Assembly: GCA_037447605.1 (NCBI GenBank) | Contig: CM074817.1 | Location: 1,736,001 to 1,800,000, forward strand | Direction of reading: 5' to 3' | Length of the DNA stretch: 64,000 nucleotides | From: Zygnema circumcarinatum SAG 698-1b | Lineage: Eukaryota; Plantae; Zygnematophyceae | Shown: positions 1 to 64,000 of the stretch, in pieces | Numbering within the stretch: the stretch's first letter is position 1 | Layout: every line of letters starts with the position of its first letter | Notes under the pieces: generated by a model | Told to the model about the DNA's origin: nothing | Database searches by the model: none | What the model saw: the letters and a program-made list of their open reading frames with translations, nothing else | Program-made: the position numbers and the translations under genes

Positions 1-368
1 CCGCACATGCTTTTGAAGCTTCTTTTTGTTCGAACAAAGGAATAACATTTCAATTGCTTTCATACTTAAATAAAAAAGAGCGAGTCACAATAGTAAGGAA
101 GGGCTCCAGCAGAGGCAGAGAAGGGAAATGATCGCCACTGAAACTTGAATTAGACTTTCCAAAAAGAGGCCCTCGTTTGATTAGCGGGGGCCAATTTTCA
201 GATGCTGCAATAAGGAAAGAACACGAGAAAAAGAAGGGAAGAGTGTTGGAAAGGTCTACCTCCTTGATACATAGGGACAATATGAAGTTACGCAAACGGT
301 GGAAGAACATATTGAGAATATGAGTAAACGCTAGCAGGAAGAGGTAGTCTAGTCACTCTTTCTTTCTT

Positions 369-399
<31 letters not shown>

Positions 400-450
400 C
401 TCTTCTCTTCTCTTCCCTAGAAATTTGTATGCCATACTCACGTGTTGCTC

Positions 451-2495
451 TTAGATTCCATGGCCTGAAGATGATTGTTCAGCTCCTCCAGTTTGGTCAT
501 CCGCATGCGTTCACTCTCAGTCACAATCTGCAAGCAGCCCTCCCAGGAATCTCCACCAGACCACTTTCACAATGAGAACCACCGTCACATGCGTACATTC
601 ACTACGCACATCTCGGTTTGGCTGGTTAACATGGAACACACATGGAGCGAACATACCAGCCTTGCAACATAGCGATATACTTAAAGACGCCCAAGACAGT
701 TTGACGAAACCCTTTTTCTTTTTCTTTTTTTTAGTTGTTTTTTTTTTTTTGCACAGCCTCTGCTATCTGCGCAGACATAAGGCTTTCACGTGCTGGGCTG
801 TCAATTGCTGCCCTGCTATCTTCTCAGCAACTTATGAGATCATTCTAGTTTATTCTTAAGAGAACATTGGCAACATTACTCAATGAATAACATATCGCAA
901 TCTGCTCACCTCGAATAGCCTTCCCACAAGCGCTGTCTTTTGTGCGCTCTTCTCATTGTACACCGTTACTGCATTCTTTAATTCTTTTTCCTGCAAAGAC
1001 ACAGAGTCAATGCATCCACCTCACAATTAATACCTTATCACTCGAACTCTGCAAGAAAAAAGTACTTTCACAAACAAAAGTCTTCCCTCCCTGCTCCCCT
1101 ACCACTTGCTACTAAGTGTCAACTATCCTTAAATGTCATAACACAATCGTTAAATCTGATAACGCAGATCGCCCTTTACTAACCTCTCCAAGCTCACCTT
1201 CCTGTCGCAGAGCAGCTTCATCGGCCGCAGCTCACGATCGACAAGCTCAATAGCCTTCCGTAGGTCTGCTACTTCCTTCCTAGTGGGATCCTCCAAAGCA
1301 TCGAGCTCCTGTTCACAGCGACCAGCTCCCTTTCATGAATTCTCCCTCCTCGAGTTCAAGAACAGGACTTTGTTTTGCGAGACTGTGAATTAGTTCTCTT
1401 TGGGACGCTGTAGGTCCTTTCTATGGCAGTATATGACTGCTTATCTTGAAGACAAACTCCAGAACTGCTTGAAATTTGAAGTGATTAGAAACACCTTCTA
1501 GAATTCGAGAACATCCATGCGCAAGTGGCTTTACACGACACCACAAACTTACTGCTCGTGGAAAGTGACTCCTCTTACGGCAACGCCAACCTGGAAAAGC
1601 CTCGTTTGACTTGGCCGACAAGCACATTAGGACCCTATCATGGCGTGCTGATCCTAGTGCGTCTGACATTAGTTTTCCTAGTGGCTCGAAATATTGGGTC
1701 TTGAAAGTTGCAAATGGACCGGTTATTCCTAATGTGCTTTAGACGATTATCACAGTAGGTTATACGCTAATATTCTGGTGCATTACCACAGCAGCTTCAC
1801 CAGCCATCTGCAAGCTTCGACATGGAAAAACGCATTAGGCATTACCCGTCGTAGCTCATCTAGCCGGCGGGCCTCTTGTTCCACCCGATTCACTTGTGCC
1901 CTAACGCGCTGAGTCACCTCCTGCTTTCGCTTGTTAATCTCCTTCTCTGTGATCAAAATTCTTTTCTCCCTCGTTTTAAGTTCCTCCTCCTTCCCCGAGT
2001 CATTCACTGAAAGCTCTTTCGGAACACTAAGAACCTGCGCCAAAGTACCATCGACAGATTTACCGGAAGAGATCCACTTCTTTTGAACCATTTTTTACAA
2101 AATGGGGCTTTATTCGTTGCAGCACATCCATCCTACATGTAAGAGCAGCAGATAAGCACGAGTAGAGCGTAGACCAACATGAACTAAATGCGGAACTTTT
2201 GCGGCTGCATTCGGTGTAAATGTGCCACCTGCCGAGTCTGATCCCATGCTTGCTTCTGGATCTCCAAAGCTCGCTGCCGCTTTTCCGAATCAGACCCACT
2301 GCTGCGCAGTGTTTCTCTTAAGCTCTGCTCCAAATTGGAGATATCTGCCACAGAATCAAGCGGACTGCTTGCACTGGAGGCGGACAAGGACCTTCCATTC
2401 ACTCCGACAGCTTTCGATTCGGAAGCAGGGACTTCTCCAGAAGGCAAATCGAACGGATTCTGATACTTCTGTGGGTAGGTAGGCGGAGGCGCCAT
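451..2495 (-). CDS. DUF662 / RAB6-interacting golgin (GORAB)-like coiled-coil protein, 5 exons
   Basis: GT-AG exons at about 2495-2230, 2034-1845, 1308-1198, 990-910 and 528-451 join in frame. They give KEEELKTREKRILITEKEINKRKQEVTQRVRAQVNRVEQEARRLDELRR-ELDALEDPTRKEVADLRKAIELVDRELRPMKLLCDRK-EKELKNAVTVYNEKSAQKTALVGRLFE-IVTESERMRMTKLEEL, matching the plant DUF662 pattern as I recall it. Stop TAA at 451-453. Confidence 0.8.
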
Positions 2496-2829
2496 GTGCG
2501 GAGCCCTGCTTCAGCTACGACCGCTGTCAAAACGAGCATCAATAGGTAAGGCAATATCAACAGACGATTCGACCACTGGAAGTAAACAGACGCGGTTGAA
2601 TGTACGCGGCTTGCTGCAAGGTGCAAGGCGCCGAGTGAAGGCACCAGACCTCAGCAGCAGCTGCAGCATTCTTTGTGCATGGCGGCTTCAGGGAGACGGC
2701 CCGAGAGTAATTGCTTCGGGATTCAATATGAGCGCTTTCACAGCCCGCCACCACCCCCTCTTCCCCTCTCTGCCACCCCCTCACCTCGCCACTAACCCAC
2801 TCCAGCGGGCCCTCAACTGCTTCACCCCT

Positions 2830-2940
2830 CATACCATGAGCGGGGGGGGGGGTGGGCATGCCATGCCTCCATGCGGCCATGCTGCCATGCCATGCCTCCA
2901 TGTCAATGCCTTCATGATATGCCTCCACGCCATGCCATGA
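2830..2940. repeat. Degenerate (CCATG/CCATGC)n low-complexity repeat
   Basis: Many ccatgc/gccatg units are visible; the same motif recurs at 9946-10027 and about 40560-40870. Confidence 0.7.
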
Positions 2941-3006
2941 CAAACGCGGGGATGAAAACATAAACACATACGTACATTGCAAACAAGCGTGCAGCATCTG
3001 GCATTG

Positions 3007-3455
3007 CACGGGTCGGACCAATGCTGCATCATTGACCATTGGGTCAACCATTGGACTGGCTGCGAACCGTTTATTCTCGACCTAGCCAATCACTGCCAAT
3101 GGCTAGCAGACATTGAATCCAATGGTTGCGAACCATTGATTCGCGACCCAGCCAATTATTGCCAGTTGCAACCATTGGATTCAATGACTACCAACAATTG
3201 GAATGGCTGCAAAACATGGATTTGCGACCCAGCCAACCATGGCCAATTGTTTGCAATCATTGAATCCAAGGGCTGGAACCATTGACTTGCGACCCAGCCA
3301 ACCACTTGAATCTTTGCCAACCATTGATTCGCGAACTAGTCAACCATTGCTAATGGTTGCAACCATTGGATTCAATTGGTTGCGAAATATTGATTCACGA
3401 GTCGCGACCATGCCAACCATTGCCGATGGGTCCAACCATTGGCAACCATTGGTCA
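3007..3455 (+). mobile_element. Decayed relative of the 21373-22301 element (AACCATTG-rich repeats)
   Basis: Starts CACGGGTCGGACCA, 13/14 identical to the left TIR CACAGGTCGGACCA at 21373. Degenerate aaccattg/caatggtt repeats follow. No right TIR or TSD found. Confidence 0.5.
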
Positions 3456-3477
3456 TTTTTGACGATTCATTTGTACG

Positions 3478-3670
3478 GCCCGTTGACCGGCATCAAACCC
3501 TAAACCCTGCCCCTCACCGCCCACTCTAAAAGCCAGCTGCCACGTGCCGGACTGTGACTGGTTCACGTGGCTCCGTACAAATATTGTCTGTGGCATTAGG
3601 GCGGCTCTCCCACCCCGTGCCACGTCATCTAGCGCGTGCGGAGGCGGGTGACCGTTGACCCGGCCGTTGC
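3478..3670 (-). promoter_or_regulatory. MSA-like (AACGG core) elements upstream of CDC20, plus a telo-box-like AAACCCTAAACCCT at 3495-3508
   Basis: CCGTTG cores at about 3480, 3652 and 3664 (reverse strand tcaacggg, tcaacggtca, gcaacggcc), 440-630 bp upstream of the CDC20 ATG. Confidence 0.4.
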
Positions 3671-4107
3671 TGCCGCTTTTCACGGAGGGCGCGCCACGTG
3701 CCCCGGCACAGGCGGGGCCCGCCGTCGGTACTTCCCTCCCTCTCTCTCCCTCCCTCCCACCCTCCCTCCCTTCCGGCAGACCGTTCTGCCTCTCTCCTCT
3801 GCACTGCTCAGGCGCAGCCCCTGCGGGGACTCTGCCAGACTGTGTCTCCCTCCCTCCCTCCCTCCCTTTCTGCTTCACTTGCTACTGCTCATGCGAATGC
3901 GTACTTCCTGTTCCTCGTCCTTGTGCTGTTTGGTTTCTTGCTTGTCGGCGGTGTTGTCTGTCGGTCTGTCTTGTAAATTCTGTCGCATTGTTGAATCTGC
4001 ATCAGCGTTTGAGTCTGCGTGTGAAGGGTTCTGCTTTCTGCTTTGTCTGTTTCGGCGGGGTGTTGGTTCCTTGCTTGTAAACGTTTTGGGGTTTCAAAGA
4101 AGAGAGA

Positions 4108-7100
4108 ATGGATACTCCTGCTACGCCAGGCCGCATGGGAGAAACGCTGTGGGAGCGGCGCCGCATGGGGGGCGAGGCATGTTCTCCCGCTCCCCTCTCC
4201 TTCGCCAGCCCTGCCCGGCAACATCGTTCGAGTGGAAAGACACCAAAGCGCGACATGCAGGTGGGAATTTAATTTCTCCCTCCACCATTTCTACTGCGCT
4301 TATGCTAATGTGAAGGTGAATTTTGAATGCACTCGGAAGCGATTGGAAGGTGATGCTGCCTAGGTCACACATTGAGTTCATTCGTGGCGAGAAACAGAAT
4401 GACTTAATTCTCATACTCGCATGTTGGAGGAGGTTCGTACTGCGATCTGAATTGCTGTTTGAACGCTCTCTGAGTGCAGGGCGATCGCTTTATCCCGAGC
4501 CGCAGTGCGATGGACCTTAATGTGGCGCTGTTTTCTCTTAAACATGATCTGGCAAAGGAGAATTCAAATCAAGATAACATGGTTTCTATCTCATCCCCGT
4601 TGAAGGTGTGTGCGTTCTCTCGACTCTCCACCTAGACCTCCATTCGTCTGCTCACCTTAAAGGCTATGCATGTTTTTATAACAATATCAGTGGGCCATGC
4701 CGTAAAGGAAGCGCAGTTTCAGCATGTATTGAGGTATCGATCAATCAGGCAAAGGAAACATAATGTTGAACAACCAGTGAAGTTTACATATATCTCAACA
4801 GAGTCAAGCTGAAGCAAGGTTTGACCGTACCACGAGAAACGCCATTAAATTAGATTAAAGGGAGCTGCGCAAGATTCTACGCAAAGGAAATGTAAAATCT
4901 GTTTTAACCTCTTGAACAGATTAATTAATTAATAGGAAACTCATTTAATTTAATTTTATACATACGTATGCTTCTTATTTATTTTCCTTCGTCAACCTAA
5001 ATAAGTAGTCGATTTCTTTAATCAAGTTAAATGAGTAACATTAACACCAAACCACAGCGGAATTCGGTGTTTAACTGAACTCTAACCTCTTGAAAAGGTA
5101 ATCAAGCTGCAAACCATAGTCAAAGAATGCATCCATTTAAGCTACCTCAGCAAACTACCAGCCAACCCTGCATCCCTCCAGCATTGCCCCACGGATGAGC
5201 CGCTCATTTCCTCTTTTCTGGTTGTGTAATTTTTAATCTTTTAATTTGGGAGACCACTCAGCACCCAGTCCCACACAATGCTTCTTTGTCAGTGAGCAGC
5301 AGCTCCTCTAGGCCTTGATTCCCCCATCCCTCTTCAAGGAGACTAACCACGAGACTCGTGCCTTGTGGGTGGACAGGAGGATTACAAGCGGAAACTGGCA
5401 GAGAATTTCTTACAGCCCGGGACTCCCGGGCAGAGCAAAATCCTAGCCTTTAGAAACCGGCCCTCCCCCCCCACACCCGGACATGAAAGTCAGCTGCGCG
5501 ACCTCTACGCCTCCTCCGCCACCTCTGCTCAACCGCGCAGGACATTTCGCCAAGTGGCACAGGTCCTCCCTCTGCCCTCCCTCTCTGCAATTCAACCCCA
5601 ACGAACGCAACATAATCGCTTGCCTCCCTCCCTCCCTCCCCTCCTCCCTCCCTCCCTCTCTCCCTCCCTCCCTCTCTCCCTCCCTCCCTCCCTCTCTCCC
5701 TCCCTCTCTCCCTCCCTCCCTCCCTCCCTCCCTCCCTCCCTCCCTCCCCTCACAAAAGCCCTGTTCTCTGCAGTGCTCTGAGCGCATTCTGGACGCCCCT
5801 GAGCTGGTCGACGACTACTACCTGAACCTCCTCGACTGGAGCTCCCACAACCAGGTGGCCGTGGCTCTGGGCACCACCGTGTACCTGTGGGAGGCGGATA
5901 CGGGCACCATCCAGCTGCTCATGCAGACGGACGCCGCGGACGACTACGTGACGAGCGTGTCCTGGGCCGCGGATGGGCGCCACCTGGCTGTGGGCCTAAA
6001 CAGCTGCGAGGTGCAGCTGTGGGATGTCAACCGACTGCGACAGGTGGGTGGGACTGGGGGAGGGAGGCAAAAAAGGGTTCAAATAAGGGTTCAAATAGGC
6101 ACAAACAAAGAGAGTATAATATAGTATCTACATAGTATAGTGTAGATATGTTGTGGTTGGAGGCCGGGCTGAGTCACTTCGACATGTGCTATGTTATGAT
6201 TACTTTTTCATTCACAGGGGGAGGGAGGGGGGGTGTAGGAGGTTTAAGTTGAAGGCGATTCGATTATTGATTGATCGAGAGAGAGCATGGGGGGGGGTTC
6301 AGGTGAGGAGGATGGCAGGTCACCGTGCTCGCGTGGGAAGCTTGGCATGGAACGGACCGGTCCTCTCGTCGGGAGGGAGAGACTCCGTCATTCTCAACCA
6401 TGACGGTAAACAGCCAATATCTGTAATACGATGCAAAGCAAAGCTTTCTACTTTCTACTTTCTTTCCAGAATCTTGTGACATTGGCAGTTCAAACTCGAC
6501 CTCTTACCACCGACCCTGTTGATGTTTCCTTGCCAGTGCGCATGCGTGAGCACGTGGTTAGCCGGTTGACTGCTCATGAGCAGGAGGTCTGCGGTCTCCG
6601 CTGGTCAAGAAGTGGTCAGCAGCTCGCAAGCGGAGGAAACGATAACCGTCTCTTTATTTGGGACGCAGCCATGACCTCCTCCTTCAGCAGTCCTGGAGGA
6701 GGCTCACCAGCCGGCTCTCCCCCCGGAGGTAACCCTAAAAATGCATTAAAAAAAAAAAAAAAAATGCATCAAAAAAAAAAAAAAAATGCATCCCTATTGC
6801 CATGCTTCTTCCCTGCTCCTCTCATGCTCAAAAAGAGTCCCTTAATGCCGTGTAGGAGTCCTTGTTCGAATGCCGTTGGAGCCGACGGGAACGGAACTGA
6901 AGTGAAGGGTGGTTGCATGTGCGCAGGCAGCCGGTGGCTGCACCGGTTGGAGGCACACACGGCGGCGGTGAAGGCCCTTGCGTGGTGCCCCTTCCAGAGC
7001 AACCTGCTCGCCTCGGGTGGGGGCACAGCCGACCGCTGCATTCGCTTCTGGAACACGCACACGGGGGCATGCCTCAGCTCCGTCGACACGCACTCGCAGG

Positions 7101-7261
7101 CACGAAAGAGAAAGAGAGGAGAGAGGGAGAGAGGAGAACGAGAGAGGGAGCGGCGGGAGAGAGGAGAGGAGAGAGAGGAGAGAGAGGATGAGAGAGAGAG
7201 GAGAGAAAGAGAGGAGAGGAGAGAGAGGAGAGAGGAGAAAGAGAGAGGAAAGAAGAAGAGA

Positions 7262-7333
<72 letters not shown>

Positions 7334-7885
7334 AAGCGCGCTCCTGATAGGACGCGGGTTACAGGTTAAAGGACAGTTTTTAAGTTTTTTTTTTGTGGGA
7401 GTTTTCACGTGCAGGTGTGCTCTCTGCAGTGGTCTACGCACGAACGAGAGCTTTTGAGCAGCCATGGCTACAGTCAGAACCAACTGTGCCTCTGGAAATA
7501 TCCCTCCATGACCAAAATGGCTGAGCTTACAGGCCACACTGCGAGAGTCCTGCACTTGGCGCAGGTGAACCGAGTTCATAGTAAACGACTTGCAGGCAGA
7601 CACATAACAGTGAAAAGAAAAACCTCATACTTTCACCTTGCTCTAAAACCTCTATTCTTTAGTGGCCGCCCAGAAACTTCTAACCTTAGTCTTTCTTGAT
7701 CTGATAAACGTACTTCTCTGTTTGAGCTGCAGAGCCCGGACGGCAACACTGTTGTGTCTGCAGCTGCTGACGAAACTCTCCGTTTTTGGAAAGTTTTCGG
7801 GTCTCCGGAAAAGAATCAGAAATCCGCCAAAGGGAAGGGAGTAGAGCAGCCCGGATTGGCCCTCAAACGCATGAACATTCGGTAA
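4108..7885 (+). CDS. CDC20: Cell division cycle 20 (APC/C activator, WD40), multi-exon
   Basis: Contains C-box DRFIP (about 4483), KEN (about 4555), Mad2-binding KILAF, WD40 repeats ([19 protein letters not shown]; GGNDN; [33 protein letters not shown]; [17 protein letters not shown]; ADETLRFW) and a C-terminal IR tail (MNIR*). The exon phases I traced are consistent. Confidence 0.95.
5623..5750. repeat. (CCCT)n intronic microsatellite
   Basis: Pure pyrimidine tract inside the CDC20 intron between RQVAQ and CSERILD. Confidence 0.9.
7105..7330. repeat. (GA)n/purine intronic microsatellite
   Basis: Purine tract inside the CDC20 GC-AG intron 7100-7414. Similar tracts lie at 8192-8284 and about 14594-14720. 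Confidence 0.9.
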
Positions 7886-8570
7886 TGGGATAGAGACACA
7901 GTTCACATCCGCGGCAAAGGATGAAGGTTCACGGGACGGACTCGGATAGAGAGCGCGAGATTGAGGTAAGATAGGTTTGGGGATTGTGAAAAGATGTCTC
8001 GTCCAAATGCTCGTGCTATGTGCTTTGGGTGGTATATCTAACTTGTGTGTTTTGTGTGTGTTTCTCAGTGTCACTTCTGAGTAGAGGAGATGGGCTTCAG
8101 TCACTCAGACTCCTGTTCGGTCAGCGCTCAGTACTTGACGACTTGTGCCATAATAAGCGGCAGGTGAGAGAACTGCCAACGTATATATATAAGAGGGAGA
8201 GGGAGAGGGAGAGGGAGAGGGAGAGGGAGAGGGAGAGGGAGAGGGAGAGGGAGAGGGAGAGGGAGAGGGAGAGGGAGAGGGAGACGTTTTTTAATTCCTC
8301 AAGCCTCTGCTTCACAGCACAGCCATTATCTACCCCCTGTGGGTCGCTATATTTTCGCATTAACAAGTTCTGGTGGGGAATGGTAATCGACAGGCTCAAT
8401 CTGAGAGTACGTCAGACAGACACGTGGCGATCTTGCACTATTTCAACCCCACCATGCTGTTTTCGCCTTGTGATTTTCTCAAGCGGTTTGAGCGAATGAA
8501 ACTTGTTTACTTTCGGCGCTCTCCTCAGAAAGGTTGACGTCGCTTCCCTTAAGCCCTCGTTTTCCGTCCC

Positions 8571-8597
8571 TAAACCCTAAACCCTAAAACCTAATCC
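8571..8597. repeat. Short interstitial plant-telomere-like (TAAACCC)n / telo-box
   Basis: taaaccctaaaccctaaaacctaatccc; only 2-4 units. Confidence 0.5.
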
Positions 8598-9849
8598 CGT
8601 CTCCATTTTCACCCTCCGCTTCCTTCTCACTTCATTTGTCCGCTGGTTGCACTTAGTTCCCTCAAGTACTCGCCTCTCGGTGCGCACCTTTCCCTTTCTA
8701 CCTTCACCTCGAACTTTTCTTCCCCCCATTCTTGAGGTTACTCGTTCCTTTCTCTCTCTTCCTCTCTGTATTCTCTCCTTTCTCTTTTGTTGCTTCCTCT
8801 CTGTCACATATCACCTCGAACCTCTCTCTTCCTCCTCTCACGCCCATTCAATGATTCCTCTGTCCTCTGTTTTCCTGCTTCTTCTGTTATTTTGTTGTCT
8901 TCCTCCCATCTCTCGTCTCCCCATACTCGGCCTGAATTCACTCGCTTGTTTCCTCCGCTTCGTTCTTATTCTTCACTTTCCAGTCCTCCACTCGTTCTCT
9001 TTGTCTTTGCCATTCTCTTCTTCCTCTCTCCCTCCCTCCGTCCTTTCTTCTGCCTTGTTGTGCCTCGAAAGCCAACACTCCTTGACTCTCACACCTCGTT
9101 GCCTCCTCCTTCCGTCAGTAGTCACTAACCCTAATCCGTTGCATGATGTGCATGGCCGGTTCACTGCTCTCGTGGTGACACAATATTTGTTTTTCTTTCG
9201 GCAAAGTGGGAGCTCGTCAAGCAAGTGGCGAGAGGGCGCTGCGAGCGAGCCGGAGGGGAGAGCCATTGGTTGGCGCAGCCATTGGAAGGCGAGCCTGTTC
9301 AGTGTGGCCTGTCCTCGCCGGGACTATTTATGAGCTGGGAATACTTGCGAGGAGCGTCTAGCAAAGAAACCTTCTAGGGTTTGAAGTGATTGCACAATGT
9401 TGGCGCTCAAAATGAAAAAGCGTAGCAACTATGTGCTGGTTGCGTGGCCCAAAGTCACCAAAATCTTAAAATGTTACAGCCTTGCGAGGCTAGTGACAAA
9501 GGACCAAAGGACCATTGGCGTGACCTTGAGAGTAGCGGATCCTCCATCCAGGAGCGTCTTCATCCAAGTCCTCGCGTAGAAGCTGGTGCTAGTTTATGTT
9601 TATGCGCCACTCCGTTGCTTGCAAGCACAGTCCTTGCACGCACCGGAACATTCTTCATGTCCAAAGCTTGTCTCATGAAGTGGTGATGAGTGCTATGGCC
9701 AGCGTTGCTTGAGAGTGCGGCAAGTGGAAGTTAAAACTTCATATGCGTGTGTAGGGCACACAGGAGGCCTCACCTTTAGGGTTGCGGGCACGCCCACCAT
9801 CACGACCCATGCATGCCCCGGGGCATGTGCCCTCACTCCGCATAGTAAC

Positions 9850-10027
9850 TACGCCAACCATTGGAATGGCTGTAAAGGCAGCCAACCATTGATTCAATAT
9901 TGGATGGGTGCAAAGATCGCCAACCATTCCAATGGTTCCGAACCCATGCCCCCCCATGCCATGCCCCCCATGCCATGCCCCCCATGCCATGCCCCCCCAT
10001 GCCATGCCCCCCCATGCCATGCCCCCC
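9850..10027. repeat. AACCATTG-type repeats followed by (CCATGCCCCC)n
   Basis: Same two motif families as 2830-3455; lies about 400 bp upstream of the VPE ATG. Confidence 0.6.
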
Positions 10028-10426
10028 CGTCAGCCCGCCCTCGCACGGCTGCCAGCCTCCGCATACGTCATCATCTGCACGCAGCGCCCGCCACGTGGCG
10101 TGCCGGACACTGTGCAAACCGTTTTTACAGAGATCGGGTCCTTTACCCGCTTCCGTACAAGGCGACCGTCGAGACGCCTCCGTCCGTCCACGTCCGTCAG
10201 CGGCGGATCGCTGCGCTCACTTTCGGTTATTTCTTCCCGCTATAAACAGTCTGTGGGTTAGAAATGACGTCACCAACCGGACGTACTGTCAACGTTTGTT
10301 CGAGCGTCCCGTCCTTGAGCTCTGCCTCGGCTTCATTTCTTGCCCGCAGCGCTGCCCTCGTGCTACAAAGGGGGGGAGGGAGAGGAAAGGTCTTCTTCTA
10401 AGGAGGCGGTGGAGCTGCAGATCGCC

Positions 10427-13400
10427 ATGGCCGCTATAGCGCTTCCCTTCTGCATGTTGCTGCTTGCCGCCTCTGTCCCGGCGGCTTTGTCTTCCCGGAA
10501 TGCTTTTGAACACTTTTTGCGGCTCCCGGGCGGTGAAGAGGCTGATACAGAAGCTGAATTTGGAGGAACCAGATGGGCTCTTCTGATTGCTGGATCGTCT
10601 GGATATGGCAACTACAGGCACCAGGTATGGCTTCCTACTCGGGTAGCTCACTGGCAGATGGGATAGAGTTGCGTGCTTGCTCTCTTTTTTTTTTTTTTTT
10701 TTTTCGCTACTTCAATATATTGGTGCCTGTATGAGTTGTATGTATGTGTGTTGTTTTTCTTCAGAAGGGAATTTCCAATTGGCTGCTCTGCCTCGTGCAT
10801 GATGTCATGCAAATTCTTCAATGTATTGTAGCGTCTGTTTTTCTGCAGGCGGACATCTGTCATGCATATCAGCTGCTGAGGAAGAACGGCCTGAGGGAGG
10901 AGAACATTGTCGTCTTCATGGCGGATGACATCGCGCATAACTCTGAGAACCCTCACAAAGGCATCATTATAAATCGGCCGGATGGGGAAGACGTCTATGA
11001 AGGAGTTCCCAAGGTACGGGCATCCATGGTTTGACCCCTGGATCAGGCAAACGCAGCATCTTTTTCGTCCCTTTTTTTCGACTGCTGGATTTTGTCCATG
11101 AACGGCTGCGTTTGTGCCATTTTCGTGTTGTCCCTCTTTGGCTGACAGTCCTGGCCCTGCTTCGATTTCAGGACTATACGGGCCGGAATGTTTCGGTGCA
11201 CAATTTCGTGGCGGCTCTGAAGGGAGATAAGGACGCGGTGTTGGGAGGCAGCGGGAAAGTGGTGGCGAGCGGACCCAAGGACCGCGTTTTTGTATTTTAC
11301 AGCGATCATGGCGGGCCCGGAATTCTTGGTGGGGCTTCAACGCATTTGAGATAAACCACATAACTTTGAGTAGCCCAAAAGACAATTTGGCGAATTCGGA
11401 TCGTAAAAGCTTTGTTCAGGATTGAGTCTAGTATGGCGATTTGCCCTGGCTTCATTCCTGCAGCTCGGTACATCGTATGACCTTTTGCACAATGTTAAGT
11501 CGAGACAATACAAGCTTTGACTTTGTGGGCTCGCTGGTGGATGGGAGAACTGACAACGGGAAATTGATTCAGAACTATAATTCGAGCAAGGAGATCTGTG
11601 GCTTATCACGTTACCATCTTTCCTTGTTTATTTTTATTTTTTTATGCAGGGATGCCAACGCTGCCTTTCCTTTTTGCGAATGACATCGTCGATGCCCTCG
11701 TGGAAAAGCATGCAAAAGGGGGCTACAAGGAGCTGGTGAGTGTAAGGGGGTCCTTCTGGAAATGCGGAAGAGTATCTGTTCCAAAGACAGGATTACATCC
11801 AGACAGGAATGCGTTCTCCCGTTCATATCTTCGTTTTGCTTTGGTCTTTCGTACTTCAAGTTGTTTCTTGCGTCGGACATGGAGCTCGTTTCCATGGCGC
11901 GCTTGCAATGTACTACGTTACAGTGCTCAGTTTATAGTTCGCAGTGCTTTTTTTTAAACTCCACCTCGGAGTAGCTTGTATCAGTCAATGCCCTTCATCA
12001 TTCCTATCACTCATTTGCTTTACTTTACGCACAGCCCAATGCTCTGCATGCGCTTTCCAACAGTCCCCTTACCGCACAACCTAGCAATCAGACCTCTCTG
12101 TATGCAGAGTCAACTTCCTCACTGCCATTTTGCTGTACAGGTCTTTTACTTGGAGGCATGCGAGTCTGGCAGCATTTTCGAGGGTCTCCTTCCTCCTGAT
12201 ATCAGCGTGTATGCGACCACTGCCTCCAACGCTATGGAGAGCAGTTGGGGCACGTACTGCCCCGGAATGGAGCCTTCCCCTCCGCCGGAGTTTGAGACCT
12301 GTTTGGGAGACCTGTACAGCGTTGCATGGATGGAGGACAGGCAAGTTCTTGGGGTCTGCTTGAACTGTGGCTTGTTAACCAATAACAGAACAACAGAACA
12401 ACAGACCAACAGAACAACAGAACTGAACTGAACAGAACTGTTTAGGTTTAGCTCGAGTTCAGAGCAAAGAAAGGAAAGTTTCGTGGTTTATTTTTTCAAC
12501 AGTTGAATGCTCACAGGCTCCTTCTGAGTGCAGGGGGCTCGGCTACCAAACACAGAAGTGTTTTTAGCCGGGTAGAGAGGAGGGGACGTGTTTTTGTTTT
12601 AGTATTATCTGCTTGATAACTTGTTTTTGTCAAGTCGATCTGAAGCTTTACCCTTTCTTTTGTGGCCTTTGGAATGTGCAGCGACATCCACAACCTGGCC
12701 AAGGAGACCTTGAACGATCAGTACAAAATTGTACGGATTACTATTCCCCTTGTGCTTTTTTCTTCCTCTGTGTGCTTTTGAATGCCCAAAAGCCATTCAA
12801 GGCAGCAGCACTTCTGGTTCATGTTTTCATGTTGCCTTTTGTTCTTCATCTCTTTGAAGAAAGATCAGGCAGTCCTTTCTCGGGTTTCTTTTTTTTAGGG
12901 TTTCACCGGTGCCCATTATGCAAGCTTGTCCTGTCCTTTCGGAAGTTTTGGGGTCGACAGATGAATTCTGTTGTGCGAAGGGCTTTATAAGTTTTCAGCG
13001 CACAGCCCTCGAGGGTGGGAGGAGAAAGCTCCCTATGATATGCTTCTTGAAGAAATTTCTGTCTCGTTGGTCTGTAGGGCTCTTCAAGAATTGGGGATCT
13101 ACTGATGATTGCATCTCCCTTTTGTTCAAATCCGTGCGGCTGAGTATTGCTGCTTGCTTCTAGAGGGCTTTCGTGGTTTCGTGCGGTGGAGTTTCATTTG
13201 TTGAGCAGGAAATTCGTGAACAGAAAGTCATTACAATGGGGCTGAATGATTTTGTGCCAGCTACGTCAGCTGAGTTGTGCAGTGCTCCAATTTTCCTCTG
13301 TTTTCATTGCACTTTCAGTCAACTGCCTCTCTTTGCATGCTGTTGCATCCCTCCAGCCCCATGTTACTAACACCCCATATGCTAATCCGTGTGCCCATGT

Positions 13401-15055
13401 CCATCTCTATACCGTTCGTTGCCTTTGTTGCATAATTCAGTCTAATTCAGTCATAATTCATTCAATTCAAACCCTGAAAACTCAGTCTGATGAGTCAGCG
13501 GCTCTCCCTCTCTCTCTCTCTCTATCCCTCTGCAGGTGAGAGAGCGAACCTCCAACCATGCGACCTACGAGGCAGGGTCCCATGTGATGCAGTACGGCGA
13601 CCTGCACATACATAAGCAGCCCGCGAGCGTCTTCATGGGAACGGACCCTGAAAATGAAAACGCACCGGCTGCAGTCGTTCCAGATGCTTCCAAAAACGCG
13701 GAGCTCACTGAGAGCATGGGAGAAGGTCTGAGGATGTTTTACGCAGGTCAGAAGATGGGTACAGTAAGTCAACGGGATGCGGAGATGCTTCATCTCTGGC
13801 ATAAGGTCAGTTTTCTTTGCAGCAAATGTAAGGGGGAGGAAATGAAAGGAGTAAGGAAAAAAAAAAAAAGCAGCATTGAAGGAGTAAATTATTGCTGACT
13901 TGGAGTTTTCTTTTTTTGGAGAAGTGGTTTACGGTTAGTGTAGTTTAGTTCTTAAGTCTGTGCATGCTCTCGCCAGTTATTCGTATGATACTGATCACCA
14001 TACGGTCACTATAGACTCAATTTGACGATAGCTTCTCAGAGGTTGATCGAATCAACTATGCCTTGAGTTAACACCTAAGGTAGTGCTCGAGTCATTATGT
14101 GATCGATAATCTCTCTTAAAATACGCTAAAACTTGTCAGACATCCCGAGCGGGGAAGACAAAGATTGAAAAGGCATCTCCTCAATAGATTTTCCGATGAA
14201 AAAACAAAAAAAAACCTCAGCAAGTACCTCAGTCTTATGTACTCCCTATGTTGATTTGTGGGCTTGCTTGCTTGCTTGTTTTCAGTACAAAAATGCCCCT
14301 GAGGGGTCGCCCCGCAAGAGGCAAGCGTTGGAGGAGATCAACCTCATGTCGTCGGAGCGCGCCCACATCGACCGGTCGGTGGACCTCACAGCGACGCTAT
14401 TGGTGCAGACGGCGGAGGCCGCCCCCTTCTTCAAGCTGACGAGGGGGGAGGGGCAGCCGCTGGTGGACGACTGGGACTGCCTCAAATCCATGGTGGGTTT
14501 CTTCCATAATGCCACATTTGGAGCAGCTCACTAACACCTGCTTGAACGGTCTGTAAAGTCTTCGTGTGTGTGAATGCCGAGCTATGACCGAGCAGAGAGA
14601 GAGAGGGAGAGAGCGAGAGAGAGAGAGAGTGCGAGAGAGAGCGAGAAAGAGAGAGACGAAGAGAGAGAGAGAGAAGAAGAGAGAAGAAGAGAGAGAGAGG
14701 GAGAGGGACACCGAGAGAGAGGGAGGTTTTGGAGAGAAGGGGGAACAGGGTCCAGGGAAACCTAAACTATGTTGGTCCGGCTATGTGCGACATGATGCGC
14801 TTTTCTCTGAAAACTTTCCGAATCGCTGTATTGGGCAAGCAAAGCACTCCCACTGAGGAAGGCCCCATTGCTGGTGTGCAGGTCCGCTCCTATGAGTCGA
14901 AGTGTGGCCTGCTCACTCAGTACGGAATGAAGCACACTCGAGTGTTTGCAGCGCTCTGCAACGCGGGGGTCTCTCCGGAGGCTCTTGGAGGGGCGGCAGC
15001 CATGGCCTGTGCAGGCTCCATGCGCCATGTCAGCACGGACGTGTACAGCGCCTAA
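10427..15055 (+). CDS. VPE: Vacuolar processing enzyme (legumain/asparaginyl endopeptidase, peptidase C13), 9 exons
   Basis: Signal peptide [16 protein letters not shown]; [30 protein letters not shown]; catalytic His in YSDHGGPG and Cys in EACESGS; SWGTYCPG; SHVMQYGD; LVDDWDCLK; [11 protein letters not shown]; stop after VYSA. Confidence 0.95.
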
Positions 15056-15977
15056 GGCCCTCAGCATCTGCAGAGGACGAGAGAGGGGCTGCAGGGAGAG
15101 GCAGCTTAAGCTGGCAGTACATATACTACTCGAGCTGTGTGTGACCGTTGACGAAAGAGAGTGAAGTGTATGGGTGTAAAGAATACGAGGCGTAGATACC
15201 AACAGTAGGAATGAATGAATGCCTGTAAATAGTTTCTGTACCTTGCAGATGTCGTATATGTGTGACTTGGGAACGGGCCCCCGGTCGTAGTCGCCAGAGT
15301 TAACGAAGGGTTGAGAGAAGGAGCGTGAGAGGAGGCGCTCGGTAGAGGGAGGAGGGGGAGGGGATGGCGCAGCGGCGTCCTACCAAACCCGAAAAGTTTG
15401 GGAATTGGAAGTGGGCTGCACTTAGCCACACTCTCTGTGTGTGATGCTTTTTTTCGTCTTTGAGGTTCCTAAGTTGAAAAACTATGAAGATGATGAAGAT
15501 GACAAAGGGGAAGAAGTAGTCGCATGCGGAGTCAGCTAGGAGAGGATGGAAGGCGTGGTGGAAGAAAAGTAAGAGATGTGGCATTGATCTCACGATGTCG
15601 ATGCTATCAAATGTACATGGACAAAACCATCATGGGGAACCACGCGGAACTGGTCGCAAAGAACGTAAGGACAATAGAAAATAGCTCGGAGCGGAAAGTA
15701 AATGACTTGTTGCGGTCTCAGTCTACAGGATGCAAGTGCACGTGAGGCAACATCTTCATCCTTTTAAGTTAGACGATCCTGAAGAATTTGGCCCAAACAA
15801 CTTTTGCTCTGGATACACAACAGCTGTGAACTGCTCAATAGGAATCGACATGTCCATTCATATGCAAAAATCTGCTCTTATATTGAGGGAGGACGAGAGG
15901 CTTTGGAGATGATTTAAGTAAACGAAACCTCACCATGCGGGTATCAAAGGGGCAGCATCCCATGGGCTACAGTAAAC

Positions 15978-16312
15978 ATGGCATATCCAACGGCCCATCT
16001 TTCACGAACCTCGCGCATGCGGCCATCCAACGGTCAGTTTCCTGCAATCTCGCACGCTGCCATTTCAACGGTCGTTCCATCCAACGGCCAGAGACTCTCG
16101 ATCGTACACGTGGCATATGCAACGGTCATTCGCCCGCAATTTCGCACAGGCTAATCTGACAGTCAGGAATCACGCACGTGTATATACGTGGCATATCCAA
16201 CGGTCAAATTCCCGAACTCGTGCACGTGGTCATGCGCCAATCACAAGTTGCGCCCCACGTGCGGAGTGGACACATCGACGGGCAAACTGCATTCGTGTCG
16301 TATCGAACGGTC
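15978..16312 (+). repeat. Cluster of 7 co-oriented (T/C/G)xAACGG(T/C)C motifs, several preceded by ACGTGGCATA
   Basis: tccaacggcc 15986, tccaacggtca 16026, ttcaacggtcg 16064, tccaacggcca 16080, tgcaacggtca 16118, tccaacggtca 16196, tcgaacggtcg about 16303. Confidence 0.7.
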
Positions 16313-17473
16313 GAGATCCACGCAATGTGACACGTGGACCAATTTGTGTCGCTCGATCAAAGGAATTTTTAAACGGATGCGGACGCGGCGAAGAGTCCCA
16401 CGAGGGCGACGGCGCGAGCATGCCCGCCACGCGGCACAGCAGAATGCGCAGACTCGACATCGCAGAAGCCACGCCTGTCGGTTCGCAAAGGACAAACATG
16501 GGCCGGCCACTTGCCAACCGCAACCGTCCGGTCGGTTCTGGACACTGTAAGCGCGCTGTACGACCACGTGGTGGAGTCGTACGGTCGTATGGCCGCATCC
16601 GCCAAGAGAGGGGGGGAGAGGGAGGGAGGGAGGGAGAGGAGAGAGATTATTTGCCACTCCTTCGGAGCCAATAATTGCGAGAGGGAGGGAGGGAGGGAGC
16701 CGATTTCACAGAGTCGTGCCAGCGGCACATTTCTTTTTTATTTTTGTGATTCATTGATTTTCGCCTGTACGTCGTTCCCTATCGTACCCCACGCCCTTCC
16801 AGCTCATTTCACGATACATAGAGAGGTTTTCTCCCCCTGAAGAAAATCCTACCATGCTCATTACCTCCCCTCCTCTGAGACATTCCCTCCGCCCCTGCGC
16901 AAATAACCGGCCCTTCCCTCTCTCCCTCCCGCCATGGCAGCCGGCTCGACCCCTTCCCGCAAGACCATTCAGCAAAGGAGGGTCCACGGAGCGCCATGGC
17001 GGTTGCCAGGAGTGCCTATAGGAGCAGGACACGTGGCCGGGCACCACTGGCAGCAGCGCAGTCCTCTATTAGGTGGATCGCATGCACGGGGACGCACTTC
17101 TATTCGTGTCACCTGTCTTGGCATGGCCTGTTGTCGATTGTTGGCCTGTTGTTGGCCTGTTGGGGGTGGGAGAGGGCGACCGCGACCGCCATAGCTGCCG
17201 CGGGGCCGAGAGGCTTATGAGACTTTCCTTTCCTAGACATTTTCAGCAATCCCAGTGATTCAGTGCACAGCACACTTATCCACAAAAATCTTTATTCCAA
17301 GATTGAACGGTAGCGCGAGCATCCTATGCTTTCCCTCAAAGCTCCGGTTACCAAAGATACAGCAAACAGTAGTCTTCTGTATGTTCTTCCTAAAACCTCG
17401 CCGCCAAAAGCAACCGTACGATCAAGGGGCCCAGGGATCACAAGATTCACAACACTTGGATAGTACTCGACAC

Positions 17474-20400
17474 GTGACTCGGTCAATATAATTTCCGTAC
17501 AAATTTCCTACGACTCTGTCTGATTGTACGGATGCACTGGCGGCGGAGGGAGGGTTGGGGGGGACAGCCATTTAGGAGCCGGGAGTGGAGGCATCTGAAA
17601 GAGACGAAGGGTGTCGGCGGAGATTGTGGAGGGTGGCGGCAGGCGACGTGGACATCTTATGAAGGGTTCACGTGGTAGTACGGACATGCACATTCTTTGA
17701 ATGTGAGGACGCCACGTCGACGGTCCACGTCGCCGTCGGTCGTTCCGTGCAATGTGATCTGCTAAAGGTCTAAAACTGTACGTTGCATCGCCAGATTGTG
17801 GCACACGTAGCACCAGCATTAGCCGTCGATGTGACTTGTCGTGTACGGGTGCATCATTCTGGCCGCGGCTACGTGGCACCCCTTCGTGGCACGACATTTG
17901 GATAACCGCCAAAGGTGGCCAATGAGAACGTCCTCTAATGCCACGTGGGTGTCGTTAAGATGTGTTGATGACGTGACGGTACGCCATTGGTTCGTTGAAT
18001 TGCAGGGCGTAAGTCCCAAGGCCACCCGCCCGCGGCCCGGAGCTTGTCGTCACATGAGGACAAGGAGCCGCGGGCGGCACCGGTGACCGCGGACCGTATC
18101 TTTACCGTACGCTTGATTGTCAGATACAGTAGGGGGTCCTCATATTTTCCACCCTGGTTCCGGGCAAAATGAGGCGAAAATATTAAATTTGCATATATAA
18201 GGTTCGTGTTACGAATAGACGGGCGGTATTATGTTAGAGTTCATGTTGGACCGTACGTATCGTACCGTACAATATCGTACCGTATCGTACTGTATCGTTT
18301 AGCGTCGTATCGTATCGTGACATATCGTGACACATAAGCGGAGTTTTTAGGACTATGTTGTTCGTCTCATTGATGATGCCGTACTACGGATAGTACCGTA
18401 TCGGGGAGTTTCGTATCGTATCGAACATATCGTATCGTATCGTATCGTATCGAAGTCAAGAAGACGGGGAGAAGAGCGAGCGCCTCTTACGGCGGCACGA
18501 GCGGGGAGATTCGGTGAGTTTTGCGTAAGCCCGTAACGGCTAGTACAGATAGTACGGTCAATACGGCCAGTACGAATAGTACGGGCAGTACGGCTAACAC
18601 AAGTTACCGTACAAAAAGGTGGTTTCGGCAAAATTGGGGCGAAAATATTGAGGGCGCACTCCTTGGGGTGGTAAATACGAGGACCCCCCACTGTATTGGA
18701 CAAAGGACATATTATAAAGATATTTGTCCGCATCGATCGTACGAACGTGACCTGTCCAGCCTCCGACACGATCCGCCTTGAGCGGCTGCCGACACAATTT
18801 GGCGTCTTGTGCCGACAAATCTCGATTCGGTCAAAGTCGTCGACGTGGCGCGCTTTCCAGCGTGGATTCCATGTCACGTGGCGAGCAGGATGTGCGCCAC
18901 GTGGCCCCTACTCGTCGGCCGCGGGCCCTCTTGTCCTTATAGTCCCCCTCTCCCTCTATCTGCATTCTCTCCAGCCCTCTCTCCCCCTCCCTCTCCACCC
19001 CTCCCCTCCCCACCCCACACTTCTCTCTCTCTCTCTCTCTCTCTCGCTCTCGCTCTCTCTCGCTCTCCCTCGCTCTCGCTCTCTCTCTCTCACATGCAAA
19101 ATGTGCATCAGCTGCAGGAATCCTGAACTTCCACAAGACGTAGGAGACACGTGGCGGCTTTGCAGTCCCCCTCCAGCCGTCCCCGCCAAGCCTTGCCGCC
19201 TCCTCCCTGAGCCCTCCCTCTCTCCCTCCTCCCCCCGCCGCTGCCCCTCCCTTCACTCCCTTCGCTCCAAACATCTCCGCCGCCGCGCTTCCCATCCTCC
19301 CTCTCCCTCTCCCTCTCAGCGGGAGAGCTTCTCACTATGGTCTGCTTCCGCCATGGCTCTCTGTGTGGTCCTGCTGCTCCTCCTTCCGCCCCTTCTCCCT
19401 GTCCTCCCTCCCCCTCCCTTCGCGCTGCTCCTCCTCCCTCTCCTCGTCCTCCTCCTCCTTCTCGCGTTGGCGCTGTTCCACCTCCCCCTTCAGCCGTCGA
19501 AGCAGGCCCACCCGCCCGAGCAATGGGAGAGAAGAGATGGGCAATGGGCTGAGGGGGCAGCCCTTGGGGGCGGCTACTACTTAGGGAGGGGAGAGTGTTG
19601 AAGGCAAAAACTGAAAATAAGATTAGAGAAAGTTTTAGATGAGTGCGGTGCTGATTTGTACAGTACGATGAAGAGCATTGTACAGGTAGTAAGTAGGTCT
19701 CTGGAGGAAGGAGCTCAGATGAAGTTGAACGGATAAAGCTGGTAAATTAGGAAGCTGAGAAATAGAAAGCTCTGGTCGAGTATGAATTATTCGTAGGATG
19801 CGCACGTTCAAAGCTAGGGCAATTCTTTTTTTATAAGAGAAGCAACCTCTGCAAAAAGAGGGAGATTTACTGCGAGCTGTCAAGTACTGTACGATATAAT
19901 TCGTTGAATTATTCCGCACGTATTTTAGTGTCATCGATCGCAGCGCAATGCATGCTGCATCACTGGCTTCAATAATCCGAATTTTTTTATTTTCCTCTTT
20001 ATAAATCGTCGATGGCACATTCGCAAGTTCTGAAGATTGCTTTCGTCCACGTACGTTTGATTGCATCGCCATTGTGAGACCAATGCTAATTCAGTCTCGT
20101 TTTGCAAGTTTGGACCGCCAGTTGTTGCCCATTTGGGATTCAACTCTCGCGTTCTCATAACCATTGAAGTTGCAATTTTTTAATTTTTACGTGAAATTTT
20201 TTGTTTGCATAAGCTGGCAACCGGAAAATGGAGTGCCCAACTGCGACAAGGAGCAAATACGCCCTAACAAATTTTGAGCCTTGGCCAGTCCTGTACTTGT
20301 GTAAATAAGTCCCCTCGTAATTGCCAAAGGCCACATCGCGTTCAGCATGTGAGCACAAATTAGTCCGGTGGGCTCCAAAATGGGATCAAGATTTAGTGTT

Positions 20401-20758
20401 TGCGTTTAACAATTTGAGGTCAGAGGGAGCTCAAGGATCACCCATGTGAAGAGGAGATGGAGGGGCCGAACGAAAAAGAAGTGGGGAGGAGGCGGATACC
20501 CAACCAACCGACCAAAGCTATAAGAGGGAAAGGGAGACGAAAATGGAGAGGGAGAAAGGAAGTGAGAGATAATGAGCGGAAGGTAGGCAGCGGGAAAGGG
20601 AGGGAAAAGGATTGCGAGCAGAGAGGGCGACTTGTGCTTGACGGCATCCACAGCCTAAACTGTCGCTACAGCGGGAGGAAAAATACACACAGAAAAAAAA
20701 ACTTATGAATAAAAATATGAGTACATTGCATAGTTTGCGCGAAAACAAAAAGAAAGGG
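17474..20758 (+). repeat. Copy 1 of a direct duplication of about 2.7-3.3 kb
   Basis: Colinear with 22338-25080 from gtgact...ttcctacgactctgtctgattgtacggat through ...gagtacattgcatagtttgcgcgaaaacaaaa(a/c)gaaaggg, with many substitutions and indels. Confidence 0.9.
18127..18693. mobile_element. Tc1/mariner-type MITE with TA target-site duplication
   Basis: Left end TA|CAGTAGGGGGTCCTCATATTTTCCACCC; right end GGGTGGTAAATACGAGGACCCCCCACTG|TA, an imperfect TIR of about 28 bp. Non-coding interior rich in CGTAT. Absent from the paralogous copy near 23012. Confidence 0.85.
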
Positions 20759-20884
20759 CGAGGGGACGGGAGGGGCGGGAAAAAGATTTTTTCCCGAAAT
20801 TTTCCAAACTAAAACCAAAACGGGCAGGCGAAATTTTCAAAAGGGGGGTGCGAAGGACAAAACACAGGGGTGCAGTAGAGTTAC

Positions 20885-21254
20885 CGCGAAAATATTGTAT
20901 TTTGCAAATATAACGTCCGTGTTACCAATAGGCGAGCGGAATTATGTTAGAGTCATGTATGTCCGTACGTATCGTATCGTACCGTGGTTTTAGATACACG
21001 AGTTCCTATGGTGCCGTACATGTACCGTACGATTCAGAGATTATATTCATACTTACCGTACAGCTTAATAGCGTGACCCATGTTCGAAAGCCGTTTCGAT
21101 TAACAGATATTGTATTGGAAAATAGGTTAGGTTAGGTTAACACCCATAATACGTTAACACAGAGTTACCTTACAAAAAGGTGGTTTCGGCAAAACCGAGG
21201 CGAATTTCTCGGGGACGCACTGTACAAGGTGGAAAATATGAAGAGGGTCCCCTG
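20885..21254 (+). mobile_element. Second, 5'-truncated relative of the Tc1/mariner-type MITE
   Basis: Shares gcgaaaatatt...attatgttagag...ccgtacgtatcgta and tacaaaaaggtggtttcggcaaaa...ggtggaaaatatga...cctg|TA with 18127-18693. Left TIR not found. Confidence 0.6.
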
Positions 21255-21372
21255 TATTGAGTGCTTTACAAGTGTTGTGATTCCTGGACCCCTTGATCGT
21301 ATGGTTTATGTTGTTCATCATGATATATGCTTTTAGCGGCAAAAGCAGTTATAGGGAGGACATACAAAAGAC

Positions 21373-22301
21373 CACAGGTCGGACCATTAGACCAACCAGT
21401 CGACTGGTTGGCAACCAGTGGTTGCGGACCGAAACAACCAGTCGAATGGTTTCCAACCAGTGGCATCCACTGGTTGGAAACCAGTCGACTGGTTGCGAAC
21501 CAGTGGCGCAGGACTGAAACAACCATTCGACTGGTTCGGAACCAGTGATCCAATGGTTGGCAACCATTGAATTTCTGAAATTATGCCTTTTTGCAAAAAT
21601 GGGTCGTATGTGTTTTTTGGTGGGTTGCCAACCGTTGACAACTAGTGTAACAAGCCTGATGCGTACAGATGCGTACGGATCCGTACGACCAAATCGTACG
21701 ACTATACGGAGATTCTGTACGGCCGAACCGTAATAGTTTTCTCCAAAACGCCGACGACATTTTGGTAGCTGTAGCGTTCAGTTCGCTACAACTAGTGATT
21801 TAATGGTTGCCAACCATTTGATTTAATGGATATAACCATTCGACTGGTTGCCAACCAGTGCCGCCGGATCGAAACAACCATTCGACTGGTTGCCAACCAG
21901 TGGTTGCGGACCGAAACAACCATTCGACTGGTTGCCAACCAGTGGTTGCGGACCGAAACAACCATTCGACTGGTTGCCAACCAGTGCCGCCGGATCGAAA
22001 CAACCATTCGACTGGTTGCCAACCAGTGCCGCCGGATCGAAACAACCATTCGACTGGTTGCCAACCAGTGGTTGCGGACCGAAACAACCATTCGACTGGT
22101 TGCCAACCAGTGGTTGCGGACCGAAACAACCATTCGACTGGTTGCCAACCAGTGCCGCCGGATCGAAACAACCATTCGACTGGTTGCCAACCAGTGGTTG
22201 CGGACCGAAACAACCATTCGACTGGTTGCCAACCAGTAGACGTCCAACCATTGCCATCCAATGGTTGTCCAATGGTTGCCGATCCACTGGTCCGAACTGT
22301 G
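21373..22301. mobile_element. Non-autonomous class II element, 14-bp TIR, 8-bp TSD (P/Novosib/hAT-like)
   Basis: CAAAAGAC (21365-21372) | CACAGGTCGGACCA ... TGGTCCGAACTGTG | CAAAAGAC (22302-22309). TIRs match 13/14. No transposase ORF. Confidence 0.85.
21834..22237 (+). repeat. 42-bp tandem array (about 9.6 units, two variants)
   Basis: Constant AACCATTCGACTGGTTGCCAACCAGT followed by GCCGCCGGATCGAAAC (A) or GGTTGCGGACCGAAAC (B). Order ABBAABBAB plus a partial unit. Confidence 0.95.
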
Positions 22302-22337
22302 CAAAAGACTACAGTTTGCTGTGTTTGTGAAAAAGGT

Positions 22338-25080
22338 GACTGTAAATAGTACTTTCCAAAATTCCTACGACTCTGTCTGATTGTACGGATCTCAACAGAG
22401 CTCTGGCGGCGGAGGGCGGGTGGGGGGGAGAGCCGTTTGGACGGGAGTGGAGACATCTGAAAGAGACGAAGGGTGTCGGCGGAGATTGAGGGTGGTGGCA
22501 GGCGACGTGGACATCCTATGAGCGTCCACGTGGTAAGACGGACATGCACATTTTTTGAATGTGAGGACGCCACGTCGACGATCCACGTCGCCGTCGGTCG
22601 TTCCGAGCAATGTGATCTGCTAAAGGTCCAAAACTGTACGGCGCATCACCAGGTGCGACGCGGCGTCGGTGGATGTGGAAGACGTGGCACCAACTTTAGC
22701 CGTCGATGTGTCTTATCGTGTACGGATGCATCATTCTGGCCGCGGCTACGTGGCGCGCCTACGTGGCCTAACGAAAACGACATTCGGATAACCGCCGAAG
22801 GTGGCCAATAAGAACGTCCTCTGATGCCACGTATGTGTCCTTAAGATGTGTTGGTGACGTGGCGGTACGCCATTGGTTCGTTGAATTGCAGGGCGGAAGT
22901 CCCAAGGCCACCCACCCGCGGCCTGGAGGCTTGTCGGCACAAGAGGACAAGAAGCCGCGGACGGCGCCGGCGACCGCGGACCGTACCTTTACCGTATGCA
23001 TGATTGTCTGATATGAGACAAATTAAGATACTTGTCGAGTTACTCGTACGGACGTAACCTGTTCAGCCTCCGACACGATCCGCCTTGAGCGGCTGCCGAC
23101 ACAATTTGGCGTCTTGTGCCGACAAATCTCGATTCGGTCAAAGCCGTCGACGTGGCGCGCTTCCCAGCGTGGTTTTCATGTTGCGTAGCGAGCGGGGATG
23201 TGCGCCACGTGGCCTCTACTCGTCGGCCGCGGGCCCTCTTGTCCTTCTGCAGTCCCCCTCCCCCTCTGTCTGCATTCTCTCCAGCCCTCTCTCCCCCTCC
23301 CTCTCTACCCCTCCCCTCCTCTCCCCCACTTTCTATCTCTCCCTCTCTCTCGCTCTCGCTCTCGCTCTCTCTCGCTCTCGCTCTCTCTCCCTCACATGCA
23401 AAATGTGCATCAGCTGCAGGAATCCTGAACTTCCACAAGACGTAGGAGACACGTGGCGGTCTTGCATTCCCCCTCCAGCCGTCCCCGCCAAGCCTTGCCG
23501 CCTCCTCCCTGAGCCCTCCCTCTCTCCCTCCTCCCCCCGCCGCTGCCCCTCCCTTCACTCCCCTCACTCCAAACATCTCCACCGCCGCGCTTCCCATCCT
23601 CCCTCTCCCTCTCCCTCTCAGCGGGAGAGCTTCCCGCGATGGTCTGCTTACGCCATGGCTCTCTGTGTGGTCCTGCTGCTCCTCCTGCCGCCCCTTCTCC
23701 CTCCCCTCCCTCCCCCTCCCTCCGCGCTGCTCCTCCTCCCCCTCCTCATCTTCCTCCTCCTCGTCGCGCTGGCCTTTCAGCCGCCGAAGCAGCCCCGCCC
23801 GCCCGAGCAGTGGGAGAGAATATATGGGCGAAGGTCTGAGAGGGCAGCCCTCGGGGGCGGCTACTGCTTCGAGAGGAGGGAGTTTGCGGATGAAAAGGAA
23901 ACAACTCAAATTAATATTAGAAAAAGTTTTAGTTGAGTGCGGTGCTGATTTGTACAGTACGATGAAGAGCATTGTACAGGTAGTAAGTAGGTTTCTGGTG
24001 GGAGGAGCTCAGACGGAATTGAACGGCTAAAGCTGGTAAATTAGGCTCAGAAATAGAAAGCTCTGGTCGAGTATGAATTATTCGTAGGATACGCACGTTT
24101 AAAGCTAGCGGTAATTCTTTTTTGATAAGAGAAGCAACCTCTGCCTAAAGAGGGAGATGTGCTGCGAGCTGTCAAGTACGAGATAATTCGTTGCATTATT
24201 CTGCACGCAGTTTAGCGTCGTCGATCGCAGCATAATACATGCTGCATCGCTGGCTTCAATGTTCCAAATTCTTTTATTTTCTTCTTTATAAATCATCGAT
24301 GGCACACTCGTAAGTTGGTTCCGAATACTGCCTTTGTCCAGTACGTTTGATTGCATCGCCATTGCGAGACCAATGCCAATTCATTCCCATCGCAAGTTTG
24401 GACCGCAAGTTGTTGCCCATTTGGGATTCAACTCTCGCGTTCTTCCTAACCATTGAAGTTGCAATTTTTTTATTTTTACGTGAAATTTTTTGATTGCATA
24501 AGCTGGCAACCTAAAAACGGAGCGGCCAACTGCAGCAAGGAGCACAGGGACCCACGCCCTAACTAATTTTGGGTCTTGGCCAGTGCGGACACGCCCTAAG
24601 GACCGGCCACAAGGTGGTGCAGATCCTGTACTTTGTAAATAAGTCCCCTCGAAATTGCCAAAGGCCAGCATGTGAGCACAAACCAGTCCGGTGGGCTCCA
24701 AAAAGGGAGCAAGATTTAGCGTTTGCGTTTACCAATTTGAGGTCAGAGGGAGCTCAAGGATCACCCATGTGAAGAGGAGATGGAGGGGCCGAACGAAAAA
24801 GAAGTGGGGAGGAGGCGGATACCCAACCAACCGACCAAAGCTATAAGAGGGAAAGGGAGACGAAAATGGAGAGGGAGAAAGGAAGTGAGAGATAATGAGC
24901 GGAAGGTAGGCAGCGGGAAAGAGAGGAAGAAGGATTGCGAACAGAGAGGGAGACTTGTGCTTGACGGCATCCACAGCCTAAACTGTCGCTAGAGCGGGAG
25001 GAAAAATACACACAGAAAAAAAGACTATGAATAAAAATATGAGTACATTGCATAGTTTGCGCGAAAACAAAACGAAAGGG
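22338..25080 (+). repeat. Copy 2 of the direct duplication
   Basis: Colinear with 17474-20758. It lacks the 18127-18693 MITE and has extra sequence at about 24545-24625. Confidence 0.9.
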
Positions 25081-25515
25081 ACCCAATTTACGTGTATGAC
25101 CAGGGGGCAGATATTTAGGTTGCGCAGTTCTGGCACAGAACGTATTGCCGGGCCGCATGGAGACGGTCTCCGCTGCCGAGGGAGGGTGTGAGATGCCATT
25201 CATTTAGCAGCCTTAAGAAAGCAGAGGCTTCAGCCTTCTGCTCTCCTTCAGATAGTCTCCCTATGAAAGCCATTCTTACATACATTACTATTTACATCTC
25301 AGGGACCAATAGTCCTCCAGCAGCCCTCCCTCTCCCCATCGCTCTCCCTCCTGCGCTGACGTCACCTGCTCACACACTGAAACACCAAAGAGCACTGTCA
25401 CATTGAAACATTGGAAGGCTTCATTCCCTCAGAGCACCTGACTTTACCTCACCTTCACCTTAACCTTCACAAGCACAACTTAACAGCGAACACAAGACGA
25501 GCTCACAAAGTTGTT

Positions 25516-28500
25516 TCAACGTGCGCATACATGTTGTTTGTTTAAAGAGCATGCTCTGACAGAAAGCATCTTCAGAGCCACTCCTCGGTCGACCACGAAG
25601 TTCGGTGCCGGCCTATCAGTGGGCGCCACCTGGCGGCAGAGGGTCTCTCCCGCCGTTGCATCTCCATAGCCCTCAAACCAATTCCTCCGTATCTCCGTCT
25701 CCGTACTGAGATGCACTCCGCCCTCCAAGGGCCGCAACGCCGTGTGGACCTGAACAAGCTCGGTCTGCAAAACACCCTCCCGGTAAGTATCAGGAGTAAG
25801 AAACATCACAGAGTTTTGGTTCATTTTACCCAGAGAGAGAGAGGGATGGATGGGAGGGAGGGAGGAGGGGAGGGGAGGGAGGGAGGAGGGAGGAGGGAGG
25901 GAGGGAGGGAGGGAGGGAGGAGAGGGAGGGAGGGAGGGAGGGAGGGAGGGAGGAGGGAGGGAGGGAGGGAGGGAGGGAGGGAGGGAGGGAGGAGGGAGGA
26001 GGGAGGGAGGGAGGAGGAGGAGGAGGGAGGGAGGGAGGGAGGGAGGGAGGGAGGGAGGGAGGGAGGGAGGGAGGGAGGAGGGAGGGAGGGAGGGAGGGAG
26101 GGAGGGAGGGAGGGAGGAGGAGGAGGGAGGGAGGGAGGGAGGGAGGGAGGGAGGGAGGGAGGAGGGAGGGAGGGAGGGAGGGAGGGAGGGAGGGAGGGAG
26201 GGAGGAGGAGGGAGGAGGGAGGGAGGGAGGAGGGAGGGAGGGAGGGAGGGAGGGAGGAGGGAGGGAGGGAGGGAGGGAGGGAGGGAGGGAGGGAGGGAGG
26301 GAGGGAGGGAGGGAGGGAGGGAGGGAGGGAGGGAGGGAGGGAGGGAGGGAGGGAGGGAGGGAGGGAGGGAGGAGGGAGGGAGGGAGGGAGGAGGAGGAGG
26401 AGGGAGGGAGGGAGGGAGGAAGGGAGGGGAGGGAGGGAGGGAGGGAGGGAGGAGGGAGGGAGGAGGGAGGGAAGGAGGAGGAGGAGGGAGGAGGGAGGGA
26501 GGAGGGAGGAGGAGGGAGGAGAGGGAGGGAGGAGGAGGGAGGGAGGGAGGGAGGAGGGAGGAGGGAGGAGGGAGGGAGGGGATAAAGGGGAGGAGAGAGA
26601 GAGGGCGAGAGACGGAGAAAGGGAGAGAGAGGGATAACCAAGGTCCCCACCAATCGAGGGTTCGCGAAATAAGTGCGATGACCGTAGTGTAGAAGGCACC
26701 GATCTATTTCGGAGAATAATCCGTTATCTGTGCAGTACGCAGTGGGCCAGCGGAAGACCATACGATCTATGGGGTCAGTTCCGTTAGCTTCGCCTAACGG
26801 CGCACACATGGAAGCGGCCCAAAGGAGTGCCCCCACAGTGAGCCATGGCTTGTCGTCATATTTCTGCAGGAGGGCCGGCACTGTGACACCTGTCACGGGC
26901 TCTAAGAAATCCTCAAAGCTCGCAGAAACAACCCATTTTGAGGAAAACCGCGAGCGATAAAGACAGTCGTTGATGGCAAGGCCCTGCAAAAAGGTGGGAA
27001 TCTTTTGTTGCAGTAATTTTTTTTAACTGAGAAAGCAGCGAGGGGAGGAGAAAGAGGGAGAGAGAGAGAGAGAGGAAGCAAAACCATGTACAAGGGTTCG
27101 GCGAGTAGAAAATTTACCTGCGCAAAGGCCCATGCCCGTCCCCCTCCCTGCAGCAAGTTTTCTACGAATTGTGTTACTTGAATCGCTGCACCGCCGGGTC
27201 GGGTCTTAAGGGGATGAAGAAAGTCTTCTGGAGAGCGGACAGAGTTGTAGAAAATGAATTGCTGAACTCCCACAATTTGTTCCATGTATGCCATCCAATC
27301 CAACACTGCCGGAATGGTCGGCCGGGAGCGGATGGGGGGCGAGCAGAGAGAGAGAGCATACTTGTAAGGCTCCGCTGGTGAGAGAGCGGCCTGCATTCAG
27401 GAAAATGGGTAGCGTACAGAAGTCAGTTTTACTCTGGAACATTATCATTATCATCATTTACAACTTGATAGCTCATATTGCAAGTCTGAACACTGCTGTA
27501 AACCATCCCACGTTGGACAGGTTGAAACAAACAGAACGCATAGACACACAACATGAGCGATCATAAGGCCAAGATTTCCCAAAGACACATACATGTTCTC
27601 CATAGTGAATGATCAATAAGCTTGGGGGTACTAACCGATGTCTTGTCTTCCCGGAAGAGAACCATCTCCACCCCATCCACTACTCCGAGCAGATAGCCGC
27701 CACACAGTGAAGTCGCAACCTCCAAAGTGCAGTGGACCACTACCACTTCACACTGCCTTCCTCCCTCCCAACATTTGAGAAAAAAGAATCGTTTCAAGTT
27801 TTCTGACGTAAATCCGACTGCAAATTTTACGACCAGAATGTGATTCTTGGCAAACATTAATCAAAAGGTAAACTAACTCCAAAGTGAGGCCCAGTTTCAC
27901 CTGCGTGTCATGATGTTCCCCCCCATAGTGAAAGCTCAAAACTCCACGTATGCTGTGGCCGGCTGCATCGTGCCATGTGCAGGAGCCCTTTGACGGGGGA
28001 GTTCCCAAAATTTCTCCAAAAGCAAACGTGTCTTGCATGCCCAGCAATGCAAACGTATTCGGGCCCATTCGATAAGCACTGCATTGTGCAAAAAGCGGAA
28101 CAGAATGAGTGAACAGCTAACGCTCGATCGTGCAAATCTTCCCATTTTGACTGAGTGCTTTCTCTTCGAAGGAGGATGTGAGAATCCAACCTGAATTGAA
28201 AGAAGCCCAGAACTCTGTGAACATTGAATGTGCGCTGTTGCCAGTTCTTGACCTGGTCTGGGTATGAGGTAAGGTTTAGGCTGCAGTGCGGAGGCTGTAT
28301 GGGCTCACAGAACAGTGTAAATACTAGCTTCAGAACCCAGTAATGAAATCGTTCTCAGTCCAGTTCAAATGACCGCACCTTTTCAGCCAGAAATTTGCAG
28401 TATCTCTGAGTGAGATTTTTGGCAACGAGGCTGTTGCTATGCAATGCTTTATGTTCCTCGCTTTTCCCCCCTTTAATCCCAGCTGCCTAACAAGGTGGTT

Positions 28501-29594
28501 CAGGAACCAACGGATGAGTTAACTCACCTTTGTCAACAGATCTCTCTCCCTGCCTCCCTCCTGGGCAATAGAGGCACTCCCCATAACTCGACGGAAGGAT
28601 TCTGCGCCGCCTCCTGTTACCTTCCTTTGATGGCTCAGCGTGCGCTGCAGCCGCATACCGCAGAGTCGTAAAACGATGCATCTTTTCACCATGACAGAGT
28701 GAGAGGCAAGAGTTTGTGTAATTGTGCTCTTAGACGAGAAAACGTTCGGGCTGAAGTGCGCACCTGCCAGCTCATGAAGAGGGCGATCACAACCAAAACG
28801 CAGAACACCAAAACCTTGCAGAAAAAAAGCCACAAATAGGCCTATCAATCAGCATTTTAGTGAAGCATTGCCTGCAATTCCCAACAGCATCCCCCCTTCT
28901 TTTTAAACTGTCAAATGTAGGTGGATAGTCACTATTTTTCTCTGCTCATTGTAATGACGATGACTCCTGCACTTTTCAAGGTGTCCAGTATTGCAGCGAT
29001 GATTCCGATCTGCCGAAAGTCACGCGATGACGCTGAACAGCCTCTTAATGGTTTGAGAGAACCATAGTTCATGCAAATTCATTTACTTCAGAAAATTGCC
29101 AATTCAAATCTTGCCTATCTTCTTTCCTGTCACAATGGGGTCAATGCAGCGGCCCTTGAAGGTATACGAGGCAGAGGCCGAGTGGACGAGTCTACAATAA
29201 CATTAAGGCTTGCTTAAGTGAATGTCCGCAAATGCGAGCGCCATTCGGAAGTTGAACCCGTAGAGCTACCGGTTCATGCAACCGATCGAAGACTGAGCGC
29301 TACAGGTTCTTGTGGACTATATGCCGAATCACTACTTGAACTTTCGTTCGCTCTTTCCTCTGGCTGGACATATACATTGAAACAAGAAGAAGCTAATGAA
29401 TGCACACATCTTAAATAGACTAGATAATGCAGACGTTTCCCTGCATAAAAATTACTTGCTGTCACTTTCAAAACCTTGCTGCTGAACATCTGAAATGTAG
29501 GTCCTATCCACTGTCTTACATGCGGTCGCCGAATCAACACCGCAAGGAGGGCCTGCCGTTTGGCCCGACTTCGGCCAGCTGATCCGCCGGCCAT
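25516..29594 (-). CDS. Glycosyltransferase family 92 (DUF23), galactan beta-1,4-galactosyltransferase (GALS)-like
   Basis: [50 protein letters not shown] and [18 protein letters not shown] parallel plant GALS motifs as I recall them. The 5' exons and start ([20 protein letters not shown] at 29594) are less certain. Confidence 0.75.
25845..26630. repeat. (GGAG/GGA)n polypurine array of about 790 bp in the last GT92 intron
   Basis: Nearly pure G/A on the + strand; it produces the spurious 280-390 aa ORFs. Confidence 0.95.
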
Positions 29595-31102
29595 GACTAA
29601 CAGCGGTAGACAGGAAGGAAATAGAGGGAGGGGTCGGCGTAAAGGCAAAAAGAATGCGTGGCGCGAGGGGGGATGTGGTGCAAAGTGAAAGCCCTGCGAA
29701 AATGTGGAGTGCACGCCACCTGCTCTCTAAGCCCCCGCGCTTTCAACAGCAAGGCTGCAACAAACCCTCCTCTAACGACTCCCCGCTTGTGCAGCCGCTG
29801 CACCTGTTGCAGTAGTGCTCTCTTGATGGACTCGCCATCAGTGATCAGCGCTCAGCGCACTGTGCAAGAAGGGCCGAGCAAAGCAAAGCTTCCCGCTGAG
29901 CACAAGCACGGCTTGGCATTAAGCTCGCTGCAGTTTTTCTCAGCCGTTGGGGTCACATGGTGCACAGAAAAAGGAACAGCACGAGCAAGGCGCTGTAGAA
30001 GAGAAAGAAATTGGCACAAGTGCACATGAAAGGGAGTTGGGGGTTGGCATCGGTCTCAATGTGACGAAGCCATCAAAATGTGCATGGGCTAAGGCAATGT
30101 GTGGATCCAACATGTGCATGAAATGGTCACAAAAGAGTATAGAACAATGGCATTGTCTAGGTCCGCACAAGGAAATTGGAGAGGGATTGAACGACACAAC
30201 ATTGACATTGCAAGTTGGGCCGGTCGCATGGATGGCATGTTGGAAGCCCGTCCACGACGGAATTCCCTAGAACAAGCATTTCGCGTTGTGCCCTAGCTAC
30301 ATTGTTCATGGCTAGCGTGCCATCCCATGGCGTGTGCCATCATCCAAAAGGCGAAAGTTGCAGGGCCCTGAGACATCATAGAATTTGCAAAGCTTCTCTC
30401 GCTAGGAGAGGTGGCCATGGCTCAGCCTCGTTCAGGCTCGGCTTATGAGCCAAGGCAGAGCCAACAGACCGTGAGGCAACCCAGCAACAGTTTTCTCCCA
30501 TCCTGCAAACCGAGTCCAGAGACCATTCAACTTCTGCACATACTTCTGCAAACACTCTACCGGCATCCGGCAGAGAGGCCACCAATCCACCATTCTGACA
30601 ATGTGGTGTTCATACACGGTTGGGTAAAATGGCCATCCATGCCATCACTTTGGAAGAGCAAACAGTCCGTGCTCCTAACGTAACTGGAACTGGAACTGGA
30701 ACTTCCTCTAAAAATAATTTGACATATAAACAGCTGAATGAATGCAGAGCCAGGCAGACCTGGAGCAGGCTCCCTACTTGAAACATCCTCATGCAAACTC
30801 TACCACCTCCCATGACCTTTGTTTCTGCGCTAACTGTTCACTGTTCACTGTTTTGCAGTTCCGAACTTGGAGACTATTCCCGGCACAACGGTGTTCCGAA
30901 CAGCGGAGTCTGAAATCAGGGAAGTGGAGGTGAGACTGCTGCTCTTCCTGCCAGGCCTGCCTCTAGAGCATTCAGACCCTCCAAAAATTAGGGCATCAGC
31001 CCAGAAAAATTGCTTCAACATTTCACAATGATCGTGCATGTTGCACTCTGCGAAACCCCCCCTGCTGAAAAACGTCCAATGATAGCGAGACCCAACATTG
31101 CC

Positions 31103-34100
31103 TCAGTCAGCCGGTCTGTACAGCCTAGCTTGATGCTTAGACAGTTCCCGGCGCACAAAGAAGTAATGATTGCGTATTGACTGCAACATCTGCAGTCTTG
31201 TCGGAGGTACAGTGACTTGAAAATGGCGAAAATACAGCAGCAGCTCGCGTAGACTGAGCTCCCCCAATCGGCCCTGAGCAATGATGGTATCCCAAGGCAC
31301 CTCGCTCCCATCCTCCCACTCCTCCAAGAGAGAAGGGAGCTTCCTTTTTTTGTACCGCCGTGGTCTCCTTCTCGCCTTGATACTCTGCTTCTTTGCGCGG
31401 GCAGCAAGGCCGCGCTTCTTCTCTATGACTTCCCATTGCGAAAACTCATGCCATGCATTCTCTCGTGCTACATTTAGTGCAATTTGTGTCTCATTCCACT
31501 CTGCGAGTCGACAGGAGAAAACAACATCAGCCAGCAACAAACCAATTCTGAAAACTTCAGCAGACCCGGTTCTGGTTCAAGCATTCAAATGCCTCACCAA
31601 CATTTGGGAACGTTACTGTAAACAAAGCAACTCACGTTCTATCTTGACATAAAGTTATTGAAGTAAGGTAATATGTGGCTTAACCTGATTTTTGGGCGAG
31701 TGTCGCAAGCGGCACGCGCAGACACAGACTGCACCTTTGTCGAGATCTCCGACAGTCTGCACCGCCAAAATTAAGCCTTCCCAAAACCAAATCACCGGGA
31801 TGTTTTCCAGTAGAAACAATGACATCATCGACGTCCCAAGAAACGGTCTCAAATGACGTGCTGATTTCTAGTATTCCAGTATTTCAGCACCTAAACACTT
31901 AACTCTTTTCAAGAGTAATGCCCACTGACCAGTCCATCTCACAGTAGAGTGGATTCCATCAGCTGTACGGGTTAGGTCTGATGGCCCTTCACTTCTTAGC
32001 AAAATGAAAAGGAAACGGACATGGTTGATCTCTCAACTTTCGATCAGGATGCGACGAATTTCAACACAGCCCCAAAAACATGTTCATTTCAACCACTGTG
32101 GTGGCATTATAGAACGCCCCGAGCCCTTGCTACCTTCCTTCGCAAGTCAACTACTCACCGTAAAGGCAGGGTTCCGCAATCCACATCAATTCTGCGTCAG
32201 CAATGTCTAGAGCAGCCACAAACTCCTTGTCTACCTCCTCCGTTCCTTTTGATGTGCTGTTGTTGTCATAATAGTGATGCCTGACTCCATGTCTGTCACC
32301 CATAAAGAAGCCATACAAGTCCACTCTTCGACATTTCTGCATCCCAATGACACAAATACCACCGATTAAGTAGGATACTTCATAAATCTTTGGCTGCAGC
32401 ATATGCCCACCTTGTTGAAAGCTTGCTCCATTCGGACCCTATGACTGAGATCCTTCATACTCCACTACTTGCCAAGGTGGAAGCAAAGAGGGTCGAGGTC
32501 GAGTTAAGAAATGAAGATACACGTCACCTGAAGAGCAAACGCCCAGCCTATGTATCCAATAGAGGGAATAAACCCGAGAGCGTTGAAAACACTTGTAACG
32601 AATCCCAAGTCGAGAATTAAAAGCGGATCACGCGGGAACATGCGCTTGAATTTCAGCAAATGTTCTATTTCAGCCTTTCTATTTCGAATCCAGATATGAT
32701 AGACAACGGTTTCATTGCCTTCCTTAAATCCAGCAAATTCTGGATTGCTGAAACGAAGTGTCGTTTTAGAACCAACCTGCAAATCCATAGAAAACAGGTT
32801 AAAACAAGGCTCTCCCTTCCACCGCTCCCTCTCCCTTGCCTCATGTTTCATATGGCTTAAACAAAAAATCCCACAACCGGGAAAACAAAGCCTCATCTGT
32901 AAAGTTCAATTTCAGCCCCTAAGCACAAACAGAATAAATAGAAGTTATGGCCAGAGCACAAGTGCTGCTGCTAGCCACATCTGTGAAGTTGAGCAGAGGG
33001 ATCGTCTGACTTTAAAAAATGACAAATTGCGAACACCCATACTCTATTTGAAAGCAACGTGCCCCCTCCCCCTCTCCCCCTCCCCTGCCTCTACCTTCCT
33101 GCTCACCTGCGGCTCATACCCATATGCGGGTGCTCCATTAAACCGCATCACCATCTCATGGGCATCTATCTCTTCCCCAAGATCTTGAAGCAGCAGCGAT
33201 CCCGAACTCCCTACTACGGCGCATGTATCCCAAGTGACGGCCTCCAAGGGGTCGTAGGGGGGGAGAGCACGGCGAAGCTCAAGACGCTCTGCGGGGGCAA
33301 ACTCTGAGACAAGTCTACCAAGCATGCCCAATCCCGGGGCAACAAAGGCTCCGGTAGAGGCTGTCTCATTTGCATCGAGTGCGTGCAACTCAGCATAGAG
33401 GAGGTCCACTGACATGATAAGTTCATCGCTGTAACCATCTACTCCGAGCTCACGGAATTCAAGAATTGCCTGCAAGGAATTCACTAGCATGTAAAGCCTT
33501 GTTTAGAATGTGAATTGGACTGGAAATGGAGATTGATTTAGCAGGCTAATTCAAGTCCATACTTGAACGTCATGATTCTTTGTCATGAAACAAACCATCC
33601 ATTAAAGGCCACTCAATGCAGGGATGACGCAATCAATTGTAGGGAGGCTGGCAATTGATCATTGTCATAACATCACCGAGCACTTCCCTTCGTATAATGA
33701 TGCTCAAGAAAACGTCAACCTTGAATGGATGCTCGAACACTCAACAGTTGCCACGAACACTCATCAAGTGTCACCTCTGCATTCATCATGCTGATTCCTG
33801 GGTACAAGTTATGTTTAAGAGAGTTACTGACCTCACAGTTCTTGCCTTGGAAAAGCACTGAGCAGGAGCATACTCCATCCGTGAGACGCCCGCGACCAGA
33901 ACAGAATACTTCGGCTCTCTGATGCGTAAGTGGCTCCACACTCACCTTGGCTTCACACACATGCGTCACAGGACTTGAGTGTCAGAGGGAAACCGTGATA
34001 GCAACACAACATAGCACAGCTTTCTTGTCGAGGTAAGACAAAGGTAAGAAATGCTGCGATACCATTTAAACTCTCATTCTCTGCATCATCGTTTGACATG

Positions 34101-36802
34101 TATCACTCAACGAGAAGCTCTTAGAAAGTCACTCAAGCTCGCCACAACAAAACCCATACCTTGAGATTTCATAGTACCCCTTAATTCTGTCTTGACACCA
34201 ATGCCTCTCCGTTGCTTTTCATCCTTTCCATCTCCGCTGGGACTTTCCCTCTCCTTGGTCCCTGGTGAGCCAAATTTTAGGCCAGAAAACCACTGAAAAG
34301 AGTTTGCTCCGCTCTCCTCTCCCTCCTGACTGCCTTGATCTTGACCTCCCCCCGTGCCTGCCTCACCCTTCCGTGATTCCCTTCCAACTGCTGCTACCTT
34401 CGCCTGCTCCCCACTAGTAACGTTGCCTACAACACGTAAAGGTCCGCCTCCGGCATCGGCATCGTCATCGTCATCCTCATCGTCATCCTCCTCATCTTCT
34501 GTAACATCGCCACTTCCTCCATGTTTCTTTTTCGTACTCTTGCCAGCTTTCCCCTTGCCCTCCTTGTTATGCTTCAGATTTGTGGTCGTCATACTGCCAT
34601 TTTTACTCGGAGTTCCTACCTCTTCCACGTCCATGAGCCCACCGCTTTCCTTCACAAAGGCGTCCCTGTTCCTTGTATCACTGTCTTCTTCAGCCTCGAC
34701 TTCGTTCAAACCCTGGCCAAGCTTAATATTGCTTGCATAATCGTTAGCCACTGGCTGCCTATTTGATATGTTTGCCTTTGCCGTAGGTAAATGTTGTTCT
34801 GCAATGTCCGGATCCTCGTCAAATTGCTTTCCTTGCCCCTCGCCATGTTCATCCATATCTTTGCCCTCCCCATCAGCCGGTCTCACTTCAGGATCAAGAT
34901 CGTCAGGATCAGCGAAAGCGATAGCCTGCTCAAGCGCAATGGGAACAGCCAAACCCTCCACCAGGTGTACGATTGTGTTGTTCCGCTTCATGTCAACCTG
35001 CAAAACGATGGGCAGCAAAACATTAGACCATTCCTATTCCAACCTCCATGCATATCTCCTGCAACAACTTCTCAATAAACCCATTGATATACACAAGTAT
35101 TTCGAAATTCATCATTCCCAATCTGAATCGTTCTGACCAATATTCTAACACTCACGCGAATCCATGGTGTACCTGATTTCAGTTCCTATTGAAATTTTCA
35201 CCAAAGCAGCTTCACATGCTTCTAATTTCGGTACGAGATAATCTTTACACATACAACATACCAAAACATCAACTCAGATATAGACAGATGAAATCGCATG
35301 CTCCCATAGCAGCGAAAGAATTTACTGGCGCTAGTTCATTCTCGTCAAGTTAGTGACAACACACCTTCGAACAGGGAAGGTTATTGACGAGCAGTTTTCT
35401 GGAATGAGGATCACGAGATATGAGAACGATCACTCCAGTGAGGGACTCTTCCCTCATCATAGTCCCAGCGCGCACGTCGTTTGAAATAATGCTTCTTGGA
35501 ATTGTTACATCCTTCAGAATATCAAGGAGGAAGTCAGAGACCTGCACCAGTAAATCCAAATATCCGAAATGAGGCAAAGCTCACCATACCGCAGCATTTA
35601 TACGCAAACTATCGCCATAGCAGAACAAATCGGTCGGTCTTTTTTGAGAACAATGCCAATTCATCGTCCTTTTTGGCCCATGAATGACCCCATATCAGAA
35701 GTGGAATGTGCTATTCTCAAATCTGGCCGCTAATGCGACACAAATATGTTGCAGATATGTTGTTTACAGAGAGAAGTATACTTCAACTTAGTTTAGAAAC
35801 TTCGCAATCCAAAAAAACGACTTTGTTTGTTAAAGGGCAGCATGGACATGTGGAGGGCTAACATTTGAACAGTATTAAAAAGGTGCAATGCGAGGGAAGG
35901 CAGCATACAGGTATGCACCTCGTCCTCCTTCTCCTCATACTTGTGAAAAATGCTGCTCAGCTGAAGCAAGGCTGCATCTACAGGTGCAAAAACGGTGAAG
36001 TTCTCTCCAGTGTCCAAAAGTTCCAACATCTTGTCTGCAACTCGGCAGCCAACCATCATGAGCACATTATCCACGATTGCCAGCTACATTGGAAGACGGA
36101 GCAGAAATCACGCCTCTCTCAGAGGCCTGAATTCAATGGATCCTAAACAGTCCACCGAATAGCTCCAGAGTAAAAGAAGCTGTTCACAAGCTTTAAGAAT
36201 ACCTGCAAACTTGTGCGTCATTAAATTTGGCGGCGTTTTGGATCCTGGGCGGCCTTCGGCACCAGCAGACGAAGCGCCATGTTTATTAGGTTCAGAAGGA
36301 CCTGAATAGGAACAGTTTATTTTCAAAACCATTAGCCTAACTGCGTCCTTCCGGCCTGCCAATCCAATGGAGATGGCAGTCTCTACAAGTTCACTAGCAG
36401 CTTAAAACAAGATTGATATTCACGCTGTTTATACATAAAAACTGCAAAAACAATTTTGAGACACTATGCGAAACTGCCCTGCGTTCAACGTTCACGTAAA
36501 ACCTGCTCGGTGAAAACCCTTGCTCGGATCCCACAAAGCGTCAATTGCACAATTGTCTGGAACAAGTACCTTCTTCACCTGCTGCAGCTGACCTAATCAC
36601 AGAAGCAAAACTATTTGTTTCGACAAGTAGTCCCACCTCTGGTAGAAATCATAATTATGATGAAGAATGCAACTGCCAGCATTGCTGCCAACCCCAGCAA
36701 GCGAACCTCGTCCTTCCTCCGAATTCGCCACCATAAAAGGGCTCTCGCCTGCTTACTCATGAGCCCACCACCTCCTAAGCTCCCCCGACCCACGGGCGCC
36801 AT
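31103..36802 (-). CDS. GT29 sialyltransferase-like type II membrane protein with FAS1, acidic linker, EGF-like and C-terminal SAP-like regions
   Basis: N-terminal TM LLGLAAMLAVAFFIIIMI; FAS1 motifs FTVFAPVDAA and TIVHLVEGL; EGF-like CSGRGRLTDGVCSCSVLFQGKNCE; sialylmotif L TCAVVGSSGSLL...IDAHEMVMRFNGAP...VGSKTT; motif S PSIGYIGWAFALQ-KCRRVDLYGF; HHYYD. One junction (34160-33920) is not resolved. Confidence 0.75.
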
Positions 36803-38531
36803 GAAAGCTACTTATAAACTACCTATGAGCTACCTAACAACAAAAGCAAGCAACCGAATATCCACCGATTGTGACATTTGCACATCCTTTGCCCCCCCGT
36901 GGCTTCACAATTACACCTCATCTGCAGACTCATCAGCGCCAACTTTGTCTTTTCATGTACGAGACTTGGATCGATCTTTGCGGATCAAAACCCGAGACTT
37001 CGGTCAAGTTTCCTTCCGTTCAACAAGGAGAGGAAATCCTCGTATTGACGCACCGGTCGTGGAACGGCTGTCAGTGAAAAACCTACACGCGAGACAAGCC
37101 ACGACTTCAGCCAATCAAAAGCGCGCGTCAGCCGATCCTCTCCAACTACGAGCCCTAATCTCCTTCCACCATCCATTCCTGCGCCAGCTTTAGCCCCCTC
37201 CTCCCTTCAAAACTCCTGCCATTCACAATATCAATGCCCCTCGATTCCAGCCCCCGCCTTTCAACCCCTGTTTCCCCCTCCTCCTCCTCCTCCTCCTCCT
37301 CCTCCTCCTCCTCCTACGCAATGGCGGTGCTAATACATTCAACCCCCGTCACTTCCGCAACCTTAAATCGTTGTTTTCACCTGTTATCTGCTGCCCTTTT
37401 TGATAGCCGGAGTGAGTATTTCATACGATCCTCTAAGAAAAAGATATATACATATGTATATAGATATATTATGGCAGGCATCCAAGTCTGGAGTCGAAGG
37501 CTGCACAGAGACGGTGTGATTTGAACGAGAGCCGCACAGAAAGAGAAAGGGGGCCGGTGCCCTTTCAAGGTCCCCTGCCCAACCACGGTCTGCCACATCA
37601 ACATACATTGTACACGTGGCGGAATTCGATTGATCCAGCGTGGACACATGCACGCCCTGGAGTGCAGAGGACGACATTTTGTGGTCCCGTCACTCCAAGC
37701 GTACGGATGAATAAAGGTACATTGCCGTACATTTTCGTACAGTGTACGGTAACAGTTCCATGTGGCGGTTAACGCGTGTCGTCACGTTGTACTATACGCG
37801 TGCTCATAGAAATCGAGGCGCAAAACTTCATTTGACAGAGCGTTTAACAGGAAACGTTGGCTAGAGCCGCTCTCCCCACCCAAATGTTTGCAATAGTCCA
37901 AGGTTGCGTACATGTTGGGAACTTGAGAGGGATGCCAAGGTAGCTACTACTCATGGGTGGCTTCTTGCAAGCTGGACGCGCTTGCTTGACTGTAGAGTAT
38001 GTGATGACATGAAGGACAGTGGAATCGAAGGAACAAGTGCTGTGCTCCTGCTTCACCGAAACCTTCATACTTGCAGGATGCAATGTTCTTAACTTGCATT
38101 TACAGTCGATCGTTATCGCTCAGCAAAATAGCTGTTGTGAAATTGTTCCAGAATTGCAATCGATGAAGAGCCTAAGTTCAGACATTTCATTATTCTGCCG
38201 TAACCTTAAACTATGACACTTGGTTACTCTTTAATTACTTCGGCAGTACCTATTACTATGTGTACTTGACTGGACCTACCTGTTGCTCTACAATATGGAC
38301 AAATGGAATTCACAGATTCCCTCCCCCTCCAACTTTTTAGCCTCTAACACAAGGAACGCCCTAAGCATTTGCCTTATTTCAGAAATAAATGGACTCTAAA
38401 TCTCGACTCTCTCTACACTAAATCTGGACTTTGAAAATATGTACTGTTTCGAATAACTTACATCATCCCCGGAGGACTTTAAGGCATCCCCCATCAGATT
38501 CATATCTCCGACCACCAAGGAAGGAATGAAG

Positions 38532-40394
38532 TTAGTGACTTCCCATCAGAGGATGTGGCCTCACTTGCGGCCCGCTGACCTTCTCATTTCCTGCAGGATT
38601 TTTCCTGAATCTGTCAATACTGAAAAGTTCTAGGGGCACAGCTTCCGACCCTCCTGTCAAAGCAAGGTCAGCCATCACACTTCCAACTAGAGGGCCCAGC
38701 TTAAACCCATGGCCCGAAAACCCAGCCGCCACAAATACTTTGCCAGCAACAGCAGCACCGCGAAGTTGGACACTATCCAGAATGAAGTCTTGATCCGGGG
38801 TCATCGAGTACATGCATGCTTCTGCAATGACAGGAGCATCCGTCTGCACACGATCTCCAAACTTTTCAGCAATCCATGGCCGAAGGACCTCCTTCAGTGG
38901 CTCGATCAACGGTATCAAGGCGCGTGTATCGGGATCACAGGGCGGGCCTGCATGGAGAGATATCTTGAGTAGCCCAGGGTACTCATTAGAAGGCATTCCG
39001 TAAATGAACGGCTCATCATAGTTGATGAACAACGGAAACCCTTTCTCGACTGAAAACAAGGCAGGCTCGCGAGCTTGCCAGTAGGCCACAGTAGTGTGGA
39101 TGGGCTGTATTGACAGTTGAACCCCTCCCACCTCCTCTATCAACTTCTTGGTCCATGCGCCTGCAGCAACTACACATTGGCGTCCAACAGCTACCCCTCT
39201 GCTAGTTGTCACCTGCACAAGGACACCACCTTCCTCGATTGAGTTGCTGCTAATTGCCTCAATCCCTGTCACTTCTGCACGATCCCGCAAGACAGCGCCA
39301 TGCTTTTGAGCCAGTTGCTGGAACATAGCACATGCCTTAGTGGCATGCAGTATTCCAGCTTCAGGACTAAACACTGCTATCTGACCCTTGGCCAGCTTGA
39401 TTGGGAACCGCTCTGCCACTTCCTCTGCGCTCAGCATCTCGTGTACAACACCATGCTTTTGGCACGAAGCAATGACTGCTTGCAGATCAGGGTTGTCCAC
39501 GGGCCCAAAATCCAAGCCACCTGTGGCAGTGAGGACAGAGAAGCCTGCGTCCTCGTGGGCTGCCTCCCATAGAGAATATGCTGTGGCCATCATTGCCGTG
39601 TAATAATCTTCCGGGTACGTCATGCGAATAATTCTGGACTCACCATGTGATGAACCTGAGAGCAGATACGAGAGATACATATGCAGTTCGTCAATGTATG
39701 TTCCCATCTCAAATCTCTACAAGGCTGTTCCCTGGCAGATGTCATCTATTTGCTTGTTCTTGCTTTCATGCTTGTGCGTGGAAGAGATGGCAGCCAGAGA
39801 GATTTTCCTCGCAGCGTTGAGTGAATTGATGTTGTTGTTGACCTCGCCTGGAGGAGTTAGTAGCTTCTAAAGATCGCTTTCTTTTCCCTTTCGCATATTT
39901 GCATCATGAACTGAGCCTTATCCCGGTTACCAGTCAGTTACCATTGGCTACATGCTCAAATACTGGCTCCATTTCTCTTTACACAATGTATCCTGCTCTG
40001 CTTACAGAGTGCTTCGGCAATCTTACGGACTTATGCCCGTTTTTCTGGGGCACATCATATCATAATCAAGCGACCCACTCCAGAAGATGAATGCTACGTA
40101 ACCCTAACACATTCATCCCGCTAGAAGTCATTTAGAACTGAACGCCATCCCTCCCCAGAAATGACGTATTTCATTTCCAATTATGAGAGCAGAAATGCAG
40201 GGCCTCCCACCGAGCATTTGGAATTCACCTCTGCGGTGAAGAAAGTCAAATTGCTCCAGCAACAAAACCGAGTGACCTCTCTTCGCCACCTCATACGCTG
40301 TGCAGCTCCCCATGATTCCCGCGCCCACCACGACAACATCAAAAGCTCCTTCCACAGCCGCTCCTGCCCATTTCCCACAGCTTTCACTACCCAT
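38532..40394 (-). CDS. SOX: Sarcosine oxidase / pipecolate oxidase (FAD-dependent), 2 exons
   Basis: [17 protein letters not shown]...[25 protein letters not shown]; [14 protein letters not shown]; [16 protein letters not shown]. Intron about 40228-39659. Confidence 0.9.
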
Positions 40395-40874
40395 ACCGCC
40401 TAAAACCACTACCGCATAAAACCACTACCGCAAATGCTAAGGAGCGCAGAAACCCAACACCCCTTAGCGAAATCTGCGCCCTCACCTGGAGTTTAAAGCT
40501 CTCAAGTCTTTAATGCGGCCGCCCATACGACGGTGCACCAACCCTAGCGTTCATCATGCACATCATGTGCACATGCACATGCACATGGGCAGATACCCAT
40601 CGCCGCATGCCCACATGACAGCGACGCATCCCATTCTCAAACTCCCACTGTTCCCATGTGTCCTGTTCCGTGCGCTACCACAACCCTTGAACTGTGTCCA
40701 CATTCATAGTTTCCATGCCGCCTCCTGCGCTCTGATTGGCCCAGACCTGGCGCAACTGTAACCAGGACAGCGACATGTGATCACGTGCCGGCGCCCCTTC
40801 GCCTCCGCCCTCCGCCCAAAACCGCTTCCGGCGTCCGCTTCGATGGTCCCATGCCGGCCCATGCCATGCGCCCC

Positions 40875-40884
40875 NNNNNNNNNN
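40875..40884. other. Assembly gap (10 N) within a C-rich tract
   Basis: nnnnnnnnnn flanked by poly-C. Confidence 0.95.
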
Positions 40885-42268
40885 CCCCCCTCCCCCCCCT
40901 CTCCCCATGCATCGGAAGCCTCCTGGAAGCTGTTCAGCCCCAACCACCGAGCCTGCCCCGGGCCTCGCCCGAGCCTGGCGCTCCACCAACCTCCGCGCTG
41001 GAGCTTTGAAGTAGGCCAACAGCCCCGCCCTCGGCCATATCGCGCGGAGCCTCCGTTTGTCGTTTTGGGGCCTCGCTGTTATCTCGTCGCGCGCACGGCC
41101 GTCGATCTCTTCCCATCGGACGGCTCTTATGCGTTTGCCGGCCTCCGAATCCAGGAATTGAACGACGCAGTTTTGGATGCGCTCCGACCGTGCAAACGGC
41201 TTTATTTTTTCTCGTTTTGCATGTTCACACTGTGCAGGAGAGCAAGTGTGAACGCGAAAAAAAACGTCGTTCTGGACACGCCACGTCCGCGCTGGCCGCC
41301 TCAGATAAGCTTTGCTCGCGGCCCTCAGGTCGGGACCCGGGGGAGGGGCATCTACATGGGGCCCGGACCTCAGGTTCGTGGTGGCTAGGCTCGTCCCGAA
41401 CCAGAGGTTCGGCAAGCCCTGCGTGACCCCTCCCCCTCTCTCCTGTCCCGCATTTTCTGTCTCGCTCTGCCCTGCAGGCCCTGTTTGCCCTAATCTGAGG
41501 GAGGGGCAGAGAGGCGGCATTTGGTAGGGTTTGTGGAGGCGGCGGAGGAGGGGGAGGAGAAGGAGGAGGAAGAGCAGGAGGAGGGAGGGACGGATGGAAT
41601 TTGTTTGAAGTCGAGGTACTCTATGGCGGGAGAGGTCGTTTTGAAGTTAGGGTTACTTGTAAAGTTCGTCTGCAAGTTCGTTTCTCTGTGATTCTCTTGT
41701 GTCATTGAGCAACGGTGTCTTGGGGAATCTCGAGAGTGATGGCTTTCGGATATGTAAGGAGATGAGGTCAGGTTTGAAAATGGGAGGTATACTTCCGGAC
41801 AACGTTCGCGTGCAAGATGGAACTACACGTTCGAAGTACAAGAACGAGTCATGAAGCGGTAATGGGGACGTCTAGTTTTTGCAGTTCTTCCTGCATCTGG
41901 ATATTCAGAATTTGCATCTTGTTCCGTATATTTTGTCTATGCGGGGTTCCTTTTGCACAAGGAGACTCATTATGATTCCCTGATTATTCTGTCTCGACAA
42001 TGGAAGTGGCTTAGCGAGGGAGGGTGTTTTTTTTTGCAGGTTTTTTTGCCTCTGTTTGATGGACATATTGCCCCTTTTTCCTCCTAGGAGCAAAATGATG
42101 GACTAGGAATCCGAATGCCCCTAGAGACAATGGCAGTCGAGCTTTTGCGGTTTCAATAACTCGGGTTGCCGAGCAACATGCATGTCGCTCCCCTAGGGTT
42201 GAAGAAACATATAGGGGGCGGATGTGTGAAAAGCGGGAGACGCAGCTGTGAGGCAGTAGCTTTAGGCA

Positions 42269-45200
42269 ATGTATGGACTTAATCGGGGGGACTTGAGAGC
42301 TATCGCTCCCCCTAATGCTAGAGATCGAGCCACTGGCGGAGATCCACATGGCCCGTCTATGCCGGGCGACCATGGAAACGGCGGGTGGCCTGACCCTCGC
42401 TCATATGGAGACAGTCGGCCGGCTGCCTATGGGCGAGAGGTTCGGCCTGACAGGGACAGGGGGGAACGCCACCCCGGCAAGAGAGGATGGGCGGAGCGAG
42501 GCAGCTTTATGCGAACGGGGGGGTCGTTTGGGAATGGGAACGGAGTAGAACCTCCCAGCAAGAGACGAATAACTGGTTCGTGGACTGCTGCCCATCTTTG
42601 ATTCATTGTGGGAACAGGTCTGGGTTCAGTTAGGGTTGTGGAGGAGGTGGATTTTTGGCAGTTCCACTTACACCTGTCGTGGGGCTTGTTTGCTTTCGTT
42701 TGCATTGTATTCGACACTGCAGGTAGTTCTGTGCTTGCAACTCTAGTTGTTTAGAGGGGTTATTTCAGAAAATTGAGACGGTTTCAACAATTTGAGGCTG
42801 CATGTATTGCTAGTCAGTAGGCGACCTTTCTCAGTACTTGGCAAGAAAGGAATTCGGATATGAGTAAAATTTATGAATGGCCAGGAGCGGTTTTGGTCTC
42901 ATCGGCTTCGTTTTGACGGAAGAAGCCGAAGTCGTTTCATGTTTTCACTTCTGCTCAAATGCATTGCTCATAAGGCGACCGTAGAATCTGACTTCTCTTT
43001 CATTAAAGCGAGCAGCTTATCGTGTCGAGTTGATAGCCCCCAAAATAGCAACTTATGATTCACAATTTTGCGCACTCGTTTTTTCTGTTTTTTTAATGCT
43101 GGAGAACGGGAGAGTTAATAGCCCCAATGCATCTTTTTGACTCTAACTTTTTAGCCTTCTTGTGAGAGACTGACAAGGGGATGTAGGGCTTTGAAGTGAG
43201 GCGGTTATTGTCGATTCCGTCGCTTGTATTTTCGCCTCATTTCCACCTGAGGTGGTGTTTGCTATTCAGGTCGCCCGTTCTATGCAGGAGAAAATGGAAG
43301 GTTTGCAAGTGGATTGCGGGTTGGGGATGGGAATGTAATGATCGGACAAAGTTTAGCGGGAGAGAACGGGCTACTTGGGCGCAAATTTGACAGAGAAGCA
43401 TTCTATAGACCTGTCAATGGAGGTGGCTTCCAGGGTGGAGGAGCAGCTGATTACAGGTCGAAAGATAGTGATGAAAGAAGAGGTTATGGCAGAGAGCCGT
43501 ATTTGGGGCCTGGGGAAGGTCGCGACTTCAGCGGAGTTCTGTTGGAGCCCGTGCTTCCCCAGGGAGGCCACTGCCTACCGGTGTACAATGAGTCGGAGAA
43601 TGGTTGGGATAAGGAGGGCGGTAGCAGGTTGAAGGACGGCACTGGATGGGATTTGCCTCCTCGAGAGCGTGACCACCGTGATCGAGGGCGGCCTAAGACT
43701 GAGCAGTATCATCGGGTAACAGGCCCAAATGGTGTCCCTTTTGCTGCCCCCCACGATGTCAATCGCGAATGGGCTTTCGGCGGCGAGAAGGACCAAGAAT
43801 CTGGTAGAATAGATAGATATGGCAGAAGTTTTGCCAGGGAAGTTGTTTGGGGCACTGATGCGTTAGAAGGTTCTCGCGATGGGCCAGGGCGGATTTGGCG
43901 CATGCATGGCAGCAGAGAAAGAGGTCCTCTTGGGGCCCATGAGGGAATGGCGTGGGCCAATTCCTCTCTGCAAAGCCCTCCAGCAACAAACGGATTGTCG
44001 AGGAGTCCCATGACTGGCCGAGCTGATCTGTCCACTTCTGCAGCAAGTTCTCCTGCAGCTTTGCCTCCGTTAGTTTCTCCAGTGAGTTCAGCGGGACCGC
44101 CTGTCACTAAAGAAGAATCTCCTAGCTCCCCACCGAAACGTACAAGACTAGGCTGGGGGCAAGGGCTCGCAAAGTATGAGAAGAAAAAGCATGTGGAGGG
44201 AGATGGTAAGGTTTGCGATGGCATCATAGCAGTTTCTGATGGGACTTCTCCTGGGGTCGAAACTCCTGATTTATTTAGGACCTCTGTTCCGCCTGCTCCA
44301 TGTGATCCTAAAGTTGCAGCTCCTTTACCAACTGAGACTTGTGCAAGATTGTTCTCGACTGTCGTGAAACCCGAAGAGGTGTCAGCAATAACAGTGGAAG
44401 CAGTAGCATCAGAGCCGCCACCCCCTCCACCTCCACTACCACCACCACTACCGCCACCGCCGCCACCACCACCATCAACAGAAGATCACAATTCATCACC
44501 TTCTTTGCCAAAAGAAACTCTGGCAATATTAGATTCGAAATCGGGGAAGCTAGCAACAGGTGATTATATCCTAGATGCACCTGGTGATACTGCAGTTGTG
44601 ATTCCCATGGAGAAGCCTATCGTAGAAGATGTCGAGAGCAAGCCCATAAGCATTGACTGTGCAAGCCAGGATGGAAATGCTGAAGATGTGCATCTGTCGT
44701 CAAAGGAGGAGCAGAGTATGGATGATGTTGCAGAGCAGACGCCTGTGAAAGAAGATCTTAGGTCTGCGGAGAATCTGCAAGAAGACAATTGTGCTAAGGA
44801 AACTCTCGCTGAGGATGTAATCACGACTTGCTCCCCACAGTGGTCGCGCCCAGATGGCAGTCCTGGAAAGTTGGGTGAGTTGCCCACAAAACGCTTTCTT
44901 TAGCCATTCTTTAAGTGTGTTGGCAGAGAACAGGGGCCATAATTACAGGCTTGGTCTGTTAAGTCCTGATGGCAAGACTGTTCGTGTATCTTGTATGGAA
45001 TCTGATAGTTGTAGTCGGCGTTTCTGGGTGACTGAGCAACTCCACTTTTTTGAGATTTATGCTTTTGATTTCGTAGGATGATCCCAATTCTGCTTTAAAC
45101 GGTTTACGACTATGCATTGGCAATTGGCAGTTCCAACTCTTTGCATGCTGGAGATTGCAAGTTGTTTCGGAACTTGTGTTGCAATGAAAGGTCCGGTAGA

Positions 45201-47842
45201 CCTATTAGTTTCTTTGCTCTTCTGACGAGTTAATACGTCTGTGCTTCGTATTTCAAACCACATTCTCAAACCTAGAATTTTAGTTCTGTGGTGAAATAGT
45301 TGACATTCAAGAGGAAGAAAATCGCTTGGCATTGTTGACGAGTACAAGGTAGAATGTGCTACCGCTGCGGCACGTTTGCCATTCTCAGCTGATCTTGCAT
45401 AAGGTTGCATCGTTTTCCTGCGTGCAAGTCACATTTCTGCACCCAGATGATTGGCAGTCAGTTTGTCTGTTAAGTTACTATCAGTCACTATACTTACTTT
45501 GGCGTTGTTTTGCTGCCTCGGATGTTATGCAGCAAGTGCATGTGAAGAAAATGTTATCCACATGGTTGTTTCCAGTGGGAGCCTCGAAGGCAATTTCTCT
45601 GGTAATGAGTGTGGAGAAGCTCTGATAGTCCCCAGCATGAACACAGAGTGCTGCAATGGTGACTTACAGGCCGTTTCTAAGCAAGCCGGACTAGAAGACG
45701 AACCATTGATCACTGAATCTGCAGGCTTCAAACACGAGGGCTTATCTGTAGAGGAAAGGCAGGTCGATGTTGTGATGGAAGCGGCGAGAAGTCCCGAAGA
45801 TGAGAAGCAACAGAATGAAGGACAATGTGGCGAAATTGTCGAGTTGGCAGATTCTTTGCAGGAGGAAAGAGAAGTCCCTGCTACCCAAATCGCTGAAGGT
45901 GTCGAGGAGATCAAGACTGCAGATGCTTCTAGAAAATTAGATGTCCAAGATGAGGAGGAGATATTAGGTGAGGTGGAAGCTATTGATTCCGAGATTGAAA
46001 GCCTGGAGGAGATTCTGATGTCCTTTGAATCTGTAGAAGTGGGCTTGGCGGCTACTGAGGACTTACACTTTGAGGTGACAGACCCTAAAGTGAGTCCCAC
46101 TGCAGCAAATGTTCATTCACAAAGAGAAGAGTTGTTGAAGGAAAGAGGGTGTGTCAAGGTGCTTTCTGCAGAGGCGAATGTCACAGATTCAAGATGTCCT
46201 GATAGAATAGCGGATGCAGAGGGCCCGGGGCACACTGAGCATAATGCTGGGCCAATCTCACGCAAGCTCAAGAAGGATATGTTGGGAGTATCCGCTTCTG
46301 TGGAGAGAGTTGATGATGATATTGCTGACGGAAGGTTTCTCCAAGAGACGGGCACCACTGAAAGATCTCTACTGGCTGAAAAGTTTGCAGATGTCTTGAG
46401 CTCGCCTGTGGAAATGTCGAAGTCTCCAGAAAGGGTCAGAGAAGAATTTGACGGGGTGTCTAGAGTCGTTTCCGAGCAGACAATAGTGAAGGACAAGCAG
46501 GCTCTCTTGGACTGGCGACAGGGTGGTCTTGCTCTTCCAGTATTATCTGAGAATTGGGAGAAGGCAAGAAAGTCACATGAAGGTTTGCATCACATTTGGG
46601 CCTCTGGAATGGACACAGATGGCAGACCTTTGTACAGGGCACCCTGTGAAGCCCCATATTGGGCTGAAAATGAGCGGCAGCATGCAGAACGAGCACCCGA
46701 GCTGAGAATACGTGTTGCTCGTGAGCATAGTATTGAAGCTGTCTTGGCGAGGGCTCTTGCCGTCAGATATCGTGCTTTGCGTGAGGGATGGAAAATGGAG
46801 TTAGCGAACAGAGTGAGTCGTAGAGAGAGAGGCTTGCCTGAGAAGACCCACACAAAGCATTCAACAGATTGGAGTCGGAACTCTTACCAGATGCCATCGA
46901 GTTTGCGTACATCTCTTCGCCTTCGCCGTAACACATCTCCAGGTGAATTTCCATTACATCTTGTGGTTTTGCATATTCAGCTTGCGTTACCAGCAAATTA
47001 TGCTGCAATTCTCTGATTGCATCAGTAAGGCCTTCCCTCTTTGTGGCCATTGGCTTACTAGTTTTGAAAGCCCTTTGCTGTTTGTCTACTTAACATTGAC
47101 CCTGTTGATAACCACAGACGGAGGAGATACAGATGCAACAGCATCTTTACACGGAGAGGGGGCGGAGGAGTTGGCTGTGCGGCGAATGATCTCAGAGCCT
47201 TTGGAGGCCTCACGTTCTGTGTTGCAGATGCCTGCTATGATCCTTGGTTCGCAAAACTGCTGCCTGCGTCGTTTCATATCCAACAATGGACGTGTGGAGG
47301 ATCCTGTTGGCCTTGAAATGGAACGGAAGGTACAATCTAGTGATGGTCATTTGCATTGGAGTGAAAGAATTGTGGGCTGAGTCGAACAATAGAAATTTTC
47401 TCGTTGTGAAAGGAAAGTCCCGGTTTTCTATGCTTTCTTGGAGTTTTTGATCTTCAAAAACTTGAAAACATTCGATACACAGTTGAATACAGTAGCTATT
47501 CTTATGATAGAAAATCTAGTTGAGCGAAGCGTCTTTTCGTTGGATGTCATTTTTGTTTTGTCAATGAAAAGCGCATTCAAATCTGGCTGTACTTTTGCCA
47601 CAAGCAGAGGTAAAGAATCTTCTAACCTTTGACCTTGCCTTTTACTGTAATTGTTGCAGAGAATGGCAATCTGGACCGTGGAGGAGCGATCCATTTTTTT
47701 GGAGAAGTTCGCTCAGCTGAACAAGAACTTCGCAGCAATAGCGTCGTTTTTGGAACATAAAACAGTGGCAGACTGTGTTGAGTTTTACTACCGTAACCAG
47801 AAGTCTGATGATTTTGAGCGCGTATGTATGTTACCAATGTAA
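42269..47842 (+). CDS. PWR: POWERDRESS / NCoR-SMRT-like SANT-domain protein (ends uncertain)
   Basis: KRTRLGWGQGLAKYEKKK; EEEILGEVEAIDSEIESLEE; MPAMIL...RFISNNGRVEDP; SANT WTVEERSIFLEKFAQLNKNFAAIASFLEHKTVADCVEFYYRNQK. Confidence 0.75.
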
Positions 47843-49249
47843 TGGGACTTTGGTCCAATCTCAGTCCTTAGATCTTAAATGGCAGCTTCCATCAAAATCC
47901 CAGCTTCCATCAAAGTCTGACCTCTGCCTTTTCGCGTATACGCCCCTCTCGTCGAGCCTTTTGTTGGCGTTAAGGATGGGGGCCACGAGTCTTGTCTTGA
48001 CGTCATAACAAGTGGTGACCAAAAAAGATCAGGTAAGTGTTGTCTGCGACAACCACCAATACTTAATGTAGATAATTGTTGTGGCAACCACCAATCATTG
48101 TGGTACCATGTGGGTATGTTCACAAATTGTGAACAGACCTATTTTGTACCAAGTACGTTAGGCTCAAGTTGGGTAAATTTGATAAGATTCATGAGTCATG
48201 TAGCAACTTGCTGCGTTACTTCCTCTTAGGAATAAACGTTTTTGTGCAAATGAATTCAAAGGTCAGGGCAGTTCGCCCACTCCATGTCTGCGTTTGCGTG
48301 CGTTGGGGTGCGTATTTGGAAGCCTTTCTTAATCTCGAACACAGTCGCTGAATTTTTTAGGCATCGCTTTTCTATTCCGCACCTGATGTATAGTGGCTTG
48401 CATTTCCAAATGCAGTCTTAGGAGCTCTTCACAGTTGGTGAGATTGTTTTCGTGTTCCTTGTGCTGGTAGGCCAGCTTCTGAATGGACGTGCGATCGCCC
48501 ACGCAGCCTTTTGAGGGGCGAAAATATCGGAGGTCAAACCTATATAAGTGCTTGCAAGAGCATCGACAAATGCGTGAGGACAATGTGGAGTTTTCAAAGT
48601 GATTATAAAATGTGTGTGCGAGTCTTGGCTTTGTCGAGCTCGAGGTTCTGAGAGGAGTAAATTTCCAGTCCTAGCTTTGTAGCAGGTTTGGGCTCGTAGC
48701 CATAATTAATTAAAGAGTAATTTGTGAAGATGTCGCTGTCATGATTCTGCGCATACTGTACGATAGTAAATTCAAGGCAGGGCCGCTGACAGCGCTGCTA
48801 GCTGTGTCATTTTTGTCTTGCTCATTTTTGTCTTGCTGTTAGCTTCGCAGCATTGGCTCTCTATGTTATCAGAAAAGTCATGTAATATATGCAGACATCT
48901 GGGCAGCATTTTGCGTTTTGTTTGTGCGTATGTCGTACTTTCAAGCGAAAATGGCACAAGGTGGCCCATGTGACGTCCAGCAGCCTAGCTGCCTTAAACG
49001 GCTGAGAGTGACACCCGTGTAATATAATGGGGCTGTTCTGTCATAAACTACTGCAACAGCGAACTCTATGCGTACTGGGCAGTGCGTTTTGCTGCATGAC
49101 CCGTACAGCTCATGTCATATGTGGTCCTGATATCCCGACGCCTGCTAAGCTCACAGCATTCTTTCAACGGTAAAGCCAGCTCCCTTCGGGTGTTCCACGG
49201 ACCATATCAGATTCAGTTGCCTGTCAGCTTCTTCCTTTGCCGGGGTTGA

Positions 49250-52200
49250 TTAATCAAGAGCAAAAAATGGATCGCTTCCCTTCACGGCGTTGTGGCGTAG
49301 GTCGAGCTCCCGACGAGCGATCCCGATGTCTTCATGTATTCTCTTCACCAGCGAATCTGCATGAGACAACATGACATCCATCCCAGCTTGAAGAATAACG
49401 GTAAGCATGAAAAGCGTCAACACTCGCAACAAGAACCGAAGCTACAACACGCGAACTCTGCTCAAGATTCAAAGGCAATGTCGTGCACATCTGAACGCAC
49501 CAAGAGAGTTGAACGGCATTTCTGGCCGAATGAAGCCGAGCACCAAGACCCGCATGTCCTTGCCATAGAAGTCCGCTCCAAAGTCGTGCAAAATGTGGAC
49601 CTCCTGCTCCATTTCAAGAATAGGCCCCTCTAATAAACACTTGACGTACATGATACCAACCTTCTAGCTTTTACTCACTTCCGACCCTCTAGCCAAGGAA
49701 AGATGACCACTTGCTGAGAAAACTTGAACCTGTTCTAACATCTAGAATCGTCATCAATCCCAGAATGGGTTTCTCGTAAAAAACTGCCGAGCAAAAGCCT
49801 TCTTCAATGGAAAGTTAACAAGTCACAGCTTAAAAGCAACAGAAATGAGATGTGATGAAGGCCATAGTTATGGGGGCAACATCTGAATGTTGTAGAATGT
49901 TGACTCACCACACTAAGACCCGCTGAATCTGCAAAAGTGGGGCGCTGCCCAACATTCATCACCATCTTGTGGACACTTCCGTCAAGTTCAGGCACCTGTG
50001 CCCATCCGAAATAAACTCCCTTCTCCACTCCCTCCAACTCGCTCTCTAGCTGCTCTGGTGGTAGATTTGCTGCAAACCGAGAAGGTATTGAAACACCATT
50101 CGTCACCATTCGGTTTGTGTTCAGAGTAGCGATGTAGGGATAGAGCTTGCCTCACTGTGGCTACCAGTTCCGGCTAGTTGTGCTAAATATGAGTGTGAAT
50201 ATAATAACATGTCGTACATTTAAAAAAGAGCAGCCTCTGTAAGGGGTTGGTTACCTGTAGGAACGCCCATTTGTCGGCTTCCCCTTCCGAAGCCATATAC
50301 AACAGGTCCCCTTAGCTGTAACGGAGCTTTCCAAAACTTATACTGCTCTGCCTCATCCACATCCGACCATACTCAACGTAAGAAAACGTCGAATACGAAA
50401 TGAACTTCAAAGAGTAGAAAGGCAGATAGTTTTGTTTATGTAAAGGCGGAATCTGCTAAAGGAGCTTGGAAAAGATTCATGTATCCTCATGGAAAAACAT
50501 GCTCGAAAACGTCAAAAAAATGCATCAGATGCACACTCACCATCTGCAGCACTGCTTGCTACCCCTGCATCGCTCGGCTTCACCTGCAGAAGCATAGATA
50601 AAAAATTTCAACCATTCCCTTTGATTTGATGCCCTTGTCATGCGTTGCAGGAAACGAATCTGTCTTGATCTCATCGAAGTTTGAGCCACATATGATAAAA
50701 GTGGAAACAAGATTACCTTGAGCACAGCGAGATAGAAGTCAGCCTCGTCTCGAAACTCTATGATTTCCAGACCTGCCTCCTCTGCCATGGGTTGGAGTGC
50801 TTCTCGATTGGGCAGCAAATGGGGGACAACCAACGGACTCTCCATGTGCAGCCGTTCAACAAACGGAGCACCAAGAGGATGGCTCAGTAATATTCGTGCC
50901 CCTGCAGTTGACCAAACTAGCGAGTAAATGTCAAGATTATGCTCAAGCTTAGTTGGCACGCCAAGACGTGGGTTCAAACAAATGACTATAGAATCATCAT
51001 CCGAACACATGATATGATGTGATGTTCACTCAGCTTACATAGTTACACATAAAATATGTAATACCCATAAGACCTTACTCTGCTTCGATTCACGAATGAC
51101 TGCTGATGTACAGTTGAAATGTACAAATTCGTTACAGGTCCAGCAAATGGAAACCAGCCACTGCCTATTTGCCTCAAGCACCTAGTTCCTTAGTTCATGT
51201 CAAGATAGAGCATCAAGCTTCTCTATATGAGAGCCAAAAGCAACCCAAATTTACATCTGCGAGGGCGAAACAAAGAGGAACATGACATCGCCTGCAATCC
51301 GCAATAAGAGCTCTTCTCCCGCCAGCGTGTCACTGGGCTGCTGGTCGCATTCACTTGACGGCAGTATAAGCATGATTAACTTTTTTCAGATGAAGTTTCT
51401 GCATACGGAATGATTTTGAAAACTAAACTTGCTGATGCAACAAGTTTGGACATGCACGGGACTTTACTACTTTTCGATTTCCAATCCAGCTTTAGATTTT
51501 TCTATAACATCCTACGGTTCAATTTGATGAAAGCATGTTGAACTTGAAGCTATGCGCACCCGAATAGTATTTCACTTTTTCGACAAGGCTCCCAGCTGTA
51601 TTGCTGTATTGCAGTATTGTAGCAAGTAATCCACCGCCAGATCCTCCGAGGAAACGAGAATGTTGGATTTACATACCTGGTGCAGTGAGCCGGACTGCAG
51701 ACTTCAATGCTTCCGTTTGAGAGTGAACGTTTCCAAACATGGCATTGAAGAACAGCACATCAAACGGACCATAATCTTCTGGAAGGTCATTGATATCTCC
51801 ATTCCAGCAGCATACACTGTCGAATTGCTCCTTCAGTTCCGCAATCATCATGGGGGAAAGGTCCACAGCTGCCCATACATACGTACACAGCTGCATATGT
51901 CAGACTCACCCACTTTTTTTCACCTCTCTCATAATTTTTAACATGTTCGATTGAAGCGTTTAATATTCTTGTCCTCGAACTTTAGCAACGTTCGTTAATA
52001 GTTGATAAGTTCAACTTTCTGTGATCGAATTGATGGAGAGCAAAACATTGACGGAACATTGTCTTGATGACTGCAAGTCTGACAACTGTGGAAGTTCATT
52101 CGTTTCATGTTTTTCTATTCACATGACTTATTCTTAGACTTCTCCATATCACACATGGCTGTTTCGTTATTGTATCAAGCTATTGTTCTGTGCACAAGTT

Positions 52201-52961
52201 AATGGCTCGATTCTGCCTTTCGTGTCCCTTTGAAGCTCCTTTGGACCATGCGTCTAACAGTCACATTCAACGTGCTGATAAGAGACCGCGAGACACTTGT
52301 CCTCGTAGAAGGAGAGTAAAAAAAAGGAAGACTGCATTCGTGGAACTTCCAACGTCCTTGTGTGAATATTTTTAAGGCAGGCTTTCGATTTCCTTTAGGC
52401 TTCCCTGGAACAACTTGGGAGGTTGGACTTCTGCGGTGCACCTGTGATGTCATCAGCGCCATTCCGAAAGATGTGTGGAATGAGTGGTCCCGTGCCTGCA
52501 CCGCAATCCAACACTCGACATCCTGCAGCCACACCTGAAGCCTTCACTATTTCTGCCAGCTTCTCATCTACATCCGGGGGAACAGGCCTCGAAAAAAAAT
52601 CGGAGTTTTCATCAAAAAACTCTGACTGCGACTTATTGTGGCATTCTCGGGGGCTATCTCCACTTTCTTGAGGGTCATAACGAGAAGGTGGATGCGCATG
52701 TCGGTCAAGGATATCGCTTAAACTATCGTTTTCTACTGACTTGCTGCTTATTAGGCTAATGGCTGACGATCCTTCCTCGGCAATTGTAGCTGCCTTCCAA
52801 CTCCTCCGACTCACTCTAATGTTTTCAGCTCTGCCGTTCAACTCTTGGAGATTAGAAATCCTTCCACTTCCCTCAGAAAATCTGTTGAAACTGCAGAGAG
52901 ACCAGGAACTAAAGCTCACTGTGAAATCTGCATTCAGCGCAGAAGCCAGCGTCCCTGCCAT
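49250..52961 (-). CDS. Class I SAM-dependent methyltransferase-like domain fused to riboflavin kinase (flavokinase), 8 exons, Ser-rich N-terminus
   Basis: Exons 52961-52442, about 51869-51677, 50902-50717, 50583-50541, 50371-50255, about 50069-49908, 49604-49499 and about 49356-49250 join in phase. Motifs: VLDCGAGTG, AVDLS, FDVLFFNAMF, SHPLG...FYLAVLK, then GPVVYGFGRGSRQMGVPT-ANL, GVYFGWA, KMVMNVGQRPTF, EVHILHDF, LGFIRPE. Confidence 0.8.
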
Positions 52962-53458
52962 GCCTCCTGCCACACGGCACCTTGAAAGCCCTCTTTTGAA
53001 ATAGATGCTGCTGCCGCAGACATTGCTACAAGATAGCAGCAGATGATGCCTGCAGAGGATCAGAGACCGAGAAAGAGAAAGGGATGCCATGACCATGTTA
53101 TAAAAATAACAGAGAAAATGACATGTGACCTCCGCCACCTGCACTGACAGCAAGACGGAACTTTAAATTTCTTTTCATGACGCCTGCGACTTCCCGCATT
53201 TCTCTCTCCGCTTCCTCCATCCTCTCCCTCTCACACTCATCACTGTAGAGACTGCTGTAGACTGCAGACTGTAGACTCATTCAGTAGACTCATAACTGTA
53301 GAATATCGCAGGCTCATCCCCTTCCCCGCAACTGAAAGAGCAGACGCACTTCCGCTTTCCATTCCTGTCTAACAAGAAGGCGCAAAAAAGCAGCTCTCCT
53401 TTTTTCATTGCTGAAATTTGAATCTATTCACGCCCTCTCTGCTCCCTGCTGAGTCGCC

Positions 53459-54982
53459 ATGGCTCAGGTTGCGTGCTTGCTCTCTGCTGCATCTGCTCCC
53501 GTTCAGCCCATACAGCAGAGCTTGGTGAGGCCACATGGCTTTTTTCTCGGAGTCTCCGTGGGAGTGTCTGGTAGGTTGAGACAGGTGACTGTGCCGCCCC
53601 TGCGAATAAGGTCGGCAAGCTACGGCATTCCTGACTATGGAATAATAAAAACCCCAAAAGCTCCTGGTGAAACAAAAGAAGAGCCTAAACCTGAGGAGCC
53701 CCAGCGCTTTTGGGAGTATGGAGCCCCAAAGCCATATGGATCACCTGCAACGTGAGACATGCAGCTCAATCTTGCAGAATGCGACTGAGCAATTCTAGAG
53801 ATTGAGTGATTCTAGAAGAGTCTGAAACTGCGAATGAAGAGTTGTCGAGGCATTTACCAATCAGTCTCTTGATGTCATGCTTGGCTACAGGTATACTGTT
53901 CCGAAGGGACTATCTGCACCTTTTGCATACAGCCCATCGACAAGCATTTCAACGGAGACTACTGATCAGAAGCTGCTAGACTCTCCTCCGGAGCCAGCTC
54001 TCTTAGAGCCTGTACCTGAACCCATCCTTCTTCCCCCCATAGACTATAGTGGAGGTGATGGCTCTGGAGGACACGCTGGAGGAAGCGGAGGAGGAGGTGG
54101 AGGAGGAGGTGGAGATGAGGGCAGCAGCAATGACGGTGGCGCAGATAAAGGAAAGGATGGGTCGAAGAAGCTGACAATGTCGCAGCTGCTAACTATGATC
54201 TACGCGGGCATTATCTTCTGTGAGTGATTGCACTAAACCAGAGCAGCACCCTTACCACGCAAAGGAAAACTCCAGCAGGCAAGCTTGCAGACTTTCCATA
54301 TTAGGATGCAGTCTGTAGAGGGTGCTTGTCACTTGACAGTGAGCTTTTGTTTAAGGACGATTAAACTAAGCCATAGAACTCCAATAAGAAATAGAGGTTA
54401 CTGTTGATTTTTTTTTTCTTCCTTAAGTTGGTGATTTTACATTGCATTTCTGATGGCACATTTTGATATGAGCTAAGAGGGCGGAATGCAGTGGGCGGCT
54501 TCATGGGATTCATGAAGAGTGGCAGCATCAAGTCTCTTGTTGCCGGAAGTGTATCTGCAGCATTTCTGTTCGCTGTCGTGCAGCTTCTCCCATCACAACC
54601 ACTGGCCGGCTCTCTTCTTGGATTAGGTGAGAATCTGCTAACGCGGACATGGAACCATTGCACAGACAATGCTGTTCACATCTACTTTGAACTCCCATGT
54701 TCTGTTGATCCTGACAAAAATAAGTTTGATTTCAAGACTCCGTGCGTTTTATCAAGTCTGTACTGGACAAATGGAGCCCACTCTGTAAGACTAAATTGTA
54801 TGGGATGGGATCGGATGGATGCGGTGCCTTGGGCTGCAGGCGTGTCAGGAGCGTTGCTGGCTGTTATGGGTCAGCGTTTTTTGAATTCAGGCCGTTTTTT
54901 CCCGGCAGGCTTCGTTTCGCTCATCTCATTTATCATGGGTGGAGGATACATTCATGGCATTGCCCGTAGCGGCCATAAGTGA
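53459..54982 (+). CDS. FATTY ACID EXPORT 2-like, TMEM14 family, plastid-targeted
   Basis: Transit-peptide-like N-terminus and Gly-rich linker, then MSQLLTMIYAGIIF-VGGFMGFMKSGSIKSLVAG...GQRFLNSGRFFPAGFVSLISFIMGGGYIHGI. FAX numbering differs between papers, so no symbol is given. Confidence 0.85.
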
Positions 54983-55665
54983 GCCTGCGATAAGGGGTGC
55001 AGGAGACTGCAACGAGGGGAGCATTGCTTGGCCAGTCATCGGCATTTTTGCAGTGGGAATAGAATAATGCCAAATAATTGCCAAAGTCAGCGAGCATGTC
55101 AGAATGGCTGCCATAAGCTCTGCTCGCTTGTACACGTGAGAGATGTTAATAACTCTGCTCTGCCAACACATACTCCGAGTTCAACACCTCTCAAGTAGAT
55201 TAGACATGCAGACATTGCGAATGCCTTGTTAGGAACGATTCTGAGAATAATGTTAGATTCGAACCCATAACACGAGTTTCAATAGCAATTAGGCGTCTGC
55301 CTGGTGCCATTTCAAAGCTCTTCCATATACATGCCGTGGGACCCTATATCGGGCCTCAAAAATGTTCTATATCCCAAAATTTTCTAGGTCCAGGAAATAA
55401 TGAACTTCCTGGTTCCCAAGCCTCATTTAAATGAAGGTCCAGAATCACTAATAAGTATTCACCTAAGGACCCACTTCCGAAATAGTACTGAAGACGGGTT
55501 GCAAAATTGGGCAGTGCAGCATTCTCTCATGCTGCATCGCGGAGTTACACCTGCTTCCAAATGGTTGCCAGCCAACCACCTGAATGACGTACATATCATT
55601 GTATGATAATGATGATATATATAAAAGAATGCAGGCATTCGCTAGGCAAGAGAAGACGGAGCCCC

Positions 55666-58600
55666 TCACTGGTCTGCGGTCCAGCGACGGAAAGGAAATT
55701 TCTGGAGGGGTTCGTCTCCGTCCCCAATGCCATCCTCGCCAAGGATTTGCCTCAAGCCGTCACCTCCCCAGACTCGCGACTCCGGGCGAGGAATTTGTGC
55801 TTGTGTCCGGTCCTCTACTTTTCCTGCAAGCTCCGAGTCGCCGGCCTTAACCGTCTCCCTCTGCAATACCTCCTTATGCCCTTCCTCTTCGCGGCTGGTG
55901 GGAACAACAGTAGCAGTTTTTGTTCTGTCCGCCGGCTCCACTCTTCTCGGAGAGTGGCGCAAAACGGTGGAGCTTATTCCCCCCTTCTGAGAAAGAGCGG
56001 TAATAGAATCAAGTGAAGCCCTAAGCCGTCTTCGGTGGTGAGTAGAGCCTTCATGCTTCAGGCCCTCAGCATCAAGACCGCTGACAGTTCCTGCTCGTGC
56101 AAAGGGGAGTGATGAGATTCCCTCACGAAGGATGCGGTGGAGAGTGTTGCCGGGAGAGATTCCACGATTGCTCCCACCCACACTGCCATGGTACGATGCA
56201 CCGGGAGACTTCGTAGGAAACTGAGAGCTGCTGCCAAAAGAATTCATAGACTTCCCAAGTCCCCTGCGGCGATGCACAGTGATGTCGCGGGAGAGGTCTT
56301 CAATACTCTCCTGCCACTCCCTCTCCAGATCCGCTGCTGAAACTGGAGCTGCAGTGGTTGCAATTCGCAGGCAGCTTTGTGAGCGGCCTGTGTCGAATCG
56401 AAGGGGCCAAAAACTTGCAACAGTGCTGGCCATCTTGTGAAACATAACCTGCACCCAAAAGGAACACGGATCACTACCAATGGAAAAGAAAGTAAAAAAC
56501 TAACAGAAGAGCCGTTCTCTCTCTACTCTGGGCTGTCCAAATGCCCATCCTGATTGTCGGCTTGTCAAAGCTCATTGTCTCACCTGGAAGGCGAGTAGTC
56601 GCTCGAGTGAGACAAATCTATTCTCTGTCAATTCTTCCAGCGGTGCCTGCGAGTCCAAAACGCGCTGCACATCGAGGTCCATGGCGCCAAGAAGTATGCA
56701 ACGTGCATCTGGACTTTCAATTTCTGCCGCATCAATCTCCGATCGCCCACCTGCCACCATGCCCAGCTGCATCCCCACATTGATAGTCAGCGCAGATATG
56801 GGGATATGACATCTGGGAATCTGAAATTCTAGAAATTGCCTGCACCTACATTCTTCTTTTCCCAGAGACTTATGCAGGTCCTCCGTAGCAAAGTTCTGTT
56901 CATCCTTACCCCGATTCGTCGAGCACGCTGTAGAGTCCCCTCTAAACAGAGATGAGCTCCGACAACCTGCGAATCAAACTCCTCAAATTTACTCCGCCCA
57001 CCTCCTGCTTGTACGACATGTCGTCGAGATGCCATTCGCTTCATCTGTAAGCCCACCATCTTGCCCTAATCAGGCCTCCCTTACTAGGATTGGGGAGTAG
57101 AAAGAGTGCCTTCAACAACTGTTCTAGCCATAGCTCCACTTGTCTATTATGAACGTCATATGGCTGCAAACTGCTTGGAACACAGCGATACGGGGTTGTT
57201 GAAGTGGTTCAAATTACCGGCTCGAAATCATCCACTCCCAAGAGTCTCTCACACAGAAATTGCGGCCTGTTACTTTGCAGCAACAAATGGCGTTTGATGA
57301 CTTTGCTCGTGTGTGGGTTGTGACCTGCCACGAATGCAAGCTCAACTGCCCACTTTCAGCTTTCCTGCATTAACTACTGCATCAATTGGCGGTCTGAACC
57401 TACTTCACCACTTCAACTCATGTCTTCACCGAATTCACCTTCTTTGCCCGAAATGTGAACTTAGCGCAGGAATAAGTGCGAGAAGGGAATTAAAAGGAGA
57501 AAGAAAAGGAGAGTGGAGAGGACGGACGGCAGAAACAAAAGCAGAGAAACAGATGATGTATTTGCAAATTTGTATTTGTGGAATGTGCAGGACTGAAGCC
57601 TGCATGAGTGGAAGTACGAGAGAGAAGAAATGAAGGAACGAGCAAAGAGAGGATGAAAACGGAGCAGAAACTCACCGATAGTGATGGCCTCAGCGCCCGC
57701 CCCGAGGCTGACTATGGAGCGAGCCTGCAGGAGGGCCATTAGCACCCATGACTCGCCTGCCAACACAGCAAGCAATAAGACATAAGTCATATGAGGTGCG
57801 AACAACAGTCCCCTTCTGCAAAGCAATAACAGACCATTTTCCTGAAACCCACTAGGCTAAAGCACAAGCATTCCCATACATTTGGTTTGACTGCAAAGTC
57901 GACCGTCGGGACGGCCGATAGCGAGCAGAACTCCGCGCTTCACCCGATGAGTGAAGCGATGCACAAAGTGGTCAATGGGGTTCGCCCCATGCACCTCCAC
58001 TGACGCAATCCTGCATGAGTAAATGAAAAAACGAGTCAAAGAACAGATAGAGAAGTTCACCATATAATAATTTTACGAATGAACGAATGTGTTTACATAA
58101 AGTTCTAAGCATTCAAGCCCATGAAGGGAACTGACCAGTAGCTCAAGGAAAACAGCTTAGAGACGTAAGTCTCCAGCAACTGGTGGACGTACGGAATGTC
58201 TGCCACCACCTGCAAGGAAGGCAACGATGCCTCCTCTGTTAGCTCTTGAAAACAGACTGAAAGGCAGGCCTGTGAAGGACAAGCACATAGAACAAGACTC
58301 TAGTCATGAATGCTGAGTGATTCAGTGTAGCTTCAAAAACCCAACACTTAAAGCACTTGGGATTGACGGCACCCATCTACATCAGCTGAACACGAATGAC
58401 AAAACAACAGACTCATAGAAGTAATTCCTAAACCTTTCGATATAGCCATGTTTGCTCAACGAGTGAAGCTATACCCCGCTTCGGAAAAAAGGCAAGAAGT
58501 GAGGGAAATTTACTATTGTGCGCATCCCGATGCGGGCAAGAAGTTGCCTCCCTTGCAACACCCGCAGGAGGAGAGCACAGAGGAGGGGCAGAAAGCAGTA

Positions 58601-61600
58601 CACGGCAGAGTCTAGGGCATGCGCAATATATGCACATACGTCATCTGCCCTCCCGCCTACATGCGCATACAAAAGGAGGATTCAGGAGCAGAGTTGGAGA
58701 GGGCTCTCATTGTTCGACCACTCGAAAAAAGCTGCTTTAGCGAGCGGTGGAAAAACGAAGCAGAGTGGAGGGACTCACTCAGCGGAAGGGCTTTGCGGAT
58801 GACTGTGAATATGGGGACCCCCAACACGACGGTAATAAAGATATAGGCACAAGCCATTCCCCAAGCAATTGGCGTCTCCAGGACATGAAGAGCCCACTGT
58901 CCCACCCAGCAACAGCATAAAGCATCCGCTCACGCTCAGGGCTTGCTGTTGCTGTTGTAAGTTGTCATAGCGTGCGAGTCAGTGAAGTTTCTCTGCACCT
59001 AAACCCCACAAGAAAAGGAGCGCACCTGAAACCCTTGCTGAATGAGGGCCTCGTGCGTTGCAGAGAAAGCTGCAGAGCCCTCTGCAGTGTAGCCAGTGAT
59101 GTCCACACTTCCACGATCAACCAAGGCATCTCGCATCCTCTGTGGAATTGTAGCAAAAACCGCAGTAAAGTAAGTAGACTGTAGAGGCTCAACAGAGCGA
59201 GCTTGTGACTAGAGAAGCATTTCTTGCATCCACGCTAACCTGCAAGTCCACAATGTCAAGCCGAGAGAGTCGAAGTCCCAAGGGTGCTGCAGGCAGGCCC
59301 GGGGCCGTCCGCAGTTGGCGGGCGAGCAGCAACATCAGCTCTGTGAGGGAGGCATGCATCGCGACAGCTGTCACAGTAGCAGCTTCCGCTGCGCCCCCAA
59401 CCCAAAGTGCACAACTCAGAAGCTTTCGTTGAAGAATTTAAAGGTACGGGTGGTGCATGGACTGGAACATGCCTTGCTTTGCCTGTTCAATGATGTCAGT
59501 TTGCCTGTTCAACAGTGTCAGTTTGCCTGTTCAATAGTGTCAGTTTGCCTGTTCAATAGTGGCAGTTTGCCTGTTCAATAGGGTCAGTTTTCCTGTTCAA
59601 TAGGATTCGCCTCCCTTACCGGATCGCCAGCCCGCATTAGTGCAGAAGATGCGCCCTCCAAATGGCGCATCTGTCGCGAAACGCTGCCCTACTGCAGCCG
59701 CCATTTTGGTGTCCAACATTCCCACACATACAAATACACGCCTGTGCCCCCAGCCGCTTCTACCAACGCGTGAGATCTTTGGGTCGTGACTGAAGCTTCC
59801 CCAAGCTGCAAGCATTAACACATGACTCCTTCCGCTCCCATTGCCGACGAGATCAGATACGGGACTCCTTGCAATAGCGACTATTGGCAGACCCGGCAGG
59901 CCTGCTTACCCCGGACACTGCTTTGCAAGAATGCGCGTGGCGTGAAGAGTCGGGAAAGTTTGTCCCGACTGTGAGAGAGCCAAGACGAGGGAGCTGCTGC
60001 TGAGAGCAGTGCCCAATTGGCAGAAGGAAAATCCGGCGGTGGAAATGGCACCACGAGCATTGCCCATCACTCCGATCACTTTGTTTGCTGACATAGGCAC
60101 CACTCGCAGTTGTGGAAAGAGGTTCTGCATGCCCATCAAATTTATGCACCATCACTAAATAATGCGAGTGGTGTTTTTATTCCATGGCGAGAGAAAGTGC
60201 TGAAGGAAGAAGCTGAGAGAGAGTTATGCTGACCTGGAGATCGGCTGCAAACTGTTCTCCCACCCAAAGGGAATTCTCGACACCTACGACCAGCACATCT
60301 ATCTCCCGCCGATTGTTGCCTTCTGATGGAACTTCGCCGGCTCGAGCACCTGCTTTCTCGCGCAGCATCTCGAACATTGCTTGGGCTGTCTGCCTGTTCA
60401 GGCTTGCGTCCGAAGCCCAGTCACTGCGGATCTCAGCTAGAATTCGAGGAATACTCTGCAGTAGTGTTGCCAATTCGACAGACGAATAATTTGAGCGAGC
60501 ATGACCACCTACATACTCCCTTGCCTAATACGTGCTTCCCAAAAACACGACTCTCTCATTCCTGTACTTCTCCACACAGACGAGAAACTTTGAGAACTGT
60601 ACTCTTGAGCTCACCTTGATGTCCTGACCCACAAGATCGTGACGTGACATCGGAGGATGCAGGGCAACATAGCGGTTGTTTTTGAGGTTTACAAGACGCC
60701 CTGATGACTCCAGCTCCTCCTGGATGCTCCAAGGCCAGAGACCCATAGATTGCATTCCATCAATTCCTAAAATCAACCAGCCTTGTGTAATGTCATGAAG
60801 TAGAACTAGTGCAGAAAATGGTGAGACGCACGCATTAGACCTCACCGCGGAAATGTCTCTTGAACAGTTTATGTGAGGCAGTGGAAGAAGCAACAGTCAG
60901 ATCAGCAAGAACAGATCTAGAAGCTTACAGATCCTACAGCACAGCTGAGTCGGCGATTATGCAAACGCAGCTGCACGAATGGCGCATTCTCCAGCACAAA
61001 CGCCCTGCTCTGTGACGGAACGCCTCCCTCCACATCCACATGCCCAAGCAGCGAGTGAGGCAGGCCTGCATGCATGGGGTACTCCCCCTTGCTCTCCTCT
61101 GCAATGCTGTCATGCCCGGGTGGCAGCAGCAGCAGCTCCAAGACTTCGCCGTCCGCTTCATCGAGGTCAAGGCGGCAACTGATGTGCTCTCCTGCTGACG
61201 CTTTCTTTCCATTCAATGTCGTTTTGGGCCCTTGCAAGGACACTTTTAAGGCATGCGATTCAGAAGAATAAAGCACTGCTCGCTGAGGGGGTGCGAAGCC
61301 CACTGAGAGCGGCTGATTGTATGCAGCGAGCACAACCCGGTCGGCATCAAGCGTGCAGCTCACCGCCAAACCAAAGGAGCCCTGCAGAATCATCGTTTGC
61401 CTAAGTGAGATTCTAGTTCTCGGTTCAACATAAAAAAGGTTGTGAGGGCCAAGAGTGCTCCATGGTTTAAAAGGCTGCGACGAACTGGCATGCCCACCTT
61501 AGCATGTGCCAGAAAGTGTTTGAGCGCCCAGAAGAGGTCATTGTGGAGGAAATTGCGCACTGTCTGCTGTGCCAACATTTGCAGAGTCTCCTCAGGGAGG

Positions 61601-63980
61601 CCTGCCAACAGACTCTGCTCAGCACTGGATGCTTTCCGCAGAGCTGCTGCACCCTCACTGCGAAGGGCTCCATGGAGTGCTCTCTCCAATTCAGCTTCTG
61701 TTTCTCCCTTGATCACCTGCCAGAGGCTGCCACCTGGCACCTCATAGAAGTTTCACCAAAGGGGGGGTAGTAAGACAGCAGTCGAGCGCATTCCACAGCT
61801 AAAAATAGCAGCTTGGATTTCTTTTTTCTTTCCTTTACAGTGGCTATCAAATCAGTAAACTCACCGCAAGCTTTCCTATCGGAGTAGCTATCCTCTTTAT
61901 CGTTTCCCACATCCTCCGGCTCCCGTGAAGTGTGGCTTGTTGTAGTTTTCGATAGGAGATTTGCGAAGGTGCGCTCTGCAACAGCAGCGAGAACTTCCAA
62001 CGCACGACGAGATGGTGCAGCGCATGGGTCTCCAGGCTTCGCCATTACTACTTCGTCATATGAACTGACCACCACCTGCAGCATGTGAGTAGGGCGTCTG
62101 GTCCAAATCAGAGCTGGCCCTCACTAACACAAGGGCCCTACAGAAAGGCATATAAGACCCTCCAACTTTTCTTCTATGGAAGGGCACCTGTTGGAATGCC
62201 AGGCGGAGGGAAGCACGCCAAAGGCCCTGCGTGCGGAGAAGCTCCATCAGACCGCCTATGACCACACTGTCACACTGCGCAGGGGCAGAGCTTCCGAGCA
62301 CTCGATGTAGCCACAACGCCATCTCCGCATGCGTGCGATCTCTGGCAAAAGTGACAATTTGAGACTTCTACGGTTTCAGGACATATTGCAAGGTGAAAAC
62401 AGGGTTCTCGATTCCGCATCGACAGCCAGTGAACTGCACACACGTCCTCGGAAAGAAGAAGACTCACCGGCCAAACATGTTCCAGAACTCAAAATCCCCG
62501 TTGTGAGTGACAAACACGCCAACTTGCTCCTTGCTGCTGTAAGGACATCCATTAAGCTGGTTGACACGCCACATGTATTCTCTGCGAGTTGGGGTCCATT
62601 GATGCGGGTGGGTTTCCAGTGGAGAGGGGATGCTGGAGGTGGCAAACCTTGTGTGTCCAGCAAAAAGCTTCATGCTACTGCCGTCTCTACCTGTCCCTCT
62701 GGGTCTCCGTTGGAAACACCAGGTAAAAATAGAGCGAAGATAGGCCCAGATTTGGACAAGGGAGCAGCTCCACTGAAATCGTCCAATTAACTGTCATCGC
62801 AGAGCAGCAAGAAGCAGGGTGTCAAAATTCATTTATAAGATAAGGATGTCTTACGATTCCTTATGAACTTAGGCTAGACTGAAATGGACTTCATGTTTGA
62901 TTATGGACCATGCATATGATGAGCCCTGCTGAAAAAAACACAACTGCAACATGGGAAAGTCTGGAGTCTAATGGCTCTGTAATGAAGTTAGAACCTCAAC
63001 TTAATAAGGGGAGTGGTCGTCCACGAACTTCTCCTATCCATGCTGATTTACGTGAGAGAAACTAAAGAGTGTTTGAAATGGCAAATAGGATATCGCCAGA
63101 CTCCTTAGATGAATTTTGGAGTGAGAGCTGTTTGTAAAACGGAGAAAAATCTAAATGTAAGCAAACGAGCAGAGAGAAGCCTGACACTCTGTGCGGTGAA
63201 AGCTCGCCCTGGAAGAGTTACTGGGCAAGAAACAGGCTTTCTACGCAAAACAAAAAATCAAGCGCGTGCGCAAAAGTGAGTATCATACACGAGGCGCGCA
63301 GTATTGTTGAGTACCTTGTGGGAGAGGGATTCACGCTTGGAGGGGCACACGCGCACGCGTACGGGAGTCATCTCTCCTCCAGACGTCTCAAGGAAGGTGA
63401 CTAGGCCTCCAGACTGCCCCCCACGTTCAGTCGACACGGCCGCCATGGCCTCCAGCACCGCCATTACATCAACTGCCTTCTCCCTGCCAGTAAGCCCAAA
63501 AAGAAACGTGACAGATCAACTTCTGCTCACTAATTGACTTCTCCAGGATACCTCCATTCATGGCGCAGGAGAAAGGTCTTTAATCTCTGAGTCACGTATT
63601 TCCCGACCGTAAAAACTAGAAGAAAGGAGCTATTCCTATTTGAGGTGTTCCCCATGCCAAGCAAGAAAAGTAGGCACGTCTGCACCTACGACCCAGAACC
63701 AATGTCGAAAGTCGTTTTACCTGAGACTGCTTACAGTCCCAGCAAGCAAGAGGCCGAAATTTCCGCAGAAGAATGCAGAATCTCCTACAGTTACCGGCAA
63801 ACTTGCTCGAACCAAATCTGTTGCACTTGCTCCCACCAAGCAGCACAAGCAACCGAGCACAGCTTCTGCTCCGCAGTCCCTCCATGGAAACACAGGGCCG
63901 TGACTAACTTCCCCTCTGTTCAAGGAAAGCATCCATTGGCCTCCACAGAAAATAATAAGACTTGCCAACCAGCCAGTCAA
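55666..63980 (-). CDS. Large GlmS/GFAT-like protein: type-2 glutamine amidotransferase + SIS domains + hydrophobic segments (5' end unresolved)
   Basis: CGNFGLLL...ERGGQSGG, FAGHTRFATSS...THPH, FVTHNGDF, QCDS, GSFGLAVSCTLD; SIS LALSQSGQTFPTL; hydrophobic AWGMACAYIFITVVLGVPIF and AVYCFLPLLCALLLRVL; HGANPIDHFVHRF; FWPLRFDTGRSQSCLRIATTAAPVS. Confidence 0.7.
59478..59603. repeat. 22-bp intronic minisatellite, about 6 units (TGTCAGTTTGCCTGTTCAATAG)
   Basis: Read directly; lies in the intron between GWRS and AEAATV of the GFAT-like gene. Confidence 0.9.
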
Positions 63981-64000
63981 ATGAATGGCTCTTGCAACAT

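What the first reader, a model, noticed from the sequence alone, without database searches (positions are those of the whole stretch)
49250..52961. Methyltransferase-riboflavin kinase fusion with a plastid-type N-terminus: candidate organellar flavokinase
Seen: the methyltransferase exon ends FYLAVLK|gtaatc. A 43-nt linker exon (50583-50541, VKPSDAGVASSAAD+G) leads in phase into the exon at 50371 (VWSDVDEAEQ...GPVVYGFGRGSRQMGVPT). That kinase exon has an in-frame TGA immediately upstream and no Met before the GFGRGS motif, so it cannot start a separate protein. The kinase motifs (PTAN, EVH, IRPE) and SAM motif I (VLDCGAGTG) look intact, and the N-terminus is Ser/Arg-rich. Known: the characterised land-plant riboflavin kinase is the cytosolic HAD-phosphatase/RFK bifunctional protein (AtFMN/FHy), and plastid RibF-like proteins were reported to have only FAD synthetase activity. 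Inference: this could be a plastid flavokinase with a SAM-binding partner domain. It could also serve as a Rosetta-stone clue linking the orphan land-plant methyltransferase-like family to flavin metabolism.
Basis: partly seen in the sequence, partly recalled or inferred. Interest (0 to 1): 0.8.

Follow-up and report, generated by a model that had tools for sequence, protein, structure and literature searches.

The report
Methyltransferase-riboflavin kinase fusion gene, RFK2-type
This streptophyte alga has a real, spliced gene joining a SAM-methyltransferase domain to a riboflavin (vitamin B2) kinase; it is the counterpart of Chlamydomonas RFK2, a chloroplast protein, and belongs to an old green-lineage family whose fused architecture no paper I could search describes.

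Summary
The fusion is real. RNA contigs from four public runs join all eight exons with GT..AG introns, including last methyltransferase (MT) exon to 43-nt linker exon to first kinase exon.

Two corrections:
- The linker splices to 50347, not 50371. This removes 8 codons and keeps the frame.
- An in-frame ATG at 53096 may be the true start.

The architecture is conserved in at least 60 fetched proteins: streptophyte algae, many chlorophytes, mosses and a liverwort. No vascular plant appeared. Databases call them "riboflavin kinase".

One member is Chlamydomonas RFK2 (Cre01.g025250), localised by tagging to the chloroplast, near thylakoids. So the plastid-flavokinase idea is supported by orthology, but it is not new for algae.

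- **Kinase domain:** eukaryote-type with all catalytic motifs. Every invariant column of the family alignment lies in it.
- **MT domain:** 40-48% identical to about 205-aa stand-alone bacterial methyltransferases. Its SAM motifs are intact here but decayed in bryophytes, Volvocales, Mamiellales and Cymbomonas.
- **Land-plant link:** I found no land-plant stand-alone MT family, so the Rosetta-stone idea is unsupported.

The MT substrate and this protein's location remain untested. The scan's earlier notes on this genome hold nothing on flavin genes.

The parts
52962..53096 (-). Possible 5' extension of the coding region. In-frame ATGs lie at 53096-53094 and 53090-53088. It adds 45 residues with no acidic residue and looks like a transit peptide.
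Evidence: The N-terminus resembles that of orthologue P0001. RNA contigs are continuous to 53300. The start site itself is not mapped.
52442..52961 (-). It encodes a disordered, Ser-rich N-terminal region, the start of the MT domain and SAM motif I (VLDCGAGTG, residues 150-158).
   Evidence: The 52442|51868 joint is seen in 4 runs. The equivalent N-terminal 97 residues of P0001 have pLDDT below 50.
51677..51868 (-). Exon 2, MT domain core. It holds the post-I acidic residue (AVDLS), motif III (GDINDL) and the family motif FFNAMFGN.
   Evidence: Pfam Methyltransf_11 at 26.1 bits and Methyltransf_25 at 26.3 bits. Joints. Alignment.
50717..50901 (-). Exon 3, the C-terminal part of the MT domain. 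It ends ..FYLAVLK.
   Evidence: Joints 51677|50901 and 50717|50583. It aligns end to end with the bacterial stand-alone MT profile: window residues 100-303, 226.6 bits.
50541..50583 (-). Exon 4, the 43-nt linker exon (VKPSDAGVASSAAD). It lies in the variable inter-domain linker.
   Evidence: Both flanking joints are seen in all 4 runs. The linker varies in length across the family.
50255..50347 (-). Exon 5 as spliced in RNA. It starts at 50347, not 50371, and begins the RFK domain with GFGRGS....PT of the PTAN motif.
Evidence: The 50541|50347 joint is seen in 4 runs; no joint at 50371 was reported.
49909..50069 (-). Exon 6, RFK domain (AN of PTAN, VYFGWA, MNVGQRPTF).
   Evidence: Flavokinase 28.0 bits. 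Joints.
49501..49603 (-). Exon 7, RFK domain. It holds the catalytic Glu in EVH, plus DFYG and IRPE.
   Evidence: Flavokinase 32.4 bits. Joints. These columns are invariant in the family.
49250..49356 (-). Exon 8, the C-terminal helix of the RFK domain and the stop codon TAA at 49252-49250.
   Evidence: Joint 49501|49356. The contigs run on below 49000, which is the 3' UTR.

Best explanation
An eight-exon nuclear gene of a streptophyte alga encodes one polypeptide of 467-512 aa. It has three parts:
- a disordered, basic and hydroxyl-rich N-terminal presequence;
- a complete class I SAM-dependent methyltransferase (MT) domain of bacterial descent;
- after a short variable linker, a eukaryote-type riboflavin kinase (RFK) domain.

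It is the orthologue of Chlamydomonas RFK2.

Most likely mechanism:
- The precursor is imported into the chloroplast, where riboflavin is made.
- The RFK domain phosphorylates riboflavin with ATP/Mg to FMN for plastid flavoproteins.
- In this alga the MT domain still binds SAM. It probably methylates an unidentified small molecule, or it couples kinase function to SAM/SAH.
- That activity is an accessory one, because several lineages let the SAM site decay while keeping the domain.

What is shown: the fused spliced mRNA, the conserved two-domain family, intact motifs, and the chloroplast location of the Chlamydomonas orthologue.

What is inferred: import in this alga, kinase activity, SAM binding, and any methyl transfer.
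For: Fused mRNA:
- All seven splice joints are seen in four runs, with single contigs across both domains.
- No Met lies before the GFGRGS motif, so a kinase-only product is not possible from this exon.

Conserved family:
- Eight 50%-identity clusters found with exon 1 carry Methyltransf_* plus PF01687, or align colinearly over both domains.
- About 100 two-domain hits span Klebsormidium, Chlorokybus, Mesostigma, Spirogloea, many chlorophytes, the mosses Physcomitrium and Ceratodon, and the liverwort Calypogeia.
- CrRFK2 is a member and is chloroplast-localised.

Kinase domain:
- Best solved relatives are S. pombe and human RFK (E 1e-31 and 2e-29). Bacterial RibF scores 1e-8 to 1e-17.
- Foldseek TM by target is 0.80-0.85.
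- All 21 invariant columns of the 59-sequence alignment lie in the RFK domain, including GxGRG, TAN, the Glu of EVH, and R-x-E.

MT domain:
- It matches a profile of bacterial stand-alone MTs end to end at 226.6 bits.
- Identity to them is 40-48%, against 27-31% to the bryophyte and Volvocales MT-like domains. RFK identity stays at 53-62% to those same proteins.
- Motif I, the post-I Asp, the motif III Asp and FFNAxFGN are intact here.

Tree: the eukaryotic MT domains form one clade (SH-aLRT 93) that splits into Streptophyta and Chlorophyta. This fits a single ancient fusion.

N-terminal extension:
- It is absent from the bacterial homologues.
- It is disordered in the model.
- It is low in acidic residues across orthologues.
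Against: - Localisation was shown only for the Chlamydomonas protein, which shares 37% identity and has a decayed MT domain. No targeting predictor was available here.
- No enzyme activity has been measured for any member that I could find.
- The MT domain matches no specific characterised MT family. The best sequence match is PEAMT at E 3e-9. The folds resemble ChlM, UbiG and MenG only generically, with TM about 0.6.
- Bacterial gene neighbourhoods give no flavin link.
- Decay of the SAM site in at least four lineages shows that methyl transfer is not what keeps the fusion together.
Confidence: 0.7

Rival explanations
1. Same fused plastid kinase, but the MT domain is a non-catalytic module in this alga too. 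It would act as a scaffold, an oligomerisation or membrane-association surface, or a SAM/SAH-sensing regulator of the kinase, and not as an enzyme.
For: - The domain is kept while its SAM-binding residues decay in mosses, a liverwort, Volvocales (including CrRFK2), Mamiellales and Cymbomonas. The retained function there cannot be methyl transfer.
- CrRFK2, with a decayed MT domain, overlaps strongly with chlorophyll, i.e. it is thylakoid-associated.
- No invariant column of the family lies in the MT domain.
- RFK modules elsewhere are also fused to Rossmann-like partners: HAD in AtFMN/FHy and FMNAT in RibF.
Against: In this alga and most algal lineages, all SAM motifs and the FFNAxFGN motif are kept at 40-48% identity to free-living bacterial enzymes. 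That pattern is hard to explain without selection on cofactor binding or catalysis.
Confidence: 0.25
2. The protein is mitochondrial or dual-targeted rather than plastid-specific. It would supply FMN to mitochondria.
For: - Basic, hydroxyl-rich presequences without acidic residues do not separate plastid from mitochondrial targeting by eye.
- Mitochondrial FMN synthesis in plants is also unassigned.
Against: The only experimental datum for the family is chloroplast localisation of CrRFK2. CrRFK2 was also listed among plastid-ribosome-associated proteins in PMC8894945.
Confidence: 0.12
3. The fusion is an artefact: two neighbouring genes joined by read-through transcription or by contig assembly, and normally expressed as separate proteins.
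For: Logan contigs are unstranded and also chain this gene to its neighbours upstream of 53300.
Against: - The MT-to-linker and linker-to-kinase joints are true GT..AG splices, at the same depth as the other joints in four runs.
- The kinase exon has no start codon before its ATP-binding loop.
- The same colinear architecture occurs in about 100 proteins from algae to bryophytes.
Confidence: 0.02

Closest known systems
Chlamydomonas reinhardtii RFK2 (Cre01.g025250 / CHLRE_01g025250v5)
   Same: - Same two-domain order, colinear over window residues 125-451 (37% identity, E 3e-60).
- The RFK domains are 55% identical.
- It has an N-terminal presequence.
- It was experimentally localised to the chloroplast.
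   Different: - CrRFK2 has a decayed MT domain: motif I reads VVGSGAV, Pfam finds no MT domain, and it scores only 37 bits against the bacterial MT profile, versus 227 bits here.
- The window protein keeps every SAM motif.
- The window protein has a longer linker, encoded by its own 43-nt exon.
Monofunctional eukaryotic riboflavin kinases (S. pombe Fmn1 1N05-1N08; human RFK 1NB0, 1Q9S)
   Same: These are the best sequence and fold matches of the kinase domain, at 40-43% identity and TM by target 0.80-0.85. They share the GxGRGS..PTAN, E-x-H and RPE motifs.
   Different: They are about 150-aa single-domain cytosolic or mitochondrial enzymes without a methyltransferase domain or plastid presequence.
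Arabidopsis AtFMN/FHy (Q84MD8), the bifunctional riboflavin kinase/FMN hydrolase
   Same: It is a plant protein with a C-terminal eukaryote-type RFK domain fused to an N-terminal alpha/beta domain.
   Different: - Its partner domain is a HAD phosphatase, not a methyltransferase.
- It is cytosolic.
- The structural superposition of the whole proteins is poor (rmsd 16.9 A).
Plastid RibF-type FAD synthetases (AtRibF1/2) and bacterial RibF
   Same: They are plastid flavin-nucleotide enzymes and carry a Flavokinase-like C-terminal module.
   Different: - The plant RibF C-terminal module lacks kinase active-site residues and kinase activity (PMC2972280, PMC9678776).
- The window's kinase is much closer to eukaryotic RFK than to RibF.
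- The window protein has no FAD_syn domain.
Stand-alone bacterial class I methyltransferases of about 205 aa (Melainabacteria/Obscuribacterales, Acidobacteriota, Binatia, delta-proteobacteria)
   Same: They align end to end with the window's MT domain at 40-48% identity. They share motif I, the post-I Asp, the motif III Asp and FFNAxFGN.
   Different: - They have no kinase domain and no presequence.
- Their function is unknown.
- Their gene neighbours are not conserved across phyla and include no flavin genes.

Membership tests
Riboflavin kinase, eukaryote type (Pfam Flavokinase PF01687; EC 2.7.1.26) | Significant match to the Flavokinase profile | tested here: met
Window exons 5-7 score 19.3, 28.0 and 32.4 bits separately against a cut-off of 19.6. 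The 63%-identical orthologue P0001 scores 125.6 bits.
Riboflavin kinase, eukaryote type (Pfam Flavokinase PF01687; EC 2.7.1.26) | Nucleotide/Mg site GxGRGS...PTAN, the catalytic Glu (E-x-H), and the RPE motif | tested here: met
   GFGRGS at residues 332-337, PTAN 343-346, EVH 399-401, IRPE 423-426. These columns are invariant in 59 family members. The assignment of roles rests on the published human and S. pombe structures (my knowledge; the entries are listed).
Riboflavin kinase, eukaryote type (Pfam Flavokinase PF01687; EC 2.7.1.26) | Six-stranded beta-barrel RFK fold | tested here: met
   Tested on the orthologue model, not on the window protein itself. Foldseek TM by target is 0.80-0.85 to 1N06, 1Q9S and 1NB0.
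Riboflavin kinase, eukaryote type (Pfam Flavokinase PF01687; EC 2.7.1.26) | Riboflavin + ATP -> FMN activity | not testable with these tools
   This needs a recombinant enzyme assay or complementation of yeast fmn1.
Class I SAM-dependent methyltransferase | Profile match and Rossmann-like seven-strand fold | tested here: met
   Exon 2 scores Methyltransf_11 26.1 bits against a cut-off of 21.2. P0001 hits Methyltransf_23/25/11/31 at 51-57 bits. Model pLDDT is about 97 over residues 125-325. Fold matches to ChlM, UbiG, MenG and other small-molecule MTs are only generic, with TM about 0.6.
Class I SAM-dependent methyltransferase | SAM-binding residues: motif I (V/I)LDxGxGxG, an acidic residue after strand 2, an acidic residue in motif III | tested here: met
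   VLDCGAGTG at residues 150-158, AVDLS 174-178, GDINDL 197-202. The same positions are lost in mosses, Calypogeia, Volvocales, Mamiellales and Cymbomonas.
Class I SAM-dependent methyltransferase | SAM binding and methyl transfer to a defined acceptor | not testable with these tools
   No characterised close relative was found. The best solved sequence match is PEAMT at E 3e-9.
RFK2-type MT-like + RFK proteins of green algae and bryophytes | Colinear homology over both domains to CrRFK2 and the other family members | tested here: met
   E 3e-60 to P0218 over window residues 125-451, and 63% identity over 390 aa to P0001. The MT-domain tree puts the window inside the streptophyte subclade.
RFK2-type MT-like + RFK proteins of green algae and bryophytes | Chloroplast localisation | not testable with these tools
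   Shown only for CrRFK2. Here there are only presequence-like features.
AtFMN/FHy-type HAD phosphatase + RFK | N-terminal HAD (FMN hydrolase) domain | tested here: not met
   No HAD family appears in any Pfam scan. The N-terminal domain is a methyltransferase.
RibF-type bifunctional FAD synthetase | N-terminal FMN adenylyltransferase (FAD_syn) domain and a bacterial-type kinase module | tested here: not met
   No FAD_syn hit. RibF chains score E 1e-8 to 1e-17, against 1e-29 to 1e-31 for eukaryotic RFKs.

The most novel reading that the evidence does not exclude
The MT-RFK protein is the ancestral plastid flavokinase of the whole green lineage. It arose from one fusion of a host RFK with a methyltransferase of bacterial origin. 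Where the SAM site is intact, as here, the MT domain is functionally coupled to flavin metabolism: either it methylates a flavin-related or plastid small molecule, or it gates FMN synthesis by SAM/SAH. Vascular plants then lost the protein, which would explain why their plastid riboflavin kinase has never been identified by homology.
Probability: 0.15. Interest if true: 0.7.

Novelty: new member of a known kind. Interest (0 to 1): 0.45.

Why it matters
Riboflavin is made in plastids, but the enzyme that turns it into FMN there is still listed as unidentified for plants (PMC9678776). This family supplies a concrete candidate for green algae and bryophytes. One orthologue is already seen in the Chlamydomonas chloroplast, and another sits in the tractable moss Physcomitrium (LOC112289639).

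The unreported point is the partner domain: a bacterial-type methyltransferase that is fully intact in streptophyte algae and most chlorophytes, yet decayed in at least four lineages. That offers a natural experiment on what a fused enzyme domain does once its chemistry is dispensable. The intact forms, such as this one, are the right proteins to test for SAM binding and for a methyl acceptor.

I saw no vascular-plant member. This is not proven absence, but it would mean the plastid kinase of seed plants must be sought elsewhere.

Tried and rejected
Rejected. All four runs splice to 50347, and no joint at 50371 was reported.

2. **Stand-alone land-plant MT family (the Rosetta-stone idea).**
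- phmmer of exon 1 against 1.84 billion representatives, a search with the MT part of P0001 and two cluster look-ups gave only bacterial or metagenomic proteins of about 205 aa, plus one marine-eukaryote transcript.
- The apparent 'MT-only' hits P0004 and P0012 end exactly at the window's exon 2/3 boundary (residue 238). They are probably ORF fragments of intron-containing eukaryotic genes.
- An ESM-Atlas lead could not be followed because no sequences are returned. It was a 264-aa Streptophyta cluster without Pfam, score 0.81.

3. **Functional clue from bacterial gene context.** No flavin genes lie beside the MT gene. No neighbour is conserved across phyla among 25 loci. An adjacent EamA transporter occurs in only two Obscuribacterales loci.

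4. **A specific MT subfamily by sequence or fold.** Only generic small-molecule MT matches were found.

5. **Literature on the fusion.** Six searches found RFK2 only as a named gene, a localised protein, or an entry in omics tables. None mention its MT domain.

6. **Whole spliced window protein in the big databases.** It has no reference form and I did not type it. Exon 1, the orthologue P0001 and local BLAST in scripts were used instead. The structure model is therefore of P0001 (63% identical), not of the window protein.

7. **Transcription start.** It could not be mapped.
Full report
**1.

All its exons have GT..AG borders. The concatenated frame gives a methyltransferase (MT) followed by a riboflavin kinase (RFK).

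Single exons already hit Pfam:
- Exon 2 hits Methyltransf_11 and Methyltransf_25.
- Exons 5-7 hit Flavokinase PF01687.

No Met precedes GFGRGS in that frame.

**2. RNA evidence**

One search found runs of the same organism that hold the stretch. Laying the contigs of four of them gave seven joints, each present in all four runs and each GT..AG on the minus strand.

- The seventh differs. The 43-nt linker exon (50583-50541) is joined to 50347, not 50371.
- This removes 24 nt (VWSDVDEA) and keeps the frame.
- The resulting junction ..SSAAD|EQYKFWKAPLQLRG.. matches the nearest orthologue without a gap.
- A single 6461-nt contig in X1 carries all eight exons. A 540-nt contig in X5 runs from exon 2 to exon 7.

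The MT and the kinase are therefore made from one spliced mRNA. The contigs also run on upstream of 53300 into neighbouring genes. This reflects unstranded assembly across overlapping transcripts and is not evidence of a longer protein.

**3. Start codon**

- The added 45 residues have no acidic residue.
- They begin MVMASLSLSRSL.., close to the first residues of orthologue P0001 (MEALSLPRSL..).
- RNA contigs cover this stretch.

I consider 53096 or 53090 the more likely start, but the transcription start is not mapped.

**4. Family**

*How members were found.* phmmer of exon 1 against 1.84 billion representative proteins gave 73 hits.
- Seven carry Methyltransf_* plus Flavokinase by the Pfam scan: P0001, P0002, P0007, P0027, P0029 and P0036 by the scan, and P0053 by precomputed Pfam.
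- P0065 aligns colinearly with the window protein over both domains.
- P0001 is 63% identical to the window protein over 390 residues.

*Who has it.* Searches with P0001 and with a Volvox member listed about 100 two-domain proteins:
- streptophyte algae: Klebsormidium, Chlorokybus, Mesostigma, Spirogloea;
- chlorophytes: Chlorella, Raphidocelis, Haematococcus, Trebouxia, Pyramimonas, Micromonas, Bathycoccus and others;
- mosses: Physcomitrium and Ceratodon;
- a liverwort: Calypogeia.

Sources name them 'riboflavin kinase' or 'hypothetical protein'. No vascular plant appeared. The word-based prefilter of that tool means this is not proof of absence.

*Link to RFK2.* P0218 is CHLRE_01g025250v5, that is Cre01.g025250 = RFK2. 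It aligns with the window protein over both domains (E 3e-60).

*Organism.* Earlier notes of this scan call the organism a zygnematophyte or streptophyte alga. My MT-domain tree places the window protein in the streptophyte subclade next to two unnamed transcriptome sequences. This agrees with those notes.

**5. Literature**

- The Chloroplast Protein Atlas preprint reports that tagged RFK2 overlaps strongly with chlorophyll, and suggests that FMN is made near thylakoids.
- RFK2 also appears in plastid-ribosome, UV-stress and iron-stress data sets.
- None of these mention a methyltransferase domain. Searches combining riboflavin kinase with methyltransferase found nothing on the fusion.
- For plants, the only characterised riboflavin kinase is cytosolic AtFMN/FHy.
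- The plastid RibF proteins lack kinase activity.
- Plastid and mitochondrial FMN synthesis is assigned to unidentified enzymes (PMC9678776; PMC2972280).

**6. Kinase domain**

- It is of the eukaryotic monofunctional type. S. pombe and human RFK are the best solved relatives (E 1e-31 and 2e-29). RibF scores 1e-8 to 1e-17.
- The AlphaFold model of P0001 superposes on these solved structures with TM by target 0.80-0.85.
- All 21 invariant columns of the 59-member alignment lie in this domain.
- The window protein has every one of the motifs.

**7. Methyltransferase domain**

*Bacterial relatives.*
- A profile of about 205-aa stand-alone bacterial proteins matches the window end to end (residues 100-303, 226.6 bits).
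- Those proteins come from Melainabacteria/Obscuribacterales, Acidobacteriota, Binatia and delta-proteobacteria.

*Tree.*
- The eukaryotic domains form one clade (SH-aLRT 93) nested among the bacterial ones.
- Inside it, Streptophyta and Chlorophyta separate.
- This fits one fusion before the two lineages split.

*Decay in some lineages.*
- The window keeps motif I, the post-I Asp, the motif III Asp and the family motif FFNAxFGN.
- Mosses, Calypogeia, Volvocales (including RFK2), Mamiellales and Cymbomonas have lost them.
- The window's MT domain is 40-48% identical to bacterial enzymes. It is only 27-31% identical to the bryophyte and Volvocales domains.
- Kinase identity stays at 53-62% to those same proteins.
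- The decayed lineages sit on long branches.

*What it does.*
- No specific MT subfamily could be named.
- Bacterial gene neighbourhoods give no hint.

**8. Reading**

The firm part:
- This is a real RFK2-type gene.
- Its kinase half is under strong constraint.
- Its MT half is intact here.

The likely part is plastid import and FMN synthesis there. This rests on the Chlamydomonas orthologue and on presequence-like N-termini throughout the family.

The open part is what the MT half does:
- Intact SAM motifs across most algae argue for real cofactor binding or catalysis.
- Repeated decay with retention of the domain argues that a second, non-catalytic role holds the fusion together.

The land-plant and Rosetta-stone parts are not supported.

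**9. Limits**

- The spliced window protein could not be submitted to the large searches or to structure prediction, so an orthologue stood in.
- Contigs, not reads, were laid, so rare isoforms would be missed.
- No targeting predictor was available.
- Absence from vascular plants is an impression from the named hits only.

Noticed in passing
window 53459-54982 (+): A divergent, head-to-head neighbour gene encodes a TMEM14 / FAX-like membrane protein (Pfam Tmemb_14, 60 bits on the ORF 54491-54982). It has a Gly-rich middle exon and a presequence-like N-terminus. RNA contigs run without a break from the fusion gene's exon 1 past 53300, towards this gene. The two 5' ends therefore probably overlap or share a bidirectional promoter of under 400 bp.
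   Followed up: partly
window 53098-53280 (-): A 60-codon upstream ORF in another frame ends with TAA at 53100-53098, one base before the candidate start ATG at 53096. If the mRNA starts upstream of 53280, this would be a uORF placed for reinitiation.
   Followed up: no
window 51327: A single G>A difference in a low-depth contig of run X1 inside intron 2. It is probably a strain or allele difference in unspliced RNA or DNA carry-over.
   Followed up: no
L001, L005-L026, L050 (bacterial loci): An uncharacterised, well-conserved family of about 205-aa class I methyltransferases with an invariant FFNAxFGN-type motif. It occurs in Melainabacteria/Obscuribacterales, Acidobacteriota, Binatia and delta-proteobacteria. 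It is the closest stand-alone relative of the algal MT domain. No conserved neighbours occur across phyla.
   Followed up: partly
P0004, P0012 (Logan contigs of 12.9 and 21.9 kb): These 'MT-only' database proteins stop aligning exactly at the window's exon 2/3 boundary (residue 238). This suggests they are ORF-caller fragments of related eukaryotic genes with the same intron position.
   Followed up: no
window 55666-63980 (-): The X1 RNA contig that carries the fusion gene extends 3910 nt beyond 53300. It probably also chains into the next gene downstream of the TMEM14 gene, which another note of the scan describes as GlmS/GFAT-like. I did not examine it.
   Followed up: no
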